Of a stretch of DNA of 64,000 bases, positions 1-64,000 are shown piece by piece; positions within the stretch are counted from its first letter, which is position 1, and every line of letters begins with the position of its first letter. The notes under the pieces were generated by a model that had not been told where the DNA came from, made no database searches, and saw only the letters and a program-made list of their open reading frames with translations. The position numbers and the translations under genes were made by a program. Origin of the DNA: Candidatus Eiseniibacteriota bacterium (GTDB lineage: Bacteria; Eisenbacteria; RBG-16-71-46; JABDJR01); NCBI GenBank assembly GCA_963783375.1, contig CAWANH010000003.1:259418-323417 (forward strand), read 5' to 3'.

Positions 1-197
1 GCGTCCCCCGATCCACGCTTGCCGCAGGCCCCGAGAAGGGCGGCGAGGGCGATCAGAACGGCGACGATGAGAAGGTGGCGGCGATGCCGGCGCAAGCTAG
101 ACTCCTTTTCGGCGACCGGGGGCGTTCGCCCCCTTGGCCCCCGAAGGTGGACCCGGAAACTCTATCAGGCGGAGGGGTACCCCTCAACGCGGGGCGC

Positions 198-1025
198 TCA
201 TCGCTCCCAGAACTTGAGGCGCTGGACCCAGGAGGGCTCGGCCGCCTCCACCGCGGCCCGGATGTCCGGCATGCGGGCCCGGGTCTCCTCGTACCCCACC
301 TGGATCAGCTTGGCCGACGCCATGAGGTCGAAGGAGGGGAACGATTCGGTGGGGGGACGGATCACCACGTCGGCCTTCCGCTCGGACTGGATGGCGTTCT
401 GGCGGGCGGCGATCCCGGTCACCGCCATGGCCACGTGCAACAGGTTCCGAGGCCTCGGCGACCGCCCTTCCCGATGTCCGAGGTTCACCGCGATCACCAC
501 CGCGGGATCGAACACATCCCGCGCCGTCTCCACCGGAAGGTACTCCACCAGCCCGCCGTCCACGGCCAGGGTGCCGTCCAGCTCCACCGGCTCGAAAACG
601 TTGGGAATCGAACTGGAGACCATGGCCGCCCGGGCCACGCTCCCCTGGCGGAAGATGATCTTCTCCCCGGTCAGGAGATCGGTGCCCACGATGGCCAGCG
701 GGACCCGGAGATCGGCGAAGGTGACCTCGCCCAGGAGGTCGGTGAGGAAACGCGCCACCCCGGAATTGTTGAGGAGTCCGAGCCGGGGGAAGGTAAGCCG
801 GGCCAGGTCCCGCCAGCGGAGCTCGCGGCCGATCTCCTTGATCTCCTCCACGGTGAGGCCGGCCGCGAACACCGCCCCCACGATGGCCCCGCCGCTGGTC
901 GCGGCGATGCAGTCGATGGGGATGCCCTCCTCCACCAGGGCCTCGAGAACCCCGATGTGGGCCAGGGACTTTGCCGTGCCCCCGCTCAGGGCGAGGGCGA
1001 CGGTAGGCTTGTCGGCGGAATTCAT
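198..1025 (-). CDS. Patatin-like phospholipase (RssA/NTE family)
   Basis: ALALSGGxAKSLAHIGVL glycine loop, ATSGG nucleophile elbow, DGG motif; start taken at MNSADK (ATG 1025). Confidence 0.88.
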   Translation of the reverse strand: MNSADKPTVALALSGGTAKSLAHIGVLEALVEEGIPIDCIAATSGGAIVGAVFAAGLTVEEIKEIGRELRWRDLARLTFPRLGLLNNSGVARFLTDLLGEVTFADLRVPLAIVGTDLLTGEKIIFRQGSVARAAMVSSSIPNVFEPVELDGTLAVDGGLVEYLPVETARDVFDPAVVIAVNLGHREGRSPRPRNLLHVAMAVTGIAARQNAIQSERKADVVIRPPTESFPSFDLMASAKLIQVGYEETRARMPDIRAAVEAAEPSWVQRLKFWER

Positions 1026-1206
1026 AGAGGACCGGGTCGATTCCCGGGGAGGAGAGAAGCGGTTCCCCGACGACCGCCTTCCGGTATGCTTGACGGCTCC
1101 GGGAAGGTCCAACGAAATCTACCCGCGCACCCGATGGAGGTCAAGGACAACCGATGCCGACAACGCCACCTCGCCGGTCCGGGTTCAGCCGCCCGATTCA
1201 CGCCAC

Positions 1207-2532
1207 GTGATCCGCGCGATTCGCTCGCCGGTTCTCGGACTCTTCCTCGTTCTCCTCGCCCCCGTCGCGGCGGACGCGGGGCCGGTGCTCTTCTCCCGGC
1301 TCACCCCCTGCCCGGACTCCGAGGTGCTGGTTGTGACCGCGCGGGACACCGACCCGGCCCGATCCGACACCCTGGCCGTGGATCCGGCCACCGGGGACAT
1401 CGCCTGGTGCGGAGGACCGGTGCGGGGACTGGCCGCGGGCGAGGGGGACACCGTCTACGCCGCACTCCTCACCGGGGCGGCGGTTCTGACCGGAACCCGG
1501 CCCGCCGCCTATCTCCCCTGGGGGGCGATCGGGACGGGGTGGCAGGATGGAGGCCCATCGAAATGGCCCCGGCCCCGGCGGGGCGCGCTCCCCGCCGCCC
1601 GGGCCGCGACCCCGGTCGGAACCGTCCGCATCCTCCCCGAGCGTTACCACCCGATGGCCGAAAGCACCCTGGTGTTCGTGACCGACGCCGAGCGCGATCT
1701 CGCGCCCGGCACCCTCCTTTACGACATCCACGCCCGGGGGCCGGACGGCACCGAATACATCCTGGCCCGGAACCTGGAGCTCAGGGCCTGGGTTCAATCC
1801 CCGGGGGCGCGGTCCTGGGCGGTGGCGGCCCGGGCGCATCGTCCCGACTACGGCGGACAGGTTCGCGAGGTCGTGCTGGCGGGAACCGGCGTCCGGGTGG
1901 AGAGTTTTGATTTCGGCCGGTGTCGCTCCCTCCTCTGGGACGACGCCGGCGCCCTGTGGTCGCTGTACGAGGATGGCTCGGTGATGCGAATGGACCCCGG
2001 CCCGACCGGATGGACAGTGACCCGGGTGGACCCGGTTCTCGCCCCCCTCCCCTGCCGACCCGGCGAGGCGGAGTCGCTCTGGGTGTGGCGGGCTCCCGGG
2101 CGCTACCGAAGCCCGGAGCCGGCGCTGAGCGTGGCGGAGACGGTGCTTCGGGGCCCCCACCGGGCTTTCCGGAGTCGCGTGGTTCAGGACGCCGACGGCG
2201 CCTACCGTCCGGTCTGGGGAGGGGACCTCACCGAGGCCGGACTCCGGGCCGCGTTCCCCGCCCCTCCCATTCCCGGGGCCCGGTCCGTGCGCGTGCGGGC
2301 CGACCGGGGCGACTTCGCCGAGGTGGTGGCCCGGATCCGCGTGCAACGTCAGAACGGCACCGTGTTGCTCCGTCACGTCTCCCAAGGGGGCGAGACCGCG
2401 TCGGAACTCTGGTGGCGATTCCTCGGCCGGCCGCGATGGGTGCGGCTGGCCGGCCCCTGGGGGCTCGCCCGCGGCGTCGATCCCCGTCAAAACGCCCCCG
2501 GTTTGGTTGACACCCCGAATGACGCACCCTAG
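1207..2532 (+). CDS. Hypothetical secreted protein
   Basis: 3' part of ORF 19..2532; GTG at 1207 followed by signal-peptide-like VLGLFLVLLAPVAADA; overlaps start of next gene; start uncertain. Confidence 0.6.
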   Translation: MIRAIRSPVLGLFLVLLAPVAADAGPVLFSRLTPCPDSEVLVVTARDTDPARSDTLAVDPATGDIAWCGGPVRGLAAGEGDTVYAALLTGAAVLTGTRPAAYLPWGAIGTGWQDGGPSKWPRPRRGALPAARAATPVGTVRILPERYHPMAESTLVFVTDAERDLAPGTLLYDIHARGPDGTEYILARNLELRAWVQSPGARSWAVAARAHRPDYGGQVREVVLAGTGVRVESFDFGRCRSLLWDDAGALWSLYEDGSVMRMDPGPTGWTVTRVDPVLAPLPCRPGEAESLWVWRAPGRYRSPEPALSVAETVLRGPHRAFRSRVVQDADGAYRPVWGGDLTEAGLRAAFPAPPIPGARSVRVRADRGDFAEVVARIRVQRQNGTVLLRHVSQGGETASELWWRFLGRPRWVRLAGPWGLARGVDPRQNAPGLVDTPNDAP

Positions 2533-5176
2533 ATTTCGCCCGATGATCGCTCGCACCTTCCGCCCGGCCGCTCTTGTCCTGGCCCTCATCCCGATCCTGG
2601 GATGGGGAGGGACGGCCGTGGCCCAGACCCCCGTTCTCACCGGCGTCAGCCTCTCGGTGGACGCAATCTCCCCCAACGACGACGGGGTGCAGGAGTTCAC
2701 GGTCATCCGCTACACGGTGGCGGTGGATTCGGCCGACGTGCGGATCCGGCTCACCTCCTCCACCGGGGGGGTGCTCGACACCCTGCAGGTCTTCACCCGA
2801 CAGGGCCGGGGGGCTCACGCCAAGCCCTTCGACGGCACATCCCACGGGGCCCCGGTGCCCGACGGCTCCTACCAGATGGAGATCCTGGCCATCGGGAGCG
2901 GGGGGGAGGGCGACACCCTGGTCGGCCTCCCGCTCCTGGTGGACCGGGCGCCCCCGGTGATCACCTCCCTGGATCTCACCGCGCCCCCCGGGCCGGTGGT
3001 GCGGAACGGGGACCGGGTCTCGGTGGTGGCCTGCGTGGACGGAGATCCCCGGACCGTGACCGCCGACTTCTCGAGCCTCGACGACCACTACACCGTCGAC
3101 GCGGTGAGCGCGACCCCCATCGAGGGGACCTGCACCCGGTTCTCCTACACCGTCAGCCCGGCCAACGGCAACCCCGACCGGGCCGGCCTGCCGATCCGGA
3201 TCACCGCCCGGGACCGGGCGGGGAACACCTCCCGGGACTCGCTCTCGGTCTGCCTTTCCAACCACCCTCCGGTCATCACCGACGTGAAGCTCCTGAATGA
3301 ATTCGCGGTGTTCCAGAACCAGGATCAGATCGAGACCGAGATCACGGTGAGCGCGGTGAACGAGGTGTCGGTGCGGGCGGAATTCCAGAATCTGGATTCG
3401 GGGTTCAGCGACCTGGGCACCACGGTGACCCCCCTGGGGGGCGGCCGGTTCCAGCTCGACTACGAGATCTCGAGCGCCAACAACCGCCCCGACGGCGACT
3501 ACCGGCTGCACCTGACCGCCTACGACGTCGAGGGGTGCGGCGAGGACACCGACACCACCCTCACCGTGACCCTGGACAACGGCGGCGCCCTCCCCGCCCT
3601 GGTGGACGACGTACGCGTCACCCCCACCGCGTTCTCTCCCAACGCCGACGGAATCCAGGACGACGTGAAATTCCGCTTCAACGTGCTGGAGGAGTCGGTC
3701 TACGTCACCCTGCTGGTGCAGTACCAGCGCACGGGCTCCTCGAACCCGCAGTTCCTGACTCTCCTGGACGCCCCTGCCCCGCTCTCCGCGGGTCCCTACA
3801 CCGTCTCCTGGAACGGGGCGTTCGGGTCGGGCACCCAGGTTCCCGATCAGATCCTCATCGTGTCCCTCCGGGCGGTCAGCTTCGCCAAGGACCGGCAACG
3901 CACCATCGTCGAGGACCTGGAGCTGGACCGCACCCCACCGGTCTTCAAGTCCTTCAGCCCCCCCAGCCGCACCACGATCCGGAACGGGACCCGGGTGGAT
4001 TTCTCGGCGGTCTACGACCGCCCCGGCTACACCCTTCACCCCGACTTCAGCCAGCTCGATTCGAACTTCCTGCCCGGCATCTCCACGGTGGCGATCGCGG
4101 ACAGCGGGAACGGGGCCTACGGGATTTCCTATCCGGTGAGCGTCACCAACACGCGTCCGGACGGAAACCACAAGGACATCACCATCACCGCCACCGACGC
4201 GGCCGGGAACACCAGCCCCGAGCCGGTGAGCGGCATCGTGCTCTTCTGTCTCAGCAACACCCCCCCGCGGCTGGTGTCGGCCCAGATCCTCGACCATAGC
4301 GGCGCGTTCCGGAACGGGGAGCAGGTTTCGCTCCGCACCCGATGGGTGGACGGCTTCCTCCCTCTCACCCTGAGCGCCGACTTCTCCGCCGTGGCCGGCG
4401 AGAAGTACGACCCCACCAAGGTCACGGTGATCGATCAGACCGGGGCCAATCCGGATACCGCCACCTTCGACATCGCCTACCGGCTCCCCAGCACCCTCGA
4501 TGCGGTGAACGGCGGCGCGCCCCGCCCCATCAAGCTCACCGCGGTGGAGAACCCGGAGCGGGGTTGCGGAAGCGCGACGGTGGAGGCGCTCCGGATCACC
4601 CTCGACAACGTGGAGCCGGACAAGCCGACCTTGACCGTCCCGGCCGCGGTGACCCGCTCCCCCTCCATCGTCCTGAGCGGCATCGCGGTGGGCGCCGACC
4701 AGGTGGAGATCAAGACCGCCGACGTCGTGGTGGACACCTTCGAGGTCACTTCGATCTCCGGCAGTTTCTCCGGGGAAGTGTCCCTCATCCCCGGGTCCAA
4801 CCGGTTCACCGCCGTCGGCATCGATGCCGCGGGCAACACCTCCCTCGCCTCCAAGTCGGTCGAGGTGTTCTTCGTGCAGGGTGATTTTCTCCAGGTGCCG
4901 GGGCGGTTCGGCCCCGGGAGCGAGTTCTTCCTGGGACTCACCGAGTCGGCCCCGCAGATCACCGTGCACGTCTTCAACCTGGAAGGGGTGCAGATCGCCC
5001 GTCTCGAGGGTACGGCCGGCGACCTGGTCCGCATTCCGTGGGACGGCAAGGACTCGACCGGGGGCCTCGCCTCCAGCGGCCCCTACGTCGCCGCGGTGGA
5101 GATCCGAAGCGCCGAGGGCGACATCCGGTGGATACGCAAGGCGTTCATCTTCACCCGGAAGGGGGCGGGGCAATGA
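2519..5176 (+). CDS. Large secreted Ig-like repeat protein with FlgD-like domains and T9SS-like C-terminal domain
   Basis: Signal peptide; SPNDDG and FSPNADG motifs; repeated TAxDxAGNTS Ig signatures; C-terminal VFNLEG...WDGKDSTG...SSGPY; start may be 2519 or 2543. Confidence 0.8.
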   Translation: MTHPRFRPMIARTFRPAALVLALIPILGWGGTAVAQTPVLTGVSLSVDAISPNDDGVQEFTVIRYTVAVDSADVRIRLTSSTGGVLDTLQVFTRQGRGAHAKPFDGTSHGAPVPDGSYQMEILAIGSGGEGDTLVGLPLLVDRAPPVITSLDLTAPPGPVVRNGDRVSVVACVDGDPRTVTADFSSLDDHYTVDAVSATPIEGTCTRFSYTVSPANGNPDRAGLPIRITARDRAGNTSRDSLSVCLSNHPPVITDVKLLNEFAVFQNQDQIETEITVSAVNEVSVRAEFQNLDSGFSDLGTTVTPLGGGRFQLDYEISSANNRPDGDYRLHLTAYDVEGCGEDTDTTLTVTLDNGGALPALVDDVRVTPTAFSPNADGIQDDVKFRFNVLEESVYVTLLVQYQRTGSSNPQFLTLLDAPAPLSAGPYTVSWNGAFGSGTQVPDQILIVSLRAVSFAKDRQRTIVEDLELDRTPPVFKSFSPPSRTTIRNGTRVDFSAVYDRPGYTLHPDFSQLDSNFLPGISTVAIADSGNGAYGISYPVSVTNTRPDGNHKDITITATDAAGNTSPEPVSGIVLFCLSNTPPRLVSAQILDHSGAFRNGEQVSLRTRWVDGFLPLTLSADFSAVAGEKYDPTKVTVIDQTGANPDTATFDIAYRLPSTLDAVNGGAPRPIKLTAVENPERGCGSATVEALRITLDNVEPDKPTLTVPAAVTRSPSIVLSGIAVGADQVEIKTADVVVDTFEVTSISGSFSGEVSLIPGSNRFTAVGIDAAGNTSLASKSVEVFFVQGDFLQVPGRFGPGSEFFLGLTESAPQITVHVFNLEGVQIARLEGTAGDLVRIPWDGKDSTGGLASSGPYVAAVEIRSAEGDIRWIRKAFIFTRKGAGQ

Positions 5177-6123
5177 GATCGAAGTCGATCGCCGCGGTCC
5201 TGACCGCGGTCCTACTCGCCCCGATCGGGTGGGGATCGGCGGCCTTCGCCGCCCGAACCTCCACCTTCGCCCCCATCGACCCCGGGGTCCGGGCCTCGGC
5301 CATGGGCGGAGCCTTCACCGCGGTGGGAGGGGAACCCATCGCCATGTACTGGAATCCCGCCGCGCTCTTCTTCATGGAGGGCCGCGAGGTCGAGGCCTCG
5401 TACTCCGATCTGTACGGCCTGGGCCTGGCCAAGCGCACGTTCTTCACCATCGGACTCAAATCGGTGTACGAGGTCCCGAGGTTCTCCGGGGACAAGGTGG
5501 TGGTCACCCGGGACGCCGCTTCCGGGCCCGCCTACGCCTTCGGAGTCCAGTCGCTGTTCCTCGACCTGGATGGGGGCGGCTACTCCGAACTCTCGATGGG
5601 AGGCGCGGCGGCCTGGGGATACGGGGACCGCCTGGCGGCGGGGATCTCATTCCGGGGGCTTTTCGTCTCCAGCGACTTCCAGGACGTCTCCGCCAACGGA
5701 TACAACCTGGGGGTGGGGCTGGCCTGGCGTTATTCCGAGAGGGAGCGCCTGGCCGTCTCGGTCCCCCAGCTCATGAGCCGGGTGTTCTGGAAGTTCCACT
5801 CCACCGAACGCCTCCCGGTGGGGGTGGTGGCGGGCTGGAGCCGGACCTTCGGGGACGCGGTCACGGTGAGCGCGGAGTCCGAATGGCGGGAGAGCGAGGC
5901 GGGGCCGTACCGGTTGGCGGTAGGGGGCGAGGCCTGGATCTTCCCCGACCGGTTGGCGCTCCGGGCGGGCTATCGGCGTCTGAACGGGGGCATCGAGGAC
6001 GTGTCCAAGCCGACCTTCGGGGCGGCGGTCCGCTTCAGCCGGATGCGCTTCGACTACGCCTTCCGCCTGGGCCCGGACAACCTCGGCGACACGCACCGTC
6101 TCGGGCTCCTGGTCGGATTCTAG
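5173..6123 (+). CDS. PorV/PorQ-like (UPF0164) outer-membrane beta-barrel
   Basis: GVRASAMGGAFTAV...MYWNPAAL signature, amphipathic strands, C-terminal Phe; ATGA overlap with upstream gene. Confidence 0.8.
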   Translation: MRSKSIAAVLTAVLLAPIGWGSAAFAARTSTFAPIDPGVRASAMGGAFTAVGGEPIAMYWNPAALFFMEGREVEASYSDLYGLGLAKRTFFTIGLKSVYEVPRFSGDKVVVTRDAASGPAYAFGVQSLFLDLDGGGYSELSMGGAAAWGYGDRLAAGISFRGLFVSSDFQDVSANGYNLGVGLAWRYSERERLAVSVPQLMSRVFWKFHSTERLPVGVVAGWSRTFGDAVTVSAESEWRESEAGPYRLAVGGEAWIFPDRLALRAGYRRLNGGIEDVSKPTFGAAVRFSRMRFDYAFRLGPDNLGDTHRLGLLVGF

Positions 6124-6177
6124 TTTCACCTGACCACGAGTCCGTTGCGGGGGCGGGCATCCGACCGGCGAGTCGGG

Positions 6178-6885
6178 CTAGGGAGAGTCCGGGGCGTCCG
6201 CGTCGTGGGCGCACTCCCCCGGCGCCCCCACCCATGCGCTCCCGTCGGTGAAGACCTCCTTCTTCCAGATGGGAACGTCGGCCTTCAGGCGCTCGATCAG
6301 GTGGCGGCAGGCCTCGAAGGCCTGGGCCCGGTGGGGAGCGGCGGCCACCGCCACCACGCTCGGCTCCCCCACCCCGATCCGCCCCAGGCGGTGGTGGAGA
6401 TAGACCGCGATCACCGGCCAGCGATCGCGCGTCTCGGCCAGGATGCGCTCCATCTGGGCCAGGGCCATCGGCTCGTAGGCCTCGTATTCGAGGTGATCCA
6501 CGTCGCGATCCATGGAGGGCGTGCGCACCGTGCCCTCGAACACCGCCACCGCGCCGGCGGCGTCCCGGTAGGCCGCGCGCTTCAACGCGTCGCCGTCCAG
6601 GGCCTCCCGGGTGAGAGCCGCGGCCGGAGGCTCGTCGGGGGCCCCGCCGCTGACCGGCGGGATGAGAACGATCTCGGCGCCGTCGTCGAGCGGCGCCTCG
6701 TCGGCGATGAACTCGGTCCCCCGGGCCATGCGGCAGGAGGCGATGAGATCGCGCCAGCGGGGATGGAGCTCGGCCAGCCGTCTCCGCGCCGAGGCGGCGG
6801 TGGCGCCGGACTCCAGTTCGAGGGACAGTCTCCCGGTTCCCAGGGCTTCGCGGAGCGCGGCGAAGGTCGCGACCTCAACCCGCAT
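6178..6885 (-). CDS. moaX: Molybdopterin synthase MoaD-MoaE fusion (MoaX-like)
   Basis: N-terminal FAALRE...IPPVSGG (MoaD) in frame with FEGTVR...LEYEAY...HRLG...VPIWKKE (MoaE). Confidence 0.9.
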   Translation of the reverse strand: MRVEVATFAALREALGTGRLSLELESGATAASARRRLAELHPRWRDLIASCRMARGTEFIADEAPLDDGAEIVLIPPVSGGAPDEPPAAALTREALDGDALKRAAYRDAAGAVAVFEGTVRTPSMDRDVDHLEYEAYEPMALAQMERILAETRDRWPVIAVYLHHRLGRIGVGEPSVVAVAAAPHRAQAFEACRHLIERLKADVPIWKKEVFTDGSAWVGAPGECAHDADAPDSP

Positions 6886-7396
6886 CGCCGGCCTCCTTGT
6901 CCGGGTCCAGGGCCAGCGTCCAGGTGCCCGAGCCGTTTCCCGACCACCCCTCGCTCTCGAGGATCGCTCCCAGGGCGGGCGCGTCGGGGACGGTCCGGAT
7001 GGTGAGGCGGCGGAGCCGGGTGCGGTGACATGCGGCGTCGGCGATCAGGCGAAGGGATTCGTGAAGCACGCCGGTTCCGTCCCGAGGCACGGTGAAGCTG
7101 AGCGCGGCCTCGCCGGTTGCGGGACGGGGATCGATCGAGAAGAGACCGGCAGGGGATCCCACCGGATCCCAGGCCGCCAGAATCAGCCCGCGCCGGGCGG
7201 AGTACCGGGCGGCCCCTTTCCTCTCCAGAGCCCCCCGGGAGGCGGCGGGAAGGACGGCCCCTCCCGGCCCGGCGCTTCGCGCCAGGTCCTTCCGCGCCCG
7301 AAACGCCCGGAGGCGCGCGACGTCGCCGGGCTCCACCGGGCGAAGCCAGAGGGACGAGCCGAGAAGGCTCCATGCGGCGTGACGGTGCGATTTCAT
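6875..7396 (-). CDS. Hypothetical protein, possibly divergent RimJ/RimL-type GNAT fold
   Basis: LWLRPVEPGD start typical of RimL-type GNATs and a LESEGW end; acetyl-CoA motif not clear; overlaps moaX start. Confidence 0.45.
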   Translation of the reverse strand: MKSHRHAAWSLLGSSLWLRPVEPGDVARLRAFRARKDLARSAGPGGAVLPAASRGALERKGAARYSARRGLILAAWDPVGSPAGLFSIDPRPATGEAALSFTVPRDGTGVLHESLRLIADAACHRTRLRRLTIRTVPDAPALGAILESEGWSGNGSGTWTLALDPDKEAGDAG

Positions 7397-7563
7397 GGCG
7401 TCGGCGGGCGGGCAGGGTGCGCGGAGGTCCGCGCGCTCTCGACGGTTTCCTCCCCCTTCGATGGTACCGCGCCCGCCCCCCCATCTCCACCCGGGACCGG
7501 GAGGGAGCCCGGGAACCCGCTCGCTGCCGGCGCGGCCGGGGACGGAAGACCGGGGATCGCGCC

Positions 7564-8442
7564 TCATCGCAGGACGCTCCCGGACCGGAGCATCTCGTCG
7601 AAGGCCCGGGCCGCGGGCTCGGGGCGGCGCGCGCGGAGCCGGAGAAGGCCCAGTTGCCGCTCGACCCGGAATCGCCGCGGATCCGGCCGGTGGACGGAAC
7701 CCCGGCGGAAGGGGGCGTCGCTCACCGCCTCGGGGAGGACGCTCACCCCGAACCCCGCCTCCACCAGCCCCACCATGACCGAGGGGCGGCCGATCTCCAT
7801 CACCGGCGCGATACGGAGCCCCGCTCGGGCCAGGGCGGCGTCCACCAGCCGCCGGGTGGTGGATTCGCGCGGGTAGGCGATGAAGGGTTCGCGGGCCAGG
7901 AGGCGTTTCAAGGGTGTTCCGCGCGCCGCGATCGGAACCGTGAGGAGCAGCCGTTCGATCAGGAGCGGTTCCGCGTCCACATCCGGGTCGTCCACCGGCA
8001 GGGTGCCGAGAACGAGGTCCACCCTCCCCTCCTTCAGCCGCCCCACCAGGGGGCCGGTGGAATCCACCACCACCGACACCTCGATCCCCGGGTGGCGGCG
8101 GTGGAAGGGGATGAACACCTGGGGGAGGACGCGGGTCGCGGCGGCGTCGGTCACCCCCAGGGTCAGGCTTCCCCGCCCGAGGCCCCGGATCTCCGCCACC
8201 TCGGCCCGGGCGGTCTCCACCGCCCGGAGTGCCGCCCGGGCCTGGAGGAGAACCGCCCGCCCCGCCTCGGTGGGCTCCACCCCCCGGCCCCGGCGGTGGA
8301 AGAGCGCGGTCCCCAACTCCCCCTCCAGGGCCTTCATCTGAAGGCTCACCGCGGGCTGGGTGAGGTGCCGGCGGCGGGCGGCGGCGGAAAGGCTTCCCGC
8401 CTCCGCCGCTTCCACGAGGGTGCGGAGTTGCTCCAGGTCCAT
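7564..8442 (-). CDS. LysR-family transcriptional regulator
   Basis: MDLEQLRTL...GSLSAAARRRHLTQPAVSLQMKALEGELG HTH; substrate-binding domain with AGFGVSVLP. Confidence 0.95.
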   Translation of the reverse strand: MDLEQLRTLVEAAEAGSLSAAARRRHLTQPAVSLQMKALEGELGTALFHRRGRGVEPTEAGRAVLLQARAALRAVETARAEVAEIRGLGRGSLTLGVTDAAATRVLPQVFIPFHRRHPGIEVSVVVDSTGPLVGRLKEGRVDLVLGTLPVDDPDVDAEPLLIERLLLTVPIAARGTPLKRLLAREPFIAYPRESTTRRLVDAALARAGLRIAPVMEIGRPSVMVGLVEAGFGVSVLPEAVSDAPFRRGSVHRPDPRRFRVERQLGLLRLRARRPEPAARAFDEMLRSGSVLR

Positions 8443-8445
8443 GTC

Positions 8446-8460
8446 ATAAGTTTAGCTTAT
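8446..8460. promoter_or_regulatory. LysR binding box (T-N11-A inverted repeat)
   Basis: ATAAG-TTTAG-CTTAT dyad in an AT-rich patch next to the lysR start; a related half-site and TTGAAA follow at about 8469-8491. Confidence 0.7.
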
Positions 8461-8648
8461 GGATCTCATTGAAACAATAAAGTTTCCTCATCCAGGATGG
8501 GGAGGCACAATGCTCCCGCTCGTGGCCCGGGCCACGAACCCGCTTTCGGGGCGGAGGGCCGCCCCCGGATGGCGATCGACCACCGACTTCCGCGGGGAGC
8601 GCCGCGCCGGCGCCTCTCCAAGAGCCGACTTCCGGAAAGGAAACGTTC

Positions 8649-9962
8649 ATGAGCACCGATCAATCGATCAAACCGGCCACCGGCAAGCTGGGGATCCTTC
8701 TCCCCGGCATGGGGGCGGTCGCCACCACCTTCGTGGCCGGAGTGGAGGCCGTCCGCCGGGGAAAGGCCAAGCCCCTGGGGAGCCTCACCCAGATGGGAAC
8801 GGTGCGACTGGGAAAGCGCACCGAGAACCGCGTGCCCGCCATCAAGGAGTTCGTGCCTCTGACCGGGCTCGACGACCTCGTCTTCGGGGGCTGGGATCTG
8901 TTCGAGGACGACATGTACGCCGCGGCCATGAAGGCCGGGGTGCTGGAGAAGGATCTCCTCAACGAGCATCGTGAGTTCCTGGCCGGGATCAAGCCGATGC
9001 CCGCGGTCTTCGACAAGCGGTACGTGAAACGGCTGGACGGACCCAACGTCAAGTCCGGCGCGAACTGGTACGAGAAGGCCCAGGCCCTCATGGAGGACAT
9101 GCGGAACTTCAAGGAAAAGAACGGTTGTGACCGGCTGGTCACCGTCTGGTGCGCGTCCACCGAGGTGTTCATGAAGCCTTCGGGAGCCCACCAGAGCGTG
9201 AAGGCGTTCGAGGAGGCGATGAAGGCGAACTCCCCCGACATCGCTCCCAGCCAGGTCTACGCCTACGCCTCCCTGATGAGCGACGTCCCCTTCGCCAACG
9301 GCGCCCCCAACCTGACCGTGGATCTCCCGGCCATCCACGAGCTGGCCCGGGAGCGGTGCCTCCCCATCGCGGGCAAGGACTTCAAGACCGGCCAGACCCT
9401 CATGAAGACCGTGCTGGCCCCCATGTTCAAGGCCCGCCTTCTCGGGGTGGCCGGCTGGTACTCCACCAACATCCTGGGGAACCGGGACGGCGAGGTGCTG
9501 GACGATCCCGAGTCCTTCAAGACCAAGGAGGAGTCGAAACTCGGGGTGCTCGAGCACATCCTCCAGCCCCAGATCTATCCGGACCTGTACGGGAACATGT
9601 ATCACAAGGTCCGCATCAACTATTACCCGCCCCGGGGAGACAACAAGGAGGGGTGGGACAACATCGACATCTTCGGGTGGCTGGGCTACCCGATGCAAAT
9701 CAAGGTGGACTTCCTCTGCCGGGACTCCATCCTGGCCGCCCCCATCGTTCTCGACCTGGCCCTGTTCATGGACCTGGCCCGGCGGTCGGGGATGCGGGAC
9801 ACCCAGGAGTGGCTCTCGTTCTACTTCAAGAGCCCCATGCACGCCGAGGGGCTCTACCCGGAGCACGACCTCTTCATCCAGCTCATGAAGCTCAAGAACA
9901 CCCTCCGGCACCTGAAGGGGGAGGAGCTGATCACCCACCTGGGAAACGAGTACTACGACTAG
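8649..9962 (+). CDS. ino1: myo-inositol-1-phosphate synthase
   Basis: GMGAVATT NAD-binding, VWCASTE, FANGAPN, GKDFKTGQT, STNILGNRDG, CRDSILAAPIVLDL motifs. Confidence 0.95.
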   Translation: MSTDQSIKPATGKLGILLPGMGAVATTFVAGVEAVRRGKAKPLGSLTQMGTVRLGKRTENRVPAIKEFVPLTGLDDLVFGGWDLFEDDMYAAAMKAGVLEKDLLNEHREFLAGIKPMPAVFDKRYVKRLDGPNVKSGANWYEKAQALMEDMRNFKEKNGCDRLVTVWCASTEVFMKPSGAHQSVKAFEEAMKANSPDIAPSQVYAYASLMSDVPFANGAPNLTVDLPAIHELARERCLPIAGKDFKTGQTLMKTVLAPMFKARLLGVAGWYSTNILGNRDGEVLDDPESFKTKEESKLGVLEHILQPQIYPDLYGNMYHKVRINYYPPRGDNKEGWDNIDIFGWLGYPMQIKVDFLCRDSILAAPIVLDLALFMDLARRSGMRDTQEWLSFYFKSPMHAEGLYPEHDLFIQLMKLKNTLRHLKGEELITHLGNEYYD

Positions 9963-10041
9963 CCCGACGCAGCATCGGGTTCGTGAACAAGCCGGGCTGA
10001 TCGCTGCGGGAGCGCCGGACGGCCGGGCCCCGGGCACGCGC

Positions 10042-10075
10042 GGGGCGTCCTCCCCCCGGGAGGGCGCCCCTCTTT
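10042..10075 (+). terminator. Putative intrinsic terminator after ino1
   Basis: GGGGCGTCCTCCC / GGGAGGGCGCCCC 13-bp stem (one G-U pair) followed by TCTTT. Confidence 0.55.
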
Positions 10076-10093
10076 CGTCCCCCGCCCGCTCTT

Positions 10094-10102
10094 TGCTATT
10101 CT
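10094..10102 (+). promoter_or_regulatory. Putative extended -10 promoter for the mini-efp/efp unit
   Basis: TG-C-TATTCT about 28 nt upstream of ATG 10131, which carries a GGAGG SD-like motif. Confidence 0.45.
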
Positions 10103-10130
10103 CTTCGGTCCCTCCGTAACCCACGGAGGC

Positions 10131-10346
10131 ATGCCGGAGCGGGATCCGGACCGGGCGGTCCGGCTGGAGGACCATGAGTTCCAGTTCCGCTATCGTTCCG
10201 ACGACGACTTCGCCTTCATGAACCAGGGAACCTGCGAGACGATCACCCTCTCCGCCGCCGTGCCGGGCGACAACGCCAAGCACCTCCAGGAGAAGATGGT
10301 GATCGACACCCGTGACGACAGATTCGTGGAAAGGGTCACCGAATAA
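10131..10346 (+). CDS. Mini EF-P-derived ORF (internally deleted efp copy: domain II plus C-terminal tail); small protein or pseudogene
   Basis: RLEDHEFQFRYRSDDDFAFMNQ...LQEKMVI-DTRDDRFVERVTE aligns with downstream EF-P (44/61 identical by manual count); stop TAA is 1 nt before efp ATG. Confidence 0.7.
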   Translation: MPERDPDRAVRLEDHEFQFRYRSDDDFAFMNQGTCETITLSAAVPGDNAKHLQEKMVIDTRDDRFVERVTE

Positions 10347-10347
10347 C

Positions 10348-10914
10348 ATGTCCATCCCAGCCACTCAAATCCGAATCGGCATGCTCCTGGTCGTGGACGG
10401 CAAGCCCCACCGGGTCATGTCCAAGCAGCACATCACCCCGGGAAAGGGGAACGCGGTGGTCCAGACCGTGCTCCAGAACCTGGAGACCGGGGGGAATTCC
10501 AACCAGCGTTTCCGCTCCGCCGAGCAGGTGGAGCCGGCCCGCCTGGAGAGCCACGAGCTCCAGTTTCTCTATCGCTCCGGGGACGATTTCACCTTCATGA
10601 ACCAGGAGTCCTACGAGATGATCAACCTATCCGCGGAGGTGCTGGGCGAGGCCGCCAAATACCTCCAGGAGAACATGGTCATCACGGCCCAGTACTGGCA
10701 GGGGAAGGTCGTGGGGATCGAGGTGCCCATGACCGTGGTCTTCCGGATCACCGAATGCGACCCGGCCATGAAGGGGGCCACCGCCTCCGGCGGACCCAAG
10801 CCGGCCACCCTGGAGAACGGCCTGGTGGTCAAGGTGCCCCAGCATCTGAGCGTGGGCGACCTGGTGAAGGTGGATACCCGGGACGACAGCTTCGTGGAGC
10901 GGGTGACCGAGTAG
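10348..10914 (+). CDS. efp: Elongation factor P
   Basis: PGKG loop, QFLYRSGDDFTFMN, KGATASG..KPATLENG, VKVDTR. Confidence 0.96.
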   Translation: MSIPATQIRIGMLLVVDGKPHRVMSKQHITPGKGNAVVQTVLQNLETGGNSNQRFRSAEQVEPARLESHELQFLYRSGDDFTFMNQESYEMINLSAEVLGEAAKYLQENMVITAQYWQGKVVGIEVPMTVVFRITECDPAMKGATASGGPKPATLENGLVVKVPQHLSVGDLVKVDTRDDSFVERVTE

Positions 10915-11047
10915 CTTCCACCGCCGAGGCCTCGAATCCGGGGCCGGTCAACCCCATCCCCGCCTTTGACATATCCCCGGGTTCGGGCTCTAATAGGCTC
11001 GTGTGCACCCACCCTGGATGGTCCGGGCGGAACGGCGGAGGTTGAAC

Positions 11048-12394
11048 ATGGCCAGACTCCGGGTCCGGTTTCCCTGGTTCCTTCCCTTCCTCGCCGTTCT
11101 CTCCCTCGCCGCGCCGGCGGCCCCGGCGACCGCCGCGCCTCCCGACACCGCCTCGGCCTCCGCCGTCCCCGGATTCGTGCTGTGGGCCCAGCTGGACGAC
11201 GTGATCGGCCCCATCACCGCCGGCTACCTCACCGACGCGGTTCGGGACGCCGACCGGCGGAACGCCAACGCCCTGGTGATCGAGCTGGACACTCCCGGCG
11301 GGCTCGACACCGCCATGCGGCAGATCATCAAGTCGATCCTGGCCAGCGACGTCCCGGTCTGCGTGTGGGTGGCCCCCAACGGGGCCCGCGCCGCCTCGGC
11401 CGGGGTCTACATCGCCTACAGCGCCCATGTGGCGGCCATGGCCCCGGGAACCAACCTGGGGGCGGCCACCCCGGTGAATCTGGGGGGGGGTATGGACTCC
11501 ACCATGGCCCACAAGGTGACGAACGACGCCGAGGCCTACATCCTGAGCCTGGCCCGGCTCCGGGGGCGGAACGAGGAGTGGGCGGCGGAGGCGGTCCGGA
11601 AGGCGGTCTCCCTTCCCTCCGGGGACGCGGTGAAGGAACATGTGGTGGACTTCATCGCCCGGGATCCGCGCGAATTGCTGGAGAAGATGGACGGGCTCAC
11701 GGTGAAGACCGCGACCGACTCCAGCTTCGTGATCCACACCGCGGGGGCGGAGATCCGGGAGTACCCGATGTCGGCCCGGTACCGGGCGCTCTCCATCCTC
11801 AACAATCCGAACGTGGCCTACATGCTCCTCCTGCTCGGGTTCTACGGGCTCTTCTTCGAGCTTTCCAGCCCGGGGGCGATCTTCCCCGGGGTCCTCGGGG
11901 GAATCTCCCTCATCCTGGGGCTCTTCGCCCTGCAGAGCCTCAGCGTCAACTACGCCGGCCTGCTGCTCATGGCCCTCGGCGTGGTCCTCTTCTTCCTGGA
12001 GACCCAAGTGACCAGCCACGGAGTCCTCGCCATCGGCGGGACGGTCTCGCTCTTCGCGGGATCGCTCCTCTTGATCGACGCCCCCGCCCCCTACCTCCGG
12101 GTTTCGCTCAAGGTCATCCTCCCGGCGGTGGGAGCCTCGGCCGCCTTCTTCATCTTCGCCGTCACCATGGCGCTGCGCGCCCAGCGGCGGAAGGTGGTCT
12201 CGGGGGTCGAGGGCCTGGTGGGCTCGATCGGGGTGGTGCGCACTCCCCTGGATCCCGAGGGGAAGATCTTCGTGGCCGGGGAGCACTGGACGGCCCGTTC
12301 CGCGACCGGGGCGCCGATCCCCCAGGGGGCGCGGGTGGAGGTGGTTTCCGTGGATCGGCTCAAGGTCTTCGTCAAACCGGTCGGGGACTCCTGA
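11048..12394 (+). CDS. nfeD: NfeD membrane-bound serine protease (ClpP-class domain)
   Basis: [25 protein letters not shown] bundle, C-terminal GEHW OB domain. Confidence 0.92.
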
Positions 12395-12414
12395 CCGGAG
12401 GAAAGGACAGCGTC

Positions 12415-13185
12415 ATGGTTTCACTCGGCGTCGTCGTCGCCATCCTGGTCCTCATCCTCACCAGCGCCATCCGGGTGCTCCGGGAATACGAGCGCGCGGT
12501 GATGTTCCGGCTCGGCCGATTCGCCGGGGTGAAGGGCCCCGGACTCTTCTTCATGATCCCGGTCATCGACAAGATGGTGAGGATCTCGCTCCGGGTCATC
12601 ACCATGGACGTTCCCCCCCAGGACGTCATCACCAAGGACAACGTGTCCATCAAGGTGAACGCCGTCCTGTACTTCCGGGTGGTGGACCCGGAGGGGGCGA
12701 TCGTTTCGGTGGAGGACTTCTTCTACGCCACCAGCCAGATCGCCCAGACCACCCTTCGGAGCGTGGTCGGCGAGCACGAGCTGGACGAGATCCTCTCCGA
12801 GCGGGAAAAGGTGAACCAGCTCCTCCAGTCCATCATCGACGAGCGCACCGATCCCTGGGGGATCAAGGTGACCTCGGTGGAGATCAAGGACGTGGACCTG
12901 CCCCAGGAGATGCGGCGGGCCATCGCCCGGCAGGCCGAGTCGGAGCGGGAGCGGCGGGCCAAGATCATCAACGCCGAGGGCGAGTACCAGGCCTCGGAGA
13001 AGCTGGCGGCGGCGGCCCACGTCATCGCCAAGGAGCCGATCGCCATCCAGCTCCGTTACCTCGCCACCCTGAGCGAGATCTCCTCCGAACAGACCACCAC
13101 CATCGTCTTCCCGATGCCCCTCTCCATCATGGAGGGACTCGAGGGGCTGATGAAGCTGAACAAGCACACCCCGCCCTCCGCCTGA
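12415..13185 (+). CDS. Slipin / SPFH (stomatin-like) protein
   Basis: [47 protein letters not shown]; GGAGG upstream. Confidence 0.93.
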
Positions 13186-13220
13186 GCCCGGCGGAGCACC
13201 GAGAGGAGGTTCCGAGCCCC

Positions 13221-14099
13221 ATGCACACATCGAGTTCCCCACTCCGAAAGTTGCTCCTGGGAGCGATCGCGCTCGCCGTTGCGCTCTCCCTGGCCGCCTG
13301 CAACGACGGCAACCCCACTCCCAAGACCCCGGACAGCGCCAGCCTGGCCGGCTTGGGCGCCGACCTGAGCTTCGCCGGGGTCTTCGGGGCGCAAACCTAT
13401 GCCCTGGGCATCCTGGTGAACGCCAAGGACGCGGACGCCCCCGGCGTGTTGATCCCCCAACACCCGACCCCGGGGGACACCCTCCTCCCCGGCGTCCTCA
13501 CGTGTCCGGTGGTCTATCCGGGTGAGCCTCAGGGCGCCGCCTTCACCATCCAGATGGAATACGGCGAAGGTTGTGAATCGGTGCTGGACGGCGTCCAGAG
13601 CTCGGGTTCGATCACCTTCATCGTCAACGACCGTCCCCCCACCGGCCTGAGCGCCACCACCGAGTTCAACGATTTCCACCGGGGCGGGGTCGCGGTGGAC
13701 GGGGTCTTCACCCTGACCGGGGACAACCAGAACCAGACCACCATCCAGGCCTCGGCGCTCAACCTGACCACCGCCCAGGGGGGCGTGCTGTTCAACGCCA
13801 ACCTCGACGCGGAGCGGATCGCCGACGAGGCCGGACCCGGACCCGCCTACTGCGGGCACTGGCAGATCGTGGACGGAACCGGCTCGGTGGTGATCGCCAA
13901 CACCAACTTCAACTTCACGGTGGTGGACACCGTGCTCCTCTCCACCTGTTGCGCCTATCCGCTCTCCGGGTCGGTACAGATCACCTCGGCCGGATACCTG
14001 GGCGCCCTCCTGGATTTCGGAGACGGCGAGTGCGACGGGACGGCCACGATCACCGTGGCCGGCCAGACCCAAACCGTATCCCTGGGCCCCGGCCAGTAG
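13221..14099 (+). CDS. Hypothetical beta-rich lipoprotein
   Basis: Lipobox LAAC; GAGGAGG SD; C-terminal LDFGDGECDG motif; several Cys. Confidence 0.75.
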   Translation: MHTSSSPLRKLLLGAIALAVALSLAACNDGNPTPKTPDSASLAGLGADLSFAGVFGAQTYALGILVNAKDADAPGVLIPQHPTPGDTLLPGVLTCPVVYPGEPQGAAFTIQMEYGEGCESVLDGVQSSGSITFIVNDRPPTGLSATTEFNDFHRGGVAVDGVFTLTGDNQNQTTIQASALNLTTAQGGVLFNANLDAERIADEAGPGPAYCGHWQIVDGTGSVVIANTNFNFTVVDTVLLSTCCAYPLSGSVQITSAGYLGALLDFGDGECDGTATITVAGQTQTVSLGPGQ

Positions 14100-14138
14100 G
14101 GCGGGGACCGGAACCCTTTCCGCAGGAGAAGCCCGAAC

Positions 14139-15413
14139 ATGAAACGAAACGCCCGCATCGCGTGGCTCGGCGTGGCGGCGATCTGCCTGGGGGCGTCGGG
14201 AACGGGATGCGGGAGCGCGCCCAAGCCGGACCTCGCCCCCCTCACCGCCGACGTCACCCGCATTCAGGCCGAGGCGGCGCGTCTGGGCGCGGACAGCACC
14301 TCCGCCGATCTCCTGGGCGCCTCGCGCCGCCTGTCCAGGGCGGCGGACGCCGCCGCGCCCGGGAACCCGGCCGCCGCACGGGCCGATCTGGAGGAGGCGC
14401 GGTCGGCGGGTATGGCCGCCCTCACCACCTCGGTGGCCCGCCGGCGGGAAGCCGAGGCCGGGGCCTGCCTGAAGCGGGCGGCCGACGCCCGGCGGGACTG
14501 GGAGGACGCCATCCAGATGCTCGAACAGACGGAGAAGGCGGCCGGGCGCCAGGCCCGGGGGGTGACCCGGGACGTGCCCTCGGCGGTGGAGGCCATGGAT
14601 CTTCCCGAGATGCCGCCCGCGCCGACGGACAGCGTCCCCCCGCCCGCGACCATCGCCGCCCGGGCCTCGGTCTGGGGAACCCTGGCGGCCGATCTGAAGG
14701 TTCCCGCCGCCGACCTGGTGAACGCCTGGACCGCGGGTCTCGAGGCGGCGGAGGTTCCCGAGATCACCCCGGAAGCGCGCGCCCACCATCTGAGGATGGC
14801 GAGCTGGGCCGTGCTGGAGGCGGGGTGGCGGTGCCGGGCGGAGGTGGAGCGGCAACGATGCCTCCGGGCCTCCGCGCAGATCGCGAGCTTTGCCGAGTAC
14901 CGCGACCAGGCGCTCTGGTCCATGGTGGACCTGGAGCGGGGGATGAAGGACAGCGCGCGACGGGCGCTGGAGGAGGAACGGGCGCGCATGGAGGACCGGC
15001 AAAGCGCGCTCTTCGATCAGCTCAAGCAGTTCGAGGGGAAGTTCGCCAGCATCCGCCGCGAGGCGCGGGGAACCGTGATGTCCCTCTCCGACATCCTCTT
15101 CGACTTCGACAAGGCCGTCCTCCGGCGCGAGGCGGAGCTGAACCTGGCCAAGGTGGCGGTCATCCTGGAGCAGTTCCCGGAGATGCACATCACCATCGAG
15201 GGACATACCGACAACGTGGGGACCGAAGAGTACAACCAGAAGCTCTCGGAACGGCGGGCGGTCGCGGTCCACGACTTCCTGGCCGAGCAGGGGGTGTCCG
15301 CCGACCGCATGGACACCAAGGGCTACGGGATGACCCAGCCGGTGGCCTCCAACGACACCCCCGAGGGCCGGCAGAAGAACCGCCGGGTGGACCTGGTCAT
15401 GCGGGAGGAGTGA
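14139..15413 (+). CDS. OmpA_C-domain lipoprotein with long helical N-terminus
   Basis: Signal ending GTGC; DILFDFDKA, IEGHTDNVG, NQKLSERRA, NRRVD. Confidence 0.9.
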   Translation: MKRNARIAWLGVAAICLGASGTGCGSAPKPDLAPLTADVTRIQAEAARLGADSTSADLLGASRRLSRAADAAAPGNPAAARADLEEARSAGMAALTTSVARRREAEAGACLKRAADARRDWEDAIQMLEQTEKAAGRQARGVTRDVPSAVEAMDLPEMPPAPTDSVPPPATIAARASVWGTLAADLKVPAADLVNAWTAGLEAAEVPEITPEARAHHLRMASWAVLEAGWRCRAEVERQRCLRASAQIASFAEYRDQALWSMVDLERGMKDSARRALEEERARMEDRQSALFDQLKQFEGKFASIRREARGTVMSLSDILFDFDKAVLRREAELNLAKVAVILEQFPEMHITIEGHTDNVGTEEYNQKLSERRAVAVHDFLAEQGVSADRMDTKGYGMTQPVASNDTPEGRQKNRRVDLVMREE

Positions 15414-15434
15414 GTCCGCCCGGACCGGGGGCCG

Positions 15435-16454
15435 CTAGTATCCCGCCCGCTTGTCCACCACGTTCCGGAGCGGCTGGCCGTCCAGGAACCGGCGCAGGTT
15501 GAAGGCGAAGATCTGCACCAGTCGTTCCCATAGGAGCGGATGGGAAACCCCGGCGATGTGCGGGCTCACCTGAACGCCGGCGATATCCCACAGCGGACTC
15601 CGGGCGGGCAGGGGCTCCTCCCGGAAGACGTCGAGCCCCGCGCCGGCCAGGCTCCCCCCGGCCAGGAGATCGGTCAGCGCCTCCTCGTCCACCGTGCTTC
15701 CCCGCCCGATGTTGGCGAAGAACGCCGAGGGTTTCATGAGCGCGAAGCGCCGCCGGTCGAAGAACATCGCGGTGGCGTCGGTGTTGGGAAGGGCGTTCAC
15801 CACCACGTCGGCCCGGGGAAGGAGCCGATCGACGTCCCCGGGTCCCCCGCTCTCGTCCGCCCCTTCGGTCCCGGAATCCGGGCTCCACTTCACGGCCAGG
15901 ATTCGCATTCCGAAAGCGCGGGCGCGCCGGGCCAGCTCCCGTCCCGTCGCCCCGTACCCCACGATCAGCATGGTCTTGTCGGTCAGGGACTCCGGCGGGC
16001 GTTCGCGCAGGACCTCGTCCTGGCACCAGGCCGTTTCGTCCTGGGCGGAGCGGTAGCTTCCCAGCCGGCGAACGTGGGCCAGGAGCCAGGCCATGACGTG
16101 CTCGGCCATGAAAGGGGCGTGGGCGCCCCGGGCCGAGGTGAGGATCACCTCGGACTCCATCAGGGCGGGATAGAGAAAGCGACGCACTCCGGTGGCCGGG
16201 CTCTGGATCCAGCGGAGCGCGCCGGCCCGCCGGAAGTCCTCCTCGGGCAGGTGCCAGCCGAAGAACACCGAGGCCTCGGGGAGATGATCTCCGAATCCGT
16301 GTTCCGGCCAGCCGGGACGCTCCTCCCACTCGAGCCCCGTGAACTCGGCCTTCAGCCCGTCGAGGAGACGGGGGGGAAGATTCCAGAAGGGGTGGGGATG
16401 ATAGGCGGCAACGAGGACCAGCATGACGGGGTTCCTTGTCGGCTGAGGGTTCAT
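15435..16454 (-). CDS. D-2-hydroxyacid dehydrogenase
   Basis: GYGATG Rossmann motif, NIGRG, GLDVFREEPL, SPHIAG. Confidence 0.92.
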   Translation of the reverse strand: MNPQPTRNPVMLVLVAAYHPHPFWNLPPRLLDGLKAEFTGLEWEERPGWPEHGFGDHLPEASVFFGWHLPEEDFRRAGALRWIQSPATGVRRFLYPALMESEVILTSARGAHAPFMAEHVMAWLLAHVRRLGSYRSAQDETAWCQDEVLRERPPESLTDKTMLIVGYGATGRELARRARAFGMRILAVKWSPDSGTEGADESGGPGDVDRLLPRADVVVNALPNTDATAMFFDRRRFALMKPSAFFANIGRGSTVDEEALTDLLAGGSLAGAGLDVFREEPLPARSPLWDIAGVQVSPHIAGVSHPLLWERLVQIFAFNLRRFLDGQPLRNVVDKRAGY

Positions 16455-16589
16455 GCCCCGATCCGGAATTCGAGTGTAACCCCGGGCCGGCGCCGGCGCC
16501 ATCCGGGGCCGCGGTCGCGGTCGCCACCCCCGGCAACGCCGCCGACCGGAGACCCCGGCGTTCCGGCCGAGACCCCTTCTCCCGCGCCT

Positions 16590-16598
16590 TGCTACACT
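16590..16598 (+). promoter_or_regulatory. Extended -10 element; methyltransferase mRNA probably leaderless
   Basis: TG-C-TACACT 8 nt upstream of ATG 16607, no SD visible. Confidence 0.4.
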
Positions 16599-16606
16599 CC
16601 CCGATC

Positions 16607-17377
16607 ATGCGCAAGGCCAGCTACCGGCTCTCCAATCGGCTCCAACGGATAATCGCCCCGCGGCTTCGCTATTCCCAGTATCTCTTCGAGGATGAGCTCG
16701 GCGTCGAGGTGCGACCCGGCATCGCGTGGCTCGACCTGGGATGCGGGCACCAGATGCTTCCTCCCTGGCGGTTGGAGGCGGAGCACAAGCTGGTGGCCCG
16801 GGCGGGCCGGGTGGTGGGCCTCGACTACGACGGCCCCTCGCTCTACGACCACATGAGCCTCACCCTTCTCACCCGCGGGGACGCCTCGCGCCTCCCCTTC
16901 CCCGACCGGTCCTTCGACCTGGTCACCGCGAACATGGTGGTCGAGCACCTGGCCGACCCGGACGCGCAGTTCCGGGAGATCCGCCGGGTTCTCAGGCCGG
17001 GGGGAAGATTCCTCTTCCATACCCCGAACCTCCGGGGCTACTACGCCTCCATCTCGCGGCTGGTGCCGGATCCGGTCAAGCGGAAGGTGATCCGGACCCT
17101 CCAGGAGCGCGAAGAGAAGGACGTCTTTCCCACCCGCTACCTGGCCAACTCCGCCGGCCGGATCGAGGAGCTGGGCCGCGCCACCGGTTTCGGGATTCGG
17201 CGGATCCGGCTCGTCGTGAGTTCGCCGCAGTTCCTGGCCGTCCCCCCGCTGGTCTTCTTCGAGCTCCTGTGGATCCGTCTCCTCATGACGCGGCCGCTCC
17301 GGCGGTTTCGGACCAACATCATCGCGGTGCTCGAGCGGACGGAGGACGCTCCGGTCAGCGATCCTTCTTCCGCTTGA
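16607..17377 (+). CDS. Class I SAM-dependent methyltransferase
   Basis: [33 protein letters not shown]. Confidence 0.88.
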
Positions 17378-19058
17378 TCCGGGTCGGGGGCCGGGTGTTG
17401 AGGATCCGGTCCTTGGTGAGCCAGGCCCGGCGCGCGGTCTTGACCCCCCATTCCAGGTTCTCGAACATGGCGACGGTGTGGGAGTCGGTGTTGAGGGTGA
17501 TCGTGACCCCTTTCTCGGCGGCCAGGCGGGCGTTCTCGGCGGAGAGATCGAGCCGCTCGGGGGCGGCGTTCAGCTCGAGGCAGGTCCCGGTCTCCGCCGC
17601 CTTGTCGATCACCGCGGCCAGGTCGTAGCCCTCGTAGCCCACCCGCTTCCCGATCAGGCGCCCGGTGGGATGGGCCACCGCGTCCACGTAGGGGTTCTCC
17701 ATGGCGGTGAGCACCCGTTCGGTCACGCGGTTCCGGAACCCCGAGTGCACGCTGGCGATGATCCAGTCCAGCTTTCCCTGGGCCTCGATGGGAAGATCGA
17801 TCCCGCCGTCGGCGGTGATGTCCACCTCCATGCCGTGGAGCACGCGGATCCCCGGCACCGCCTCCCGCGCCGCCTCGATCTCCCGTTTCTGCTCCTTCCA
17901 CCGGGCGTAGGTGAGCCCGTGGGCGTAGGTGGCGGCGGCGGAGTGATCGGTGATGGCCACCGTCTTGAGCCCCCGGGCGGCGGCCGCCTTGACCATGTCC
18001 AGCACGCTCGCCTTCCCGTCGCTCCAGGTGGTGTGGACGTGGAGATCCGCGCGCACGTCCTTCATCTCCACCACCTCGGGAAGCCGTCCTTCGCCGGCGG
18101 CCTCGATCTCCCCCCGGTCCTCCCGCATCTCCGGCGGGATCCACGCGAGGTCCAGGGCGGCGTAGATCTCCTCCTCGGTCTTCGCCGCCAGGCGCTTCTC
18201 CCCCCGGAACACCCCGTACTCGTTCACCTTGAGCCCCCGCTTCTTGGCGATCTCGCGGAGGCGAACGTTGTGCTCCTTGCTCCCGGTGAAGTAGCAGAGG
18301 GCGGCCCCGAAGGAGTCCGGGGCCACGACCCGGAGATCCACCTGGCGCCCGCTCTCGAAGAGCACGCTCCCCTTGGTGTCCCCGGCGGCCAGCACCCGCT
18401 CCACCCCGGGGAGCGCGGTGAAGGCACGCACGATGGCCGGGCCGTCCTTGGCCGGAACCAGGAGATCGAGATCCCCGCAGGTCTCGCGACAGCGGCGGAG
18501 CGATCCCGCGAAGACCGCCTTCTCCACGTCGGCCTGCTTCCCCAGCGCCTCCCGAACCTGGCGGGCCAGGGAGAGGGCCTCGGCGATCGACATTCGCTCC
18601 CGGTTTCGGAGATAGAGCGCCACCCCCTCGCGGAGGTTTTCGGCCAGCTTGGCTCCCAGCCCGGGGAGGGCGGCGACGCTCCCGTCGTCGAGGGCCTGCT
18701 CCAGCGAGGCCAGGTCGGTCACCCCCAGCTTCTCGTGGATCAGGGCCAGTCGTTTGGGCCCCAGACCCCCGATCGCCCGGAGCTCCATGAGGGTCCTCGG
18801 CACCCCCTCCATGGCCGTCTGGTAGGCGGTCATCCGCCCCGAGGAGAGGTACTCGTCGATGTCCCCGGCCAGCCCCTTCCCGATTCCGGGGACGTCGGTC
18901 AGCCGCTTCTCGGACACCAGCACCGTCACGTCCTCGGCCAGGTCCCCCACCGCCCGGGCCCCCCTCCGGTAGGCGTTCACCCGGAAACGGTTCTCCCCCT
19001 TGAACTCCAGCGCGTCGGCCACCGCCTCGAACAGGGTGGAAATTTCCTGGTTCACCAT
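17355..19058 (-). CDS. polX: DNA polymerase X / PHP 3'-5' exonuclease
   Basis: HhH motifs, [23 protein letters not shown] motifs [25 protein letters not shown]. Confidence 0.95.
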
Positions 19059-19319
19059 GAGGTATGCCTTTCGTCACGGCGGCGGGGGGGGCGCGCGGGG
19101 AGCGCCTCTTTCCCCCGGAGAGGCGGCCCTGTCGTCCCGCCGGCGGAGATCGGGGGTTCGAATCCCGGTCCGGTTCCCCCCGAGGGTAGGCGAGGGATCC
19201 ATCCGAGGCAACGGCGGGCCCGCTTCCGGCAGTTGCCACGAGGCGCTACCTTGTTTAGACTCTTCGGTTTAGACTTCGAGAACCTCCCCCTGACGGAGGC
19301 CATCCGAGGAGGAATCACC

Positions 19320-21353
19320 TTGACCCGTGTCCGTCTCCCACTGGCTCTCGCCTTGATGCTCTCCCTTCTTCCCGTCGCCGGGCCGGCCCGCGCCGCGGTC
19401 AGCCGGGACATGCTCCGCGAAATCCTCACCCGGGAACAGTCGCGGGAGACCGCCGACGGCTACCTGGTCGGCCTGACCGCCAACACCGATCCTGCGGTCC
19501 GCGCCCGGGCCTATCGCGCCCTGGGAAGGATCCAGGACGCCAAGCTCCTCGACACCTTCACCCTCGGCCTGCGCGACCCCGATCCTGCCGTGCGGATGGA
19601 GGTGGCCTTCGCCCTTGGCCAGATCCAGGATCCCATCGCCGAACCGGGACTGCGGAACGCGCTGATCCAGGAATCGGACTCGGGGGTGCGGGGGCGGTTG
19701 GTCGAGGGTCTGGGGAAGTGCGGCACCGAGACCTCGGTGAAGCCGGTCTCCGAGTTCCTCACCGCCTCCGACACCACCGTGGCCCATGCCGCGGCCATCG
19801 CCCTCGGCGACCTCGGCCGTCGCGGGGTCGACCTCACCCCCGTGGCCTCCGCCCTGGACATGGCGATCCGAAGCCCCGATCCCGGGCTCCGCTGGCGGGC
19901 GGCCTACGCCGTGCAGCGGGGCAAGGTGAGCGGGGCCAGCGTCGGGGTGGAGCGGGCGCTCAAGAGCGAGGACACCCTGACCCGGATCTTCGCCTGCCGG
20001 GCCGCCGGCGCCCTGGGGGGGCTCGGCATCTCGGACGCCGCGAAGTGGGTGGCCCCTCTGCTGAGGAGCGACGATTGGCGGGTGCGGGTCGAGGCCCTGA
20101 AGGCCATCGCGGCGACCAAGAACTCCCAGTTCATCGGGCAGGCCAGCGTGCTGCTCGACGATCCGGTCCAGACCGTGCGCCTGGCCGCGCTGGACGTGAT
20201 GCGGGTCTTCGCTCCCAAGGGCGCCATGGCCCGCCTGGACGGGTACCAGCAGTCGAGCGACTGGCACGTCCGCGTGGGCTGGCTCCTGGCCCAGGCCGCC
20301 GGATCCGGGGATGGCGCCCTCCCCGATCTCCAGGCGGCCATGAAGGACCCCGATTGGCGGATGCGGAGCGCCGCCGCCGAGGCCCTCGGCACGATCAAGT
20401 CCCCCCAGGCCCTCCTTTTCATAGAGAAGATGGTCGACGACGAGTCGCCCCAGGTCAAAACCGAGGTCATGAGCCAGCTCACCGAGTTTCCCCAGCTCGA
20501 AGCGGTGGAGTACCTCCGGAAGGGGCTCTCGAGCAGCGACCCCGCGGTGCTCACGGTGACCGCGAGCGGCGTGGGCCAGCGGTACGACCTGGCCGCGGTG
20601 GCTCCCCTCATGACGGCCTACGACCGGCTCCAGGCTCCGGTGGACATCGAGCCGATGACCGCGATCCTGGAGGCCCTCGGCCAGATCCTGGCCCCGGCCC
20701 CCGAGGGGGTGGAGCCGGTGGGGACCCTGTCCGCGGTCGATAGGTCGAAGGCGGTGTCCTTCCTGGAGTCCGCGCTCCACGATCCCGATCCCAACATCTC
20801 CAAGGCCGCGGCGGCCGCCCTGACCCAGGTGAAGGGAGAGGCCGTCCGGCCGGCCACCGTGGCCAAGGAGGGGATTCCCCCCGAGTTCGACATGGACCTC
20901 GCCCTCGCCCTGGAAATGGGCGAGAAGGAGCCGACCGCGGTCCTGAAGACCAACCAGGGCACCATCACGCTGAAGCTCGACGGCCGGGAGGCCCCGGGCA
21001 CCGTGGCCAACTTCGTCTCCCTGGCCCAGCGCGGTTTCTACAACGGCCTGACCTTCCACCGGGTGGTGCCGGATTTCGTCATCCAGGGAGGGGACCCGCG
21101 CGGGGACGGTTGGGGAGGACCCGGATACGCCATTCGGTGCGAGTACAATCCTCTTCATTACCGGACCGGGACCCTAGGGATGGCCCTCTCCGGAAAGGAC
21201 ACCGGCGGGAGCCAGTTCTTCATCACCCAGTCGCCCCAGCCCCATCTGGACGGGAACTACACGATCTTCGGCCAGGTGATCTCCGGCGAGAATGTCGTGG
21301 ACAAGATCCAGGTCGGGGATACGATCAACGAGGTGCAGATCGTAGGACTCTAG
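19320..21353 (+). CDS. Secreted HEAT-repeat protein with C-terminal cyclophilin-type PPIase
   Basis: TTG start after GAGGAGG; signal peptide; DPAVR/DWRVR HEAT repeats; [28 protein letters not shown]. Confidence 0.9.
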
Positions 21354-21480
21354 GCGGCGGCCGATCCGGCGTCCGGACCACCGGTGGACCGCTCGAACCC
21401 CGATTCGCTAACGCACCCCGGTTACGACGCCGATCCAATGGGCGAGGGGCGCCCGGCCGGCGCCCCGGGAGAGGTGTGCC

Positions 21481-22401
21481 ATGACCCCATTGAAGGCGCC
21501 CGCGCGCTGCCAGACCGATGCCTGTACGGATCCCGCGCTTCCCATGTCCACGGTCTGCTGGTTTCACCTCGACGATCGGGAGGGATATCGCACTCTCCAG
21601 TCCCGCGCCGTCGGCGCGGGCGAGGACCTGGCCCGCTCGCAGTTCAAGGGCGTGGACTTCAGCGACCTCGATTTCTCCGGAGCCATGCTGCCGGAGAGCA
21701 ACTTCGAGGGCGCGGTCCTGCGCGGGGCGAACCTCGGCCGCGCCCTCCTCTACGCCGCCCGTCTGGTGGACGCCGACGCCGGGCAGGCCGACTTCTCCGA
21801 AGCCGATATGGGTCGGGTGCGCGCCCAGCGAGCCTACCTCGCCGGCGCCCGCCTGGTGCGCGCGGCCATGAACCAGATCCGGTTGGCGCGGGCGGTTCTC
21901 GACGGCGCCGACCTGAGCCACGCCGATCTCACCGAAGCCATCGCTCCCGGGGCCTACATGACCGGGACGCGCATGGAGGGCGCCACCCTGACCGGCGCCG
22001 ATTTCTCCGGGGCCTATCTCAAGGGGTCCTTCGCCCGGGACATCCAGGCCGGAGGGGTCCGCCTCACCCGGGCGGTGGCCTCGGACGTGGACTGGCACGG
22101 CGCCAACCTGGAGGGGGCGGATCTCCGCCGGCTGGTCGCGGTGGCCTCGGACTTCACCCTCGCCCGGGCCGCCGGAGCGGATCTTCGCGGGGCCAGGCTC
22201 CGGAGCGCGATCTTCGACCGCGCCGACTTGAGCGGGGCGGATCTCCGCGGGGCCGACCTGACCGGCGCGATCCTCGAGGGAACCCAGTTCGAGAAGGCGG
22301 ACCTTCGCGGGGCGCGCCTGGCCGGGGCGCGGATCTTCGGCGTGGTCCTCGACGGCGCCCGCACCGAAGGCGCGGACGTGGACCTCTCCGGGGCGGCGTA
22401 G
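21481..22401 (+). CDS. Pentapeptide repeat protein with N-terminal Cys/His motif
   Basis: Long A(D/N)LxG repeat array; N-terminal C-x4-C-x10-C-x2-H. Confidence 0.9.
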   Translation: MTPLKAPARCQTDACTDPALPMSTVCWFHLDDREGYRTLQSRAVGAGEDLARSQFKGVDFSDLDFSGAMLPESNFEGAVLRGANLGRALLYAARLVDADAGQADFSEADMGRVRAQRAYLAGARLVRAAMNQIRLARAVLDGADLSHADLTEAIAPGAYMTGTRMEGATLTGADFSGAYLKGSFARDIQAGGVRLTRAVASDVDWHGANLEGADLRRLVAVASDFTLARAAGADLRGARLRSAIFDRADLSGADLRGADLTGAILEGTQFEKADLRGARLAGARIFGVVLDGARTEGADVDLSGAA

Positions 22402-22489
22402 CTCCCGGCGATCGCCGGCCCGGGACTTTCCGGGACGCGGCCTTGGAGCCGGCGACCCGGTCGCGCGGAGACGCGTGGAACCGGCGCGG

Positions 22490-24271
22490 TCAGTCCAGCC
22501 AGTGGCCCCCGGCGGGATCGCCCCGGAGCATCATGTTCCGGGCCAGGGGCAAGGGCGGCGCCCCCAGGGCCAGGAGCCGGGCGTGGAAGCGCTCGAGGTC
22601 GAAGTCCTTCCCCTCCGCCCGCCTCGTCTCGGCCCTGAGCCCCTCGATCTCCATCCGTCCCAGGGTGTAGACCAGGTACAGCGGGTCGAAGGTCCCCCGA
22701 GCGGCTTCGCGCTCCGCGATCGCCGGCTCCAGGTAGCAGCGATCCTCCAGGAAGCGCGCCGCATCGGAGACCGTCCATCCCTCGGTCTGAAGCCCCAGCG
22801 CCACCCGGAACCGGCCCGCCCGCCGGAGCGCCGACTGCAAGGTGGCCAGCCGGAATCCCGGGTCCTCGGCGCGATAGCCGCGCTCCACCACCAGGGCTTC
22901 GGCGTAGTGCGCCCAGCCCTCCACGAAGGCCCCGCACTGCACCACGCGGCGGACCGGGCGGTCGAGCCGGTTCGAGACCAGGGCCTGGAGATAGTGGCCG
23001 GGCCAGGTCTCGTGGGCGACGAGGTTTCGGAGCAGCGACCGGTTCAGGAACCGGAGCTGCTCTTCGCGGGCCGTGGGGATCGCGCCCGGATCGGGAAGGG
23101 TCACGTAGAACACCCCGGCCCGATCCCCCGGCGCGAAGGGGGCGGGGGCGGCGAGGCTGGCGTTGGTCCAGCGGGAGTAAGAGGGACTCGGGCGAACCAG
23201 GACCCGGGGGCCTTTGGGGACCGGCACCACGCCGTCGCGAACCACGAACTTCCGGGCGTCGCCGATCGCGGTCTCGGTGAAGGCCAGGATCTCTCCGGGA
23301 TCGGGATGGTCCTCCGCCACCCGTCGCATCGCCTCCCCCGGAGTGAGGGTCGAGTCCATGCGGAGCGCCGTCGCGCGGAAGCGGGCGTCCAGACGGGTCA
23401 GCTCGGCCTCGGCCTGGGCGCGCAGCCGGGGAAGGGGCGTGACCACCCCCTCTTCCGCCCTCAGGTACCCCGCGAACAGCGACGATCCGAGGGCGACCTC
23501 TCCGGAGGATCGGGGTAGCACGTCTTCGCTCAAGCTCCGCCGGTAGTCCCAGACCGCCCGGAGCGCGGCGGTGGTGGCGGCGGCGAGGGAATCGGTGAGC
23601 GCGGTGTCCGCGAGGTCCGCGGTCGCGGCGGGGATCCCGTCGATCAGGAAGGAGCTGAGCGCATCGGCCTCGGTGATCGCCTGCTCCACCAGAATCCGGG
23701 GGGGATCCTGGACCATGCTCAAGGACATCTCGAGGAACGAGGGGACCTCGCTTTCGCGGGCCACCAGGCTTCGGACCCGGTCGGAGACCGCGCTTGGATT
23801 TCCGTCCAGAAGCCCGCTCAATCCGCTGGCCACCATCCGGATCGCCGTCCCCGGATCCCGGGACCAGACGTCCAGGCTGTCCGCCTCGAACCGTCGCCGG
23901 CGGAGATCGTAGATCATGAGCGCGGCGTCGTAACGGTCGTCGGCGGAGTAGACGGAGTCCTTCAGGGCCTCGACCCGGGACTCGAAGTCGAGGAGAGCGC
24001 CCCGCGCCGAGTCCCGTCCCGCGAAACCTGCCGGTCCGAGGGTCCGGTCCCCCCCGTGAAGGCCCAGGAGCGTGGCCCCCACCGGATCCACGGTCTGGAG
24101 GAGCCGGAGGTAATCCGCCTCCAGGGACCGCATCCCGGGAGAGAAGGAGGCGTCGGCGGGGAGCGGCGGGAGAGGCCGGGAGGCGGCGGCCGGTGACGGC
24201 CCCCGCCCCGCCAGGACGAGCGCGAACAGGATGAGCAGACGACGGAAGGTCAAGCGAGAACTCCGGTCCAT
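22490..24271 (-). CDS. DUF885 family protein
   Basis: Signal peptide; HETWPGHYLQ, FVEGWAHYAE, YTLGRMEI..LR, FHARLL..G. Confidence 0.88.
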   Translation of the reverse strand: MDRSSRLTFRRLLILFALVLAGRGPSPAAASRPLPPLPADASFSPGMRSLEADYLRLLQTVDPVGATLLGLHGGDRTLGPAGFAGRDSARGALLDFESRVEALKDSVYSADDRYDAALMIYDLRRRRFEADSLDVWSRDPGTAIRMVASGLSGLLDGNPSAVSDRVRSLVARESEVPSFLEMSLSMVQDPPRILVEQAITEADALSSFLIDGIPAATADLADTALTDSLAAATTAALRAVWDYRRSLSEDVLPRSSGEVALGSSLFAGYLRAEEGVVTPLPRLRAQAEAELTRLDARFRATALRMDSTLTPGEAMRRVAEDHPDPGEILAFTETAIGDARKFVVRDGVVPVPKGPRVLVRPSPSYSRWTNASLAAPAPFAPGDRAGVFYVTLPDPGAIPTAREEQLRFLNRSLLRNLVAHETWPGHYLQALVSNRLDRPVRRVVQCGAFVEGWAHYAEALVVERGYRAEDPGFRLATLQSALRRAGRFRVALGLQTEGWTVSDAARFLEDRCYLEPAIAEREAARGTFDPLYLVYTLGRMEIEGLRAETRRAEGKDFDLERFHARLLALGAPPLPLARNMMLRGDPAGGHWLD

Positions 24272-24408
24272 CGGTAAAGGGTGGGGGGAGCTGAACGGTC
24301 GCGTCGGGCCGAAGCCCGGACGACGATTCCAGTATAGGTTCGATGCCCGGCGAGAGAAAGAGACCGAGTCGAAAAAACTCGGCGGCGGGCGCGATCGCCT
24401 ACCGGCGA

Positions 24409-27248
24409 TCATGGAAGGAGCGTCACCCTCCGCGTCTCCCGTTCGGAGCCGGCGGCGAAGCGGAGGAAGTATACCCCCGAACCCAGCCGCCGACCGTCTC
24501 CCCCGAGCGGGGGCCAGATCACCCGGTAGGTCCCCGGCTCCCGGCTCCCCCGGACCAGCCGCGCCGCCCGCCGCCCGCGGACGTCGAAGAGGTCCAGGGC
24601 CACCTCCGAGGCCTCGGCCACGTGGTAGGTGATCCACTCCCCACGCCGGGCATGGATCACCGCGGGCACGCCGTCCGGGAATCCGCCCGGTCGGGGCGGG
24701 TCCGCCTGGATGGTGATCGGGGGGGTGCGCGACGCGAGGTCCGGCCCCCATCGCAGATCGTAGCGAGCGGTCGTCCCGGAGACGCCGTCCACCGACCACT
24801 CCACCAGGTCCTGGCGGCCCCGGAAGGGAATCACCGCGAGAAGCAGGGACTCCCCACCGCGCTCCCGCATCAGCCGGACCTCCCCCGCGGCATCGTCGTC
24901 CACCACGGGGCGGACGTGGACGTCGAACCGGATCCGGCCGTTCCCGGCCGGGGCGGCGTCCAGGGTCGCGGCGAAGGACGGATCCCAGCTCCGCACCACC
25001 ACGTCGTCCACCGTCCACCCGTCGTAGAGGTTGGATTCCTCCCCGTAGGCGGCGACGAAGTGGAAGCGGAAGAGGGTGGACCCCTCGATGCCGATCAGCG
25101 GCACCCGGACCGGCTCCCAGGCTTCGAGCCTTCCCCCCAGACCGCCGTCCCCGGGTAGGGGTTCCCGTCGGCCAGGGCGAAGGTCATGGGATATCCCCCG
25201 TCCGGGACCAGCATCCGCCAGGTGGCGCCCCCGTCGGTCGATAGCTCCAGGAAGCCCCCGTCCAGAGCATAGTCGCCGTAGCTCCGCGTGCTCACGGAGT
25301 GCTCGAAGCAAAGCTCGGAGTTCCCGGACAGCTCGTACGGTCCGAGCACCAGCCCGCCGTCGGCGCCGGCGGCGGACGTCCATCCCGGCACCGCGCGGGC
25401 CCGATAGGCCCAGTCCCCGGACGCCGCCCGCTGACTCTCCCGCTTCCAGGTCTGGGGCGCCCCCTCGCGCACCGCCGCCGTCCGGACCGCGACCGAATCC
25501 CTTTCGAACCCCTCCCTCCCCCGGACCGAGGCCCCGGTGGGAAGAGGAGCGGCGAGATCGTAGTCCCGGCCGGGACTTTCCCAGATCGCTTCGAGCACCA
25601 CCGGCGCCCCCGACCCCGGCGTCCCGGGCCGCTCCCGGATCGTCCAGAGGGGGCCGGTGTCACGGGTCTCGAACGGGTTCAGGGCCTCCATGTCGACCGC
25701 GGCCGGGCCGGAGATGTCCAGCGCCGGGGCGGGAACCAGGCGCAGGGTCCCGGCGGGAAGGCGGGGGCCGCGATTGGACAGGCGGAGACGGACCGCGCCT
25801 CCCTCCGCCGGCAGATCCGCGAGGAGTCCGCCGGAGGGAAGGACGTCCAGGCGAAGGCGCGGCTCCCGGCCCAGATCCCGTCCCACCGCCACCGCGGCGC
25901 GCATGACCGGGCCGGGCTTTCCGATCCGGCGGATCGCCACCCCGGTCGGGGTCCCGTCGTTGGCGCGGGTGTCGGGGCGGGTGTTCACGGCCAGGTCCCG
26001 CACGCCGAGCGCCCCGGGGAACGCGTCGCCCGGCTCCCCGAGGTTCCGCGGGAACTCCCCCTCCAGGCTCCGGTGGCCGTCAGCTTCAACCACCCGGATC
26101 CGGTAACGGCGGGGATCGCTCTGGGCCGGCACCGCGGTGTCGACGTGGTAGACCAGGAGCCCGTCGGTGGGAAGGTAGTCGTCGATCCCGGTTCGCCGGC
26201 GGTTCTCGGCCAGGAAATACTCGGGACCGGCCTCCCCCCGGGTCCAGAGCTTCAGCACGAAGGGCTCGCCTCCCACCGCGGGGATGTCCAGGTCCGGCTC
26301 GTCGGCGATGAGGGTGATGGGCTCCGCGAACCCCCACTCGATCCGGGTGAAGGGATCGGGACCGGTTGGATGGGTGGCGTCCACCAGCCACATCCCGTAG
26401 GCCATGACCGAGAAGTTCCCGAGGCCGTTCCCCCGCACGCTCACGTCGTAGAGATCCTCTCCTCCCAGGACATGCCCGAACTCGTGGACGGCCACCCCTA
26501 CGTGGTCGTCGCCGGAGAACATGGCGTAGTCGGGCACGCCGACCGTCCCCACCCGGGTCATGGTGGTCATGGTCCAGTAGTGGGAGCGAAGGTCGTCGCT
26601 TCGACCGGTGCGCTCGGCCCCGTAGCCCGGATAGACCACCAGGAGGCCGTCCAGGATCCCGTCGTCGTCCCCGCTCCCCGGCGCCCCGTCCGGCCCGTCG
26701 TTGTCGAACCGGGTGAAGTCCACCCCGTCCTCCACCGCCGCCCGCACCGCGTCGGCGGCCAGAGCGCGCGCGTTGTGGGGCCAGCAGGCCCGGCAGAGCC
26801 CGGAGCTTCCCCCGGGATAGGAGGCGTAGGGGCTGGGCATCCGATACCAGCCCACGACCTCTCCGGTCACGTCGAACCGGCCGTAGCTCGCCTCCAGGTA
26901 GTAGTCGCGAAGGCTTACCGTGTCCGCCTCGCCGCGGCTGAAGAGCATGCGCCGGTAGGTGGCCGGGGGGTGGACGGCGCGCTCGGCGGGGCGATCGTCG
27001 AAGTCCACCAGGATCACCAGCACCCGGGGGTGGCCGGTCCAGCGTCGCCCCGCGGTCCCCTCCCCCGCCAGGCGGGCGACCCCGGGGGGAAGGACCGGCT
27101 CGCGGGGGAGATCCGCGATCTCAGTGGGCTCCAGGGTCCGCAGGAGTTCCGGGGAGGGCGGTGCGGCCTCGGCGGAGCGCGTCGCGCCCGCAGGGAGAGC
27201 GGCGAGGATCAACCCGAAAACGGCGAGGACAATGACCGGTTTGTTCAT
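24409..27248 (-). CDS. M6 (immune inhibitor A-like) metalloprotease with C-terminal FlgD/T9SS-like domain, split by a frameshift at about 25135
   Basis: VILVDFDD, SLRDYYLEASYG, HEFGHVLG.EDLYD, EYFLAENR; the second frame continues with GWTVDDV and DLFDVRGR...LGSGVYFLR; junction at a G6 run. Confidence 0.85.
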
Positions 27249-27453
27249 GGGAACCTGAGGCCGGGGCCGTGAGACCAAGGGAGGGCGCTTTTCGGATCAT
27301 ACAAGCCGGGGGGGACCGGGGCAAACCGGGGCGGGAGCCGGCGCTCGCGGGGCGGCTCCCCCGCCGGGCAGGGGGAGGGCCCGCCCTCAAGGCCGGGCCT
27401 GAAAAGCCGATATACCAGGATGTTGCAGGGACTCCTCCAGCCAAGGAACGGGT

Positions 27454-27678
27454 ATGAAGGCCGAACCAGTCCCAGCCGGAAGTCGGCTGCTGATCGCTCT
27501 CGCGCTCCTTCTCGTGGGCTCCCTCGGGTGCGCGGGCCAGAGGCCGGAGCCGATGACCCAGGCCGAGATCCGCCCGCCGCAGCCCGGGTCGCGCGCGGTG
27601 TGGCTGCCGGGCCACTGGGAGTGGGTCGACCGGGAGAGCGGCTACCGGTGGGTCGAAGGTCACTGGCGGACACCCTGA
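27454..27678 (+). CDS. Small lipoprotein with YXWGXW (WxxGxW) repeats
   Basis: Lipobox SLGC; VWLPGHWEW and RWVEGHW repeats. Confidence 0.75.
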   Translation: MKAEPVPAGSRLLIALALLLVGSLGCAGQRPEPMTQAEIRPPQPGSRAVWLPGHWEWVDRESGYRWVEGHWRTP

Positions 27679-27851
27679 TGTGGTCGATATTCAAAGCCCT
27701 GATGATCTACGAGCTGCGCCGGTTCTGGCGTTTGCTCCTCCGTCGTCCCGAACCCCCCGGCCGCTTCGTCCGCTATCGGGAGCGGATTCGCGTCGAGTCC
27801 GGTCCGGTATCGGATCCCGCCGACGACCCCGGCGTCGGCCCGCCCCGATGA
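27678..27851 (+). CDS. Small hypothetical protein
   Basis: TGATG stop/start overlap with the lipoprotein gene; MWSIFKALMIYELRRFW. Confidence 0.45.
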   Translation: MWSIFKALMIYELRRFWRLLLRRPEPPGRFVRYRERIRVESGPVSDPADDPGVGPPR

Positions 27852-28001
27852 AGGGCGATCGCACCTATCCATAATTCATATCGGCCACCGCCGAACATGG
27901 CCGAAAGCCCCTCGTCCTGCTAAGCTGACTTGTTTACCGATAGTCGCCCCCCGCGGGCGGCTTTGATACCTACCCATGGATATCGAGAGTTGAACGTGCG
28001 T

Positions 28002-28559
28002 ATGCAACCCGGACATCGATTCGCGGTCCTCTTCGCCGCCCTCCTGGCGGTTTCGTCGGGGGCGGCCCTCCTGCCGCTCCCGCAGCACGGCGCCTCCATC
28101 GCCGAGGCCTCGGGGAAGAACGCCGACAAGCCCCCGCTCCTCCGATGGGACCTCCTCCGTCAGACCTTCTACAATCCGCCGTCCGAGGTGACCTTCCCGG
28201 ACAGCCTTCGGCTCTACGACGGGAAGAAGGTGAGGATGGAGGGCTACATCATGCCCAACTTCGGATCCCAGGATCAGGCGGACCTGCTCCTGACCGGACT
28301 CCATCCGCGGAGCCTGTTCTGCGGGCCGACCGACATGACCGCGCTGGTCCAGGTCTACATGCCGGGTTTCGACCCGGTGGGATGGCCCACCCTTCCCATC
28401 GAGATGGTGGGCACCTTCTTCATCTCCAAGCGCCCGCTGAGCCTGCACGCCATCTACTACATGAACGGAATCTCCTGGCGGCCGCTGAAGACCTGGGAGC
28501 AGGACTTCCCGGGAACGGTGGACGAGTTCCAGTCCGAGCAGGACCTGGGGGACCGGTAG
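28002..28559 (+). CDS. DUF3299-like exported protein
   Basis: Signal peptide; LRWDLL...YDGKKVRMEGYIMP...FCG pattern. Confidence 0.65.
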   Translation: MQPGHRFAVLFAALLAVSSGAALLPLPQHGASIAEASGKNADKPPLLRWDLLRQTFYNPPSEVTFPDSLRLYDGKKVRMEGYIMPNFGSQDQADLLLTGLHPRSLFCGPTDMTALVQVYMPGFDPVGWPTLPIEMVGTFFISKRPLSLHAIYYMNGISWRPLKTWEQDFPGTVDEFQSEQDLGDR

Positions 28560-28639
28560 CCGGCCCGGGGGGACGGCATTCCATACCGCGGAGGGATCCG
28601 CGTTCCATCCGGACGAACCCCTGGTGTCCTCCTCCGCGG

Positions 28640-29686
28640 TCAGCGGACGAGCGCCTCGGGATTCAGCACCCGGAACTCAACCCGGCGGTTGAGCGCCCGG
28701 CCGGTCTCGGTGGCGTTGGAAGCCACCGGGTCGCTCTCCCCGTAGCCCCGGGCGACCACCCGGTCGGCGGCGAGCCCGCCCTCGCCGATCAGGAACTCCC
28801 GCACGGCTTCCGCCCGCCGCCGGCTGAGCTGCTGGTTCATCTCCGCGCTCCCCCGGCTGTCGGTGTGCCCGGCCACCTCGATCCGGGCCTCGGGATATCC
28901 GGCCAGGACCTGGGCGATGGTGAGGAGCGTCTCCCGCGAAATCGGGAGCAGGATCGTCTTTCCCGTCTCGAAGAGAATGAGGTTGGTGCGGAGAAGCCCG
29001 GGCTCCAGGAACGCCTGGCGGATCACCCGGGGGGTCAGGGTGGTGGTGGGCTCCGCGACCTCGGGGGCGCGGACGGTGTCCCCGGCCCCCACGCTCGGGG
29101 GAACGCCGACCAGGGGTTTGGTGGATGGTTCTCCCGGAGGGATGGAGGAGGTCGGGGGGACGGAGCCCGGCGCGACCAGCGGTTCCGCGGGCGCGCCCGC
29201 GGTTCCGGCCGCTTCCCGACTCCCCGGCGTCACGGGCTCCGGCTCGGGGGACGGGATGACCACGGTGATCGGCCCGTGGGCCCCGCGCCCGATCGGGGGC
29301 GCTTTCCTGGGCCAGGGCGGCATCGAGGCCTCGGAGCGGGACGCGGGTGGGCGGGGGAATCCCATGGCCCGGAGTTCCTCGCGGAGGATCTCCCGCACCA
29401 CCGCCACCAGGGAATCCGAGGCGGCCGCGGTGTCGGCGACGGCCGCCCCCGCGCGTACCGGGACGGCCCCACCGCTACGGATCCGGACCCCGCCGGGAGG
29501 GCCGTAGCGCACGTACATGACCGTCCCGTCGGGGAGGGGCACGCGGGTCCATGCCCCGTCGCTCTCCGCGCCGGCCCCGGCCCCGCGGGGAGAAGCCTCC
29601 GCGACCGGAGCCCCGACGGCGACGCTCGACGCCGCGAGGCCCGCGATCGCGATGAGCCCGTAGGCGGCCGCCCGAACGCCGGTCAT
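28640..29686 (-). CDS. Periplasmic OmpA_C peptidoglycan-binding protein with Pro-rich linker
   Basis: Signal peptide; ILFETGK, VAGHTDSRG, NQQLSRRRA, NRRVEF; TAATG coupling with upstream gene. Confidence 0.88.
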   Translation of the reverse strand: MTGVRAAAYGLIAIAGLAASSVAVGAPVAEASPRGAGAGAESDGAWTRVPLPDGTVMYVRYGPPGGVRIRSGGAVPVRAGAAVADTAAASDSLVAVVREILREELRAMGFPRPPASRSEASMPPWPRKAPPIGRGAHGPITVVIPSPEPEPVTPGSREAAGTAGAPAEPLVAPGSVPPTSSIPPGEPSTKPLVGVPPSVGAGDTVRAPEVAEPTTTLTPRVIRQAFLEPGLLRTNLILFETGKTILLPISRETLLTIAQVLAGYPEARIEVAGHTDSRGSAEMNQQLSRRRAEAVREFLIGEGGLAADRVVARGYGESDPVASNATETGRALNRRVEFRVLNPEALVR

Positions 29687-32004
29687 TACTGCTCCAGGAG
29701 CCTCAGACCGAACAGGATCCGGTTGTGCTGGAAGAGGTCCACCCCCTGGTGCTCGGCGAACCCCACCACCGGGCCGAGCCGGGTGCTCACCCCGTAGGCG
29801 ATGTTGAGGACCAGGTCGGTGTCGGTGCCGCCGTTGGAAACGGCGAAGATCCCGGTCCCGGCGCTCAGATACGGCGTCCACGGGTTCTTCTCACCGAGGG
29901 TGGCGATGTCCCAGTGGAGGTTCGCGGTCAGGAGATAGGTGGTGACGTCGCTCCCGAAACCCAGGGCGAACTCCGGCTCGAACTGGATCCGGGAGTTCCG
30001 GGTGATCCCGCCGAGGTTCACCCGTCCCCCGAAGACGGCCTGGCCGGGATCGTCCACGTTCCAGCCCAGGTAGGGGCGGAACCCGCGAAAGCGCCAGCGG
30101 TATTGGTCCGCGGAATCCGTCCCGATCACCGTGGTCCCGGTCTCGCGATCCTCTCCGATCACCACCGGCGCAGGGCCGGTTCCGGTCGCGGGCTGCGACC
30201 CCAGAGCCTCGCGGAGACGTTCCTGGAAGCGCCGGTCGAGCCGCTTCTCCATGGCCATGAGGCGCTCGTTCTGGAGCGAGTCGCTCCCCGCCTCGACGCC
30301 TGCCGCGGCCAGTTCCTGCCGGACGGCGGCACGGATGGCCTCACGGTCGATCGCGCCGGCGGTCGGGGACGCCTTCGCTCCCCCGCCCGAGGCGCCGGCC
30401 GCGCCCGAACCGCTCACGTTCTGCGATTCGATCGACACCCCGCCCGGGGCGCCGTATCGGATGTAGATCTCCCCCTCGGTAGGGACGGGGATGGTCACCG
30501 TGCGCTCGCCGGCGTAGCCCTTGGTCGTCGCCGCAGCGGCCGCGGCGGGTTTCGCCGTTCCGGCCTCCGGGGTCCGGCCGGGGGCCGGGGTCGCCGGAGC
30601 GGTGACGGTTTTGACGGGCGCCGTCTCGGCCGGGGTTCCGGTGGTCACGGACCCGGCGCCGCCCTTCGGCGCCGCGCCGGCTTCCGCCGAGGCCCCGGCC
30701 GGTTCCTTCACCGTCCTGGCGGTTTCGGTCGGCGCGGGCTCCGCTTTTCCCCCGAAGAGCGGTCGCTGACCCGAAGGGGAGGACCCGCCCACGCTGAACC
30801 GCACCGAGGCCCCGAACGCCCAGTTGGAGAAGAGGTCCTCGGGCTGGGTGGTCTTGTCCAGGTTCACGTCGCTCAGGATGTGGTCGCGGGCGGAAACGTC
30901 GAGCACCAGGCGATCGCTCAGGCTGAAGGCAAGGCCGCCGCCCACGATCAACATGGTCTTGTCGGACCGGACGTCGCCGTTCTGGTCCCGGTAGTCGTTC
31001 ATGAAGTCGAGCTGGCCGACCCCGCCGACCAGGTAGGGAATCGCGCCCTGACCGGCGTTCAGGTTGAACCGTCCCTCGCCTCCCCAGCTCTGGATGGGCT
31101 GGAAGGTATCGAACTTGTTCGATACCCCGCGCCAGTAGTAACCGCGCAGGCCGAAATACCGGCCGAGATCGATCCCGGTCCGCACCCCCACCAGGTCCTG
31201 GCTCTCCAGGGCGAGCTTGTCGTTGAAGTCGAGCTTCTCCACGAAGGGCTCGACCGCGATCGAGAGACCGGAGAGGCCGTGGCGGTAGCGCTCGAGGACC
31301 GCGCGATCGGTCTCGCTCAGCTTGTCGCCGCGGTAGCCGCCCAGGAAGAAGGTGAGCCCGCCCCCGAAGGAGAGGTTGTGGCGGACGTCGTCCCGCTCGG
31401 GGTCGACCGGGTAGGCGGTGACGGGGGCCGGAGCCAGATCGTAGCGGTCGATCCGGAACGCCGAGTCCTCGATGTAGAGGTCGGCCTGGAGCCGGTTGAT
31501 GCCGAAGCGCACGCCTCCCCCGGCCTTCAGGTTGATCTCGCGGGTGACCGAGCCCTGATCGGGCTTCAAGCGGAGGATGCCGCCGCCGCCCTTCAGGTAC
31601 GGCACCAGCTTTCCGGTGCCGAGGTTCAGGATCAGGTCCGCGCCGTAATTCGAAAGATCGATCTGCTGCTCGGCCAGGGCCTGGTTCGACCCGTCGCGAA
31701 GGGAGAGAGCGCCGAGCCGGGTGTCCACGTTGTCTCGCCAGGTGTAGTACCCCTGGAGGGCGACCAGCCGGCCGAAGTTGATTCCCAGGCGGCCGCCGTA
31801 AAGCTCGGTGTCCTTGAGCCCGAGGTCCTTGTCCCATCGGAGGGCGTTGACCGTCGGGGTCAGGGTGTAGCTGATGCCTTCGGGCTGGGCGGCCGCGGGC
31901 CGGGTCCCGCCCACGAGGAGCGAGACGGCGACCGCTGCGCCCAGGGCGAGGAGGACGAGCGAACGGCCCGGCCGGACGGCGATGGAGGGGTGGCCTGAGT
32001 GCAT
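29686..32004 (-). CDS. Multi-barrel outer-membrane protein (three OmpA-type beta-barrel domains)
   Basis: AGGAGG SD; signal peptide; two similar N-terminal barrels (GxRxGxxxGR..GYY..PYL.GG.G), Ala/Pro/Thr linker, third barrel with PYLSAGTG. Confidence 0.8.
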   Translation of the reverse strand: MHSGHPSIAVRPGRSLVLLALGAAVAVSLLVGGTRPAAAQPEGISYTLTPTVNALRWDKDLGLKDTELYGGRLGINFGRLVALQGYYTWRDNVDTRLGALSLRDGSNQALAEQQIDLSNYGADLILNLGTGKLVPYLKGGGGILRLKPDQGSVTREINLKAGGGVRFGINRLQADLYIEDSAFRIDRYDLAPAPVTAYPVDPERDDVRHNLSFGGGLTFFLGGYRGDKLSETDRAVLERYRHGLSGLSIAVEPFVEKLDFNDKLALESQDLVGVRTGIDLGRYFGLRGYYWRGVSNKFDTFQPIQSWGGEGRFNLNAGQGAIPYLVGGVGQLDFMNDYRDQNGDVRSDKTMLIVGGGLAFSLSDRLVLDVSARDHILSDVNLDKTTQPEDLFSNWAFGASVRFSVGGSSPSGQRPLFGGKAEPAPTETARTVKEPAGASAEAGAAPKGGAGSVTTGTPAETAPVKTVTAPATPAPGRTPEAGTAKPAAAAAATTKGYAGERTVTIPVPTEGEIYIRYGAPGGVSIESQNVSGSGAAGASGGGAKASPTAGAIDREAIRAAVRQELAAAGVEAGSDSLQNERLMAMEKRLDRRFQERLREALGSQPATGTGPAPVVIGEDRETGTTVIGTDSADQYRWRFRGFRPYLGWNVDDPGQAVFGGRVNLGGITRNSRIQFEPEFALGFGSDVTTYLLTANLHWDIATLGEKNPWTPYLSAGTGIFAVSNGGTDTDLVLNIAYGVSTRLGPVVGFAEHQGVDLFQHNRILFGLRLLEQ

Positions 32005-32456
32005 GGGAGGTGCCTCCTTTTCAGGGGGTAGAATCCGGGCGCGCATGGTGGCGCTCCGCCGTTGGGTGGAACTCGTCCCGTCCCGGGGCCGAACCGTGGG
32101 CCATGAGCCGACTCCTGGCGACCGGCAGGAGGTTGGCGTGAGCATATTGTTGCCTCCGTGCGAAACAGAGACGCGGGGGCCGACGGCGCCAAGTGATTCA
32201 AAGAAAGATGATCGTTTTCCAGATACACAGGAACCATACCCGGAGGGCGCTTGGCTTGTAAAGGGGGGCTGTTCGGGAAATTCCCACCGGGGGCCGGTAT
32301 TGGCCGGGCGGGATTCACCGAGGTCCGGGAGGCCCATGTCCTCGCGGGTCGCAGAACCGTCGCCCCCAAACGAAGGGCCCCCGGGTCTTCCCTGCGGCCC
32401 CGCGTTTCGGGAGCCGGACGCGTCGCCGCACGGTGTCGGGCGTCGCGGAGGGTTCG

Positions 32457-33278
32457 TCAGTGCACCTGGATCATCCGGAATCTCGGCTTCCCGTACTCCG
32501 CGCCTCCGGTGGTCACGTGCAGGTTGGGGAGCGGGTCGGCCGTGCCCTCGCCGTGGGTGTGCCCGCACAGCACGGTGACCTTCCGGTCGGGATGCCTTCC
32601 CACCTCGGCGAGAAGTAGGTCCCCGATGGCCCGGCAGGTGAACCCGGGGAGCCACTCCTCGGTGGAGAGTCCCACGCGGTACCAGCAGGACTCGCGGAAC
32701 GGCGGGACGTGGGTGAGGACCAGCACCTCGGGATACTCCTCGAGGGCCCGGGCGAGGTGGGGATGCAGGCTCCGCGCGGCCTGGTCTCCCAGATGGTGGA
32801 GCTTCTCCTTGAGCCGCGCCTTGTTCTCGATCACGACGGGGGGGCCGGGCACGCCGTCGGGGTTCCGCAGCTCATCGATCAGAAGGTAGTCGGAGAGCAC
32901 CACCGGCGAGGCGATGAAATCGCCGTGGCGGGCGTCCCCCCAGCCGCCCTCCCCCACCAGAGCGGTACGATCGGTGAGACGGACCAGGCCGGATCCGTGA
33001 AGCCAGCGGAGACGGGACTCGTCGAGTTCCCGCATGCGGCTCTGGACCGCCTTGATGCTCCCCCCGTAGTAGTCGTGGTTACCCAGCACGAAGTGGATCG
33101 GAAGCCCGAGGTTCCGGTCCAGGAAACGCAGCCACTCGACCAGGTCGTCGGCCTCGGCGATGTCCCCCCCCACGAGCAACGTCTCGGCGCCCGACCGGAC
33201 GATATCCTCGCAGAACCGCTTGGCGCGTTCGCGCTCCACGAAGTTCAAATGGATGTCGGTGGCCCAGGCGAGGTCCAT
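32457..33278 (-). CDS. Calcineurin-like metallophosphoesterase (Icc/CpdA-like)
   Basis: DIH, GGD, GNHD, THVPP, GHTH motifs. Confidence 0.9.
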   Translation of the reverse strand: MDLAWATDIHLNFVERERAKRFCEDIVRSGAETLLVGGDIAEADDLVEWLRFLDRNLGLPIHFVLGNHDYYGGSIKAVQSRMRELDESRLRWLHGSGLVRLTDRTALVGEGGWGDARHGDFIASPVVLSDYLLIDELRNPDGVPGPPVVIENKARLKEKLHHLGDQAARSLHPHLARALEEYPEVLVLTHVPPFRESCWYRVGLSTEEWLPGFTCRAIGDLLLAEVGRHPDRKVTVLCGHTHGEGTADPLPNLHVTTGGAEYGKPRFRMIQVH

Positions 33279-33611
33279 GAACGAGGCTCCCGGGTTGGGG
33301 CGTGCGATCGACCGCGGGAGACTCTACCGCATTCGCGATGAATTCACCGTGGCCCGTACCGGCTTGCACCCGCGTCCTCGGCAAGGGCATGGAAAGGCCC
33401 CCGACGGCGCGCGGCCACCGGGGGCGTGTCGTTCAGGCCCGCCCGGTCCTCCCGACCGGCGGGCGGAGACTCAGTTCAGGACCACCACCCGAATGCCCCG
33501 GCGGCCAGCCGGGAATCGAACCCGGCAAGCCCCCGGGGGAAAGAACCCCCCGGCCCTGCCGGAAGCGGCCCCGTCCCCCCGGAGGGGCCGTCGTGCCGCT
33601 TCCGGGGCCGG

Positions 33612-34610
33612 TCAGAAACTGTAGGTCATGCTGAGCGCCCCGGTGAGGGAGGAGGATTTGACCTTGCCGTCGTGATCGACGAAGACGTCGGCGTCGGACA
33701 TGTCCAGCCGGAGCTCGGTGAACCAGAGCATCCCGGGGCCCAGGGTCACCATCGAGGCCACCGTGGCCGAGCTTCGCCGCTCCGAGCGGCCGCTTTGAAA
33801 CAGGAGATCGTTGTTGTCGTTCACCAGGTCGTACCGACCGGTCAGCCCCAACGACTCGAGGAGGCTCCAGTGGGCCATCACCATGAACCCGGCCCACGAC
33901 GCGTCGCTCCCGGCCCGCTCGGCCCGGCAGCCGTTCAGCTCGGCTCCGAGCAGGAGCCGCGTGGTCGGGGTGAACGCGAGATCCACGTCCAGCACCGATT
34001 CCCGAAGCCGCTGGCCCGGATCGCGGGTTCCGGTGATCGCCGAAACGCCGCCCGAAAGATTCTCCGTGCCCGCCCAGGCCAGCCGTCCGCCGAAGGTGGG
34101 CGAGCGGTTGTTGTCGCTGTTCACGTCCCATCCGTCGGCGGCATAGGCCGTCGCTTCCAGGCCGTGGCCGAGCCCGAGCGCCGCCATGGCCCCGGTCAGG
34201 TTCGAGGGCGCGCAGTAGTCGAAGAGCAGGCTGTGGGAAATCTGGAGCATGTCGGGCGGATCGAGCGATTCGAAGCCCATGGGGGCGTTGAAGCGCCCCC
34301 CGGTCAGGGACAGATTCCCCAGCTTCTCCGGCCGGTAGACCATGAACCCCTGCTCGACCGCGGCCACCCAGTCCTCGCCGTTCCACACCCACTCCAGGTC
34401 CACCCGTACCGAGCCCCGCGGACCCAGCTCGCGAATGGCGTCGATCTCGGCCTGGTCCAGCACGAACTCCGCCGCCCTCCGGTCGAAGTCGGCGCGATAG
34501 CTCCCGCTGGCGAACCCGCCGACCTGAAGCGCTTCGCCGGCGCCGGCGCGTCCGGCGGCGATCGCCGTCATCCCCACCAGAAGCCCGGTAAGCCATAGCC
34601 CTCGTCTCAT
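33612..34610 (-). CDS. Outer-membrane porin (putative beta-barrel porin 2 / DUF1597-like)
   Basis: Signal peptide; GRFNAPMGFES, GWD..DNN..TFGGR; C-terminal YSF. Confidence 0.78.
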   Translation of the reverse strand: MRRGLWLTGLLVGMTAIAAGRAGAGEALQVGGFASGSYRADFDRRAAEFVLDQAEIDAIRELGPRGSVRVDLEWVWNGEDWVAAVEQGFMVYRPEKLGNLSLTGGRFNAPMGFESLDPPDMLQISHSLLFDYCAPSNLTGAMAALGLGHGLEATAYAADGWDVNSDNNRSPTFGGRLAWAGTENLSGGVSAITGTRDPGQRLRESVLDVDLAFTPTTRLLLGAELNGCRAERAGSDASWAGFMVMAHWSLLESLGLTGRYDLVNDNNDLLFQSGRSERRSSATVASMVTLGPGMLWFTELRLDMSDADVFVDHDGKVKSSSLTGALSMTYSF

Positions 34611-34651
34611 CCGCCCCTCCCCTTCCGGCCGCCGCCGGCCGTCGTCGCCGT

Positions 34652-35872
34652 TCAAAGCGATTCCTGGTAGGCCGCCTCCCCGTGGAGGGCGGCGTCCAGT
34701 CCGGACAGCTCGTCGGCCTCGCTGGTCCGGACGGTGGTGATCCGGTTGATGAGGACCAGCATGATCCAGGTGAACCCGAAGGCGTAGATCGACGACGCGA
34801 CAACGGCCACGACCTGCTTCACGAAGAACGCCGAGTTGCCGTAGATGAGCCCGTTCTGCCCCGCGCTGTTGACCGCGGTGCTCCCCAGGATCCCCAGCAT
34901 GATGATGCCGAGGGCTCCACCCACCCCGTGCACCCCCCAGACGTCGAGGGCGTCGTCCCAGTGGAGCCGGTTCTTGAGGTTCACCGCGAAGTAACAGACG
35001 ATCCCGGAGAGGATGCCGATGATCGCCGCGCTCCCCGGTGTCACGTAGCCGGCGCACGGGGTGATGGTGGCCAGACCGGCCACCGCGCCGGTCAGGAGTC
35101 CGAGGAACTTCGGCTTCCGCTCGAAGATCCAGGCCAGGAGCATCCAGGTGGGTCCGGCGAAGGAGGCGGCGAGATCGGTGTTGAAGAAGGCCAGGCCGGT
35201 GACCGCGTCCACCCTGAGTTCGCTCCCGGCGTTGAAGCCGTACCAGCCGAACCACAAGAGGCCGGTTCCCAGCGCCACCAGCGGGATGCTGTGGGGCACG
35301 CTGTCCGCCACCCTTCTTCGGCCCACGTAGAGCACGGAAGCCAACGCCGCCATCCCGGCGATGTTGTGCACCGCGATTCCTCCCGCGAAATCGAGCACCC
35401 CCCAGGTCGCCAGGAGCCCTCCGCCCCAGATCATGTGCACGAAGGGGAAGTAGACCAGGAAGTGCCAGGCGACGAGGAAGACCAGGTAGGCCGGGAAGCG
35501 CACCCGGTTGGCGAAGGCGCCGGTGATGAGGGCCGGAGTGATGATGGCGAACATCATCTGATAGGCGACGAACACCAGGAGCGGGATGTGGCCGTCGGCG
35601 AAGGGGGTGGTGGGGGTCACGCCGCGGAGGAAGGCCATGTCCAGGTTCCCGATGATCCCGCCGGCCCCGCCGCTGAAGCAGAGCGAGTAGCCGCAGATCC
35701 ACCAGAGAATGGTGGTGACCCCCATCGAGACGAAGCTCTGGATCATGATCCCGAGCACGTTCTTCCGCCCCACCAGCCCGCCGTAGAAGAAGGCGAGACC
35801 GGGGGTCATCAGCATGACCAGGCTGGTGGCCACCAGCATGAAGCCGGTGTTGCCGGTATCGAACGACGGCAT
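34652..35872 (-). CDS. amtB: Ammonium transporter
   Basis: LMTPGLAFFYGG, YQMMFAIIT, DFAGGIAVH, WFGWYGFNAGS, DDALDVWGVHG. Confidence 0.96.
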   Translation of the reverse strand: MPSFDTGNTGFMLVATSLVMLMTPGLAFFYGGLVGRKNVLGIMIQSFVSMGVTTILWWICGYSLCFSGGAGGIIGNLDMAFLRGVTPTTPFADGHIPLLVFVAYQMMFAIITPALITGAFANRVRFPAYLVFLVAWHFLVYFPFVHMIWGGGLLATWGVLDFAGGIAVHNIAGMAALASVLYVGRRRVADSVPHSIPLVALGTGLLWFGWYGFNAGSELRVDAVTGLAFFNTDLAASFAGPTWMLLAWIFERKPKFLGLLTGAVAGLATITPCAGYVTPGSAAIIGILSGIVCYFAVNLKNRLHWDDALDVWGVHGVGGALGIIMLGILGSTAVNSAGQNGLIYGNSAFFVKQVVAVVASSIYAFGFTWIMLVLINRITTVRTSEADELSGLDAALHGEAAYQESL

Positions 35873-36016
35873 GGATACCTCCTCGGCGCGATCCGGAGAT
35901 CCTCCGGGGTGGAGGCCGCCCGGGGACGCCACCCCGGGAAGATGACGGCGTGGATGAGGAGGCTCAATCAGGAAAAGCCTGATTCGGAGGTTCGCGATTC
36001 CTGAGAGGGGGGAGTC

Positions 36017-36667
36017 CTACTCCAGCGGGGTGAGCCCTTCGCGAACGGCGTACTTGGTGAGCTCGGCCACCGAATGGAGGTCCAGCTTGTCCATGATCTG
36101 GCGCCGGTGGGTCTCCACCGTCTTCCCGCTGACCGAGAGGCGGTCCGCCATCTCCTTGGTGCTGAGTCCTTCGGCCAGCAACTGAAGCACCTCGCGCTCG
36201 CGAGGGGTCAGGAGCCGGAAGGCGGAGCGCTCGGGAGGGGGCTCCTGGGCGGCGAAGTCCTGGACCACCACGTCGGTGATGGCCGGGCTCAGGAACACGT
36301 GTCCCTGCATGACGGCCTGGATGGCCTGCACCACTTCGGGGAAGGCGCTGTCCTTGAGCAGATATCCGCGGGCGCCGGCCCGGAGGGTCTCCGCCACGAA
36401 TCGCCGGTCGGCGTGCATGGAGACGACGAGGATGCGGGTCCGGGGCGATTCGGCGGCGATCCGGCGGGCGGCCTCGACGCCGTTCAGGCCGGGCATGGAG
36501 ATGTCGAGCAGCACCACGTCGGGCTGAAGATCCCGGCTGAGCCGCACCGCCTCCAGCCCGTCGGCCGCCTCGCCCACCACGTTGAACCCCGGGGATCGCT
36601 GAAGCAGCGAGCGCAACCCGTCCCGGAAGAGCTGGTGGTCGTCGGCCAGGAGGACCCGGGCGGTCAC
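36017..36667 (-). CDS. NarL/LuxR-family response regulator
   Basis: LADDH, LLDISMPGLNG, LTPREREVLQL, KTVETHR. Confidence 0.95.
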   Translation of the reverse strand: MTARVLLADDHQLFRDGLRSLLQRSPGFNVVGEAADGLEAVRLSRDLQPDVVLLDISMPGLNGVEAARRIAAESPRTRILVVSMHADRRFVAETLRAGARGYLLKDSAFPEVVQAIQAVMQGHVFLSPAITDVVVQDFAAQEPPPERSAFRLLTPREREVLQLLAEGLSTKEMADRLSVSGKTVETHRRQIMDKLDLHSVAELTKYAVREGLTPLE

Positions 36668-37896
36668 AACGACGCCCCTCCCGCAAGCTCCAGGGGCACC
36701 CAGAGAAGGATGGTGGCCCCGGCCCCGGGGGACGAGCGCACCTCGAGCCGTCCGTCCATATGGCGCACGCGTTCACGGATGCTGAAGAGTCCGAAGGTCC
36801 CGGTCTCCGCGCTCGCCGCCACGACCTCGGCGCAGGCCGGATCGAACCCCGTGCCGTCGTCGGCCACCCGGACCAGGAGTCCTCCCGCCTCGCGTCGAAG
36901 GGAGATCCCGACCCGCTCCGGCCGACCGTGCTTGGCCGCGTTGGTGAGGAGCTCGCGCACCGACTTGAACAGCATCACCCGGGTCGCCTGGTTCAGCTGC
37001 GGGAGGTCTGGGGCGACGGAGACTTCCACCCCGAAGCCGTGCTTGGTCGCGAACTGCTCGCCCAGCCACTCCAGGGCCGGCCCCAGTCCCAGCTCGTAGA
37101 GCATGGGGGGGCTCAGCTCGCCGGTCAGGGTGCGGGTGTAACGAACGGCCTGGTCCACCAGGCCCAGGATCTCCCGCAGGCTCGACTCGAAGCCGCAGAA
37201 GACCGCCTCGCCGGCGAACTCCGCCAACCGGAGCTTCACGAAGGCCAGCGCCTGCCCCAGGTGGTCGTGGAGGTCGGCGGCGATGGCCCGACGCTCCCTC
37301 TCCTCGGCCAGCGCGAGTTCCGCGGCCAGGCGGCGCAGCTGCTCCCGGTGGCGCTCGATCTCCGCCCGGGCGCGGCGGTGCTCGACGATCTCCGCCTGGA
37401 GCGCCGCGTTCATGGCCCGGAGCTCCGCGGTGCGTTGCTGGACCTGCTGCTCGAGCCGGTCGTGGGCCTGGAGCGCCGCCTGGTCCCCGAGCAAGTGCTG
37501 CAGGTACATGCGAAGCATCTCGGCCAGGGAATCGATGAGATCCCGCTCCTCGCGAAGGAACGGACCCTCGTCCGCCGGCGGACGCTCCTCCAGGTAGCAG
37601 ATCTCCAGGCTCCCCCTGGACTCTCCCCCGGCGCCGTCCGCGCGGGCGGTGAAGGGGGCGCGCTGGACCCAGGGCGTGTCGCGAAAGCCGGGGCTCGCGT
37701 ACTCGCCGTCGAGGAGCCGGAGCCGGGCCCCGGCCACCTCGGGATACTGCCAGGCGGCGGGGAGAAAGCCGACGATCTCCTGCATCAGGCCGTCGACCGG
37801 CCGCTGGGTGTCCTGGAGGAGCCGCGCCGTCCGGTGGAGCGCGGTGAGTTCCTTCACGCGCTCGCCGAGATTGTGCCGAATGGAGTCCTGGGTCAT
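36664..37896 (-). CDS. Cytoplasmic HisKA_3 sensor kinase with N-terminal GAF-like domain
   Basis: ERRAIAADLHD H-box, ELLTNAAKH, DDGTGF, FGLFSIRER; no TM segment seen. Confidence 0.92.
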   Translation of the reverse strand: MTQDSIRHNLGERVKELTALHRTARLLQDTQRPVDGLMQEIVGFLPAAWQYPEVAGARLRLLDGEYASPGFRDTPWVQRAPFTARADGAGGESRGSLEICYLEERPPADEGPFLREERDLIDSLAEMLRMYLQHLLGDQAALQAHDRLEQQVQQRTAELRAMNAALQAEIVEHRRARAEIERHREQLRRLAAELALAEERERRAIAADLHDHLGQALAFVKLRLAEFAGEAVFCGFESSLREILGLVDQAVRYTRTLTGELSPPMLYELGLGPALEWLGEQFATKHGFGVEVSVAPDLPQLNQATRVMLFKSVRELLTNAAKHGRPERVGISLRREAGGLLVRVADDGTGFDPACAEVVAASAETGTFGLFSIRERVRHMDGRLEVRSSPGAGATILLWVPLELAGGASL

Positions 37897-38207
37897 GGTC
37901 CGCCCCCGCCGCGGCTTCAGATGCGGGGCCCCGGCGACGGGGATTATCCCCGGCCGCGGAGCCTCCGGCAAGCCGCGATGCGGCGCCGCCCCGCGCCCGC
38001 CCCCCCCCAAGCGGACCGTCTCCGGGACGTGGACACCGTGTATGCCGCCGCGGACAGCCGTCCAGCTACCGGCGGCATTCCGGCGCCGCGGGCGGGTCCT
38101 CCAAGCGCGCGGAGGAATCGCCGGTTGGGCGTTTCATCCCGGTTCTTTTCCGGACTGGCCCGAGTCGTGCCTAAGGGCCCTTCGGACACCCACCGCGAGG
38201 AACCGCC

Positions 38208-40301
38208 ATGAACGTGATGCGCCACGCCCTGTTTCGATTCTCCCGCCCGCTGACCGGCGTGTGGCTGGCGCTGACGCTGGCCGGCGGGGCGCTCTTCGTG
38301 GCCCGCTTCGACCTCAACAACTCGGTCGGGATTTGGTTTCCCGAAAAGGACCCGGCGCTGGCCGGGTACGAGAGGTTCCTGGATACCTTCGGCCCCTGGG
38401 AGTGGAGTCTCCTGCTCCTGGAACCCGAGACGCGACCGGACCCCGCGCTCTTCGCCCATGTCCACGCGCTGGCCGAGAGCCTCCAGGCGATGCCGTCGAT
38501 CCGCCAGGTGGTCGATCCGCGGCCGGGGGCCGCTCCGGACGCGGCATCCGCCGCCCCGCGCCCCGCCTCCGGGCCCCCGTGGGTCCTCCCGCTCCTCCTC
38601 GAAACCGCCAACGAGATCCACCGGGGGGACGATTTCCGCCGAGGGATGCTGGCGGCGATCGACCGTCGGGTCGAAGCGTGCCCCGGCATCCGGTCCCACA
38701 CCGTGGTGGGAACCTCGGTGATCAACGTGGGGCTGAACCGCTCCGCGCGCCGGGACATGATGCTCTTCTTCGGCCTGGTGTTCGTGCTGCTGGCCGGGAT
38801 GAGCCGGTTCATGCTCCGCTCCTGGCGGGACACCGCGGTGCTCCTGGGAGTGGCCTCGGCGGCGGTGATAACGACCCTGGGCCTCGTGGCCGGGATGGGC
38901 TACACCTTCAACATCCTCACCATCATGATGCCGACGGTGCTGATCGCGCTCTCGGTGGCCAACCTCGTCCACCTGGTGCACGTGTTCCATCATCACCGCC
39001 GGACCCGGGGGTGCGGCCCCCACGAGGCCGCGCTCCGGGCCGTCCGCGAAGTCCGCCTCCCCGCGCTTGGAACCACCCTCACCACGGTGATCGGGTTCCT
39101 GTCCCTGGCGGTGAGCGACATGCCCCCGGTCCGCCAGCTCGCGCTCTTCAGCGCGGCGGGAATCGCCCTGGCCTGGATCGCCACCCTCACCCTGGCGCCG
39201 ATCCTCCTCACCGCGATGTGGGGCGGGCGCCGGGAGGCCCCTCCCGCTCCCCGGCTCCGGACGGCCCGGCTGGACGGGTGGGCGCGACGACTCCCCCGCC
39301 TCGGGGCATGGCCGGTTCTGGTCCTGGTGGCCACCACGCCGCTCCTCGCCGGGCTGGCGCGCCTCCACACCGACACCAACTACGTCGAGTTCTTCCGCCC
39401 CGGTTCGGAGGTGCGCGGGGCCTACCAGCGTTCGGAGAGCGCCGGGCTGGCCCAGACCGAACTCGACCTGGTGGTTCGCGCCCCGCGCGTCCTCGAGCCC
39501 GATGAACTCGTCCCGTACTTCAATGCGGTTCGAGATCTCCCCGAGGTTCGCGCCGTCCTCGCCCCCCGATTCACGCCCGCCCTCACCCACTTCACCGCCG
39601 AAGGCGGCCGCGCGACCCGGGCCGCGGTGTTCACGGAATTTCTGGGGAACGACGCCACCGGCGACCTCGCCCGCCGTCTCACCTCCCTCGGCGCGGCGCG
39701 GCTTCCACCCGAGGCCTCGGTGGAGGTGACGGGGAGCCCGGTGCTCTGGGAGCGCATGGACGCCAGCATCTCCCGCACCCAGCGAAGCTCGATCCTGCTG
39801 GTCGCCCTCGGCACGTTCGCGCTCCTCCTGGCGCTGTTCCGGAACCTGGCCGACGCGCTGGTGGGCTGGCTGGCCAGCGCGCTTCCCGTGGCCTGGATCC
39901 TGGGGCTCATGGGCTGGCTCGGGGTGCCGGTCACCCTGGCCACGGTGCTCATCGCGGGGATCGCCCTCGGCCTCGCCGTGGACGACACCGTTCACTTCGT
40001 GCTGGCCTTCCGCCGCCGGGTGGCGGCGGGAGCCGGCCGCCGCGAGGCGGTGGGCGACACCCTGGCCGCCCTCGGGGAGAGGATGATCGCGACCTCGGTG
40101 ATCCTGGCCGGAAGCTTCCTGGTCATGGCATTCTCCGACTTCGCGCCCACCGCGAACTTCGGGATCTTCACCGCCCTCACCATCCTCCTCGCCCTCGTCG
40201 CCGACCTCTGCCTGGTCCCCTGGGCGCTGGGACTCACCTGGCGGCGCCCCCGGTCCGCCCTGTCCACGGAAACGAACACCCCTGTGCGCGGGAGCCTCTG
40301 A
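38208..40301 (+). CDS. MMPL/RND-family lipid exporter
   Basis: Two TM halves; LTTVIGFLSL, GLAVDDTVHF, FSDFAPTANFG. Confidence 0.88.
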   Translation: MNVMRHALFRFSRPLTGVWLALTLAGGALFVARFDLNNSVGIWFPEKDPALAGYERFLDTFGPWEWSLLLLEPETRPDPALFAHVHALAESLQAMPSIRQVVDPRPGAAPDAASAAPRPASGPPWVLPLLLETANEIHRGDDFRRGMLAAIDRRVEACPGIRSHTVVGTSVINVGLNRSARRDMMLFFGLVFVLLAGMSRFMLRSWRDTAVLLGVASAAVITTLGLVAGMGYTFNILTIMMPTVLIALSVANLVHLVHVFHHHRRTRGCGPHEAALRAVREVRLPALGTTLTTVIGFLSLAVSDMPPVRQLALFSAAGIALAWIATLTLAPILLTAMWGGRREAPPAPRLRTARLDGWARRLPRLGAWPVLVLVATTPLLAGLARLHTDTNYVEFFRPGSEVRGAYQRSESAGLAQTELDLVVRAPRVLEPDELVPYFNAVRDLPEVRAVLAPRFTPALTHFTAEGGRATRAAVFTEFLGNDATGDLARRLTSLGAARLPPEASVEVTGSPVLWERMDASISRTQRSSILLVALGTFALLLALFRNLADALVGWLASALPVAWILGLMGWLGVPVTLATVLIAGIALGLAVDDTVHFVLAFRRRVAAGAGRREAVGDTLAALGERMIATSVILAGSFLVMAFSDFAPTANFGIFTALTILLALVADLCLVPWALGLTWRRPRSALSTETNTPVRGSL

Positions 40302-40464
40302 CCGGCGCGCCCCCCTCCCTCGACGCAACGCGCGACCCGGCCCGTAACCGGCCTATTCATAGATTGTTGGAAGGTTCAGACGCGGGCCGCGAACCCTGGC
40401 ATGGAACTTGGATTGCGGAGGGGCAACGGTCCACTGGGGGACCGCCAGCAAGGAGTCGAAGGCC

Positions 40465-40884
40465 ATGAAAGAGCATCACCCACATCGGGATCGCCCCCTG
40501 GCGGTGATGGCGTTTCTGGGAAGCGCTCTCCTCGCCGCCTTCTGGGCGCTCTACCTCGCCGGAGCGATCACCCTGGGCGAGCCCGGAAGCGCGGTGGCCG
40601 CCTTCGAGTCCGCCTTCCCCGCCGCCGACGCCCTCGCCGCCGGGCTTCTGATCGCCGCCGGGGTGGCGCTCTGGCGGGGCCGGCCGGCCGGCCGGATGGT
40701 CATGACCGCCGGCGCCTCGATGGTGCTCTACCTCGGCGTGCTCGACCTGACCTTCTACTCGCGACAGGGTTTCTTCAGCCGGCTCGGGGGCGAGTCGCTG
40801 CTCGAGCTGGCGCTCATCGCCGCCTGCCTGGCCGGGGGGGCCTACGCCCTCGTCCGCTGCCGGCGGCTGGGGAGGACGTCATGA
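40465..40884 (+). CDS. Small 4-TM membrane protein
   Basis: Four hydrophobic segments; FESAFPAAD; ATGA overlap with the UbiA gene. Confidence 0.7.
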   Translation: MKEHHPHRDRPLAVMAFLGSALLAAFWALYLAGAITLGEPGSAVAAFESAFPAADALAAGLLIAAGVALWRGRPAGRMVMTAGASMVLYLGVLDLTFYSRQGFFSRLGGESLLELALIAACLAGGAYALVRCRRLGRTS

Positions 40885-41918
40885 ACCGCAGAGCTTCGCT
40901 GGCGCTACGTTTCGGTCAGGAATGGGGACGGGAAGTCCGTCACGAGGCGGCGGCCGCGCCGATCCTGAGCGCGCGGTTCGCCTCGGACTTTCTCACCACC
41001 ATGCGGCCCTACCTGCTCTTCCTCTCCGGGATCACCGGGCTCGTGGGTCTGGCCCTGGCCCCGCCGGTCCCGGCGCCGATCACCGCCGCCCTCGCCCTGG
41101 TGTTCTTCTTCGCCTACGGGTTCGGGCAGGCCCTCACCGACTGCTTCCAGACCGACACCGACTCGCTCTCGTCCCCCTACCGCCCGCTGGTGACCGGGAG
41201 CCTCCGCCGGCGGGACGTGCTCGCGGTGAGCCTGGTCGCCCTTCTCACGAGCGGGGCGGTCCTGGTCGCGCTTCATCCGGCGAACCTGGTACTGGCCGGA
41301 CTCGAGATCGGGGGACTTCTCACCTACACCTGGATGAAGCGCCGCTGGTGGGGCGGGCCGCCGCACAACGCCTGGATCGTGGCTCTCCTGGTGGTGATGG
41401 GCTACGTGACCGCGTCCGGCGCCGCGGGAGCCACGGTGGTCCGTAACGGACGGGTGGGCTGGGCCGCCGCCGCCGCCTTCTTCGGGTACGCGGCGTTCGT
41501 GGTTTCGGGATACCACAAGGACGTGGAGGCGGATCGCGCCACCGGCTACCGGACGCTCCCGGTCCGCTTCGGCCGGCGGGTCTCGGCCTGGACGAGCGAC
41601 GCGCTGTCCGCGGCCGCCGTGGTCTGCGTCGCGGTGCTGGTCGCCGCCGCCCCGGGATTCGGGGGCGCGGCCGGGCTCCCCGCGCTGGCGTTTCTCGCGG
41701 CCGGCGGGGCGGCGTTCCTCGCCGCGGGGGTGAAGCTCCACCGCTCGCGCACCGACCTGGACGCCCATCCCGCGATCGCCTACGTGGTCCACGCCTACGT
41801 GCTGACCCTGGCCGCGTGCGCGGCCGCCTACCGCCCGGCCTGGTCCCCGGTTCTGGCGCTCTTCTACCTGGCGTTCGTGCTCTCTCTCCGGGCCCGGCCC
41901 TGCCGGGAACAGATCTGA
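40881..41918 (+). CDS. UbiA-family prenyltransferase with divergent Asp-rich motifs
   Basis: MRPY, TDCFQTDTD...YRPLVTGSL, LTYTWMK, KDVEADRATGYRTLPVRFG. Confidence 0.88.
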   Translation: MNRRASLALRFGQEWGREVRHEAAAAPILSARFASDFLTTMRPYLLFLSGITGLVGLALAPPVPAPITAALALVFFFAYGFGQALTDCFQTDTDSLSSPYRPLVTGSLRRRDVLAVSLVALLTSGAVLVALHPANLVLAGLEIGGLLTYTWMKRRWWGGPPHNAWIVALLVVMGYVTASGAAGATVVRNGRVGWAAAAAFFGYAAFVVSGYHKDVEADRATGYRTLPVRFGRRVSAWTSDALSAAAVVCVAVLVAAAPGFGGAAGLPALAFLAAGGAAFLAAGVKLHRSRTDLDAHPAIAYVVHAYVLTLAACAAAYRPAWSPVLALFYLAFVLSLRARPCREQI

Positions 41919-41927
41919 GGTGACGCC

Positions 41928-42839
41928 ATGATGCTCGCCATCAATCCCCGGGCCGGCGGCGGCGCCGCGCTACGCCGGTGGCGCCGGATCGAACCGGAGC
42001 TCACCCGCAACCGGGACCTGGAAGTGGAGATCATCGACGACCCGCTACGGCTGCCGGACCTCGTGGCCCGGGGCATCGCCGCCGGTCACCGGACCTTTCT
42101 GGCCGGAGGAGGCGACGGGACGGTGAACGCCCTGGCCTCGGCCCTGCTGGAGACGATCGGCGCCCGCCGGACCCTGGGAGCGGTCGGTCTCGGTTCGAGC
42201 AACGACTTCCACAAGCCTGTCCGGTCCTGTTTCGGGGGCATCCCCTGCCGGACCGACGCCGATCACGCCCGTTCCTCGGACGTGGGCCGGCTGGTGATTC
42301 ACGACCCCGACGGCGGGCGGGCGGTCCGGTACTGGCTGATCAACGCCAGCGTGGGGATCACCGCCGACGCCAACCTCCGGTTCAACCGGTCTTCGGGCGT
42401 TCTGGCCCGGCTGAAGCGGATCTCGACCGGAGCGGCCATCGGTGCCGCGGCGCTCACCACGGTCCTTGCCGACCGTGGCCGGGCGCTGGAGGTGGAGGTG
42501 GACGGACGGCTGCTTCCCGGGGAGCGCTTTCGGAACCTGGGGTTCGTGAAGAACCCGAACTTCTCGGGGTGCCTTCGTTACGACTCTCCCTTCGAGCCCC
42601 GGAGCGGGGGCTTTCACGTCCACGCGGTGGGGGACGTGTCGCTCCTGCGATTGCTCTCGCTCCTGGCCGGCCTGGCCCGGGGGCGGTTCACCGGCCGCGC
42701 GGGCACCACCTCCCTGAAGGCGTGCTCCGCCCACGTCTCGGCCCCGGAGCCCTTCGCGGTGGAGTTCGACGGCGAGGTGATGCGGGCGTCCGAAGTCGAG
42801 GTCTCGATCATTCCCCGGGGACTGGAGGTGTGCGCATGA
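41928..42839 (+). CDS. Diacylglycerol kinase family lipid kinase (YegS/BmrU/sphingosine kinase-like)
   Basis: INPRAGGG, GGDGT, GSSNDF, INASVG, EFDGE. Confidence 0.9.
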   Translation: MMLAINPRAGGGAALRRWRRIEPELTRNRDLEVEIIDDPLRLPDLVARGIAAGHRTFLAGGGDGTVNALASALLETIGARRTLGAVGLGSSNDFHKPVRSCFGGIPCRTDADHARSSDVGRLVIHDPDGGRAVRYWLINASVGITADANLRFNRSSGVLARLKRISTGAAIGAAALTTVLADRGRALEVEVDGRLLPGERFRNLGFVKNPNFSGCLRYDSPFEPRSGGFHVHAVGDVSLLRLLSLLAGLARGRFTGRAGTTSLKACSAHVSAPEPFAVEFDGEVMRASEVEVSIIPRGLEVCA

Positions 42840-43891
42840 GACGGCAGGCGTTCGAGGACGGGTGGGTCGAGAGCCTGGTGCGCGGCTTCGCGCGTTCCCC
42901 CTGCCAGCTGAACCGGGTGCACGAGAGCGACGCCGAGCTGATCCGTCTCCCGGGAACCGACATGGTCCTCGCGGTGACCGTGGATCAGATCGTGGAAGAG
43001 GTGCGGGCGGGACTCTACGACGATCCGTACCTTCTGGGCTGGATGACGGTGGCGGCGTCGGCCAGCGACCTGGCCGCGGTGGGGGCGGAACCTCTGGGCG
43101 TGTTGATCGGGGAGGTGTTCCCGGTGGACCCGGCGCCGGGGTTCGTGGAGGGTCTCCGGCGCGGCCTCGTCCGAGGCCTCGGCGGCGGCGCGTCTCCCGT
43201 CCTGGGCGGCGACACCGCGTTCGCTCCGAGACCGCCGACCTCCGCCACCGCCATCGGCCTGATCCGGGACGGCGAACCGCTCACCCGGCGCGGGGCGAGG
43301 TCCGGGCACCGGTTGTTCGCGACCGGACCGCTCGGGCGGGGATCGGCGTTCGCGTGGGCGAGGTTGCAGGGCCTTCCCGCTTCCCTCTTTCGTCCCCAGC
43401 CGAGGCTCTCCGCCGGGAGGCGCGCACGCGCGCACGCGGCGGCGGCGGCGGACACCAGCGACGGGGCGCTGGCCGCCCTCGACCTGCTCCTTCCGCCGGA
43501 GGGGCTCGATCTGGAGATCCTGGCCTCGCCGGGGGCCTACCTTCATCCCGCCGCGTTACGCCTGGCCCGGGAGCTGGGGGTTCCGGAGTGGACGCTCCTG
43601 GCCGGTCCCCACGGCGAGTTCGAGCTTCTGCTGGTCGTGCCCGAGGCCGCCGCACCGGCCTTTCGCCGGGAAATGGAGGATCTGGACCTGTCACCGGTGG
43701 AGCTGGGGACGTTCCGGGAGGGTCACGGCCTGGTGCGGATTCCTTCGGCCGGGGTGGCCGTCGATCCCGCCCGGGTCCGGGACCTCCAGCGGGACGCGGC
43801 CGCCGACGCGCGCGGGTTCCTGGCCGCCCTTCTCCGGAGCGCGCACCCGTTCACGCCGGATCGGAAGGAGGCCCGCGGTGCGATTCGATGA
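42836..43891 (+). CDS. ThiL-like (PurM/AIRS superfamily) kinase paralogue
   Basis: SDLAAVGAEP, LGGDT, TGPLG, DTSDG, GEFELL; lacks the canonical VEGVHF. Confidence 0.8.
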   Translation: MRRQAFEDGWVESLVRGFARSPCQLNRVHESDAELIRLPGTDMVLAVTVDQIVEEVRAGLYDDPYLLGWMTVAASASDLAAVGAEPLGVLIGEVFPVDPAPGFVEGLRRGLVRGLGGGASPVLGGDTAFAPRPPTSATAIGLIRDGEPLTRRGARSGHRLFATGPLGRGSAFAWARLQGLPASLFRPQPRLSAGRRARAHAAAAADTSDGALAALDLLLPPEGLDLEILASPGAYLHPAALRLARELGVPEWTLLAGPHGEFELLLVVPEAAAPAFRREMEDLDLSPVELGTFREGHGLVRIPSAGVAVDPARVRDLQRDAAADARGFLAALLRSAHPFTPDRKEARGAIR

Positions 43892-44699
43892 CGCGAGCGT
43901 GCTGGTGACCGGCGCCTCGTCGGGGATCGGCGAGGCCCTGGCGCGCGAGTTCGCCGCCCGGGGATCGCGGCTCACCCTGGCCGCCCGTCGCGAAGGCCGG
44001 TTGAAACGGTTGGCCCGGGAACTGGCGGGCGGCGGCGCGGCGCGACCCCGGGTGGCGGCCGGCGACCTCGCCGCTTCCGGCCGCGCCGAACGCGTGGTGG
44101 CCGAGGCGATCTCCGCCTGGGGCGCGCTCGACGTGCTGGTGAACAACGCCGGCATCTCGGCCTACGGGGACGGCGGGGATCTCACCCTCGACGCGTACCG
44201 CCGGATCATGGAGGTCAACTTCCTCGTCCCGGTCCGGCTCACCCTGGCCGCGCTCCCCCATTTCCTGGAGCGGGGCCGCGGCCTGGTGATCAACGTGGGC
44301 TCCCTGGCCTCCCTCTACGGGGTCCCCTACCTCGGCGCCTACGGGGCGAGCAAGGCCGCCCTGGTGAACTTCAGCCAGTCCCTCCGCGCCGAGCTTCGCG
44401 GGACCGGGGTGCGGGTGATGGCGGTCTATCCCAACTACACCGACACCGAGCTCTTCGCCCGGGAAACCGTGACCGGCGGCGCGCGCCGCCCCCGGACGCA
44501 CCGCCGGCCGGCGGACCGCGTGGCGGCGGAGATCGTCCGGGGGGCGGAACGGGGGCAAAGCGAGCTGGTGCTCACCCTGACCGGAAAGGCCATGCAGCGG
44601 GCGCGAGGGCTCGCGCCGGGGCTCCTCGACCGGGTCCTGGCCGGCATGGCGGCGCGACTTCGCGACCGGGCCGCCCTCGACAGGAGGCGAGCGTCATGA
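43878..44699 (+). CDS. SDR-family oxidoreductase
   Basis: TGASSGIG, VNNAG, YGASK; AAGGAGG SD before GTG. Confidence 0.93.
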   Translation: MRFDDASVLVTGASSGIGEALAREFAARGSRLTLAARREGRLKRLARELAGGGAARPRVAAGDLAASGRAERVVAEAISAWGALDVLVNNAGISAYGDGGDLTLDAYRRIMEVNFLVPVRLTLAALPHFLERGRGLVINVGSLASLYGVPYLGAYGASKAALVNFSQSLRAELRGTGVRVMAVYPNYTDTELFARETVTGGARRPRTHRRPADRVAAEIVRGAERGQSELVLTLTGKAMQRARGLAPGLLDRVLAGMAARLRDRAALDRRRAS

Positions 44700-46189
44700 A
44701 ACCCAAGCTCCAGATCGTCGTGCTCTTCCAGAACCTGGGGGACGAGCGCCCCTACTACGCGATGTCGCCGAGCCCTCCCCTCTCCGGGCTGTTGCTCGCC
44801 GGCCTCACCCCGCCGTCGGTGGAGGTGGAGGTGCTCCACGAGATGGTGCGGCCGATCGACTACGACACCGACGCCGACATCATCGCCCTGAGCTTCATGG
44901 ACTACTGCGCGCCCCACGCGGCGGAGGTCGCGCGCCGGTTCCGCGCCCGCGGAAAGACGGTGATCGCGGGGGGGCGCTACGCGAGCACCGACCCCGAGGC
45001 GGTCGCCCCCCACGTCGACGCGGTGGTGGCCGGGGAGGCGGAGCGGGTCTGGCCCCGGGTGGTGGAGGACGCGCTCCGCGGCCGGCTGGAGCGGATCTAC
45101 CGGGCGCCGTTCGGGGCGTCGCTGGAGGGGATTCCCCCGCCCCGGTACGATCTCGCCGAACCCGAGTTCGCGGTGCCGGTGGTGACCGAGGCCACCCGCG
45201 GCTGTCCCTTCCGGTGCAGCTACTGCCAGCTCAACATCCGCCCGGCCGGATTCCGCACCCGGCCCATCCCCGACGTGATCCGCGACCTCACCGCGGTGGA
45301 CCGGTTGCCCTGGCGCAAGCGGAAGATGGCCATGCTCTACGACAACAACCTGGCCGGGGACCTCGGCTACGCCAAGGAGCTCCTGGCCGAGATCGCCACG
45401 CTGCGGTTGTGGGGGCTCGGTACCCAGTTCAGCCTGAACGCCCTCGGCGACCGGGATTTCCTGGACCACCTGGAGCGCGCCCGCTGCCGGATGGCGTTCC
45501 TGGGGATGGAGTCCCTCTGCCAGGAGAGCCTTCGCGCGGTGAACAAGCGCCAGAACCGGGTGGCCGAGTACCGGGAACGGTTCCTGGAACTCAAGCGCCG
45601 GGGCATTCTGGTCTTCGCCGGCACCATGCTGGCCATGGATCAGGACACCCGGGGCTACTACCGCGAACTCCCGGATCTCCTGGAGGAGGTGGACCCGGGG
45701 GCGATCTTCGTGTCCATGACCATCCCCATCCCCGGCACTCCCCTCCATCGCGAGGTCGAGGCCTCGGGACGGATCCGCACCGGGGACCTTTCGTTGTACG
45801 ACGGGGATCACCTGGTGGTGGAGCCGCTCCACGTGACCGAGGCCGAGGTGTACGACGCGGTGCTCGACGTCCGCCGGCGGTTCTACGCCTGGCCGAGCGT
45901 CTTCCGGCGCTGGCTCCGGTTGGGGGCGGTCTACCTCCGCGGAAGGCGGGCGCTCCCCCGGCTCGGCCCGTTCGCGCTCCTCACCTACATCCTCCTCTCG
46001 CTCTCACGCTTCCAGCGGGCGCACACCCGGCGGCGGGTGGTGCCGTTGATCGCGCGGGCGCGGGGGACGGGGGGGCTGCCGTCGCCGTGGTGGAAGCCAG
46101 ACCTCCGTCGCCGGCGACGCTCGCCGCGCCCGGAGCCGGGATCATTGATCGAGGAGTGTCGAGCCCATGGGAACGAACGGGCCTGGTGA
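44696..46189 (+). CDS. B12-binding radical SAM enzyme
   Basis: N-terminal cobalamin-binding region (IAGG...VVAGEAE); TRGCPFRCSYC; DNNL; GMES; PIPGTPL. Confidence 0.9.
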   Translation: MKPKLQIVVLFQNLGDERPYYAMSPSPPLSGLLLAGLTPPSVEVEVLHEMVRPIDYDTDADIIALSFMDYCAPHAAEVARRFRARGKTVIAGGRYASTDPEAVAPHVDAVVAGEAERVWPRVVEDALRGRLERIYRAPFGASLEGIPPPRYDLAEPEFAVPVVTEATRGCPFRCSYCQLNIRPAGFRTRPIPDVIRDLTAVDRLPWRKRKMAMLYDNNLAGDLGYAKELLAEIATLRLWGLGTQFSLNALGDRDFLDHLERARCRMAFLGMESLCQESLRAVNKRQNRVAEYRERFLELKRRGILVFAGTMLAMDQDTRGYYRELPDLLEEVDPGAIFVSMTIPIPGTPLHREVEASGRIRTGDLSLYDGDHLVVEPLHVTEAEVYDAVLDVRRRFYAWPSVFRRWLRLGAVYLRGRRALPRLGPFALLTYILLSLSRFQRAHTRRRVVPLIARARGTGGLPSPWWKPDLRRRRRSPRPEPGSLIEECRAHGNERAW

Positions 46190-46207
46190 ACCGGGCGGCC
46201 TCTTCTC

Positions 46208-48097
46208 TCAGCGGGGCTCGGTCTGCTCCCGCGCCTTCATGCCCTGGAGGACCCGGAGGTTCTGGGCCGCCACCTGGAGCCCGGGGTCGATGGCCACCGC
46301 CCGCTGGAAGCAGGTGATGGCGTCGTCGATGCGGTTCCGTTGGGCAGCCAGGCTCCCCAGATTCATCCAGGCCTCGACGTAGCGGGGGTTCAGCCGGACC
46401 GCGGCGCGATATTCCTTCTCGGCTTCGTCCGGCCGGTTGAGCTTGAGCAGCAGGTTGGCGTAGTTGTTGTGCGCCTCGGCGTAGTCCGGACGGAGCTTCA
46501 GCACCTTGAGGTAGAGAGGTTGGGCCTCGGCATAACGCCCCATGCGGTAGAGCTGGTTGGCGACGTTGTTCAGGATCACGAAGTTGTCGGGATCGATGGC
46601 GAGGCCCTTCCGGTAGTAGGCGAGCGAGGCGTCGGCCCTGCCCGATTCGGCCAGCACGCGGCCCAGGTTCGTGTAGGTGGCGGCCCGGCCCTGGGCGGGG
46701 TCGAGCAGGGGCCAGTTGGCCAGCACGAGCATCGCGGCAAACACCCCCGCGGCGGGAATCATGGGCCGCCAGCGGCGGCGGCCGGCCAGCCGCACCCCCT
46801 CCACGACGCCGATCGCGGCGAAGAGGAGGAGGATCGGGGTCAGCGGGTAGCGGTACCGCCCGAAGACGTAGAACACCACGACGCTCCCGGCGTACCCCAC
46901 GAGGAAGAGGAGCAGAAGCGCCAGACGCCCCCGCTCCCGCCATCCGAGGACGATGCCGAAGGCGGCCAGAGGCACGAGGATTCCGAAGTTCAGGAGCGGG
47001 CCGGTGACGCGAAGGAGCCACGACCGCTCCGCGTATACCTCCTGGGCCTCGGTGTCCGACACCTCCACGCGGTTCAGAAGCAGCAGGGTCTTCCTTCCCA
47101 TGAGGCGAAGCCACTCCCCCGGCTGTCCGGTCATGAACGCCGCCGCGCGATCCGCCCAGTAGTCCGACACCTCGGCCGGGGTGAGCCGCCGCCTCGCGGC
47201 CTGTTCGGCGAGGTCGGTCGCGTCGAGCCGCTCGAAACGCGCGTCTCCGCGCCCGGGGCGAAGCGACTCATAGGTGCCGCCGGCGCCGGGATGGTTCCCG
47301 ATGTAGAGGTTGGGACCGAACTGGGACGTCGTGAGCAGGAACTCGCCCCCCACGGCGAGATTCCGGAACCCCACCGGCAGGAGCACCAGGGCGAGCCCGC
47401 CGACCAGGTAAGCGACACGACGGAGCCTGCGGCGGAGGGGACGGCCGGCGCTCAGGAGCATCCAGAGGAGGACCAGGCCGAAGAGGACGAGCGCGTTCTC
47501 CCGGGTGAGGGCGAGGAGTCCCAGGAGGGCCCCGGCGGCCACCCAGGTCCCCGGGCGTTTGGATTCCCTGGCCCGGGGAGCGAGGACCACGAGAAGCGCG
47601 CTCAGGAGAAACACGTCGAGAACGCTCTTCTGGATGAGGCCGTCGTAGAAGATGGCCGGCGGATAGACGGCCAGCCCGATCCCGGCCACGAGACCCACGG
47701 TCCGGTTCCAGAACCGGCGACCGGCCAGGAACAGGAATCCGCAGGAGAGGGAGCCCATGAGGATCTGGACCCAGCGCGCCGCGGCCAGGCTGTGTCCGAA
47801 AAGCGAGTACACCACGCCCAGGAAGTACGGGTAGAGGGGCGCCTGGTAGAAGACCCCCTCCCCCACCCAGTGGCCGGCGGCGATCCTGGCTCCCCAGTCG
47901 TCATAGCTCAGGGCGTCGCCCATCACGACGTGGAAGAGGTCTTCGTGGCGCATCTCCACCAGATAGACGATGCGAAGCGCCAGGGCGACGCCGAACACCA
48001 GGAGCGGAGCCAGCCAGGGTCGATACCCGGAAGCGGGCTTCGTTTCGGTGGGACCGGCGGGGGTTCGCTTCGACACGTGCTGCATGCTCCTTCTCAT
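46208..48097 (-). CDS. GT-C fold (GT39/PMT-like) membrane glycosyltransferase with C-terminal TPRs
   Basis: DALSYDDWG...YQAPLYPYFL, LTRENAL, RYRYP; TPRs such as PDYAEAHNNYA. Confidence 0.85.
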   Translation of the reverse strand: MRRSMQHVSKRTPAGPTETKPASGYRPWLAPLLVFGVALALRIVYLVEMRHEDLFHVVMGDALSYDDWGARIAAGHWVGEGVFYQAPLYPYFLGVVYSLFGHSLAAARWVQILMGSLSCGFLFLAGRRFWNRTVGLVAGIGLAVYPPAIFYDGLIQKSVLDVFLLSALLVVLAPRARESKRPGTWVAAGALLGLLALTRENALVLFGLVLLWMLLSAGRPLRRRLRRVAYLVGGLALVLLPVGFRNLAVGGEFLLTTSQFGPNLYIGNHPGAGGTYESLRPGRGDARFERLDATDLAEQAARRRLTPAEVSDYWADRAAAFMTGQPGEWLRLMGRKTLLLLNRVEVSDTEAQEVYAERSWLLRVTGPLLNFGILVPLAAFGIVLGWRERGRLALLLLFLVGYAGSVVVFYVFGRYRYPLTPILLLFAAIGVVEGVRLAGRRRWRPMIPAAGVFAAMLVLANWPLLDPAQGRAATYTNLGRVLAESGRADASLAYYRKGLAIDPDNFVILNNVANQLYRMGRYAEAQPLYLKVLKLRPDYAEAHNNYANLLLKLNRPDEAEKEYRAAVRLNPRYVEAWMNLGSLAAQRNRIDDAITCFQRAVAIDPGLQVAAQNLRVLQGMKAREQTEPR

Positions 48098-48134
48098 CGC
48101 TCTTCCGGATCGGTTCCGGACCGGGGCTCCCGGA

Positions 48135-49196
48135 CTAGGGACGCACCCCTCCCTTTCGCGCTTCCAGGTTCCCGATCGCGCCTTCGATCAGCCGGGCAAG
48201 AAGGGCGTGCCCCGGGGTTCGCAGATGGATGCCGTCGTTCCGGAAGTACCTGGGCGTCTCGGTACCCAGGCGCTGGAAATCGGCCAGCGCGTCGACGAGG
48301 GGGATGTCGTCCTTGCGGCAGAGGTCGCGGACCGCGTCAGCATACCTGATGTGCACCTGGGGAATGGCCGAGACCTCCTCCCGACTCATGCCGTAGAACT
48401 GACTGAAGAAGCGGTAGGCCCAGGACGGCATGGCGTCGGGGGGGTAGGCCATGGGCGCGGTGATGAACACCGGCTGGATCCCCGCTTCCCGCAAGCGCGT
48501 CGCGATCGCCTCGAGATTGGTCCGGTAGTCCTCCAGGGGAACCCGGGGGACCGATTCATGGTGGAACCGGGCCAGGACGAGTCGCAGGTAGCCGAAGATC
48601 CGGATGGAGGACGAGAGCGTATGCTGGGCGCGGTCGGTGAGGCCGCCCTGGCCCGGCCAGTGGTCGTTCCACCCGAAATAGACGCACACGTAATCCGGAT
48701 GGTAGGCGATCAGCTGCTCGACGCGCCGGACGCCCTGGTAGCTGGTGTATCCGGGGACGGCGGCGTTGACGGCCTCGACCTTCCTTCCCAGTCGCCGGGA
48801 GAGTTCCTGGGTCACCAGATCGGGGTAGAGCGGATCGCCGAGGAAGGTGCACGAGTCCCCCAGGTAGCCGATCCTGAGCGTCCCGGCCGGCTTCTCCCGG
48901 GCGATGTCCGTCCGCCCCCGGAAACCGGCGGCGTTGGTGTAGCCGGTGCCGGGAATCGGCTTCCAGAAGAGATCGGGATCGGGCTCGAACAGGCGGACCC
49001 GGACCGGCTGTCCCTCCTTCAGGAGGCCATCCTCGTCGTAGACCGGAATGCCCGTCCGGTACCCGAACTGCAGGTACCCGTCTCCGGACACCGGCCGCCA
49101 TCCCGAAACCATGAGGTAGATCTGGAGGAGGGTCGCGGCGAGGAGGAGGCCGACGACGGCGGAGATCAGGGCGAGCAGCGCTTTCTTGGTCTTCAT
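48135..49196 (-). CDS. SGNH/GDSL hydrolase, membrane-anchored
   Basis: LGDSCTF, NAAVPGY, FGWND, DGIH; N-terminal TM. Confidence 0.88.
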   Translation of the reverse strand: MKTKKALLALISAVVGLLLAATLLQIYLMVSGWRPVSGDGYLQFGYRTGIPVYDEDGLLKEGQPVRVRLFEPDPDLFWKPIPGTGYTNAAGFRGRTDIAREKPAGTLRIGYLGDSCTFLGDPLYPDLVTQELSRRLGRKVEAVNAAVPGYTSYQGVRRVEQLIAYHPDYVCVYFGWNDHWPGQGGLTDRAQHTLSSSIRIFGYLRLVLARFHHESVPRVPLEDYRTNLEAIATRLREAGIQPVFITAPMAYPPDAMPSWAYRFFSQFYGMSREEVSAIPQVHIRYADAVRDLCRKDDIPLVDALADFQRLGTETPRYFRNDGIHLRTPGHALLARLIEGAIGNLEARKGGVRP

Positions 49197-49660
49197 GAAC
49201 TCAGAACAGGGTATGGATGAACGGGGCCACGGATCGACCGGTAGGATCCGGCAGTTTTCCGGAAGCCCGGCCGGCGGCGGCTCGTCCGATCCCGCCGGTC
49301 CGGTTTCCCGGTCTTCCTCCCCGGGAAGTGCTCCGGAAAGTTCTCATCCGGGAATGATATCGCGGATTGGACTCCCCGCTCACGGGGTTTGGTCCCGGCC
49401 GAACGGTCCAGGTGGGCGGCGGAGGGAGCGGCGGGACCGCGGTCGAGGCGGTCATGGTTGTCGGTCATGGTGCTGGCCTCCGAACCTCCATGGAAAATCC
49501 GCTGCCCTGCTCTCTCAACAAGGACGGATCGCCTTGCGGCAAAACAGGATAGCACCTTCCCGGAGGCCGTGCCAGCCGGCCGGGCCGCCTCCTTTGGGGG
49601 GGAGGCGGACGGTCGCCCGGCTGAGTGAGGCCGGGTGGAAGACGGAGGGGGCGGTCGGGA

Positions 49661-50194
49661 TCAGTACCCCAGAATGTTGACCATGAGGGCCACGTTCAGT
49701 CCCCGCGTGGAGGAGCCGGGGGTCATGGTGATGACCGCGTCGAGTTCGCCGGAAAGGTGGGGAACCGGCTCGTACCCGGCTCCCAGGTGGAACACCGGGA
49801 GCCCGGCCCTGTCTCCGCCGTCGCTTTCGATCCATGACTCGCTGAACAGATAGGACCCGCCTACCGCCGCGGTGACGAATGCGCAGGGTCCCCGATCCCG
49901 GAGGTAATAGGAGCACCCCAGCGCGGGGTGAAGCATCGCGTAGCGCCCCCAGAATTGCTGCCCGTTGTAGTGGATGACCCATCGGGCACTCGGCGCATAG
50001 CCGAACCTCAGGTTGGTCTGGAGCCCGCCCCGGGGATTCTTCCAACCACCGGAGTTCTCTGCGTACCCCGGTCCGGCGCCGAAGCCCAGCACGAAGCCCT
50101 TCCGATCCCCGTCCCAGGCGTAGGCCGGAACCGAGAACCGGCACAAGACGGCCGAGGCGACCAGAGTCCACATGAGTAGACGCTTCATGTCCAT
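49661..50194 (-). CDS. Small outer-membrane beta-barrel protein
   Basis: GAAGGAG SD; signal peptide ending AYA; WDGDRKGFVLGFGAG; C-terminal Tyr. Confidence 0.65.
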   Translation of the reverse strand: MDMKRLLMWTLVASAVLCRFSVPAYAWDGDRKGFVLGFGAGPGYAENSGGWKNPRGGLQTNLRFGYAPSARWVIHYNGQQFWGRYAMLHPALGCSYYLRDRGPCAFVTAAVGGSYLFSESWIESDGGDRAGLPVFHLGAGYEPVPHLSGELDAVITMTPGSSTRGLNVALMVNILGY

Positions 50195-50253
50195 TGCTCC
50201 TTCCCGAACGGCGGCGCTCCTCGCGGAGTAGCCGAGACGCGCGTTCCGGCCCC

Positions 50254-50949
50254 TCAATCGCCGCTCCACAGCGCGAAGAGCAACACCGTCAGGAGCACGG
50301 TCCCGGTAACCAGCACGATCCCCGAGCCTCCACCCAGATATCCGGCAAGGCGGGAGTCCACGAGCCATGTGACTTCGGTGCCTCCGTCCAGGAGAGGCAT
50401 GAACTCGACGCTGGTGTTGACCGCGACCCAATCGCCGTAGTTGATCCCGGCGCGAGCCAGGTAGCCGGGGGTGTGGAGGCCCTCCTCGTCCCGGGCGGCC
50501 ACCACCACCCCGCCCGCGGCGTCGAGAGCCCAGCGTCGGTCGAACCAGTAGCGATACCGGGGATGGAGGGTCAGCTTGGGCTCGGAAATGCCGCGATACG
50601 AGATCGATGCTCCCAACGCCGACCGGTTCCGGAGGTTGAACATGTGGCCCAGTTCGAAGACCACGCTCCTTCGGTCGTGATAGCTCTTACGCTTGGGATT
50701 ACCGGACTGGGAAAGGCGATAGCCGAAGCCGGTCTCGGTGATCCAGAAGTCGCGGCAATGGGGCCAGGGCTGCCCCCGCCAGCACATCCCGGGCGAATCG
50801 CCGCCGCCGGCACGGGCGGGCGCGGGTGGGTAGGCCGGGAGCCCGGTGAAGGACAGGATCACGGCCGCGATGAGGCCGGCGGCCAGCGAATCCGTACGGT
50901 ACGGGCGGGAGGCGGCGGCGAGCCGGAGCCTCCGGGGGTACCAACGCAT
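50254..50949 (-). CDS. Hypothetical exported beta-strand-rich protein with hydrophobic C-terminus
   Basis: Signal-like N-terminus; CWRGQPWPHC then amphipathic strands; start uncertain. Confidence 0.55.
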   Translation of the reverse strand: MRWYPRRLRLAAASRPYRTDSLAAGLIAAVILSFTGLPAYPPAPARAGGGDSPGMCWRGQPWPHCRDFWITETGFGYRLSQSGNPKRKSYHDRRSVVFELGHMFNLRNRSALGASISYRGISEPKLTLHPRYRYWFDRRWALDAAGGVVVAARDEEGLHTPGYLARAGINYGDWVAVNTSVEFMPLLDGGTEVTWLVDSRLAGYLGGGSGIVLVTGTVLLTVLLFALWSGD

Positions 50950-51223
50950 GGTTCCTTCCATGTTCGCGGCCGGGTGGACGTCTGCCGGAACCGTAGACGG
51001 TCGGGCGGGCCATCGCAAGGACCTTCCATACTCGACCACGCCCGTTCGCTTTGCGGTATCCATGGCCCCGCGAAGGGCTGTGGGTGCGGCGTTCCGGGCC
51101 GGAACCTCCGGCCGCACGGCCGGTCCCGGAATGGCTCCGATTGAACGCTCCGGCGCCGGAATGCGTCGGATGGAGTGGGTCATGGCGGCCCACCCACATC
51201 ACCTAGCCTTTTGGGGGTTCCCG

Positions 51224-52513
51224 ATGCGCTTTCCGGCACTGTGCACGAGTCTTCTGGTCCTTTCACTGGCTTCAGCGGGGTTCGCGAGCCCGAATCCCGA
51301 CCTGGCCTCGCGCCTCGAGCGGTATCTCGCCCCCTACGACGAGGCCGGCGAACTGTCCGGGACGCTGCTGGTGGCCCGGGGGGACAGCATCCTCTTCCAG
51401 CAATCCTACGGCTACGCCAACGTCGAGCTCGGTGTTCGCAACACCCCGGAGTCCCGGTTCAACATCGCCTCGATCACCAAGCCGATGACCATCGCCGTGG
51501 TCTGCGGCCTGGCCGAGGCCGGGAAGCTCGCTCCCGGAGACTCCCTGGCCAGGTGGATTCCGGACTTTCCCCGGGCCAAGGACATCACGGTCTCGCATCT
51601 CCTCAATCACCGGGCCGGCATCCCCCACCGGGTCACCGAGGATTGGGAGGAGACCGTCCCCCATACCGCCGCCGACATGGTGGCCTTCGCCGAGCGGAAG
51701 CCGCTCATGTTCGAGCCCGGGGAGAAGTCGGTCTACAGCTCGGCGGGGTTCAGCGTGCTGGCCAGGGTGTGCGAGCTGGCGGGGGGGAAATCCTACGAGG
51801 CGCTCCTGGAGCAATACGTGTTCGGACCGGCGGGAATGACCCGCTCCGTCCACGCGGACTCCCGCATGATCCTCGAGGGGCGGGCGTCGAGCTACGGCCA
51901 CGGTCCCCGCGGGCTCGTGAACGCACCGCTTCGGGACATGTCGTTCCTGGTGGGAGCGGGCTCGGTCTGCTCGACCGCGATGGACATCCACCGGATGATC
52001 CGGGCCCTGGTGGACGGGAAGCTGGGACGAGCGGCCCGGATCGCGCTCCTCCACGACAACCGCCTGGACTGGAGCGGGATCAGCAACGGATTCCGCGCCT
52101 TCGCCGACTACGACGGTGAGACGGGACTGGAGGTGATCTACCTCGGAAACGTCCACACCGGCGCGGTGGACCGGCTCCGGGCCGACGTCCCCAGGATCGT
52201 CGCCGGGATCGACGTTCCGGCCCCGGAGGTTCCGCACCCCCGGGCGGCGGACGTGCCCGTCGAAGTCCTTGCGGGCTACGCCGGCCACTACACATCCGAC
52301 GATCGCGGAGACACCGATATCCGGGCGGTTCCGGGCGGGCTCTATGTGAGCGACTGGTTCCTGGTTCCCACTTCGGACAGCACGTTCTTCTCCCCCCAGG
52401 ACTACGGCACCGCCGACGGAGTCCGGGACGCCGACGGCCGGATCGTGGAACTGGACTGGCACTACCCCGGGGGGGTGCTCAAGTGGCGGAAAGTGGAGAA
52501 AACCGGGGGGTGA
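51224..52513 (+). CDS. Serine hydrolase, beta-lactamase/PBP family
   Basis: Signal peptide; FNIASITK (SxxK), LLNHRAG, YSS. Confidence 0.9.
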   Translation: MRFPALCTSLLVLSLASAGFASPNPDLASRLERYLAPYDEAGELSGTLLVARGDSILFQQSYGYANVELGVRNTPESRFNIASITKPMTIAVVCGLAEAGKLAPGDSLARWIPDFPRAKDITVSHLLNHRAGIPHRVTEDWEETVPHTAADMVAFAERKPLMFEPGEKSVYSSAGFSVLARVCELAGGKSYEALLEQYVFGPAGMTRSVHADSRMILEGRASSYGHGPRGLVNAPLRDMSFLVGAGSVCSTAMDIHRMIRALVDGKLGRAARIALLHDNRLDWSGISNGFRAFADYDGETGLEVIYLGNVHTGAVDRLRADVPRIVAGIDVPAPEVPHPRAADVPVEVLAGYAGHYTSDDRGDTDIRAVPGGLYVSDWFLVPTSDSTFFSPQDYGTADGVRDADGRIVELDWHYPGGVLKWRKVEKTGG

Positions 52514-52528
52514 GAGGAGGGGATGTCG

Positions 52529-55390
<2,862 letters not shown>

Positions 55391-55446
55391 GGGGTCCCTT
55401 TCGAGGGGAGGGTTCGTGGTGCGCCGAGCGGGGATTGTAGCAGGGG

Positions 55447-55475
55447 AAGCTATGGAGTCCCCGGCGGGATGTCAA
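55447..55475 (-). promoter_or_regulatory. Sigma70-type promoter for the kinase gene
   Basis: Minus strand TTGACA-17 nt-TAGCTT, about 57 nt upstream of ATG 55390. Confidence 0.6.
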
Positions 55476-55563
55476 GCGCGGGAACTCCCACAGCCACGAA
55501 GCCTGTGAGGCGTCATCCATCGCGGCCAGGCCCTGGTCGCCGGCACCCGTTTCGCAGCGGTGT

Positions 55564-57954
55564 CTATTGGCTCTTCCGCACCGCTTTCGGGACGCCCCAC
55601 TTCCAGTTCCGGACTTCCGGCATGTCCTGGCCGTACTTCTCGATGTACTGCTTGTGCTCGAGCAGCTTGTCCTTGAGTTGTTGCTTCAGGTAGAGGCCCT
55701 TGTCGCCGGTCTGTGGCAGCCTGCTTATGGTGTCCATCACGAGATGGAAGCGGTCCAGATCATTCAAGACGGTCATGTCGAACGGCGTGGTGATCGTGCC
55801 CTCCTCCTTGTAGCCGCGGACGTGGAGGTTGTCGTGGTTGGTGCGGCGGTAGGTCAGCCGATGGATCAACCACGGGTAGCCGTGGAACGCGAAGATGACC
55901 GGCTTGTCCTTGGTGAAGAGCTCGTCGAAGTCGACATCGCTCAACCCGTGCGGGTGCTCGCTCGGCGGTTGCAGACGCATGAGGTCGACGACGTTCACCA
56001 CCCGGATCTTCAGTTCGGGCAGATGCTCGCGCATGATGGAAACGGCGGCGAGGGTCTCCAGGGTGGGCACGTCACCGCAGCAGGCCATGACCACGTCCGG
56101 AGCGACGCCCTGATCGTTGCTGGCCCACTGCCAGATGCCGATGCCCTCGGTGCAATGCTTGACCGCGGCGTCCATCGACAACCATTGCGGCGCCGGGTGC
56201 TTGCCCGCGATCACCAGGTTCACGTAGTGACGGCTGCGAAGGCAATGGTCCATCACGGACAGCAGACAGTTGGCGTCCGGTGGAAGGTAGACCCGCACCA
56301 CGTCGGCCTTCTTGTTCACCACGTGGTCGATGAAACCCGGATCCTGGTGGGTGAAGCCGTTGTGATCCTGACGCCAGACGTGCGAGGCCAGCAGGTAGTT
56401 CAGCGAGCCGATCTTCCGCCGCCACGGGAGTTCCGCGGTGACCTTCAGCCACTTGGCGTGCTGGTTGAACATCGAATCGATGATGTGAATGAACGCCTCA
56501 TAGCAGTTGAAGACCCCATGCCGCCCGGTGAGCAGGTAGCCCTCGAGCCAGCCCTCGCACTGGTGCTCGCTGAGCATCGAGTCCACCACGCGTCCGGAGC
56601 GCGCCAGAAACTCATCGTTCGCCTCGGTTCCGGCGTCCCATTGGCGATCGGTCGCCTCGAACAGGGCCCCCAGGCGGTTGGAAAGCGTCTCGTCCGGACC
56701 GAAGACCCGGAAATTGCGCTGCTCGGCGTTCAGCTTGGCCACGTCGCGCAGGAAGCGCCCGAGCACCCGCGTGTCGCCCACGCCGGTCGCGCCCGGCGCC
56801 GGCACGTCCACCGCATAGTCCTGGAAATCGGGCATTCGAAGGTCGCGGAGCAGCATGCCGCCGTTGGCGTGGGGATTCGCGCCCATGCGCCGCTCGCCCT
56901 CGGGCGCCAGGTCGGCCAGTTCCGGCTTCAGGCGACCCTCTGCGTCGAAGAGCTCCTCCGGCCGGTAGCTCTTCAGCCACTCCTCCAGGAGCTTCAGGTG
57001 CTCGGGGTGGGTGGCGGGGTCGGAGAGCGGCACCTGATGCGACCGGAAGGTCCCTTCGATCTGCAGACCGTCGACCACCTTCGGCCCCGTCCAGCCCTTG
57101 GGCGATCTGAGGACGATCATCGGCCAGCGGGGCCGCGTGAGGTTGCCGTCGACGCGGGCGTCGTGCTGGATCTTCTTGATTTCCTCCACCGCAGTGTCGA
57201 GGGCCGCAGCCATGGCCTGGTGCATCGGCTCGGGCTCGTGACCTTCGACGAAGTACGGGTTCCAGCCGTAGCCGCGGAACAACTGCTCCAGTTCCTCCTG
57301 CTCGATGCGGGCCAGGACGGTCGGGTTGGAGATCTTGTAGCCGTTCAGGTGCAGGATGGGCAGCACCGCGCCGTCGGTGGCCGGATCGAGAAACTTGTTC
57401 GAATGCCAGGCCGTGGCCAGCGGGCCGGTCTCCGCCTCGCCGTCGCCGACCACGCAGGCGACGATGAGATCGGGATTGTCGAACACCGCCCCGAACGAAT
57501 GGCTGAGCGAATAGCCCAGCTCGCCGCCCTCGTGGATCGAGCCCGGGCACTCCGGAGAGGCGTGGCTGGGAATTCCTCCCGGAAACGAAAACTGAAGAAA
57601 GAGCCGCTGAAGCCCGGCCTCATCCCGGCTGATGTCAGGATAGATCTCGCTGTAGGTACCCTCGAGATAGGTGTTGCCTACGACGGCGGGGCCACCGTGT
57701 CCGGGGCCGGAGACGTAGATCATGTCGAGGTCGTACTTCTTGATGACCCGGTTCAGGTGCACGTAGATGAAGTTCTGCCCGGGGGTCGTGCCCCAATGTC
57801 CAAGCAGCATGTGCTTCACATCCGCCAGGGCCAGGGGCCGCTTCAGCAGGGGATTGTCGAAGAGATAGATCTGCCCGACCGAGAGATAGTTCGCGGCGCG
57901 CCAGTAGGCGTCCATCTTGTGGAGCAGATCCGGGGAAAGGGTTTCGGTCTTCAT
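55564..57954 (-). CDS. xfp: Xylulose-5-P/fructose-6-P phosphoketolase
   Basis: [47 protein letters not shown]. Confidence 0.97.
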
Positions 57955-57957
57955 GGT

Positions 57958-59168
57958 TCAACTCTCCCTGTTTCCATCGAGGCCCAGGACGCGGCACACC
58001 GTCTCGGCGATCATCAGTTCTTCGTCCGTGTGCATGACGCGGACGGTAACCGCGCCGGCCGGCGCGGAGATCACGCCCTCATTCGCCGCGTTTCGTTTTT
58101 CGTCGAGCCGGATTCCGAGGAATCCCAGCCCATCGCAGATCCGGGTCCGGACGGCGGGGGCGTTCTCCCCGATGCCGCCCGCGAATATCAGCGTCTCGAG
58201 TCCGCCCAACGCCGCCGCGAAGGCGCCGATCCACTTCTTCACCTGGTAGCAGAAGAGCGCCACCGCCTCCGGCGGCGCGCACGTCCTGCGATTCACGCTC
58301 GAGCAGGTCACGCATGTCGGAGCTGGTCTCCGACACCCCGAGCAGCCCGGACTCGGAATTGACCATCTCGTTGAATCGTTTCGCGTCAAGGCCTTCGGTG
58401 CGCGCCAGATACCAGACCAGACCGGGATCGAGATCGCCGGAGCGGGTGCTCATCGGGATCCCCGCCGCCGGCGTGAGACTCATGCTCGTATCCACCGGTT
58501 TGCCCTCGCGCACGGCGGCCAGGCTCGCGCCGTTCCCGAGGTGGGCGAGAACCACCCGGCCCTGCGCCGCCTTCGCTCCGGCCGAACGCTCCAGTTCTCC
58601 CATGAGGAACGCGTACGACAGCCCGTGGAAGCCGTACCGCCGTACTCCCCGCGCTTCGAAGCGGCGCGGGATCGGCAGCAGCCGCGCCACGCGCGGGAGA
58701 TCATGGTGGAACGCGGTGTCGAAACATGCCACCTGGGGAAGGTCGGGAAACCGGCGATGAAACGCCTCGGTCAAGCAGAATCTCCTCCGGCAGATGCTCG
58801 GGATCGAACGGGCTGAGCCGGTGCAGTTCCTCCACCATTGCCGGAGTGATTGGCTGGGGCTCGCTGTACTTCGGCCCGCCATGCACCACGCGATGCCCCA
58901 CCGCGGCCAACGCATCCAGCCCGATGCGCTCCTCGACCCAGTCCATCAGGGCATCCACCGCCACCGTGTGGTCCGGCGCGGTCAGCGATTGCGAGACGGT
59001 GTCGGCGGGGTCCATGCCTTTGACCTCAAGGGTCGCCTCGGGCTGTCCGATCCGCTCGATCCCGCCTTCCAGTATCCTCCGGAGCGGATCTCCCGCCTCG
59101 AACAGCGCGAACTTTATGCTCGAGGAGCCGCCGTTGATGGTCAGGATGCGCGGGTTGGCGGCTTTCAT
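57958..59168 (-). pseudogene. ackA: Acetate kinase with two single-base-insertion frameshifts (about 58774 and 58270); may be sequencing error
   Basis: [56 protein letters not shown] spread over three frames. Confidence 0.88.
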
Positions 59169-59349
59169 CGGCAGATCCTTGGTACCTCGGTGTGAACGGC
59201 GGTGAAAGCAGTGCGGCGCGCGGCGGTAGGTCCCACGGTGCGGCACCCGGTCTTCCGATTATCCCACCCAAGGCAGGGGCGTCAACTGCTCCCTCCCGGC
59301 GTGCGGTGGGCGGGCGGGGACCGACGTGGACACGTTCGCTGCGCGCCGA

Positions 59350-59662
59350 CACGGTGTCACCCAACAGCCCGAGGTGTGGCCGGCCGACCCGCGCAACACG
59401 GTCGACCTCGGCGGGTCGCCACACGGCCTCCAGTCCCTTCGGATGGACGCGGCGATGGTCGCGGAGAGCCTCGACGGCCACATCGGCGCCGATCTTCTTG
59501 CGGAACCTGATGCACCCGGCGACGGTCTCGGCGGCACCGAAGACCCGAACCCGCACGCCCTGGACGTCGTGCTCTCCTACGCGCCTGCTCAACGGGGCGC
59601 CGGAAGGATAGACGAGGCGCTGCGGCGGATGGCCCGGGCGGGGCCCGGTGTTTCACGGCCAT
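59350..59662 (-). pseudogene. Degraded AbiEi-type (type IV TA) antitoxin C-terminal fragment
   Basis: EHDVQGVRVRVFGAAETVAGCIRFRKKIGADVAVEALRD...RVARVGRPHL resembles the AbiEi pattern KTVADCFKxRNKIGLDVALEAL; no N-terminal HTH; frame broken. Confidence 0.65.
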
Positions 59663-59765
59663 CGGGGCTACGATCGGCACGCACAACCCATTGAGCCGCC
59701 GTCGATTGCCTTACCCTCTTCCAATATACCGGAATCGCCTATAGTTTGAATTTGCTGCCGGTAGC

Positions 59766-61895
59766 ATGGAGGCTGTTCGGACCATGACCGATGATCCGAT
59801 CCAGGCATTGGGATTCCGAGAACTCTTCGACGCCGGTGTCGATGCCATGATCGTCGTCGATGGCCGGGGAGATATCGTCGCTCTGAATCCGGGGGCCGAG
59901 CGACTCTTCGGATGGGCGGAGGCGGAGCTGCTGGGCGAGCCGTTGGATCGACTCATCCCTCCCCGCTTCCGGCAGCTCACCGAGCTGCGGCCCACGATCA
60001 CCGATGAGTCGCCGGGACTTCCCCTGAGAGGCACTCAGGTCAGGCTATCCGCCCAGAGACGGGACGGTACCGAGCTTCCCATAGAACTCACCCACTGCCC
60101 TCTCGGTTCCCCCGCCGACGCCCTTGCCTTGATCACGGTTCGTGATCTCACAGAATGGCGGCAGACTCAGGAGACCCTCTTCCGCGAGAAGGAACAGGCC
60201 TCCGTCACCCTGGCCTCGATCGCGGACGCCGTCATCACCACCGACACGCGGGGCATGGTCACGTATCTGAACCCCACGGCGGAGCGGCTCACCGGCTGGC
60301 GGACGACCGAAGCGCTGGGGCAGCCCTTGGGCACCGTTCTCCCCCTCATCTTCGAGAACACGCGTCAGCCGATCGAGAGCATCCCGGCCCGCTGTCTCGC
60401 AGAAGGCCGCGCGGTGGACCTGGTCGACGGCGTGCTGCTGCTGCGCCGGGATGGAACGGAAGTGGCGATCGGAGACTCTGCGGCCCCGCTGTGCGACCGC
60501 AATGGCGCCGTGATCGGCGCGGTCCTGGTCTTTCACGACATCACCGAGAGGCGCCGCACGCTCCGCAAACTCTCGCATGAAGCAACACACGATTCCCTGA
60601 CGGGTCTGATCAGCCGGCACGAGTTCGAGCGACGTCTGGCGCAGGTATTGACCGAGACGGAGGGGGACGGGGCGGAGCACGCCTTGTGCTACCTGGATCT
60701 GGATCGATTCAAGCCCGTAAACGATCTGTGCGGCCACGAAGCCGGGGACAGCCTCCTCAAGGCGATCGGCCGTCTTTTGGCGGCCGGCCTGCGAAGCCGC
60801 GACACGGTCGCGCGCCTCGGTGGAGACGAATTCGGCATCCTGCTCGAGCATTGTTCGTCGGCCAAGGCGGAAGAAATTGCCGACAATCTCCGGCAGGCAA
60901 TCCAGGATTATCGCTTCGTCTGGGGAGAAAGGAACTTCTCCATCAGCGCCAGCATCGGCGTCGTTTCGCTCCCGGCCGCCGGTGGACGGGCGGCCGACGT
61001 CCTGCGCACCGCCGACGACGCCTGCTACGCGGCCAAGGCGGCGGGGGGGAATCGCATCCACGTCGGACCGGTGGTGGAGCCCGGGGTCAGACGACAGATG
61101 GAGACCCGCCGGATCACTCACTTGACCCAAGCGGTGGTGAAGGACCAATTTCAACTGTACGGTCAAGCGATCGTGCCTCTGTTGCCGCAGAAGTCGGCCC
61201 GTCCTCGGTGCGAGATCCTGCTGAGGCTGCCGGACGAGCGCGGCGGGGTGGAGACCCCAGACTCGTTTCTCCCGCACGCGGAGCGTTACCGCCTCATCCC
61301 GGCTATCGACCGCTGGGTCGTGCGGCAGACGGTCGCTCTTCTCGGGGTTTGGCATCGGGAGCACCCGGAATGCGAGTTGCCTCTCTGCTCGATCAACCTC
61401 AGCGTGTCCTCCCTGGACGACCTCGATCTTGTCCCCGCGCTGCGAGAGTACCTGACGCAGCACCGCCTTCCGCCGGAGGCGATTTGCTTCGAGATTGCCG
61501 AAGCGGCGGCGCTCGGCAACTTTGCCCAGCTGGTGCGTCTTCTCTCGGAAATTCGGGCGGCAGGATGTGGACTCGGGCTCGAGGACTTCGGCAGCGGGCT
61601 GGCCTCTTTCGCCCACCTCAAGGCATTGCCGGTGGACTACGTCAAGATCGGCGGCCACTACGTGCGGCGCGTGGCCGACGATCCCGTGTACGGCACCCTG
61701 GTGAGCGCCGTAAACGAGGTCGGTCGGATCATGGGCATCGCCACGATCGCAGAGGAAGTGGAGAGTAGGACCGTCCTGCAGAAGCTGCGGGCCCTGGGCG
61801 TGGGATACGTACAGGGCCATGCCGTGGCGCCGCCGGCGCCGCTGGTGGACGACACGGGAGCGGTAGTCCTGCCCTGTATTCCAAGATCAGGCTAG
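59766..61895 (+). CDS. PAS-PAS-GGDEF-EAL protein
   Basis: Two PAS domains (NPGAERLFGW, NPTAERLTGW); RSRD..ARLGGDEF; EILLR, EDFGSG, YVQG. Confidence 0.93.
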   Translation: MEAVRTMTDDPIQALGFRELFDAGVDAMIVVDGRGDIVALNPGAERLFGWAEAELLGEPLDRLIPPRFRQLTELRPTITDESPGLPLRGTQVRLSAQRRDGTELPIELTHCPLGSPADALALITVRDLTEWRQTQETLFREKEQASVTLASIADAVITTDTRGMVTYLNPTAERLTGWRTTEALGQPLGTVLPLIFENTRQPIESIPARCLAEGRAVDLVDGVLLLRRDGTEVAIGDSAAPLCDRNGAVIGAVLVFHDITERRRTLRKLSHEATHDSLTGLISRHEFERRLAQVLTETEGDGAEHALCYLDLDRFKPVNDLCGHEAGDSLLKAIGRLLAAGLRSRDTVARLGGDEFGILLEHCSSAKAEEIADNLRQAIQDYRFVWGERNFSISASIGVVSLPAAGGRAADVLRTADDACYAAKAAGGNRIHVGPVVEPGVRRQMETRRITHLTQAVVKDQFQLYGQAIVPLLPQKSARPRCEILLRLPDERGGVETPDSFLPHAERYRLIPAIDRWVVRQTVALLGVWHREHPECELPLCSINLSVSSLDDLDLVPALREYLTQHRLPPEAICFEIAEAAALGNFAQLVRLLSEIRAAGCGLGLEDFGSGLASFAHLKALPVDYVKIGGHYVRRVADDPVYGTLVSAVNEVGRIMGIATIAEEVESRTVLQKLRALGVGYVQGHAVAPPAPLVDDTGAVVLPCIPRSG

Positions 61896-62115
61896 CCGGA
61901 CCGTCCCGGATTCGCGGTCAAAGTCGGGGCCGCCGGAGATGTCCACCTGCGAACGCCGGTCCAAAAGTGCGGCGGGTGGCGAGTCCGACCGAGACCTCCC
62001 GGTATTCCCGGGGCGTCTTCGGCGTTCCTGTTCCATCTCGCGTCACTCGCATCGAAACGGCCGACAGGTTTCGCGCGACTCGTCCACCGGCGTCGCGCTC
62101 ACACCGCTTACCCAG

Positions 62116-62223
62116 GTGACCGGTCCCACCCCGAGGAATGGGCGTAACCCCGTGGAAGCCCATCGCCCCCAAACGCAGACGTGACCGGCGCCCTCTCGGG
62201 CCCCGGTCACTCCCTTCGGTCAC
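62116..62223. repeat. Four copies of heptamer GTGACCG/CGGTCAC beside the tRNA 3' end
   Basis: GTGACCG at 62116 and 62181; CGGTCAC at 62204 and 62217. Confidence 0.5.
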
Positions 62224-62252
62224 GTATCTTGCTGAATACCTGGAAGATAGGC

Positions 62253-62328
62253 TGGAGGCGCCAGGCGGATTCGAACCGCCGCATAACGGTTTTGCAGACC
62301 GTCCCCTTAGCCACTTGGGTATGGCGCC
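62253..62328 (-). tRNA. tRNA-Cys(GCA)
   Basis: GGCGCCA acceptor stem, anticodon loop CTGCAAA, GGTTCGAATCC T-arm, encoded CCA; 76 nt. Confidence 0.97.
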
Positions 62329-62346
62329 TCTTCAATGCGGCAGAAG

Positions 62347-62376
62347 AGGTTAGCATGTTCCCGGTTTCAGCTTCAA
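62347..62376 (-). promoter_or_regulatory. Putative tRNA promoter
   Basis: Minus strand TTGAAG-18 nt-TAACCT with an extended TG. Confidence 0.45.
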
Positions 62377-62379
62377 GGG

Positions 62380-62403
62380 CAAGTGGTCCACCAAGTGGTC
62401 CAC
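62380..62403. repeat. Tandem 12-bp direct repeat CAAGTGGTCCAC x2 (arm-site-like)
   Basis: Exact duplication between the integrase remnant and the tRNA. Confidence 0.6.
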
Positions 62404-62413
62404 CTCCTGGTCC

Positions 62414-62572
62414 CTAACGGGCCCCTAAACGCTTCGCCTCGTTGAAGACAGCCTCGTCGGAGAGTTGCCCGTAACGCTCGGTTAACCGGATCGTGGAGTG
62501 CCCCAGGATCCTCTGGAGGATTTCCCTGGACCAGCCATTCCGAGCGGCTCTCGATGCGTTTGTCGCGACCAT
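62414..62572 (-). pseudogene. Tyrosine recombinase/integrase C-terminal remnant
   Basis: Translates to ...EILQRILGHSTIRLTERYGQL (LGH...T..Y); not in the ORF track; HxxR and N-terminus missing. Confidence 0.8.
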
Positions 62573-62692
62573 AGTGCTCTGCTCCCAGTTCAAAGCGGTC
62601 CAGTGACGCCTATGTAGGTTGGCGTCGCTGTATTTGGCCTTGGAGGAGCCCCTCGAGCAGGAGCGTCACTCAAGGCGCTCCAGGGGCCGTCG

Positions 62693-63013
62693 TCACCGAC
62701 ACCCCCGGCTCACTCCGGCCTCCGTCGCGAGGCCTCGATCAGGGCCTCCAACCAGGCCCCCTTGTCGTCGCCGGCCTCTGGAGGTGCCCTCCAGCTCGCC
62801 CCAGCGGCGTCCCAGAGCCCTCATCGCCCGCTCCCGGTAGTCGGTGATACCGATGACCACGCAGCCGTGCGCTACGACCTCCCGGCGCAGCGGGGGATCA
62901 TCCGTGATCACGACCACGGCCTCCTTACAGCGCGCTACCCGGTCGTGAACGAGGCCCCGGAAGGCGCGGTCGTAGGGTGTCGATGCCGGCGGGACGGCCA
63001 CCGCGAACGGCAT
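62693..63013 (-). pseudogene. Possible NYN/PIN-like fragment
   Basis: AVVVITDDPPLRREVVAHGCVVI resembles NYN/YacP VVTSDxxL..V...GA; weak. Confidence 0.25.
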
Positions 63014-63830
63014 GGACTGCCCGTCCGTGGGGGCGGCCTCGCCCTCGAGCCCGCAGGCCGTCAGGGGATTGAGGGCCAGGATCGTGGGCTGGCGGAGACA
63101 ACTGGCCACCAGCTCGCCATCCCGACCAGGGTCTGAGTGGCGGCATGAGACGCCCCCCGTCAGGAGGAGCTCACTCAGGAACGGGTCGTGCTGGAGCAGG
63201 CTCTGCCCATCGAGCAGGTAGAGCGGGGTCCACTCGGGACCTTACGGAAGAGGTACATGGCTCAGGCCTCCTTGATCGAACGTGCAGTCGTGCGCCACTG
63301 GTTTCCAGACTCTCGTTGTCGGAATTGCCAGTAACCCGGGATTTGGGCCACCCGGGCCTCCAGGGGAGGCACACGCTCAAGGAGAATTGAGCGGGGTGGG
63401 ACTTTAGAAGGTTTGTTTTGTGACGCCCTTCAATTCCCGTAAATCGCGTCGATCGGAACGCTAATCCAGCGATGGGTTTCAATCAAGCAAAAAAAACATC
63501 GATCGGTTTCAGCCCGCGAATTGCGTCTCGTTGTGCCATCGGAGGAACTCGACGGAGAGGGCGGAACGCGGGGCTGGCAGACGTCCAAGGGTTACATGAT
63601 AGGCGGATCCATAGACCATCGCCCACTGGCGGGACTCTGACACTCTGACCCCTGGGTATGCCGAGAATCGGTGACGGCTCCCGCTGGCTCGCCCGGGACC
63701 TTGCGGATGCCACCACATGACCGTCCAGCACGTTAAGCTGGGTCCGGGGTGGCGGTCTGGTTGGGGTGACCCCGTTCTGGCTGAAACCCAACGTCGTAAG
63801 CGATTGCTCCCAGATCGGACCCGGATTCGC

Positions 63831-64000
63831 CTAGGCCAGAACCGCCACAAATTCGCCGATGACACGCAATTCGGTAGCGGCATCAGGCTTCAAAACAATT
63901 GGGCGATAGCCTTCCTATGAACTATCGGGACGAAGCGTGATTCGCTCGTGCCGCCAACCGTCTTCGGAAGAGGTCTTCTCGCTGGTGTAGACCTTCACGG
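63831..64000 (-). pseudogene. C-terminus of an S24 peptidase-like domain with an in-frame TAG (gene runs off the window)
   Basis: VKVYTSEK...WRHERITLRPDSS*EGYRPIVL...ELRVIGEFVAVLA*; internal stop at 63915-63917. Confidence 0.6.

Follow-up and report, generated by a model that had tools for sequence, protein, structure and literature searches.

A small open reading frame that resembles part of EF-P and stops directly in front of a complete efp gene raises the question whether it encodes a protein of its own, acts as a leader for the gene behind it or is what is left of a lost gene. We examined this arrangement in a 64,000 nt stretch of DNA (the window, to whose first letter all positions refer) by comparison with related genomes, metagenome loci and contigs of public sequencing runs.

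Structure of the efp locus

The mini-ORF occupies positions 10131-10346 of the plus strand and is open over all 71 codons, with no frameshift or premature stop. Its residues 11-58 match residues 65-112 of the EF-P encoded by the downstream gene (here called efp2) at 32 of 48 positions, residues 59-71 match residues 176-188 at 12 of 13, and its TAA is separated by a single nucleotide from the efp2 ATG at 10348. On recomputation all of these values, together with the lack of domain I, agreed with the preliminary description of this locus. The only Pfam match is to the EF-P OB domain (PF01132), which lies above its cut-off on residues 16-59 (36.7 vs 27 bits). Domain I with its tip loop, the site of the Lys, Arg or Asn, is missing and columns 1-54 of the alignment are empty; the three-domain set of EF-P (KOW, OB, OB) is thus incomplete and the TIGR00038 score is 33.2 bits for a cut-off of 185.8. 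The gene efp2 (10348-10914, plus strand) encodes an intact EF-P of 188 aa that scores 215.4 bits against the same profile, has all three Pfam domains and carries a Lys-tip PGKG loop, TPGKGNAV. It is the one full-length efp copy in the genome, with the mini-ORF as one partial copy.

Upstream of the pair lies ino1 (myo-inositol-1-phosphate synthase by Pfam, 8649-9962), followed by a weak terminator-like hairpin (10042-10080, plus strand; 1 found vs 0.7 expected in shuffled sequence). An extended -10-like motif (TG-n-TATTCT) at 10094-10102 on the plus strand is predicted to be the ancestral efp promoter, as judged by eye and by conservation, with a similar motif preceding efp in three metagenome loci (L041, L042, L043) and four genomes (G001, G004, G006, G007). 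The motif had been reported as part of the mini-ORF; it stands as a motif but is located upstream of the frame, and a consensus promoter scan called neither this motif nor any other promoter-like site. It is followed by a predicted leader hairpin with a 7-bp stem and a 5-nt loop (10111-10129, plus strand), whose 3' arm includes a GGAGG (10125-10129). Elsewhere in the window (6178-6885, minus strand) a ThiS/MoaD-family domain and MoaE are fused in one ORF, which we take to be a known fusion type.

Tandem efp genes in relatives and the origin of the mini-ORF

We found efp in 39 of the 41 genomes searched, with two copies in two genomes other than this one (G001 and G003), both of the same genus. 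Each of these has a complete first gene, efp1, with the loop TPGNWRGM, then a stop codon, one base and efp2 with the loop TPGKGNAV. The closest of the 80 metagenome loci retained (of 434 matches, in a scan that covered 40 of 64 parts) is L041, at 92.6% nucleotide identity in ino1 and 91.8% in efp2, and it also holds an intact efp1-efp2 pair, with a 2-nt gap. The order of tips in the intact tandem pairs is Asn (PGNWRG) then Lys (PGKGNA) (L041:1195-2249; L002:1498-2629 and L003:1501-2632 (minus strand)). Within the tandem loci efp1 and efp2 share 74-75% identity, and most of their differences fall in domain I. In G001, G003 and L041 the two genes follow each other in the same orientation between ino1 and nfeD, and the order ino1-efp-nfeD (window 8649-12394) is kept across the taxonomic order. 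Related organisms represented by contigs of runs X1, X3 and X20 likewise have an intact domain III reaching the efp2 start. Two of the three same-genus genomes therefore carry the tandem intact pair, and the third, G002, the nearest GTDB species (valS 95.9% nucleotide identity), has no assembled efp, the region being missing from its assembly. Single-copy efp genes have an Asn tip in G004, G007 and the outgroups of the order, G008 and G009, and a Lys tip in G005, G006 and L042-L048, where no second efp-like piece was found in the available DNA. In G004 and G007 an extra gene lies between ino1 and efp. An Asn-tip efp at L084:1139-1695 seems to change frame at about codon 112, with tblastn matching it in two pieces, which may be a sequencing error.

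Alignment with L041 shows how the mini-ORF was derived from efp1. The promoter-like motif and the leader are homologous, after which about 216 nt are gone, comprising the efp1 Shine-Dalgarno (SD) sequence, the start and codons 1-64 and with them domain I and its PGNWRG loop. The joint of this first deletion is at 10160-10163 (plus strand), where CCGG is common to both sides and leaves the exact cut ambiguous by some bases. Next follow efp1 codons 65-112 (10161-10304, plus strand), which make up most of the domain II OB fold and contain 12 of the 13 amino-acid changes specific to this branch. A second deletion, of 189 nt or 63 codons and in frame, took away the last part of domain II and the greater part of domain III; its joint is at 10302-10304 (plus strand), with ATC common to both sides. 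The frame ends with efp1 codons 176-188 and the stop (10305-10346, plus strand), and this stretch includes GAAAGGGT (10329-10336), the weak SD-like site of efp2. The proposal in the preliminary description of a twice-deleted former efp was thus right, and the relatives identify that gene as the upstream Asn-tip paralogue.

Codons 1-11 of the mini-ORF (10131-10163, plus strand) correspond to the former 5' untranslated leader. Positions 10131-10164 align to the L041 efp1 leader with a score that none of 2000 shuffled sequences reached, whereas 1125 of 2000 shuffles did as well as the alignment to the first 85 nt of efp1 and 1008 of 2000 as well as that to efp2. As codons 1-11 align to untranslated leader, the resemblance of 'IRTG' to 'QIRIG', earlier read as an out-of-frame trace of the EF-P N-terminus, is leader sequence and was rejected as a relic, and the ATG at 10131 is not the old start. 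L041 has no ATG at the corresponding position, ATC stands there in two contigs of run X5, and on this comparison the leader ATG looks newly made.

The remnant could instead stem from a part of the neighbouring efp2 that was duplicated recently, and domain II by itself is uninformative on parentage, with 25 of 144 nucleotides differing both from L041 efp1 and from L041 efp2. However, the remnant occupies the slot of efp1 behind the leader of efp1, and it carries the marks of efp1: D68, shared with L041 efp1, as well as D101-N102, and GAA AGG at codons 184-185, which is found in all 4 upstream copies and in none of 14 further efp genes examined from the order. Over 183 nt it differs from L041 efp1 at 28 positions and from the efp2 next to it at 37, and a tree joins it to L041 efp1 with 69% bootstrap. 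We therefore consider descent from efp2 highly improbable.

Tandem paralogues are able to break assemblies, and the whole region is missing from G002, so that a collapsed efp pair would be one way to obtain such a structure artificially. The check for misassembly was answered by one 316-nt contig of public run X3 that is identical to positions 10112-10427 without a single difference and bridges both deletion joints; X3 is possibly the source sample, in which case the contig represents a second assembly rather than a second population. In addition the remnant has many private substitutions present in neither paralogue. On these grounds misassembly was rejected, and we give it next to no credence. 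The comparison with public runs used contigs of 8 of the 20 listed runs, and runs with a small share were kept out as habitat evidence. A contig of run X7 matches 9950-10166 with 1 difference and ends before bridging the joint. The two X5 contigs cease to match at 10164 with 3 loose letters each, the place where they stop giving a weak hint of an X5-type relative without the first deletion. In the contigs of one RNA run none lay over the remnant's own deleted part.

No second lineage with the remnant was found among the 41 genomes or among 142 further loci. The frame is thus absent from every relative searched, which is one half of the outcome (absence from close relatives together with a lack of translation) that the preliminary description had named as grounds for regarding it as a relic. 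The mini-protein was a singleton in a search of 5.8 billion proteins over the range of 39-125 aa (2 candidates scored), and a PDB sequence search gave 0 matches at E 0.001.

Coding potential of the remnant and initiation of efp2

In order to address whether the remnant is under selection we compared it with L041 efp1 over 61 codons, which gave 16.2 nonsynonymous and 11.8 synonymous differences and an omega of 0.31. Controls from the same two organisms were lower, at 0.10 for efp2, 0.13 for efp2 domain II and 0.09 for ino1 (Fisher p 0.011, 0.005). However, pairs of intact efp1 genes had omegas of 0.14, 0.23 and 0.29 over the same 61-codon block, the highest being that of G001 vs G003. When changes were polarised by hand using G001, G003 and the efp2 genes, 13 amino-acid and 4-7 synonymous changes fell on the remnant branch, a ratio that fits neutrality (p 0.77, 0.17), whereas the ratio of the efp2 control was rejected (p 2e-5, 3e-4). 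The maximum likelihood (ML) omega of this branch was 2.5-3.6 times the background in three set-ups over the 61 codons, with p values of 0.048, 0.11 and 0.14 against background and 0.039, 0.15 and 0.36 against an omega of 1. This intermediate value, though weakly resolved, would suit a gene that served a function early on the branch and was released from constraint afterwards, and efp1 may have been drifting over about the second half of the branch that leads from the L041 split. The dN/dS comparison that had been called for is thus divided, the omega of 0.31 exceeding its controls, as relaxation would predict, and intact efp1 values of up to 0.29 and borderline ML tests weighing on the other side.

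The radical changes L>R, Y>C and L>P noted earlier are all present. The many synonymous differences from the neighbouring efp, which had been taken as a sign of old divergence under selection, have another meaning: they are differences between paralogues, mostly accumulated in the divergence of the two genes and largely older than the decay. Seven of the 13 new residues (74R, 82A, 87G, 89C, 91T, 99P and 109K) occur in 0 of 152-153 homologues.

These residues bear directly on whether the 71-aa product might be a functional chimeric protein with a single OB fold that binds the ribosome or RNA and tunes EF-P. The match to PF01132 remains above its cut-off and, as read from the alignment, the second deletion links a domain II strand to the last domain III strands at roughly equivalent places. 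Against such a function, the unprecedented substitutions include L74R, E87G, Y89C and L99P, and the product lacks the loops of domains I and III by which EF-P contacts tRNA and mRNA; according to the available text of PMC12856214, the key ribosome contacts are made by the domain I tip loop and by one loop of domain III. There is also no homologue of such a length in the 39-125 aa range searched and no relative that has it. The suggestion of a regulator or leader peptide made of one OB fold consequently finds no counterpart in any relative, and we regard a functional mini-protein as very unlikely.

The preliminary description also treated the GGAGG as a usable SD sequence for the mini-ORF. It is predicted to pair with the genome's own 16S tail at -9.5 kcal/mol but ends 1 nt before the ATG, a gap that is too short for SD function, and it falls in the 3' arm of the predicted 7-bp hairpin; on this spacing and predicted pairing we rejected it. 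The best pairing at a gap of at least 4 nt is -2.9 kcal/mol. Intact efp1 genes have SD sequences of -11.5 to -13.9 kcal/mol at a 7-11 nt gap, and this element is deleted here. A generic anti-SD probe and the 16S tail of the genome gave agreeing results. In a crude genome-wide count GGAGG preceded ATG at a gap of 1 nt 158 times, which is at the level of the same-phase background (152 and 135 at gaps of 10 and 13), vs 246 times at a gap of 7. The L041 leader folds into a 6-bp stem with a 5-nt loop at the place of the hairpin and the G001 leader does not clearly do so; overall, the leaders of the three loci (here, L041 and G001) fold no better than shuffled sequence. A further GGAGG in remnant codons 12-14 (window 10166-10221) is followed 3 nt later by an ATG (10174) in another frame, which opens 15 codons. 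This GGAGG arose by a synonymous-site change and is probably due to chance.

The remark that efp lacks a clear SD sequence holds for efp2 in that its SD-like site is weak, with -4.8 kcal/mol at 12 nt here. In L041 the same energy is reached at 13 nt, and values of -7.8 and -6.9 kcal/mol were obtained for G001 and G003. The site lies in the 3' end of efp1, where the codon AGG is constant at position 185 although it makes up only 4.4% of Arg codons in the long ORFs of the genome, and this constancy of a rare codon suggests that the efp1 3' end may serve efp2 initiation.

The proximity of the two frames raises the alternative that the remnant has been kept open as a coupling leader. In that case the new leader ATG would have been selected once the first deletion had taken the efp1 start, ribosomes would reach the stop and reinitiate at efp2, and the peptide would be free to drift, so that a drifting protein would be expected here too. 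All 4 tandem-type loci place the stop 1-2 nt ahead of the efp2 ATG, the efp2 SD is weak, and the mini-ORF ATG is in frame while missing or ATC in relatives. Close stop-start pairs are often but not always coupled (13 of 14 tested pairs according to the available text of PMC6728339).

The low chance of an open frame is a further point for coupling. Following 13-21 random substitutions a frame of this kind stays free of stops in 62-74% of cases; shuffled leaders have an in-frame ATG in 9% and any in-frame start in 32%, and the leader's single ATG is in frame. Combining an in-frame deletion (1/3), the lack of a stop (0.62-0.74) and an in-frame start (0.09-0.32) gives a joint chance of about 0.02-0.07, an estimate that is post hoc as the case was selected because its frame is open.

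For the same reason the weight of this example is reduced, and it comes from a single lineage. The 1-nt spacing of a GGAGG that is predicted to be paired, and the background-level count at that gap, also speak against a coupling leader. Of the properties of a leader ORF, the stop adjoining the downstream start is present and was inherited from efp1; the mini-ORF is predicted to lack an efficient initiation site of its own and is not conserved across relatives. The earlier explanation that the frame was kept because efp needs coupling therefore meets a start and SD that are non-ancestral and badly placed, and the 2-7% chance of an open frame keeps it as a minority reading, which we hold to be improbable but worth retaining.

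We conclude that the mini-ORF is a remnant of efp1 and most probably a pseudogene without protein function. An intact orthologue stands at the same locus in relatives while essential parts are deleted here, and the reading is based on that intact pair, on the leader origin of codons 1-11, on a ratio of nonsynonymous to synonymous changes that fits neutrality and on the deleted SD. Several observations are less comfortable for it: 71 codons have no frameshift or stop, the second deletion and the ATG are both in frame, the ML branch test is equivocal next to the omega of 0.29 for intact G001 and G003 efp1, domain II is equidistant from both L041 genes with a tree at 69% bootstrap, and the efp2 SD-like site is weak. 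Under the pseudogene reading efp1 would have been lost once the Lys-tip efp2 could serve alone, and the last 13 codons and the stop would persist as the initiation region of efp2. The latter would likely be made from the ancestral promoter via its own weak SD-like site, with the open frame being incidental and translated weakly at most. The remnant itself is then ordinary gene decay, in which one member of a tandem efp pair has recently become a pseudogene, and the value of the remnant is that of a marker: it likely marks the loss of the Asn-tip EF-P, with the Lys-tip EF-P kept, in this bacterium.

EF-P types across the order and in known systems

Four states are seen at ino1-efp-nfeD in the order, namely Asn-only (G004, G007, G008, G009), the Asn and Lys tandem (G001, G003, L041), Lys with an Asn relic (here) and Lys-only (G005, G006, L042-L048). 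In trees the Lys-tip efp2 nests with weak support among the Asn-tip genes of the order. The two paralogues separate in a tree of domain I from which the loop was removed (key supports 55-64%) and intermix in domains II-III, the pattern that gene conversion between tandem copies would give. A possible history is a duplication near the base of the family, a switch of the tip in one copy and reciprocal losses, the present genome having been caught during the loss of efp1. Trees of valS and nfeD (the former without G006) were too weak to order events across the family. A horizontal origin of efp2 is unsupported by the trees, at the same supports of 55-64%, and a short foreign tract at the loop remains conceivable. 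The valS of G006 (L209) has a lower TIGR00422 score and is longer than that of the other nine genomes, and may be of different origin.

Loop tips switch repeatedly in this EF-P clade, with PGNWRG, PGNLRA/G, PGKGNA, PGKGQA and PGKGRG all represented (L041-L182, L010-L030). Counts of tips among the 142 loci (NWRG 16, NLRA 62, KGNA 64) mirror the search patterns, not abundance. No EpmA or EpmB (TIGR00462, TIGR03821) scored above cut-off in any of five genomes, the present one being 97% complete, so that the epmA and epmB that go with the Lys-EpmAB type were not found alongside efp2. As for EfpL/YeiP (TIGR02178 or NF003392), efp2 and L041 efp1 reach 119.7 and 112.6 bits vs a cut-off of 264 and their tips are Lys and Asn, not Arg. 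Loss of the ValS PPP as a sign of EF-P dysfunction was not seen, PPP being kept in 10 of 10 genomes. Among 10 genomes of the order, seven, this one included, have a gene of the deoxyhypusine-synthase family (L193-L199) that scores above cut-off; it was not found in the Lys-only G005 (88% complete) and G006 (100%) or in the Asn-only G007 (75%), a distribution seen in few and related genomes.

The tandem Asn/Lys pair is probably of more interest than the remnant. Together efp1 and efp2 form a natural matched pair in which to ask by what means the rare Asn-tip EF-P relieves stalling at polyproline and whether the Lys-tip copy is active in the absence of EpmA and EpmB. A bolder version of the history, which we hold only as an outside prospect, is that the debris of a dying Asn-tip paralogue has been reused as a leader ORF delivering ribosomes to the Lys-tip EF-P, midway in a cycle of duplicating, swapping the tip and discarding that needs no horizontal transfer. 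If the coupling reading were true, the locus would be a clear example of a pseudogene giving rise to a leader ORF.

In relation to the EF-P family itself (TIGR00038; PF08207, PF01132 and PF09285), efp2 and L041 efp1 are full members; the remnant retains the larger part of the central OB domain along with the 13 C-terminal residues, and differs in lacking the KOW domain, the tip loop and nearly all of domain III. Asn tips make up 2.23% of 1166 EF-Ps (PMC6544042), and efp1 resembles the Asn-tip EF-Ps of PMC6544042 and PMC11388002 in having Asn at the tip and Pro two residues before it; the available text of these two papers gave no data on the activity or modification of such proteins and mentioned no Asn/Lys pair in tandem. 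A literature search, mostly outside subscription journals and at the level of titles and abstracts, returned no account of efp genes in an Asn/Lys tandem or of a decayed efp, and 0 papers on EF-P with PGNW.

With regard to termination-reinitiation coupling (PMC6728339, available text), the locus shares a stop beside the downstream start and an SD-like motif in the 3' end of the upstream gene. It differs in that the upstream gene has no initiation site of its own, as judged from the DNA, and coupling may have lapsed.

According to the available text of PMC11388002, an efp pair is present in 11.0% of genomes, with different tips in 86.5% of these, and 83% of the pairs belong to different sequence families, mostly EF-P and EfpL/YeiP; genomes with these two are also the subject of 10.1101/2024.04.15.589488, as far as its accessible part goes. 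The tandem loci are similar in having two efp genes with different tip residues. Unlike the EF-P and EfpL genomes, the pair here is in tandem and close (74-75% identical), has Asn/Lys rather than Lys/Arg tips, lies below the EfpL cut-offs and is intermixed in domains II-III.

The same available text describes replacement of the ancestral EF-P by transferred types in Planctomycetota and Thermotogota, where the newcomer arrives with its modifier and ValS loses its PPP. Common to those cases and the present one is that an efp of the ancestral type is lost and another type stays. Here, in contrast, efp2 nests within the order's own efp clade, albeit with weak support, no EpmA or EpmB is found above cut-off and the ValS PPP is kept, which suggests that a switch of EF-P type can come about through duplication and loss at the locus itself instead of through transfer.

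Follow-up and report, generated by a model that had tools for sequence, protein, structure and literature searches.

A conserved UbiA, lipid kinase and ThiL-like gene cassette of uncultured bacteria with a possible role in activating a long-chain amino alcohol

A cassette with a constant core of a UbiA-superfamily membrane transferase, a DAGK-family lipid kinase and a ThiL paralogue was identified in a 64,000 nucleotide stretch of DNA (the window) from a Candidatus Eiseniibacteriota bacterium, and is also carried by uncultured bacteria of approximately ten lineages. Here we document its gene content, linkage, residue patterns and patchy distribution. The explanation tentatively preferred, on the strength of these patterns, is that the core may convert a sphingoid-type base, a long-chain amino alcohol, to an activated diphosphate, which a UbiA with an altered motif I would use as donor in making an accessory lipid. 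Databases annotate the genes as 'thiamine-monophosphate kinase' and '4-hydroxybenzoate polyprenyltransferase', and both labels are probably wrong for the genes of this cassette.

Layout and linkage of the cassette

All seven co-directional genes read from the window, with their ATGA and GTG overlaps, were recovered as + strand ORFs (Table 1). The ATGA overlaps are located at 40881, 42836 and 44696, the SDR gene starts with GTG and overlaps the ThiL-like gene by 14 nt, and the UbiA and DAGK genes are 9 nt apart. The ATG at 40465 was preferred as the start of mem2, the longest ORF of which would begin at TTG 40408. Translational coupling had been proposed for all seven genes; this stands for six of them and not for the MMPL gene, the stop codon of which lies 163 bp upstream of the mem2 ATG. 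No promoter-like site was found on the + strand in a promoter/terminator scan. Synteny with congeners ends just upstream of the MMPL gene, and two near-complete congeners of the window genome carry neither the cassette nor an MMPL orthologue.

Table 1. Genes of the cassette in the window, with profile matches.
Feature	Position	Strand	Profile match
MMPL/RND (HAE3-like) transporter	38208-40301	+	PF03176, 96 bits
mem2, small membrane protein, 139 aa	40465-40884	+	no Pfam/NCBIfam match
UbiA-superfamily membrane transferase, altered motif I	40881-41918	+	PF01040, 93 bits
DAGK/sphingosine-kinase-family lipid kinase	41928-42839	+	DAGK_cat PF00781, 50 bits
ThiL paralogue (PurM superfamily)	42836-43891	+	AIRS PF00586, 61 bits; TIGR01379 thiL, 119 bits
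Classical SDR	43878-44699	+	adh_short PF00106, 170 bits
B12-binding-domain radical SAM enzyme	44696-46189	+	PF04055, 46 bits; PF02310, 30.8 bits

Linkage was determined with the ThiL-like gene as anchor (56/56); of the 56 loci with good flanks, all carry UbiA and 55 carry DAGK. When 80 genome loci were picked by the ThiL-like gene alone, with short contigs counted in, DAGK was found in 78 and UbiA in 74; this co-localisation is far beyond chance. Eight new genomes found independently via UbiA all encode DAGK and the ThiL-like protein too, and seven of them an oxoamine synthase. The core is kept together across many lineages, and this linkage supports the proposal, made in the sequence-only reading, of a conserved lipid-type pathway in which two kinases in series feed a UbiA enzyme. 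Minimal cassettes of four genes (ThiL-like, synthase, DAGK and UbiA) occur alone at three loci (L302, L307 and L308), and a distant sister cassette is present in Verrucomicrobiota. A 726-aa UbiA-DAGK-ThiL fusion was encountered on a single contig, each of its parts being truncated, and was set aside as probably an artefact of assembly or gene calling. The gene combination had also been put forward as undescribed, and no published description of it was found in the literature searched, which covers few subscription journals.

The two kinases and the UbiA transferase

The DAGK_cat domain of the cassette kinase carries the GGDG and DGE motifs that mark DAGK/SphK lipid kinases (GGDGT at 61, GSSNDF at 89 and DGE at 281), and its PDB matches are YegS and DgkB. 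Ceramide and dihydrosphingosine are reported as substrates of bacterial DAGK-family enzymes (PMC10331486).

The ThiL paralogue was modelled by AF2 with a pLDDT of 95, and its best Foldseek matches are ThiL proteins of the PurM-superfamily fold. Its TIGR01379 score is under the curated cut-off of 184.15, with relatives at 121-182, and the cassette proteins form a clade of their own, apart from canonical ThiL. Residues D32, D50, D78, D126, R151, D206, S208 and D209 are present in 79/79 of them; the H, F, G and E of the H-F and G-E signatures, each found in 30/30 canonical ThiL sequences, are kept in none of the 79. We take these signatures to have a role in TMP binding. The substrate site is remodelled and the catalytic aspartates are retained. 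The TMP pocket of ThiL is described as very conserved (PMC6416309).

That the protein is nevertheless a thiamine-phosphate kinase, in an incidental or thiamine-related neighbourhood, is highly improbable. The fold and catalytic aspartates are ThiL-like, and canonical ThiL over the cut-off is absent from 17 of 48 carriers, including the near-complete genome G175, which has no ThiN either. Against this, canonical ThiL is present in 31 of the 48 and ThiN over the cut-off in 14 of the other 17, the signature residues are replaced throughout the separate clade, and no thiamine genes were found among 80 flanking ORFs. The window genome encodes canonical ThiL elsewhere (G000:C28:542939-544006), in line with the earlier naming of the cassette protein as a paralogue; it is not the only ThiL-like protein of the genome.

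Membership of the UbiA superfamily is clear from the PF01040 score (93 bits, cut-off 34.2), and the AF2 model (pLDDT 91.9) matches DGGGP synthase 6m31 best in Foldseek, with 4od5 and 4tq3 also among the matches. Motif I of the window protein reads T86-D-x-x-Q90-x-D92-x-D94, and in all 227 sequences both magnesium ligands of this motif are replaced, N by T (T86) and D by Q (Q90). Outside it, Y149, K153, D214 and D218 are invariant (227/227), motif II (DxxxD) and the conserved TM4 Tyr are present, and R42 is intact, as is K153. The three UbiA enzymes of the sister cassette have Gly at the position of AfUbiA D72. The Mg bridging the diphosphate in AfUbiA is bound by N68 and D72, and either N68A or D72A abolishes GPP binding (PMC4106721). 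Because both ligands are replaced, the sequences argue against an ordinary prenyl-diphosphate donor; D92, conserved in 227/227, might act as a substitute Mg ligand and so retain prenyl chemistry.

Retained allylic chemistry is central to one alternative. In it, the 1-phosphate of a long-chain base, formed by DAGK, stands in for GGGP as acceptor; UbiA attaches to its N or O the chain of a prenyl diphosphate from the host, after which the ThiL paralogue phosphorylates the lipid phosphate. DGGGP synthase, the acceptor of which is a lipid phosphate, is the nearest solved relative of the cassette UbiA by both sequence and fold, and motif II, R42, Y149 and K153 are intact. However, both motif-I ligands, without which AfUbiA does not bind GPP, are lost, the DGGGPS equivalog models, although the nearest in NCBIfam, score only 57 and 56 against cut-offs of 353 and 296, and the obligate ThiL paralogue would be left without a clear role. 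No GGGP synthase was found among the 80 flanking ORFs. We consider such a hybrid lipid unlikely.

Prenol salvage, in which farnesol, geranylgeraniol or phytol would be converted to a diphosphate by DAGK and the ThiL paralogue and transferred by UbiA to an acceptor that might be the synthase product, is judged quite unlikely. Its analogy to plant VTE5/VTE6 accounts for two kinases and a UbiA, and the window lineage has no cassette synthase and a dedicated membrane protein, mem2, that could serve uptake. This analogy, drawn in the sequence-only reading, is unsupported because of the motif-I loss and because none of the 80 flanking ORFs encodes an isoprenoid enzyme; moreover, hosts already make prenyl diphosphates and the recurring partners of the core are fatty-acyl enzymes. 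The one weak squalene-cyclase-domain match (29.8 bits, L084) is the sole such match among 21 other neighbours.

Synthases, optional partners and distribution

An alpha-oxoamine synthase of the Spt family is present in 37/56 loci and absent from the window cassette. A sphingoid product, offered originally as the secondary option, is the better one because of these 37 loci. The synthases fall in two separate clades, long and short, outside housekeeping Spt, and none reaches the NF047600 cut-off of 640. A third type, in the sister cassette, is Kbl-like and looks glycine-like. The long synthase, the commonest, has GGPPLLNG in place of the GSRFLNG of Spt, and BioF, Kbl and Spt models give it similar scores, so that serine is only a possible substrate. 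No SDR accompanies it at 21/30 loci. The short synthase matches S. multivorum Spt best in the PDB (360 bits, next 306) and retains the equivalent of Ser81, an active-site residue of Spt (PMC10196870). It is accompanied by a long-chain acyl-CoA ligase in 5/7 cassettes and at 8/8 further genes, seven of them outside any cassette, and appears to derive from such a synthase-ligase module.

In the window genome an Spt-like gene lies in an spt-like operon apart from the cassette (G000:C3:88794-89993). A separate Spt-like gene is found in 28/33 synthase-less carriers versus 76/151 and 86/151 genomes in phylum samples, a comparison confounded by kinship. The long synthase was rejected as a stand-in for a missing host Spt, as a further Spt-like gene, scoring at least 470 bits, is present in 31 of 48 carriers searched; for the short synthase this role is possible, six of eight having no other match above 440 bits. 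Spt-like genes with no bCerS/CerR neighbours are described in Cloacimonadota (PMC11334938). The cassette was rejected as an account of these genes, since UbiA was adjacent in 0/30 best-scoring loci, in a sampled phylum that may differ from the submitters' label.

The small membrane protein mem2 is dedicated to the cassette lineage without an oxoamine synthase. Residues W27, E48, F51, A54, D55, L90 and D94 are invariant in 37 sequences, mem2 occurs in 2/151 Gemmatimonadota genomes, both with the cassette, and no long-type synthase orthologue was found in 10 mem2-type genomes searched. The protein has no PDB match; an atlas lead, DUF8058, is carried by 14% of its cluster. Although mem2 and the synthase are mutually exclusive in 55/56 loci, this was rejected as repeated independent evidence: 19/21 mem2 loci belong to one clade, so that by the tree the exclusivity arose only once or twice.

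The remaining partners are optional. A radical SAM gene is present in 42/56 loci, one of three SDR subtypes in 26/56 (that of the window in 13/56) and an orthologue of the window MMPL in 1/56, the window locus itself, so the fixed seven-step order read from the window is unsupported. The SDR has the motifs TGASSGIG, ARR, NNAG and YGASK; ARR presumably indicates NADPH preference, and the enzyme is likely an NADPH-dependent ketoreductase. The radical SAM protein has CxxxCxxC at 170, a B12-binding PF02310 match just under the cut-off of 32.1 and best NCBIfam matches that are all B12-type and below cut-off, and its orthologues at other loci are mostly 50-66% identical. None was found in genome-wide searches of four carriers (G376, G346, G907 and G367), and the copy in G175 is unlinked to the cassette; the radical SAM enzyme probably provides a frequent yet optional tailoring step. 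A DUF3419+GNAT pair takes its place in some carriers (4/56 loci, none with both), with weaker pairs at L303 and L305. The two were rejected as strict alternatives, since L168, left out of the 56 as a duplicate, carries both. The MMPL is likely an exporter. At L029 and L106 the gene that immediately follows the ThiL-like one encodes an MMPL of a different family, and L046 has such a gene close by.

The cassette is rare and patchy, found in 3/151, 1/401 and 10/251 genomes. In a check on phage or plasmid carriage, the plasmid search gave no match, and a single weak viral match (33% identity) was seen. The island-borne distribution and absence from the two congeners are consistent with a diffusible or surface-active amino-lipid metabolite (a signal or antagonist), formed via phosphate activation and UbiA ring closure, in place of a bulk membrane lipid. 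A kinase and response-regulator pair recurs nearby (25/160 loci each), exporters differ between carriers (MMPL, ABC), and oxoamine synthases also make autoinducers (CqsA). On the other side, the long synthase is distant from CqsA (127 bits versus 267 for Spt and BioF/Kbl), and at L305 the cassette genes are set among PS decarboxylase, desaturase and glycosyltransferase genes. Such a metabolite is a quite unlikely product.

Proposed pathway and comparison with known systems

Under the preferred reading, activation of a sphingoid-type base, an alpha-oxoamine synthase would join a fatty acyl thioester to an amino acid, or in the window lineage the host Spt-like enzyme would supply this product, and the SDR would reduce the ketone. 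DAGK would then form the monophosphate and the ThiL paralogue the diphosphate, and UbiA would displace pyrophosphate, joining the base to an acceptor or closing a ring. A donor of this kind is not a prenyl chain, so the neighbouring amine probably assists. Its participation is conjecture, and without it the sphingoid C1 would ionise poorly. The B12 radical SAM enzyme, or the DUF3419+GNAT pair in other carriers, may decorate the product, and in some carriers an MMPL or ABC transporter may export it. We know of no UbiA that acts on a non-allylic alkyl diphosphate.

A bolder extension, which we regard as doubtful, is a new bacterial lipid class via a sphingoid-base diphosphate. The ThiL paralogue would be the first identified PurM-superfamily kinase to convert a lipid phosphate to a diphosphate, and UbiA the first to transfer or cyclise a non-isoprenoid, amine-bearing chain, the motif-I magnesium site having been given up for that reason; the cassette would have moved among many uncultured lineages with its oxoamine synthases, reductases, SAM enzymes and exporters swapped. 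If true, this adds one lipid pathway and two new activities, in the PurM/ThiL and UbiA superfamilies. The window contributes a synthase-less lineage, a motif-I loss common to the two sister families, and the probable origin of the short synthase from a synthase-ligase module. The natural four-gene cassettes are small enough for synthesis and expression, and thus directly testable. Many unreported sphingolipid structures are coming to light in environmental lipidomes (PMC11334938); the cassette may be a source of unassigned amino-lipids there.

Among known systems, ThiL (TIGR01379; PDB 5cc8, 3c9t and 8yku) shares with the paralogue its fold, Mg/ATP aspartates, Arg and D-x-S-D motif. Unlike ThiL, the paralogue has no H-F, G-E or C-terminal G-x-x-H-F, has extra C-terminal helices, falls in a separate clade and coexists with ThiL or ThiN. 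Archaeal DGGGP synthase (6m31), the best sequence and fold match, shares motif II and the Tyr with the cassette UbiA, which differs in the N to T and D to Q changes of motif I, in scoring far below the family cut-offs and in its partners. In plant and cyanobacterial phytol salvage VTE5 and VTE6 precede a UbiA-family transferase, and the cassette shares this order of alcohol, phosphate, diphosphate and UbiA. Its kinases are of unrelated families (DAGK_cat and AIRS by Pfam, versus what we take to be CTP_transf_1 and DUF92 for VTE5 and VTE6), its motif I is altered, and its partners suggest fatty-acyl amino alcohols.

Hopanoid clusters (RND exporter HpnN; B12 radical SAMs HpnJ, HpnP and HpnR) likewise pair a B12 radical SAM with an adjacent MMPL-type transporter, but the window proteins score 76 against a cut-off of 752 for HpnN, 62 against 578 for HpnJ and 37 against 650 for HpnR, and both genes are optional in the cassette. 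Bacterial sphingolipid synthesis (Spt, bCerS and CerR/KdsR, with the kinases CpgB of Caulobacter and dhSphK1 of Porphyromonas) shares the logic of oxoamine synthase, reductase and DAGK-family kinase, and the short synthase is Spt-like. For the KdsR equivalog NF049977 (cut-off 400) the cassette SDR subtypes score 99-125, and KdsR is absent from the best 25 models for the window SDR. We take the 375-aa GNAT beside the host spt-like gene to be bCerS; the cassette GNAT, which has no similarity to it, was rejected for that role. The cassette thus differs from sphingolipid synthesis in having no bCerS-like gene and in adding a UbiA and, as second kinase, a ThiL-type protein, and its carriers usually retain a separate spt operon.

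Layout, distribution and variants of the cassette

The seven co-directional genes claimed by the sequence-only reading are all present as ORFs on the plus strand, as are the ATGA overlaps at 40881, 42836 and 44696. They belong by Pfam and NCBIfam to the MMPL, UbiA, DAGK_cat, AIRS/ThiL-like, SDR and B12-type radical SAM families, with no family for gene 2 (mem2, a small membrane protein). The SDR starts 14 nt within the end of the ThiL-like gene. A gap of 9 nt separates UbiA from DAGK. Translational coupling, proposed for all seven genes, holds for only six because the MMPL gene ends 163 bp upstream of the likely ATG of gene 2 (40465). Cassette GC and third-position GC are like those of the remainder of the window, which lies on contig C3 of the host genome (G000; 4.73 Mb, 97% complete).

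Using an alignment of ThiL-like proteins as the query, the best 80 loci were fetched from each of two sets, at least 498 from genomes and at least 514 from metagenomes. These best 80 genome loci are all from MAGs by title (Gemmatimonadota, Bacteroidota, Ignavibacteria, Calditrichota, Zixiibacteriota, Eisenbacteria, WOR-3, Cloacimonadota, Verrucomicrobiota and Dehalococcoidia), and contain DAGK in 78 and UbiA in 74 cases. Removing 9 duplicates from 169 loci, and then keeping those flanked by 5 kb or more upstream and 4.5 kb or more downstream, left 56 well-flanked loci. Co-localisation of homologues in other genomes was confirmed in this set, with UbiA (56/56) and DAGK (55/56) beside the ThiL-like gene, but a fixed seven-gene pathway was not, as the radical SAM occurs in 42 loci, any SDR in 26 and the window-type MMPL in one. 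The other partners are an alpha-oxoamine synthase (37; 30 long, 7 short), mem2 (18), an acyl-CoA ligase (5) and DUF3419 with GNAT (4), and four-gene-only cassettes exist. An independent search anchored on UbiA was positive in 10 of 251 genomes of one class; in all eight newly found genomes it is accompanied by DAGK and the ThiL-like gene, divided between two contigs in one case, with the long synthase in seven and mem2 in one.

The cassette is rare, found in 3/151 genomes of the window's phylum, in 1/401 of another sample and in 1/331 of a third, which also held three sister cassettes. Two near-complete congeners have neither the cassette nor an MMPL orthologue, and their synteny with the window stops near 37.9 kb and restarts near 52.5-55.6 kb; the cassette is an accessory island. 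The converging genes within the same variable region show no linkage to it in relatives, and the divergent genes are not cassette-specific because they are kept in congeners without it (Table). Frameshifts split UbiA in locus L045, DAGK, synthase and radical SAM in L043 and the ThiL-like gene in L282, and are either assembly errors or decay.

Among five carriers searched whose loci lack the radical SAM, it was not found in four, and in the fifth, G175, it lies 640 kb from the core. In a few carriers its place is taken by DUF3419 and GNAT, and one locus has both. Export, the last step of the earlier pathway, is plausible but its transporter is not fixed, since a second MMPL family lies directly 3' of the ThiL-like gene in L029 and L106 and near it in L046, and other carriers have a MacB/FtsX ABC transporter. 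Two further locus variants are listed in the Table; the sulfotransferase and DUF3089 also lie near a synthase-lacking locus in L092.

Table. Features of the window, its contig and related loci
Feature	Location	Strand	Contents
Host spt-like run	G000:C3:85730-89993 (L171:5730-9993)	-	spt-like, 375-aa GNAT-type, epimerase-type reductase, PAP2_3 (IPC-synthase-like)
Genes converging on cassette	window 46208-49196	-	PMT_2/TPR glycosyltransferase-like, SGNH hydrolase
Genes divergent from MMPL	window 34652-38010	-	amtB, response regulator, histidine kinase
Interspersed variant	L305:6211-15583 (G355)		cassette genes among GT2, GT28/UDPGT, DUF3419, PS decarboxylase, fatty-acid desaturase
Variant without synthase in locus	L304:3971-13359 (G378)		sulfotransferase and DUF3089 near; additionally a different radical SAM
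DUF4345 gene	L084:11052-11429		126-aa membrane protein, 3' of radical SAM

Oxoamine synthases, mem2 and the host Spt

When neighbour genes were clustered, 78 of the 160 loci (genome and metagenome, best 80 each) proved to contain an alpha-oxoamine synthase. The short type has S. multivorum Spt as its best match and retains the equivalent of Ser81. The long type, whose loop reads GGPPLLNG, matches Spt, BioF and Kbl with no clear preference, and the two types form three clades with the housekeeping Spt-like proteins. The short synthase and a long-chain acyl-CoA ligase form a module that also exists without the cassette: the eight short-type genes fetched had the ligase in every case and the cassette in one. 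This stand-alone module, often near an epimerase-type reductase, was seen in seven genomes lacking the cassette (L359, L361-L366) and is possibly an undescribed long-chain-base route.

In 55 of the 56 well-flanked loci mem2 and the synthase are mutually exclusive, but as mem2 loci fall mostly in one derived clade, the window within it, this represents one or two events. No long-type orthologue was found in ten mem2-type genomes searched or in G000. The DUF4345 protein of short-synthase cassettes (L084, L087, L049 and L360) may be a mem2 analogue.

The spt-like gene of G000 scores 504 bits against a cut-off of 640, and its run is likely a housekeeping ceramide or inositol-sphingolipid operon in which we take the GNAT-type gene to be bCerS. 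The same GNAT neighbour is present in 30/30 and 27/30 Spt-like loci of other carriers. The arrangement agrees with the Spt-bCerS-CerR clusters of PMC11334938. An Spt-like gene (E ≤ 1e-135) occurs in 28 of 33 distinct genomes whose cassette loci showed no synthase, compared with 76/151 and 86/151 in the phylum samples, a contrast that is inflated by kinship; the unpublished genomes G015, G239 and G278 contribute one and two hits to these tallies. The cassette synthase as a simple replacement of host Spt was rejected for the long type, as 31 of 48 synthase-type carriers own a separate Spt-like gene.

The ThiL paralogue and the UbiA donor site

A separate canonical ThiL, over the cut-off, lies on contig C28 of G000, so the cassette protein (119 against 184 for the ThiL model) is not the genome's only ThiL, a case the sequence-only reading had set against its own pathway. 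Its family numbers 570 proteins at E ≤ 1e-20 (8000 candidates scored), and its predicted structure (pLDDT 95) best matches ThiL structures, then HypE, SelD and PurM. Compared with 30 canonical ThiL (29 from other carriers and G000's own), 79 cassette proteins form their own clade and keep all the catalytic Asp, Arg and D-x-S-D motif, but the H-F and G-E signatures, present in 30/30 canonical proteins and presumably thiamine-binding, are replaced. ThiL has a very conserved TMP pocket (PMC6416309).

Canonical ThiL was found in 31 of 48 carrier genomes; among the other 17, ThiN is over the cut-off in 14, as fragments in one, and a ThiL fragment lies at a contig end in one. The last, G175, is a near-complete chromosome in which neither was detected, which weighs slightly against ruling out a thiamine role. 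Nevertheless, it is highly improbable that the protein is a thiamine-phosphate kinase in an incidental or thiamine-related neighbourhood: no thiamine enzyme was seen among 80 flanking ORFs, which bear no relation to one another. These 80 were scanned from 99 collected, the rest consisting mostly of duplicates or overlaps in the opposite frame.

The cassette UbiA matches, by sequence and fold, DGGGP synthase first, then ChlG and archaeal UbiA structures. AfUbiA N68 and D72 hold the Mg bridging the diphosphate, and Ala at either abolishes GPP binding (PMC4106721). These positions are Thr86 and Gln90 in 227/227 distinct cassette sequences, which all keep motif II, Tyr and Lys, with Arg in 225. 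A distant sister cassette in three Verrucomicrobiota genomes (L313, L314 and L315 in G1327, G1090 and G1168) encodes UbiA, a SPASM-type radical SAM, DAGK (not called separately in L314), a ThiL-like protein, a flavin ene-reductase, a Kbl-like synthase and an extended SDR (seen in two of three). Gly occupies the D72 position of its UbiA in 3/3, so both UbiA families changed the donor site, and the conserved Glu of its ThiL-like protein is likewise replaced. Both cassettes keep the same four activities together.

A proposed route and known systems

We tentatively propose that the constant activities are each used once on one scaffold, running from a long-chain amino alcohol through its phosphate and diphosphate to UbiA; this is the simplest route, and all of its steps are inferred. 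A reductase together with the synthase, or host Spt, would supply the amino alcohol and DAGK would phosphorylate it; bacterial DAGK-family members phosphorylate ceramide and dihydrosphingosine (PMC10331486). The ThiL paralogue would add the second phosphate and UbiA would expel pyrophosphate. A donor beyond the host's own means would account for both kinases being obligate, and an amine on that donor would fit the loss of the Mg site. We know of no precedent for a non-allylic UbiA donor. A hybrid prenylated base is an unlikely product; prenol salvage, against which stands the absence of isoprenoid enzymes among the 80 flanking ORFs scanned, and a cyclised metabolite are improbable too, the three being named in falling order.

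The cassette fell outside ThiL, DGGGPS, the ceramide operon, hopanoid clusters and VTE5/VTE6, and the view that it is not a described pathway agrees with the open-access literature searched, where no description was found. What was found is real, lacks a description there and can be tested, its chemistry is a proposal, and in its working the cassette partly resembles sphingolipid synthesis and partly phytol salvage.
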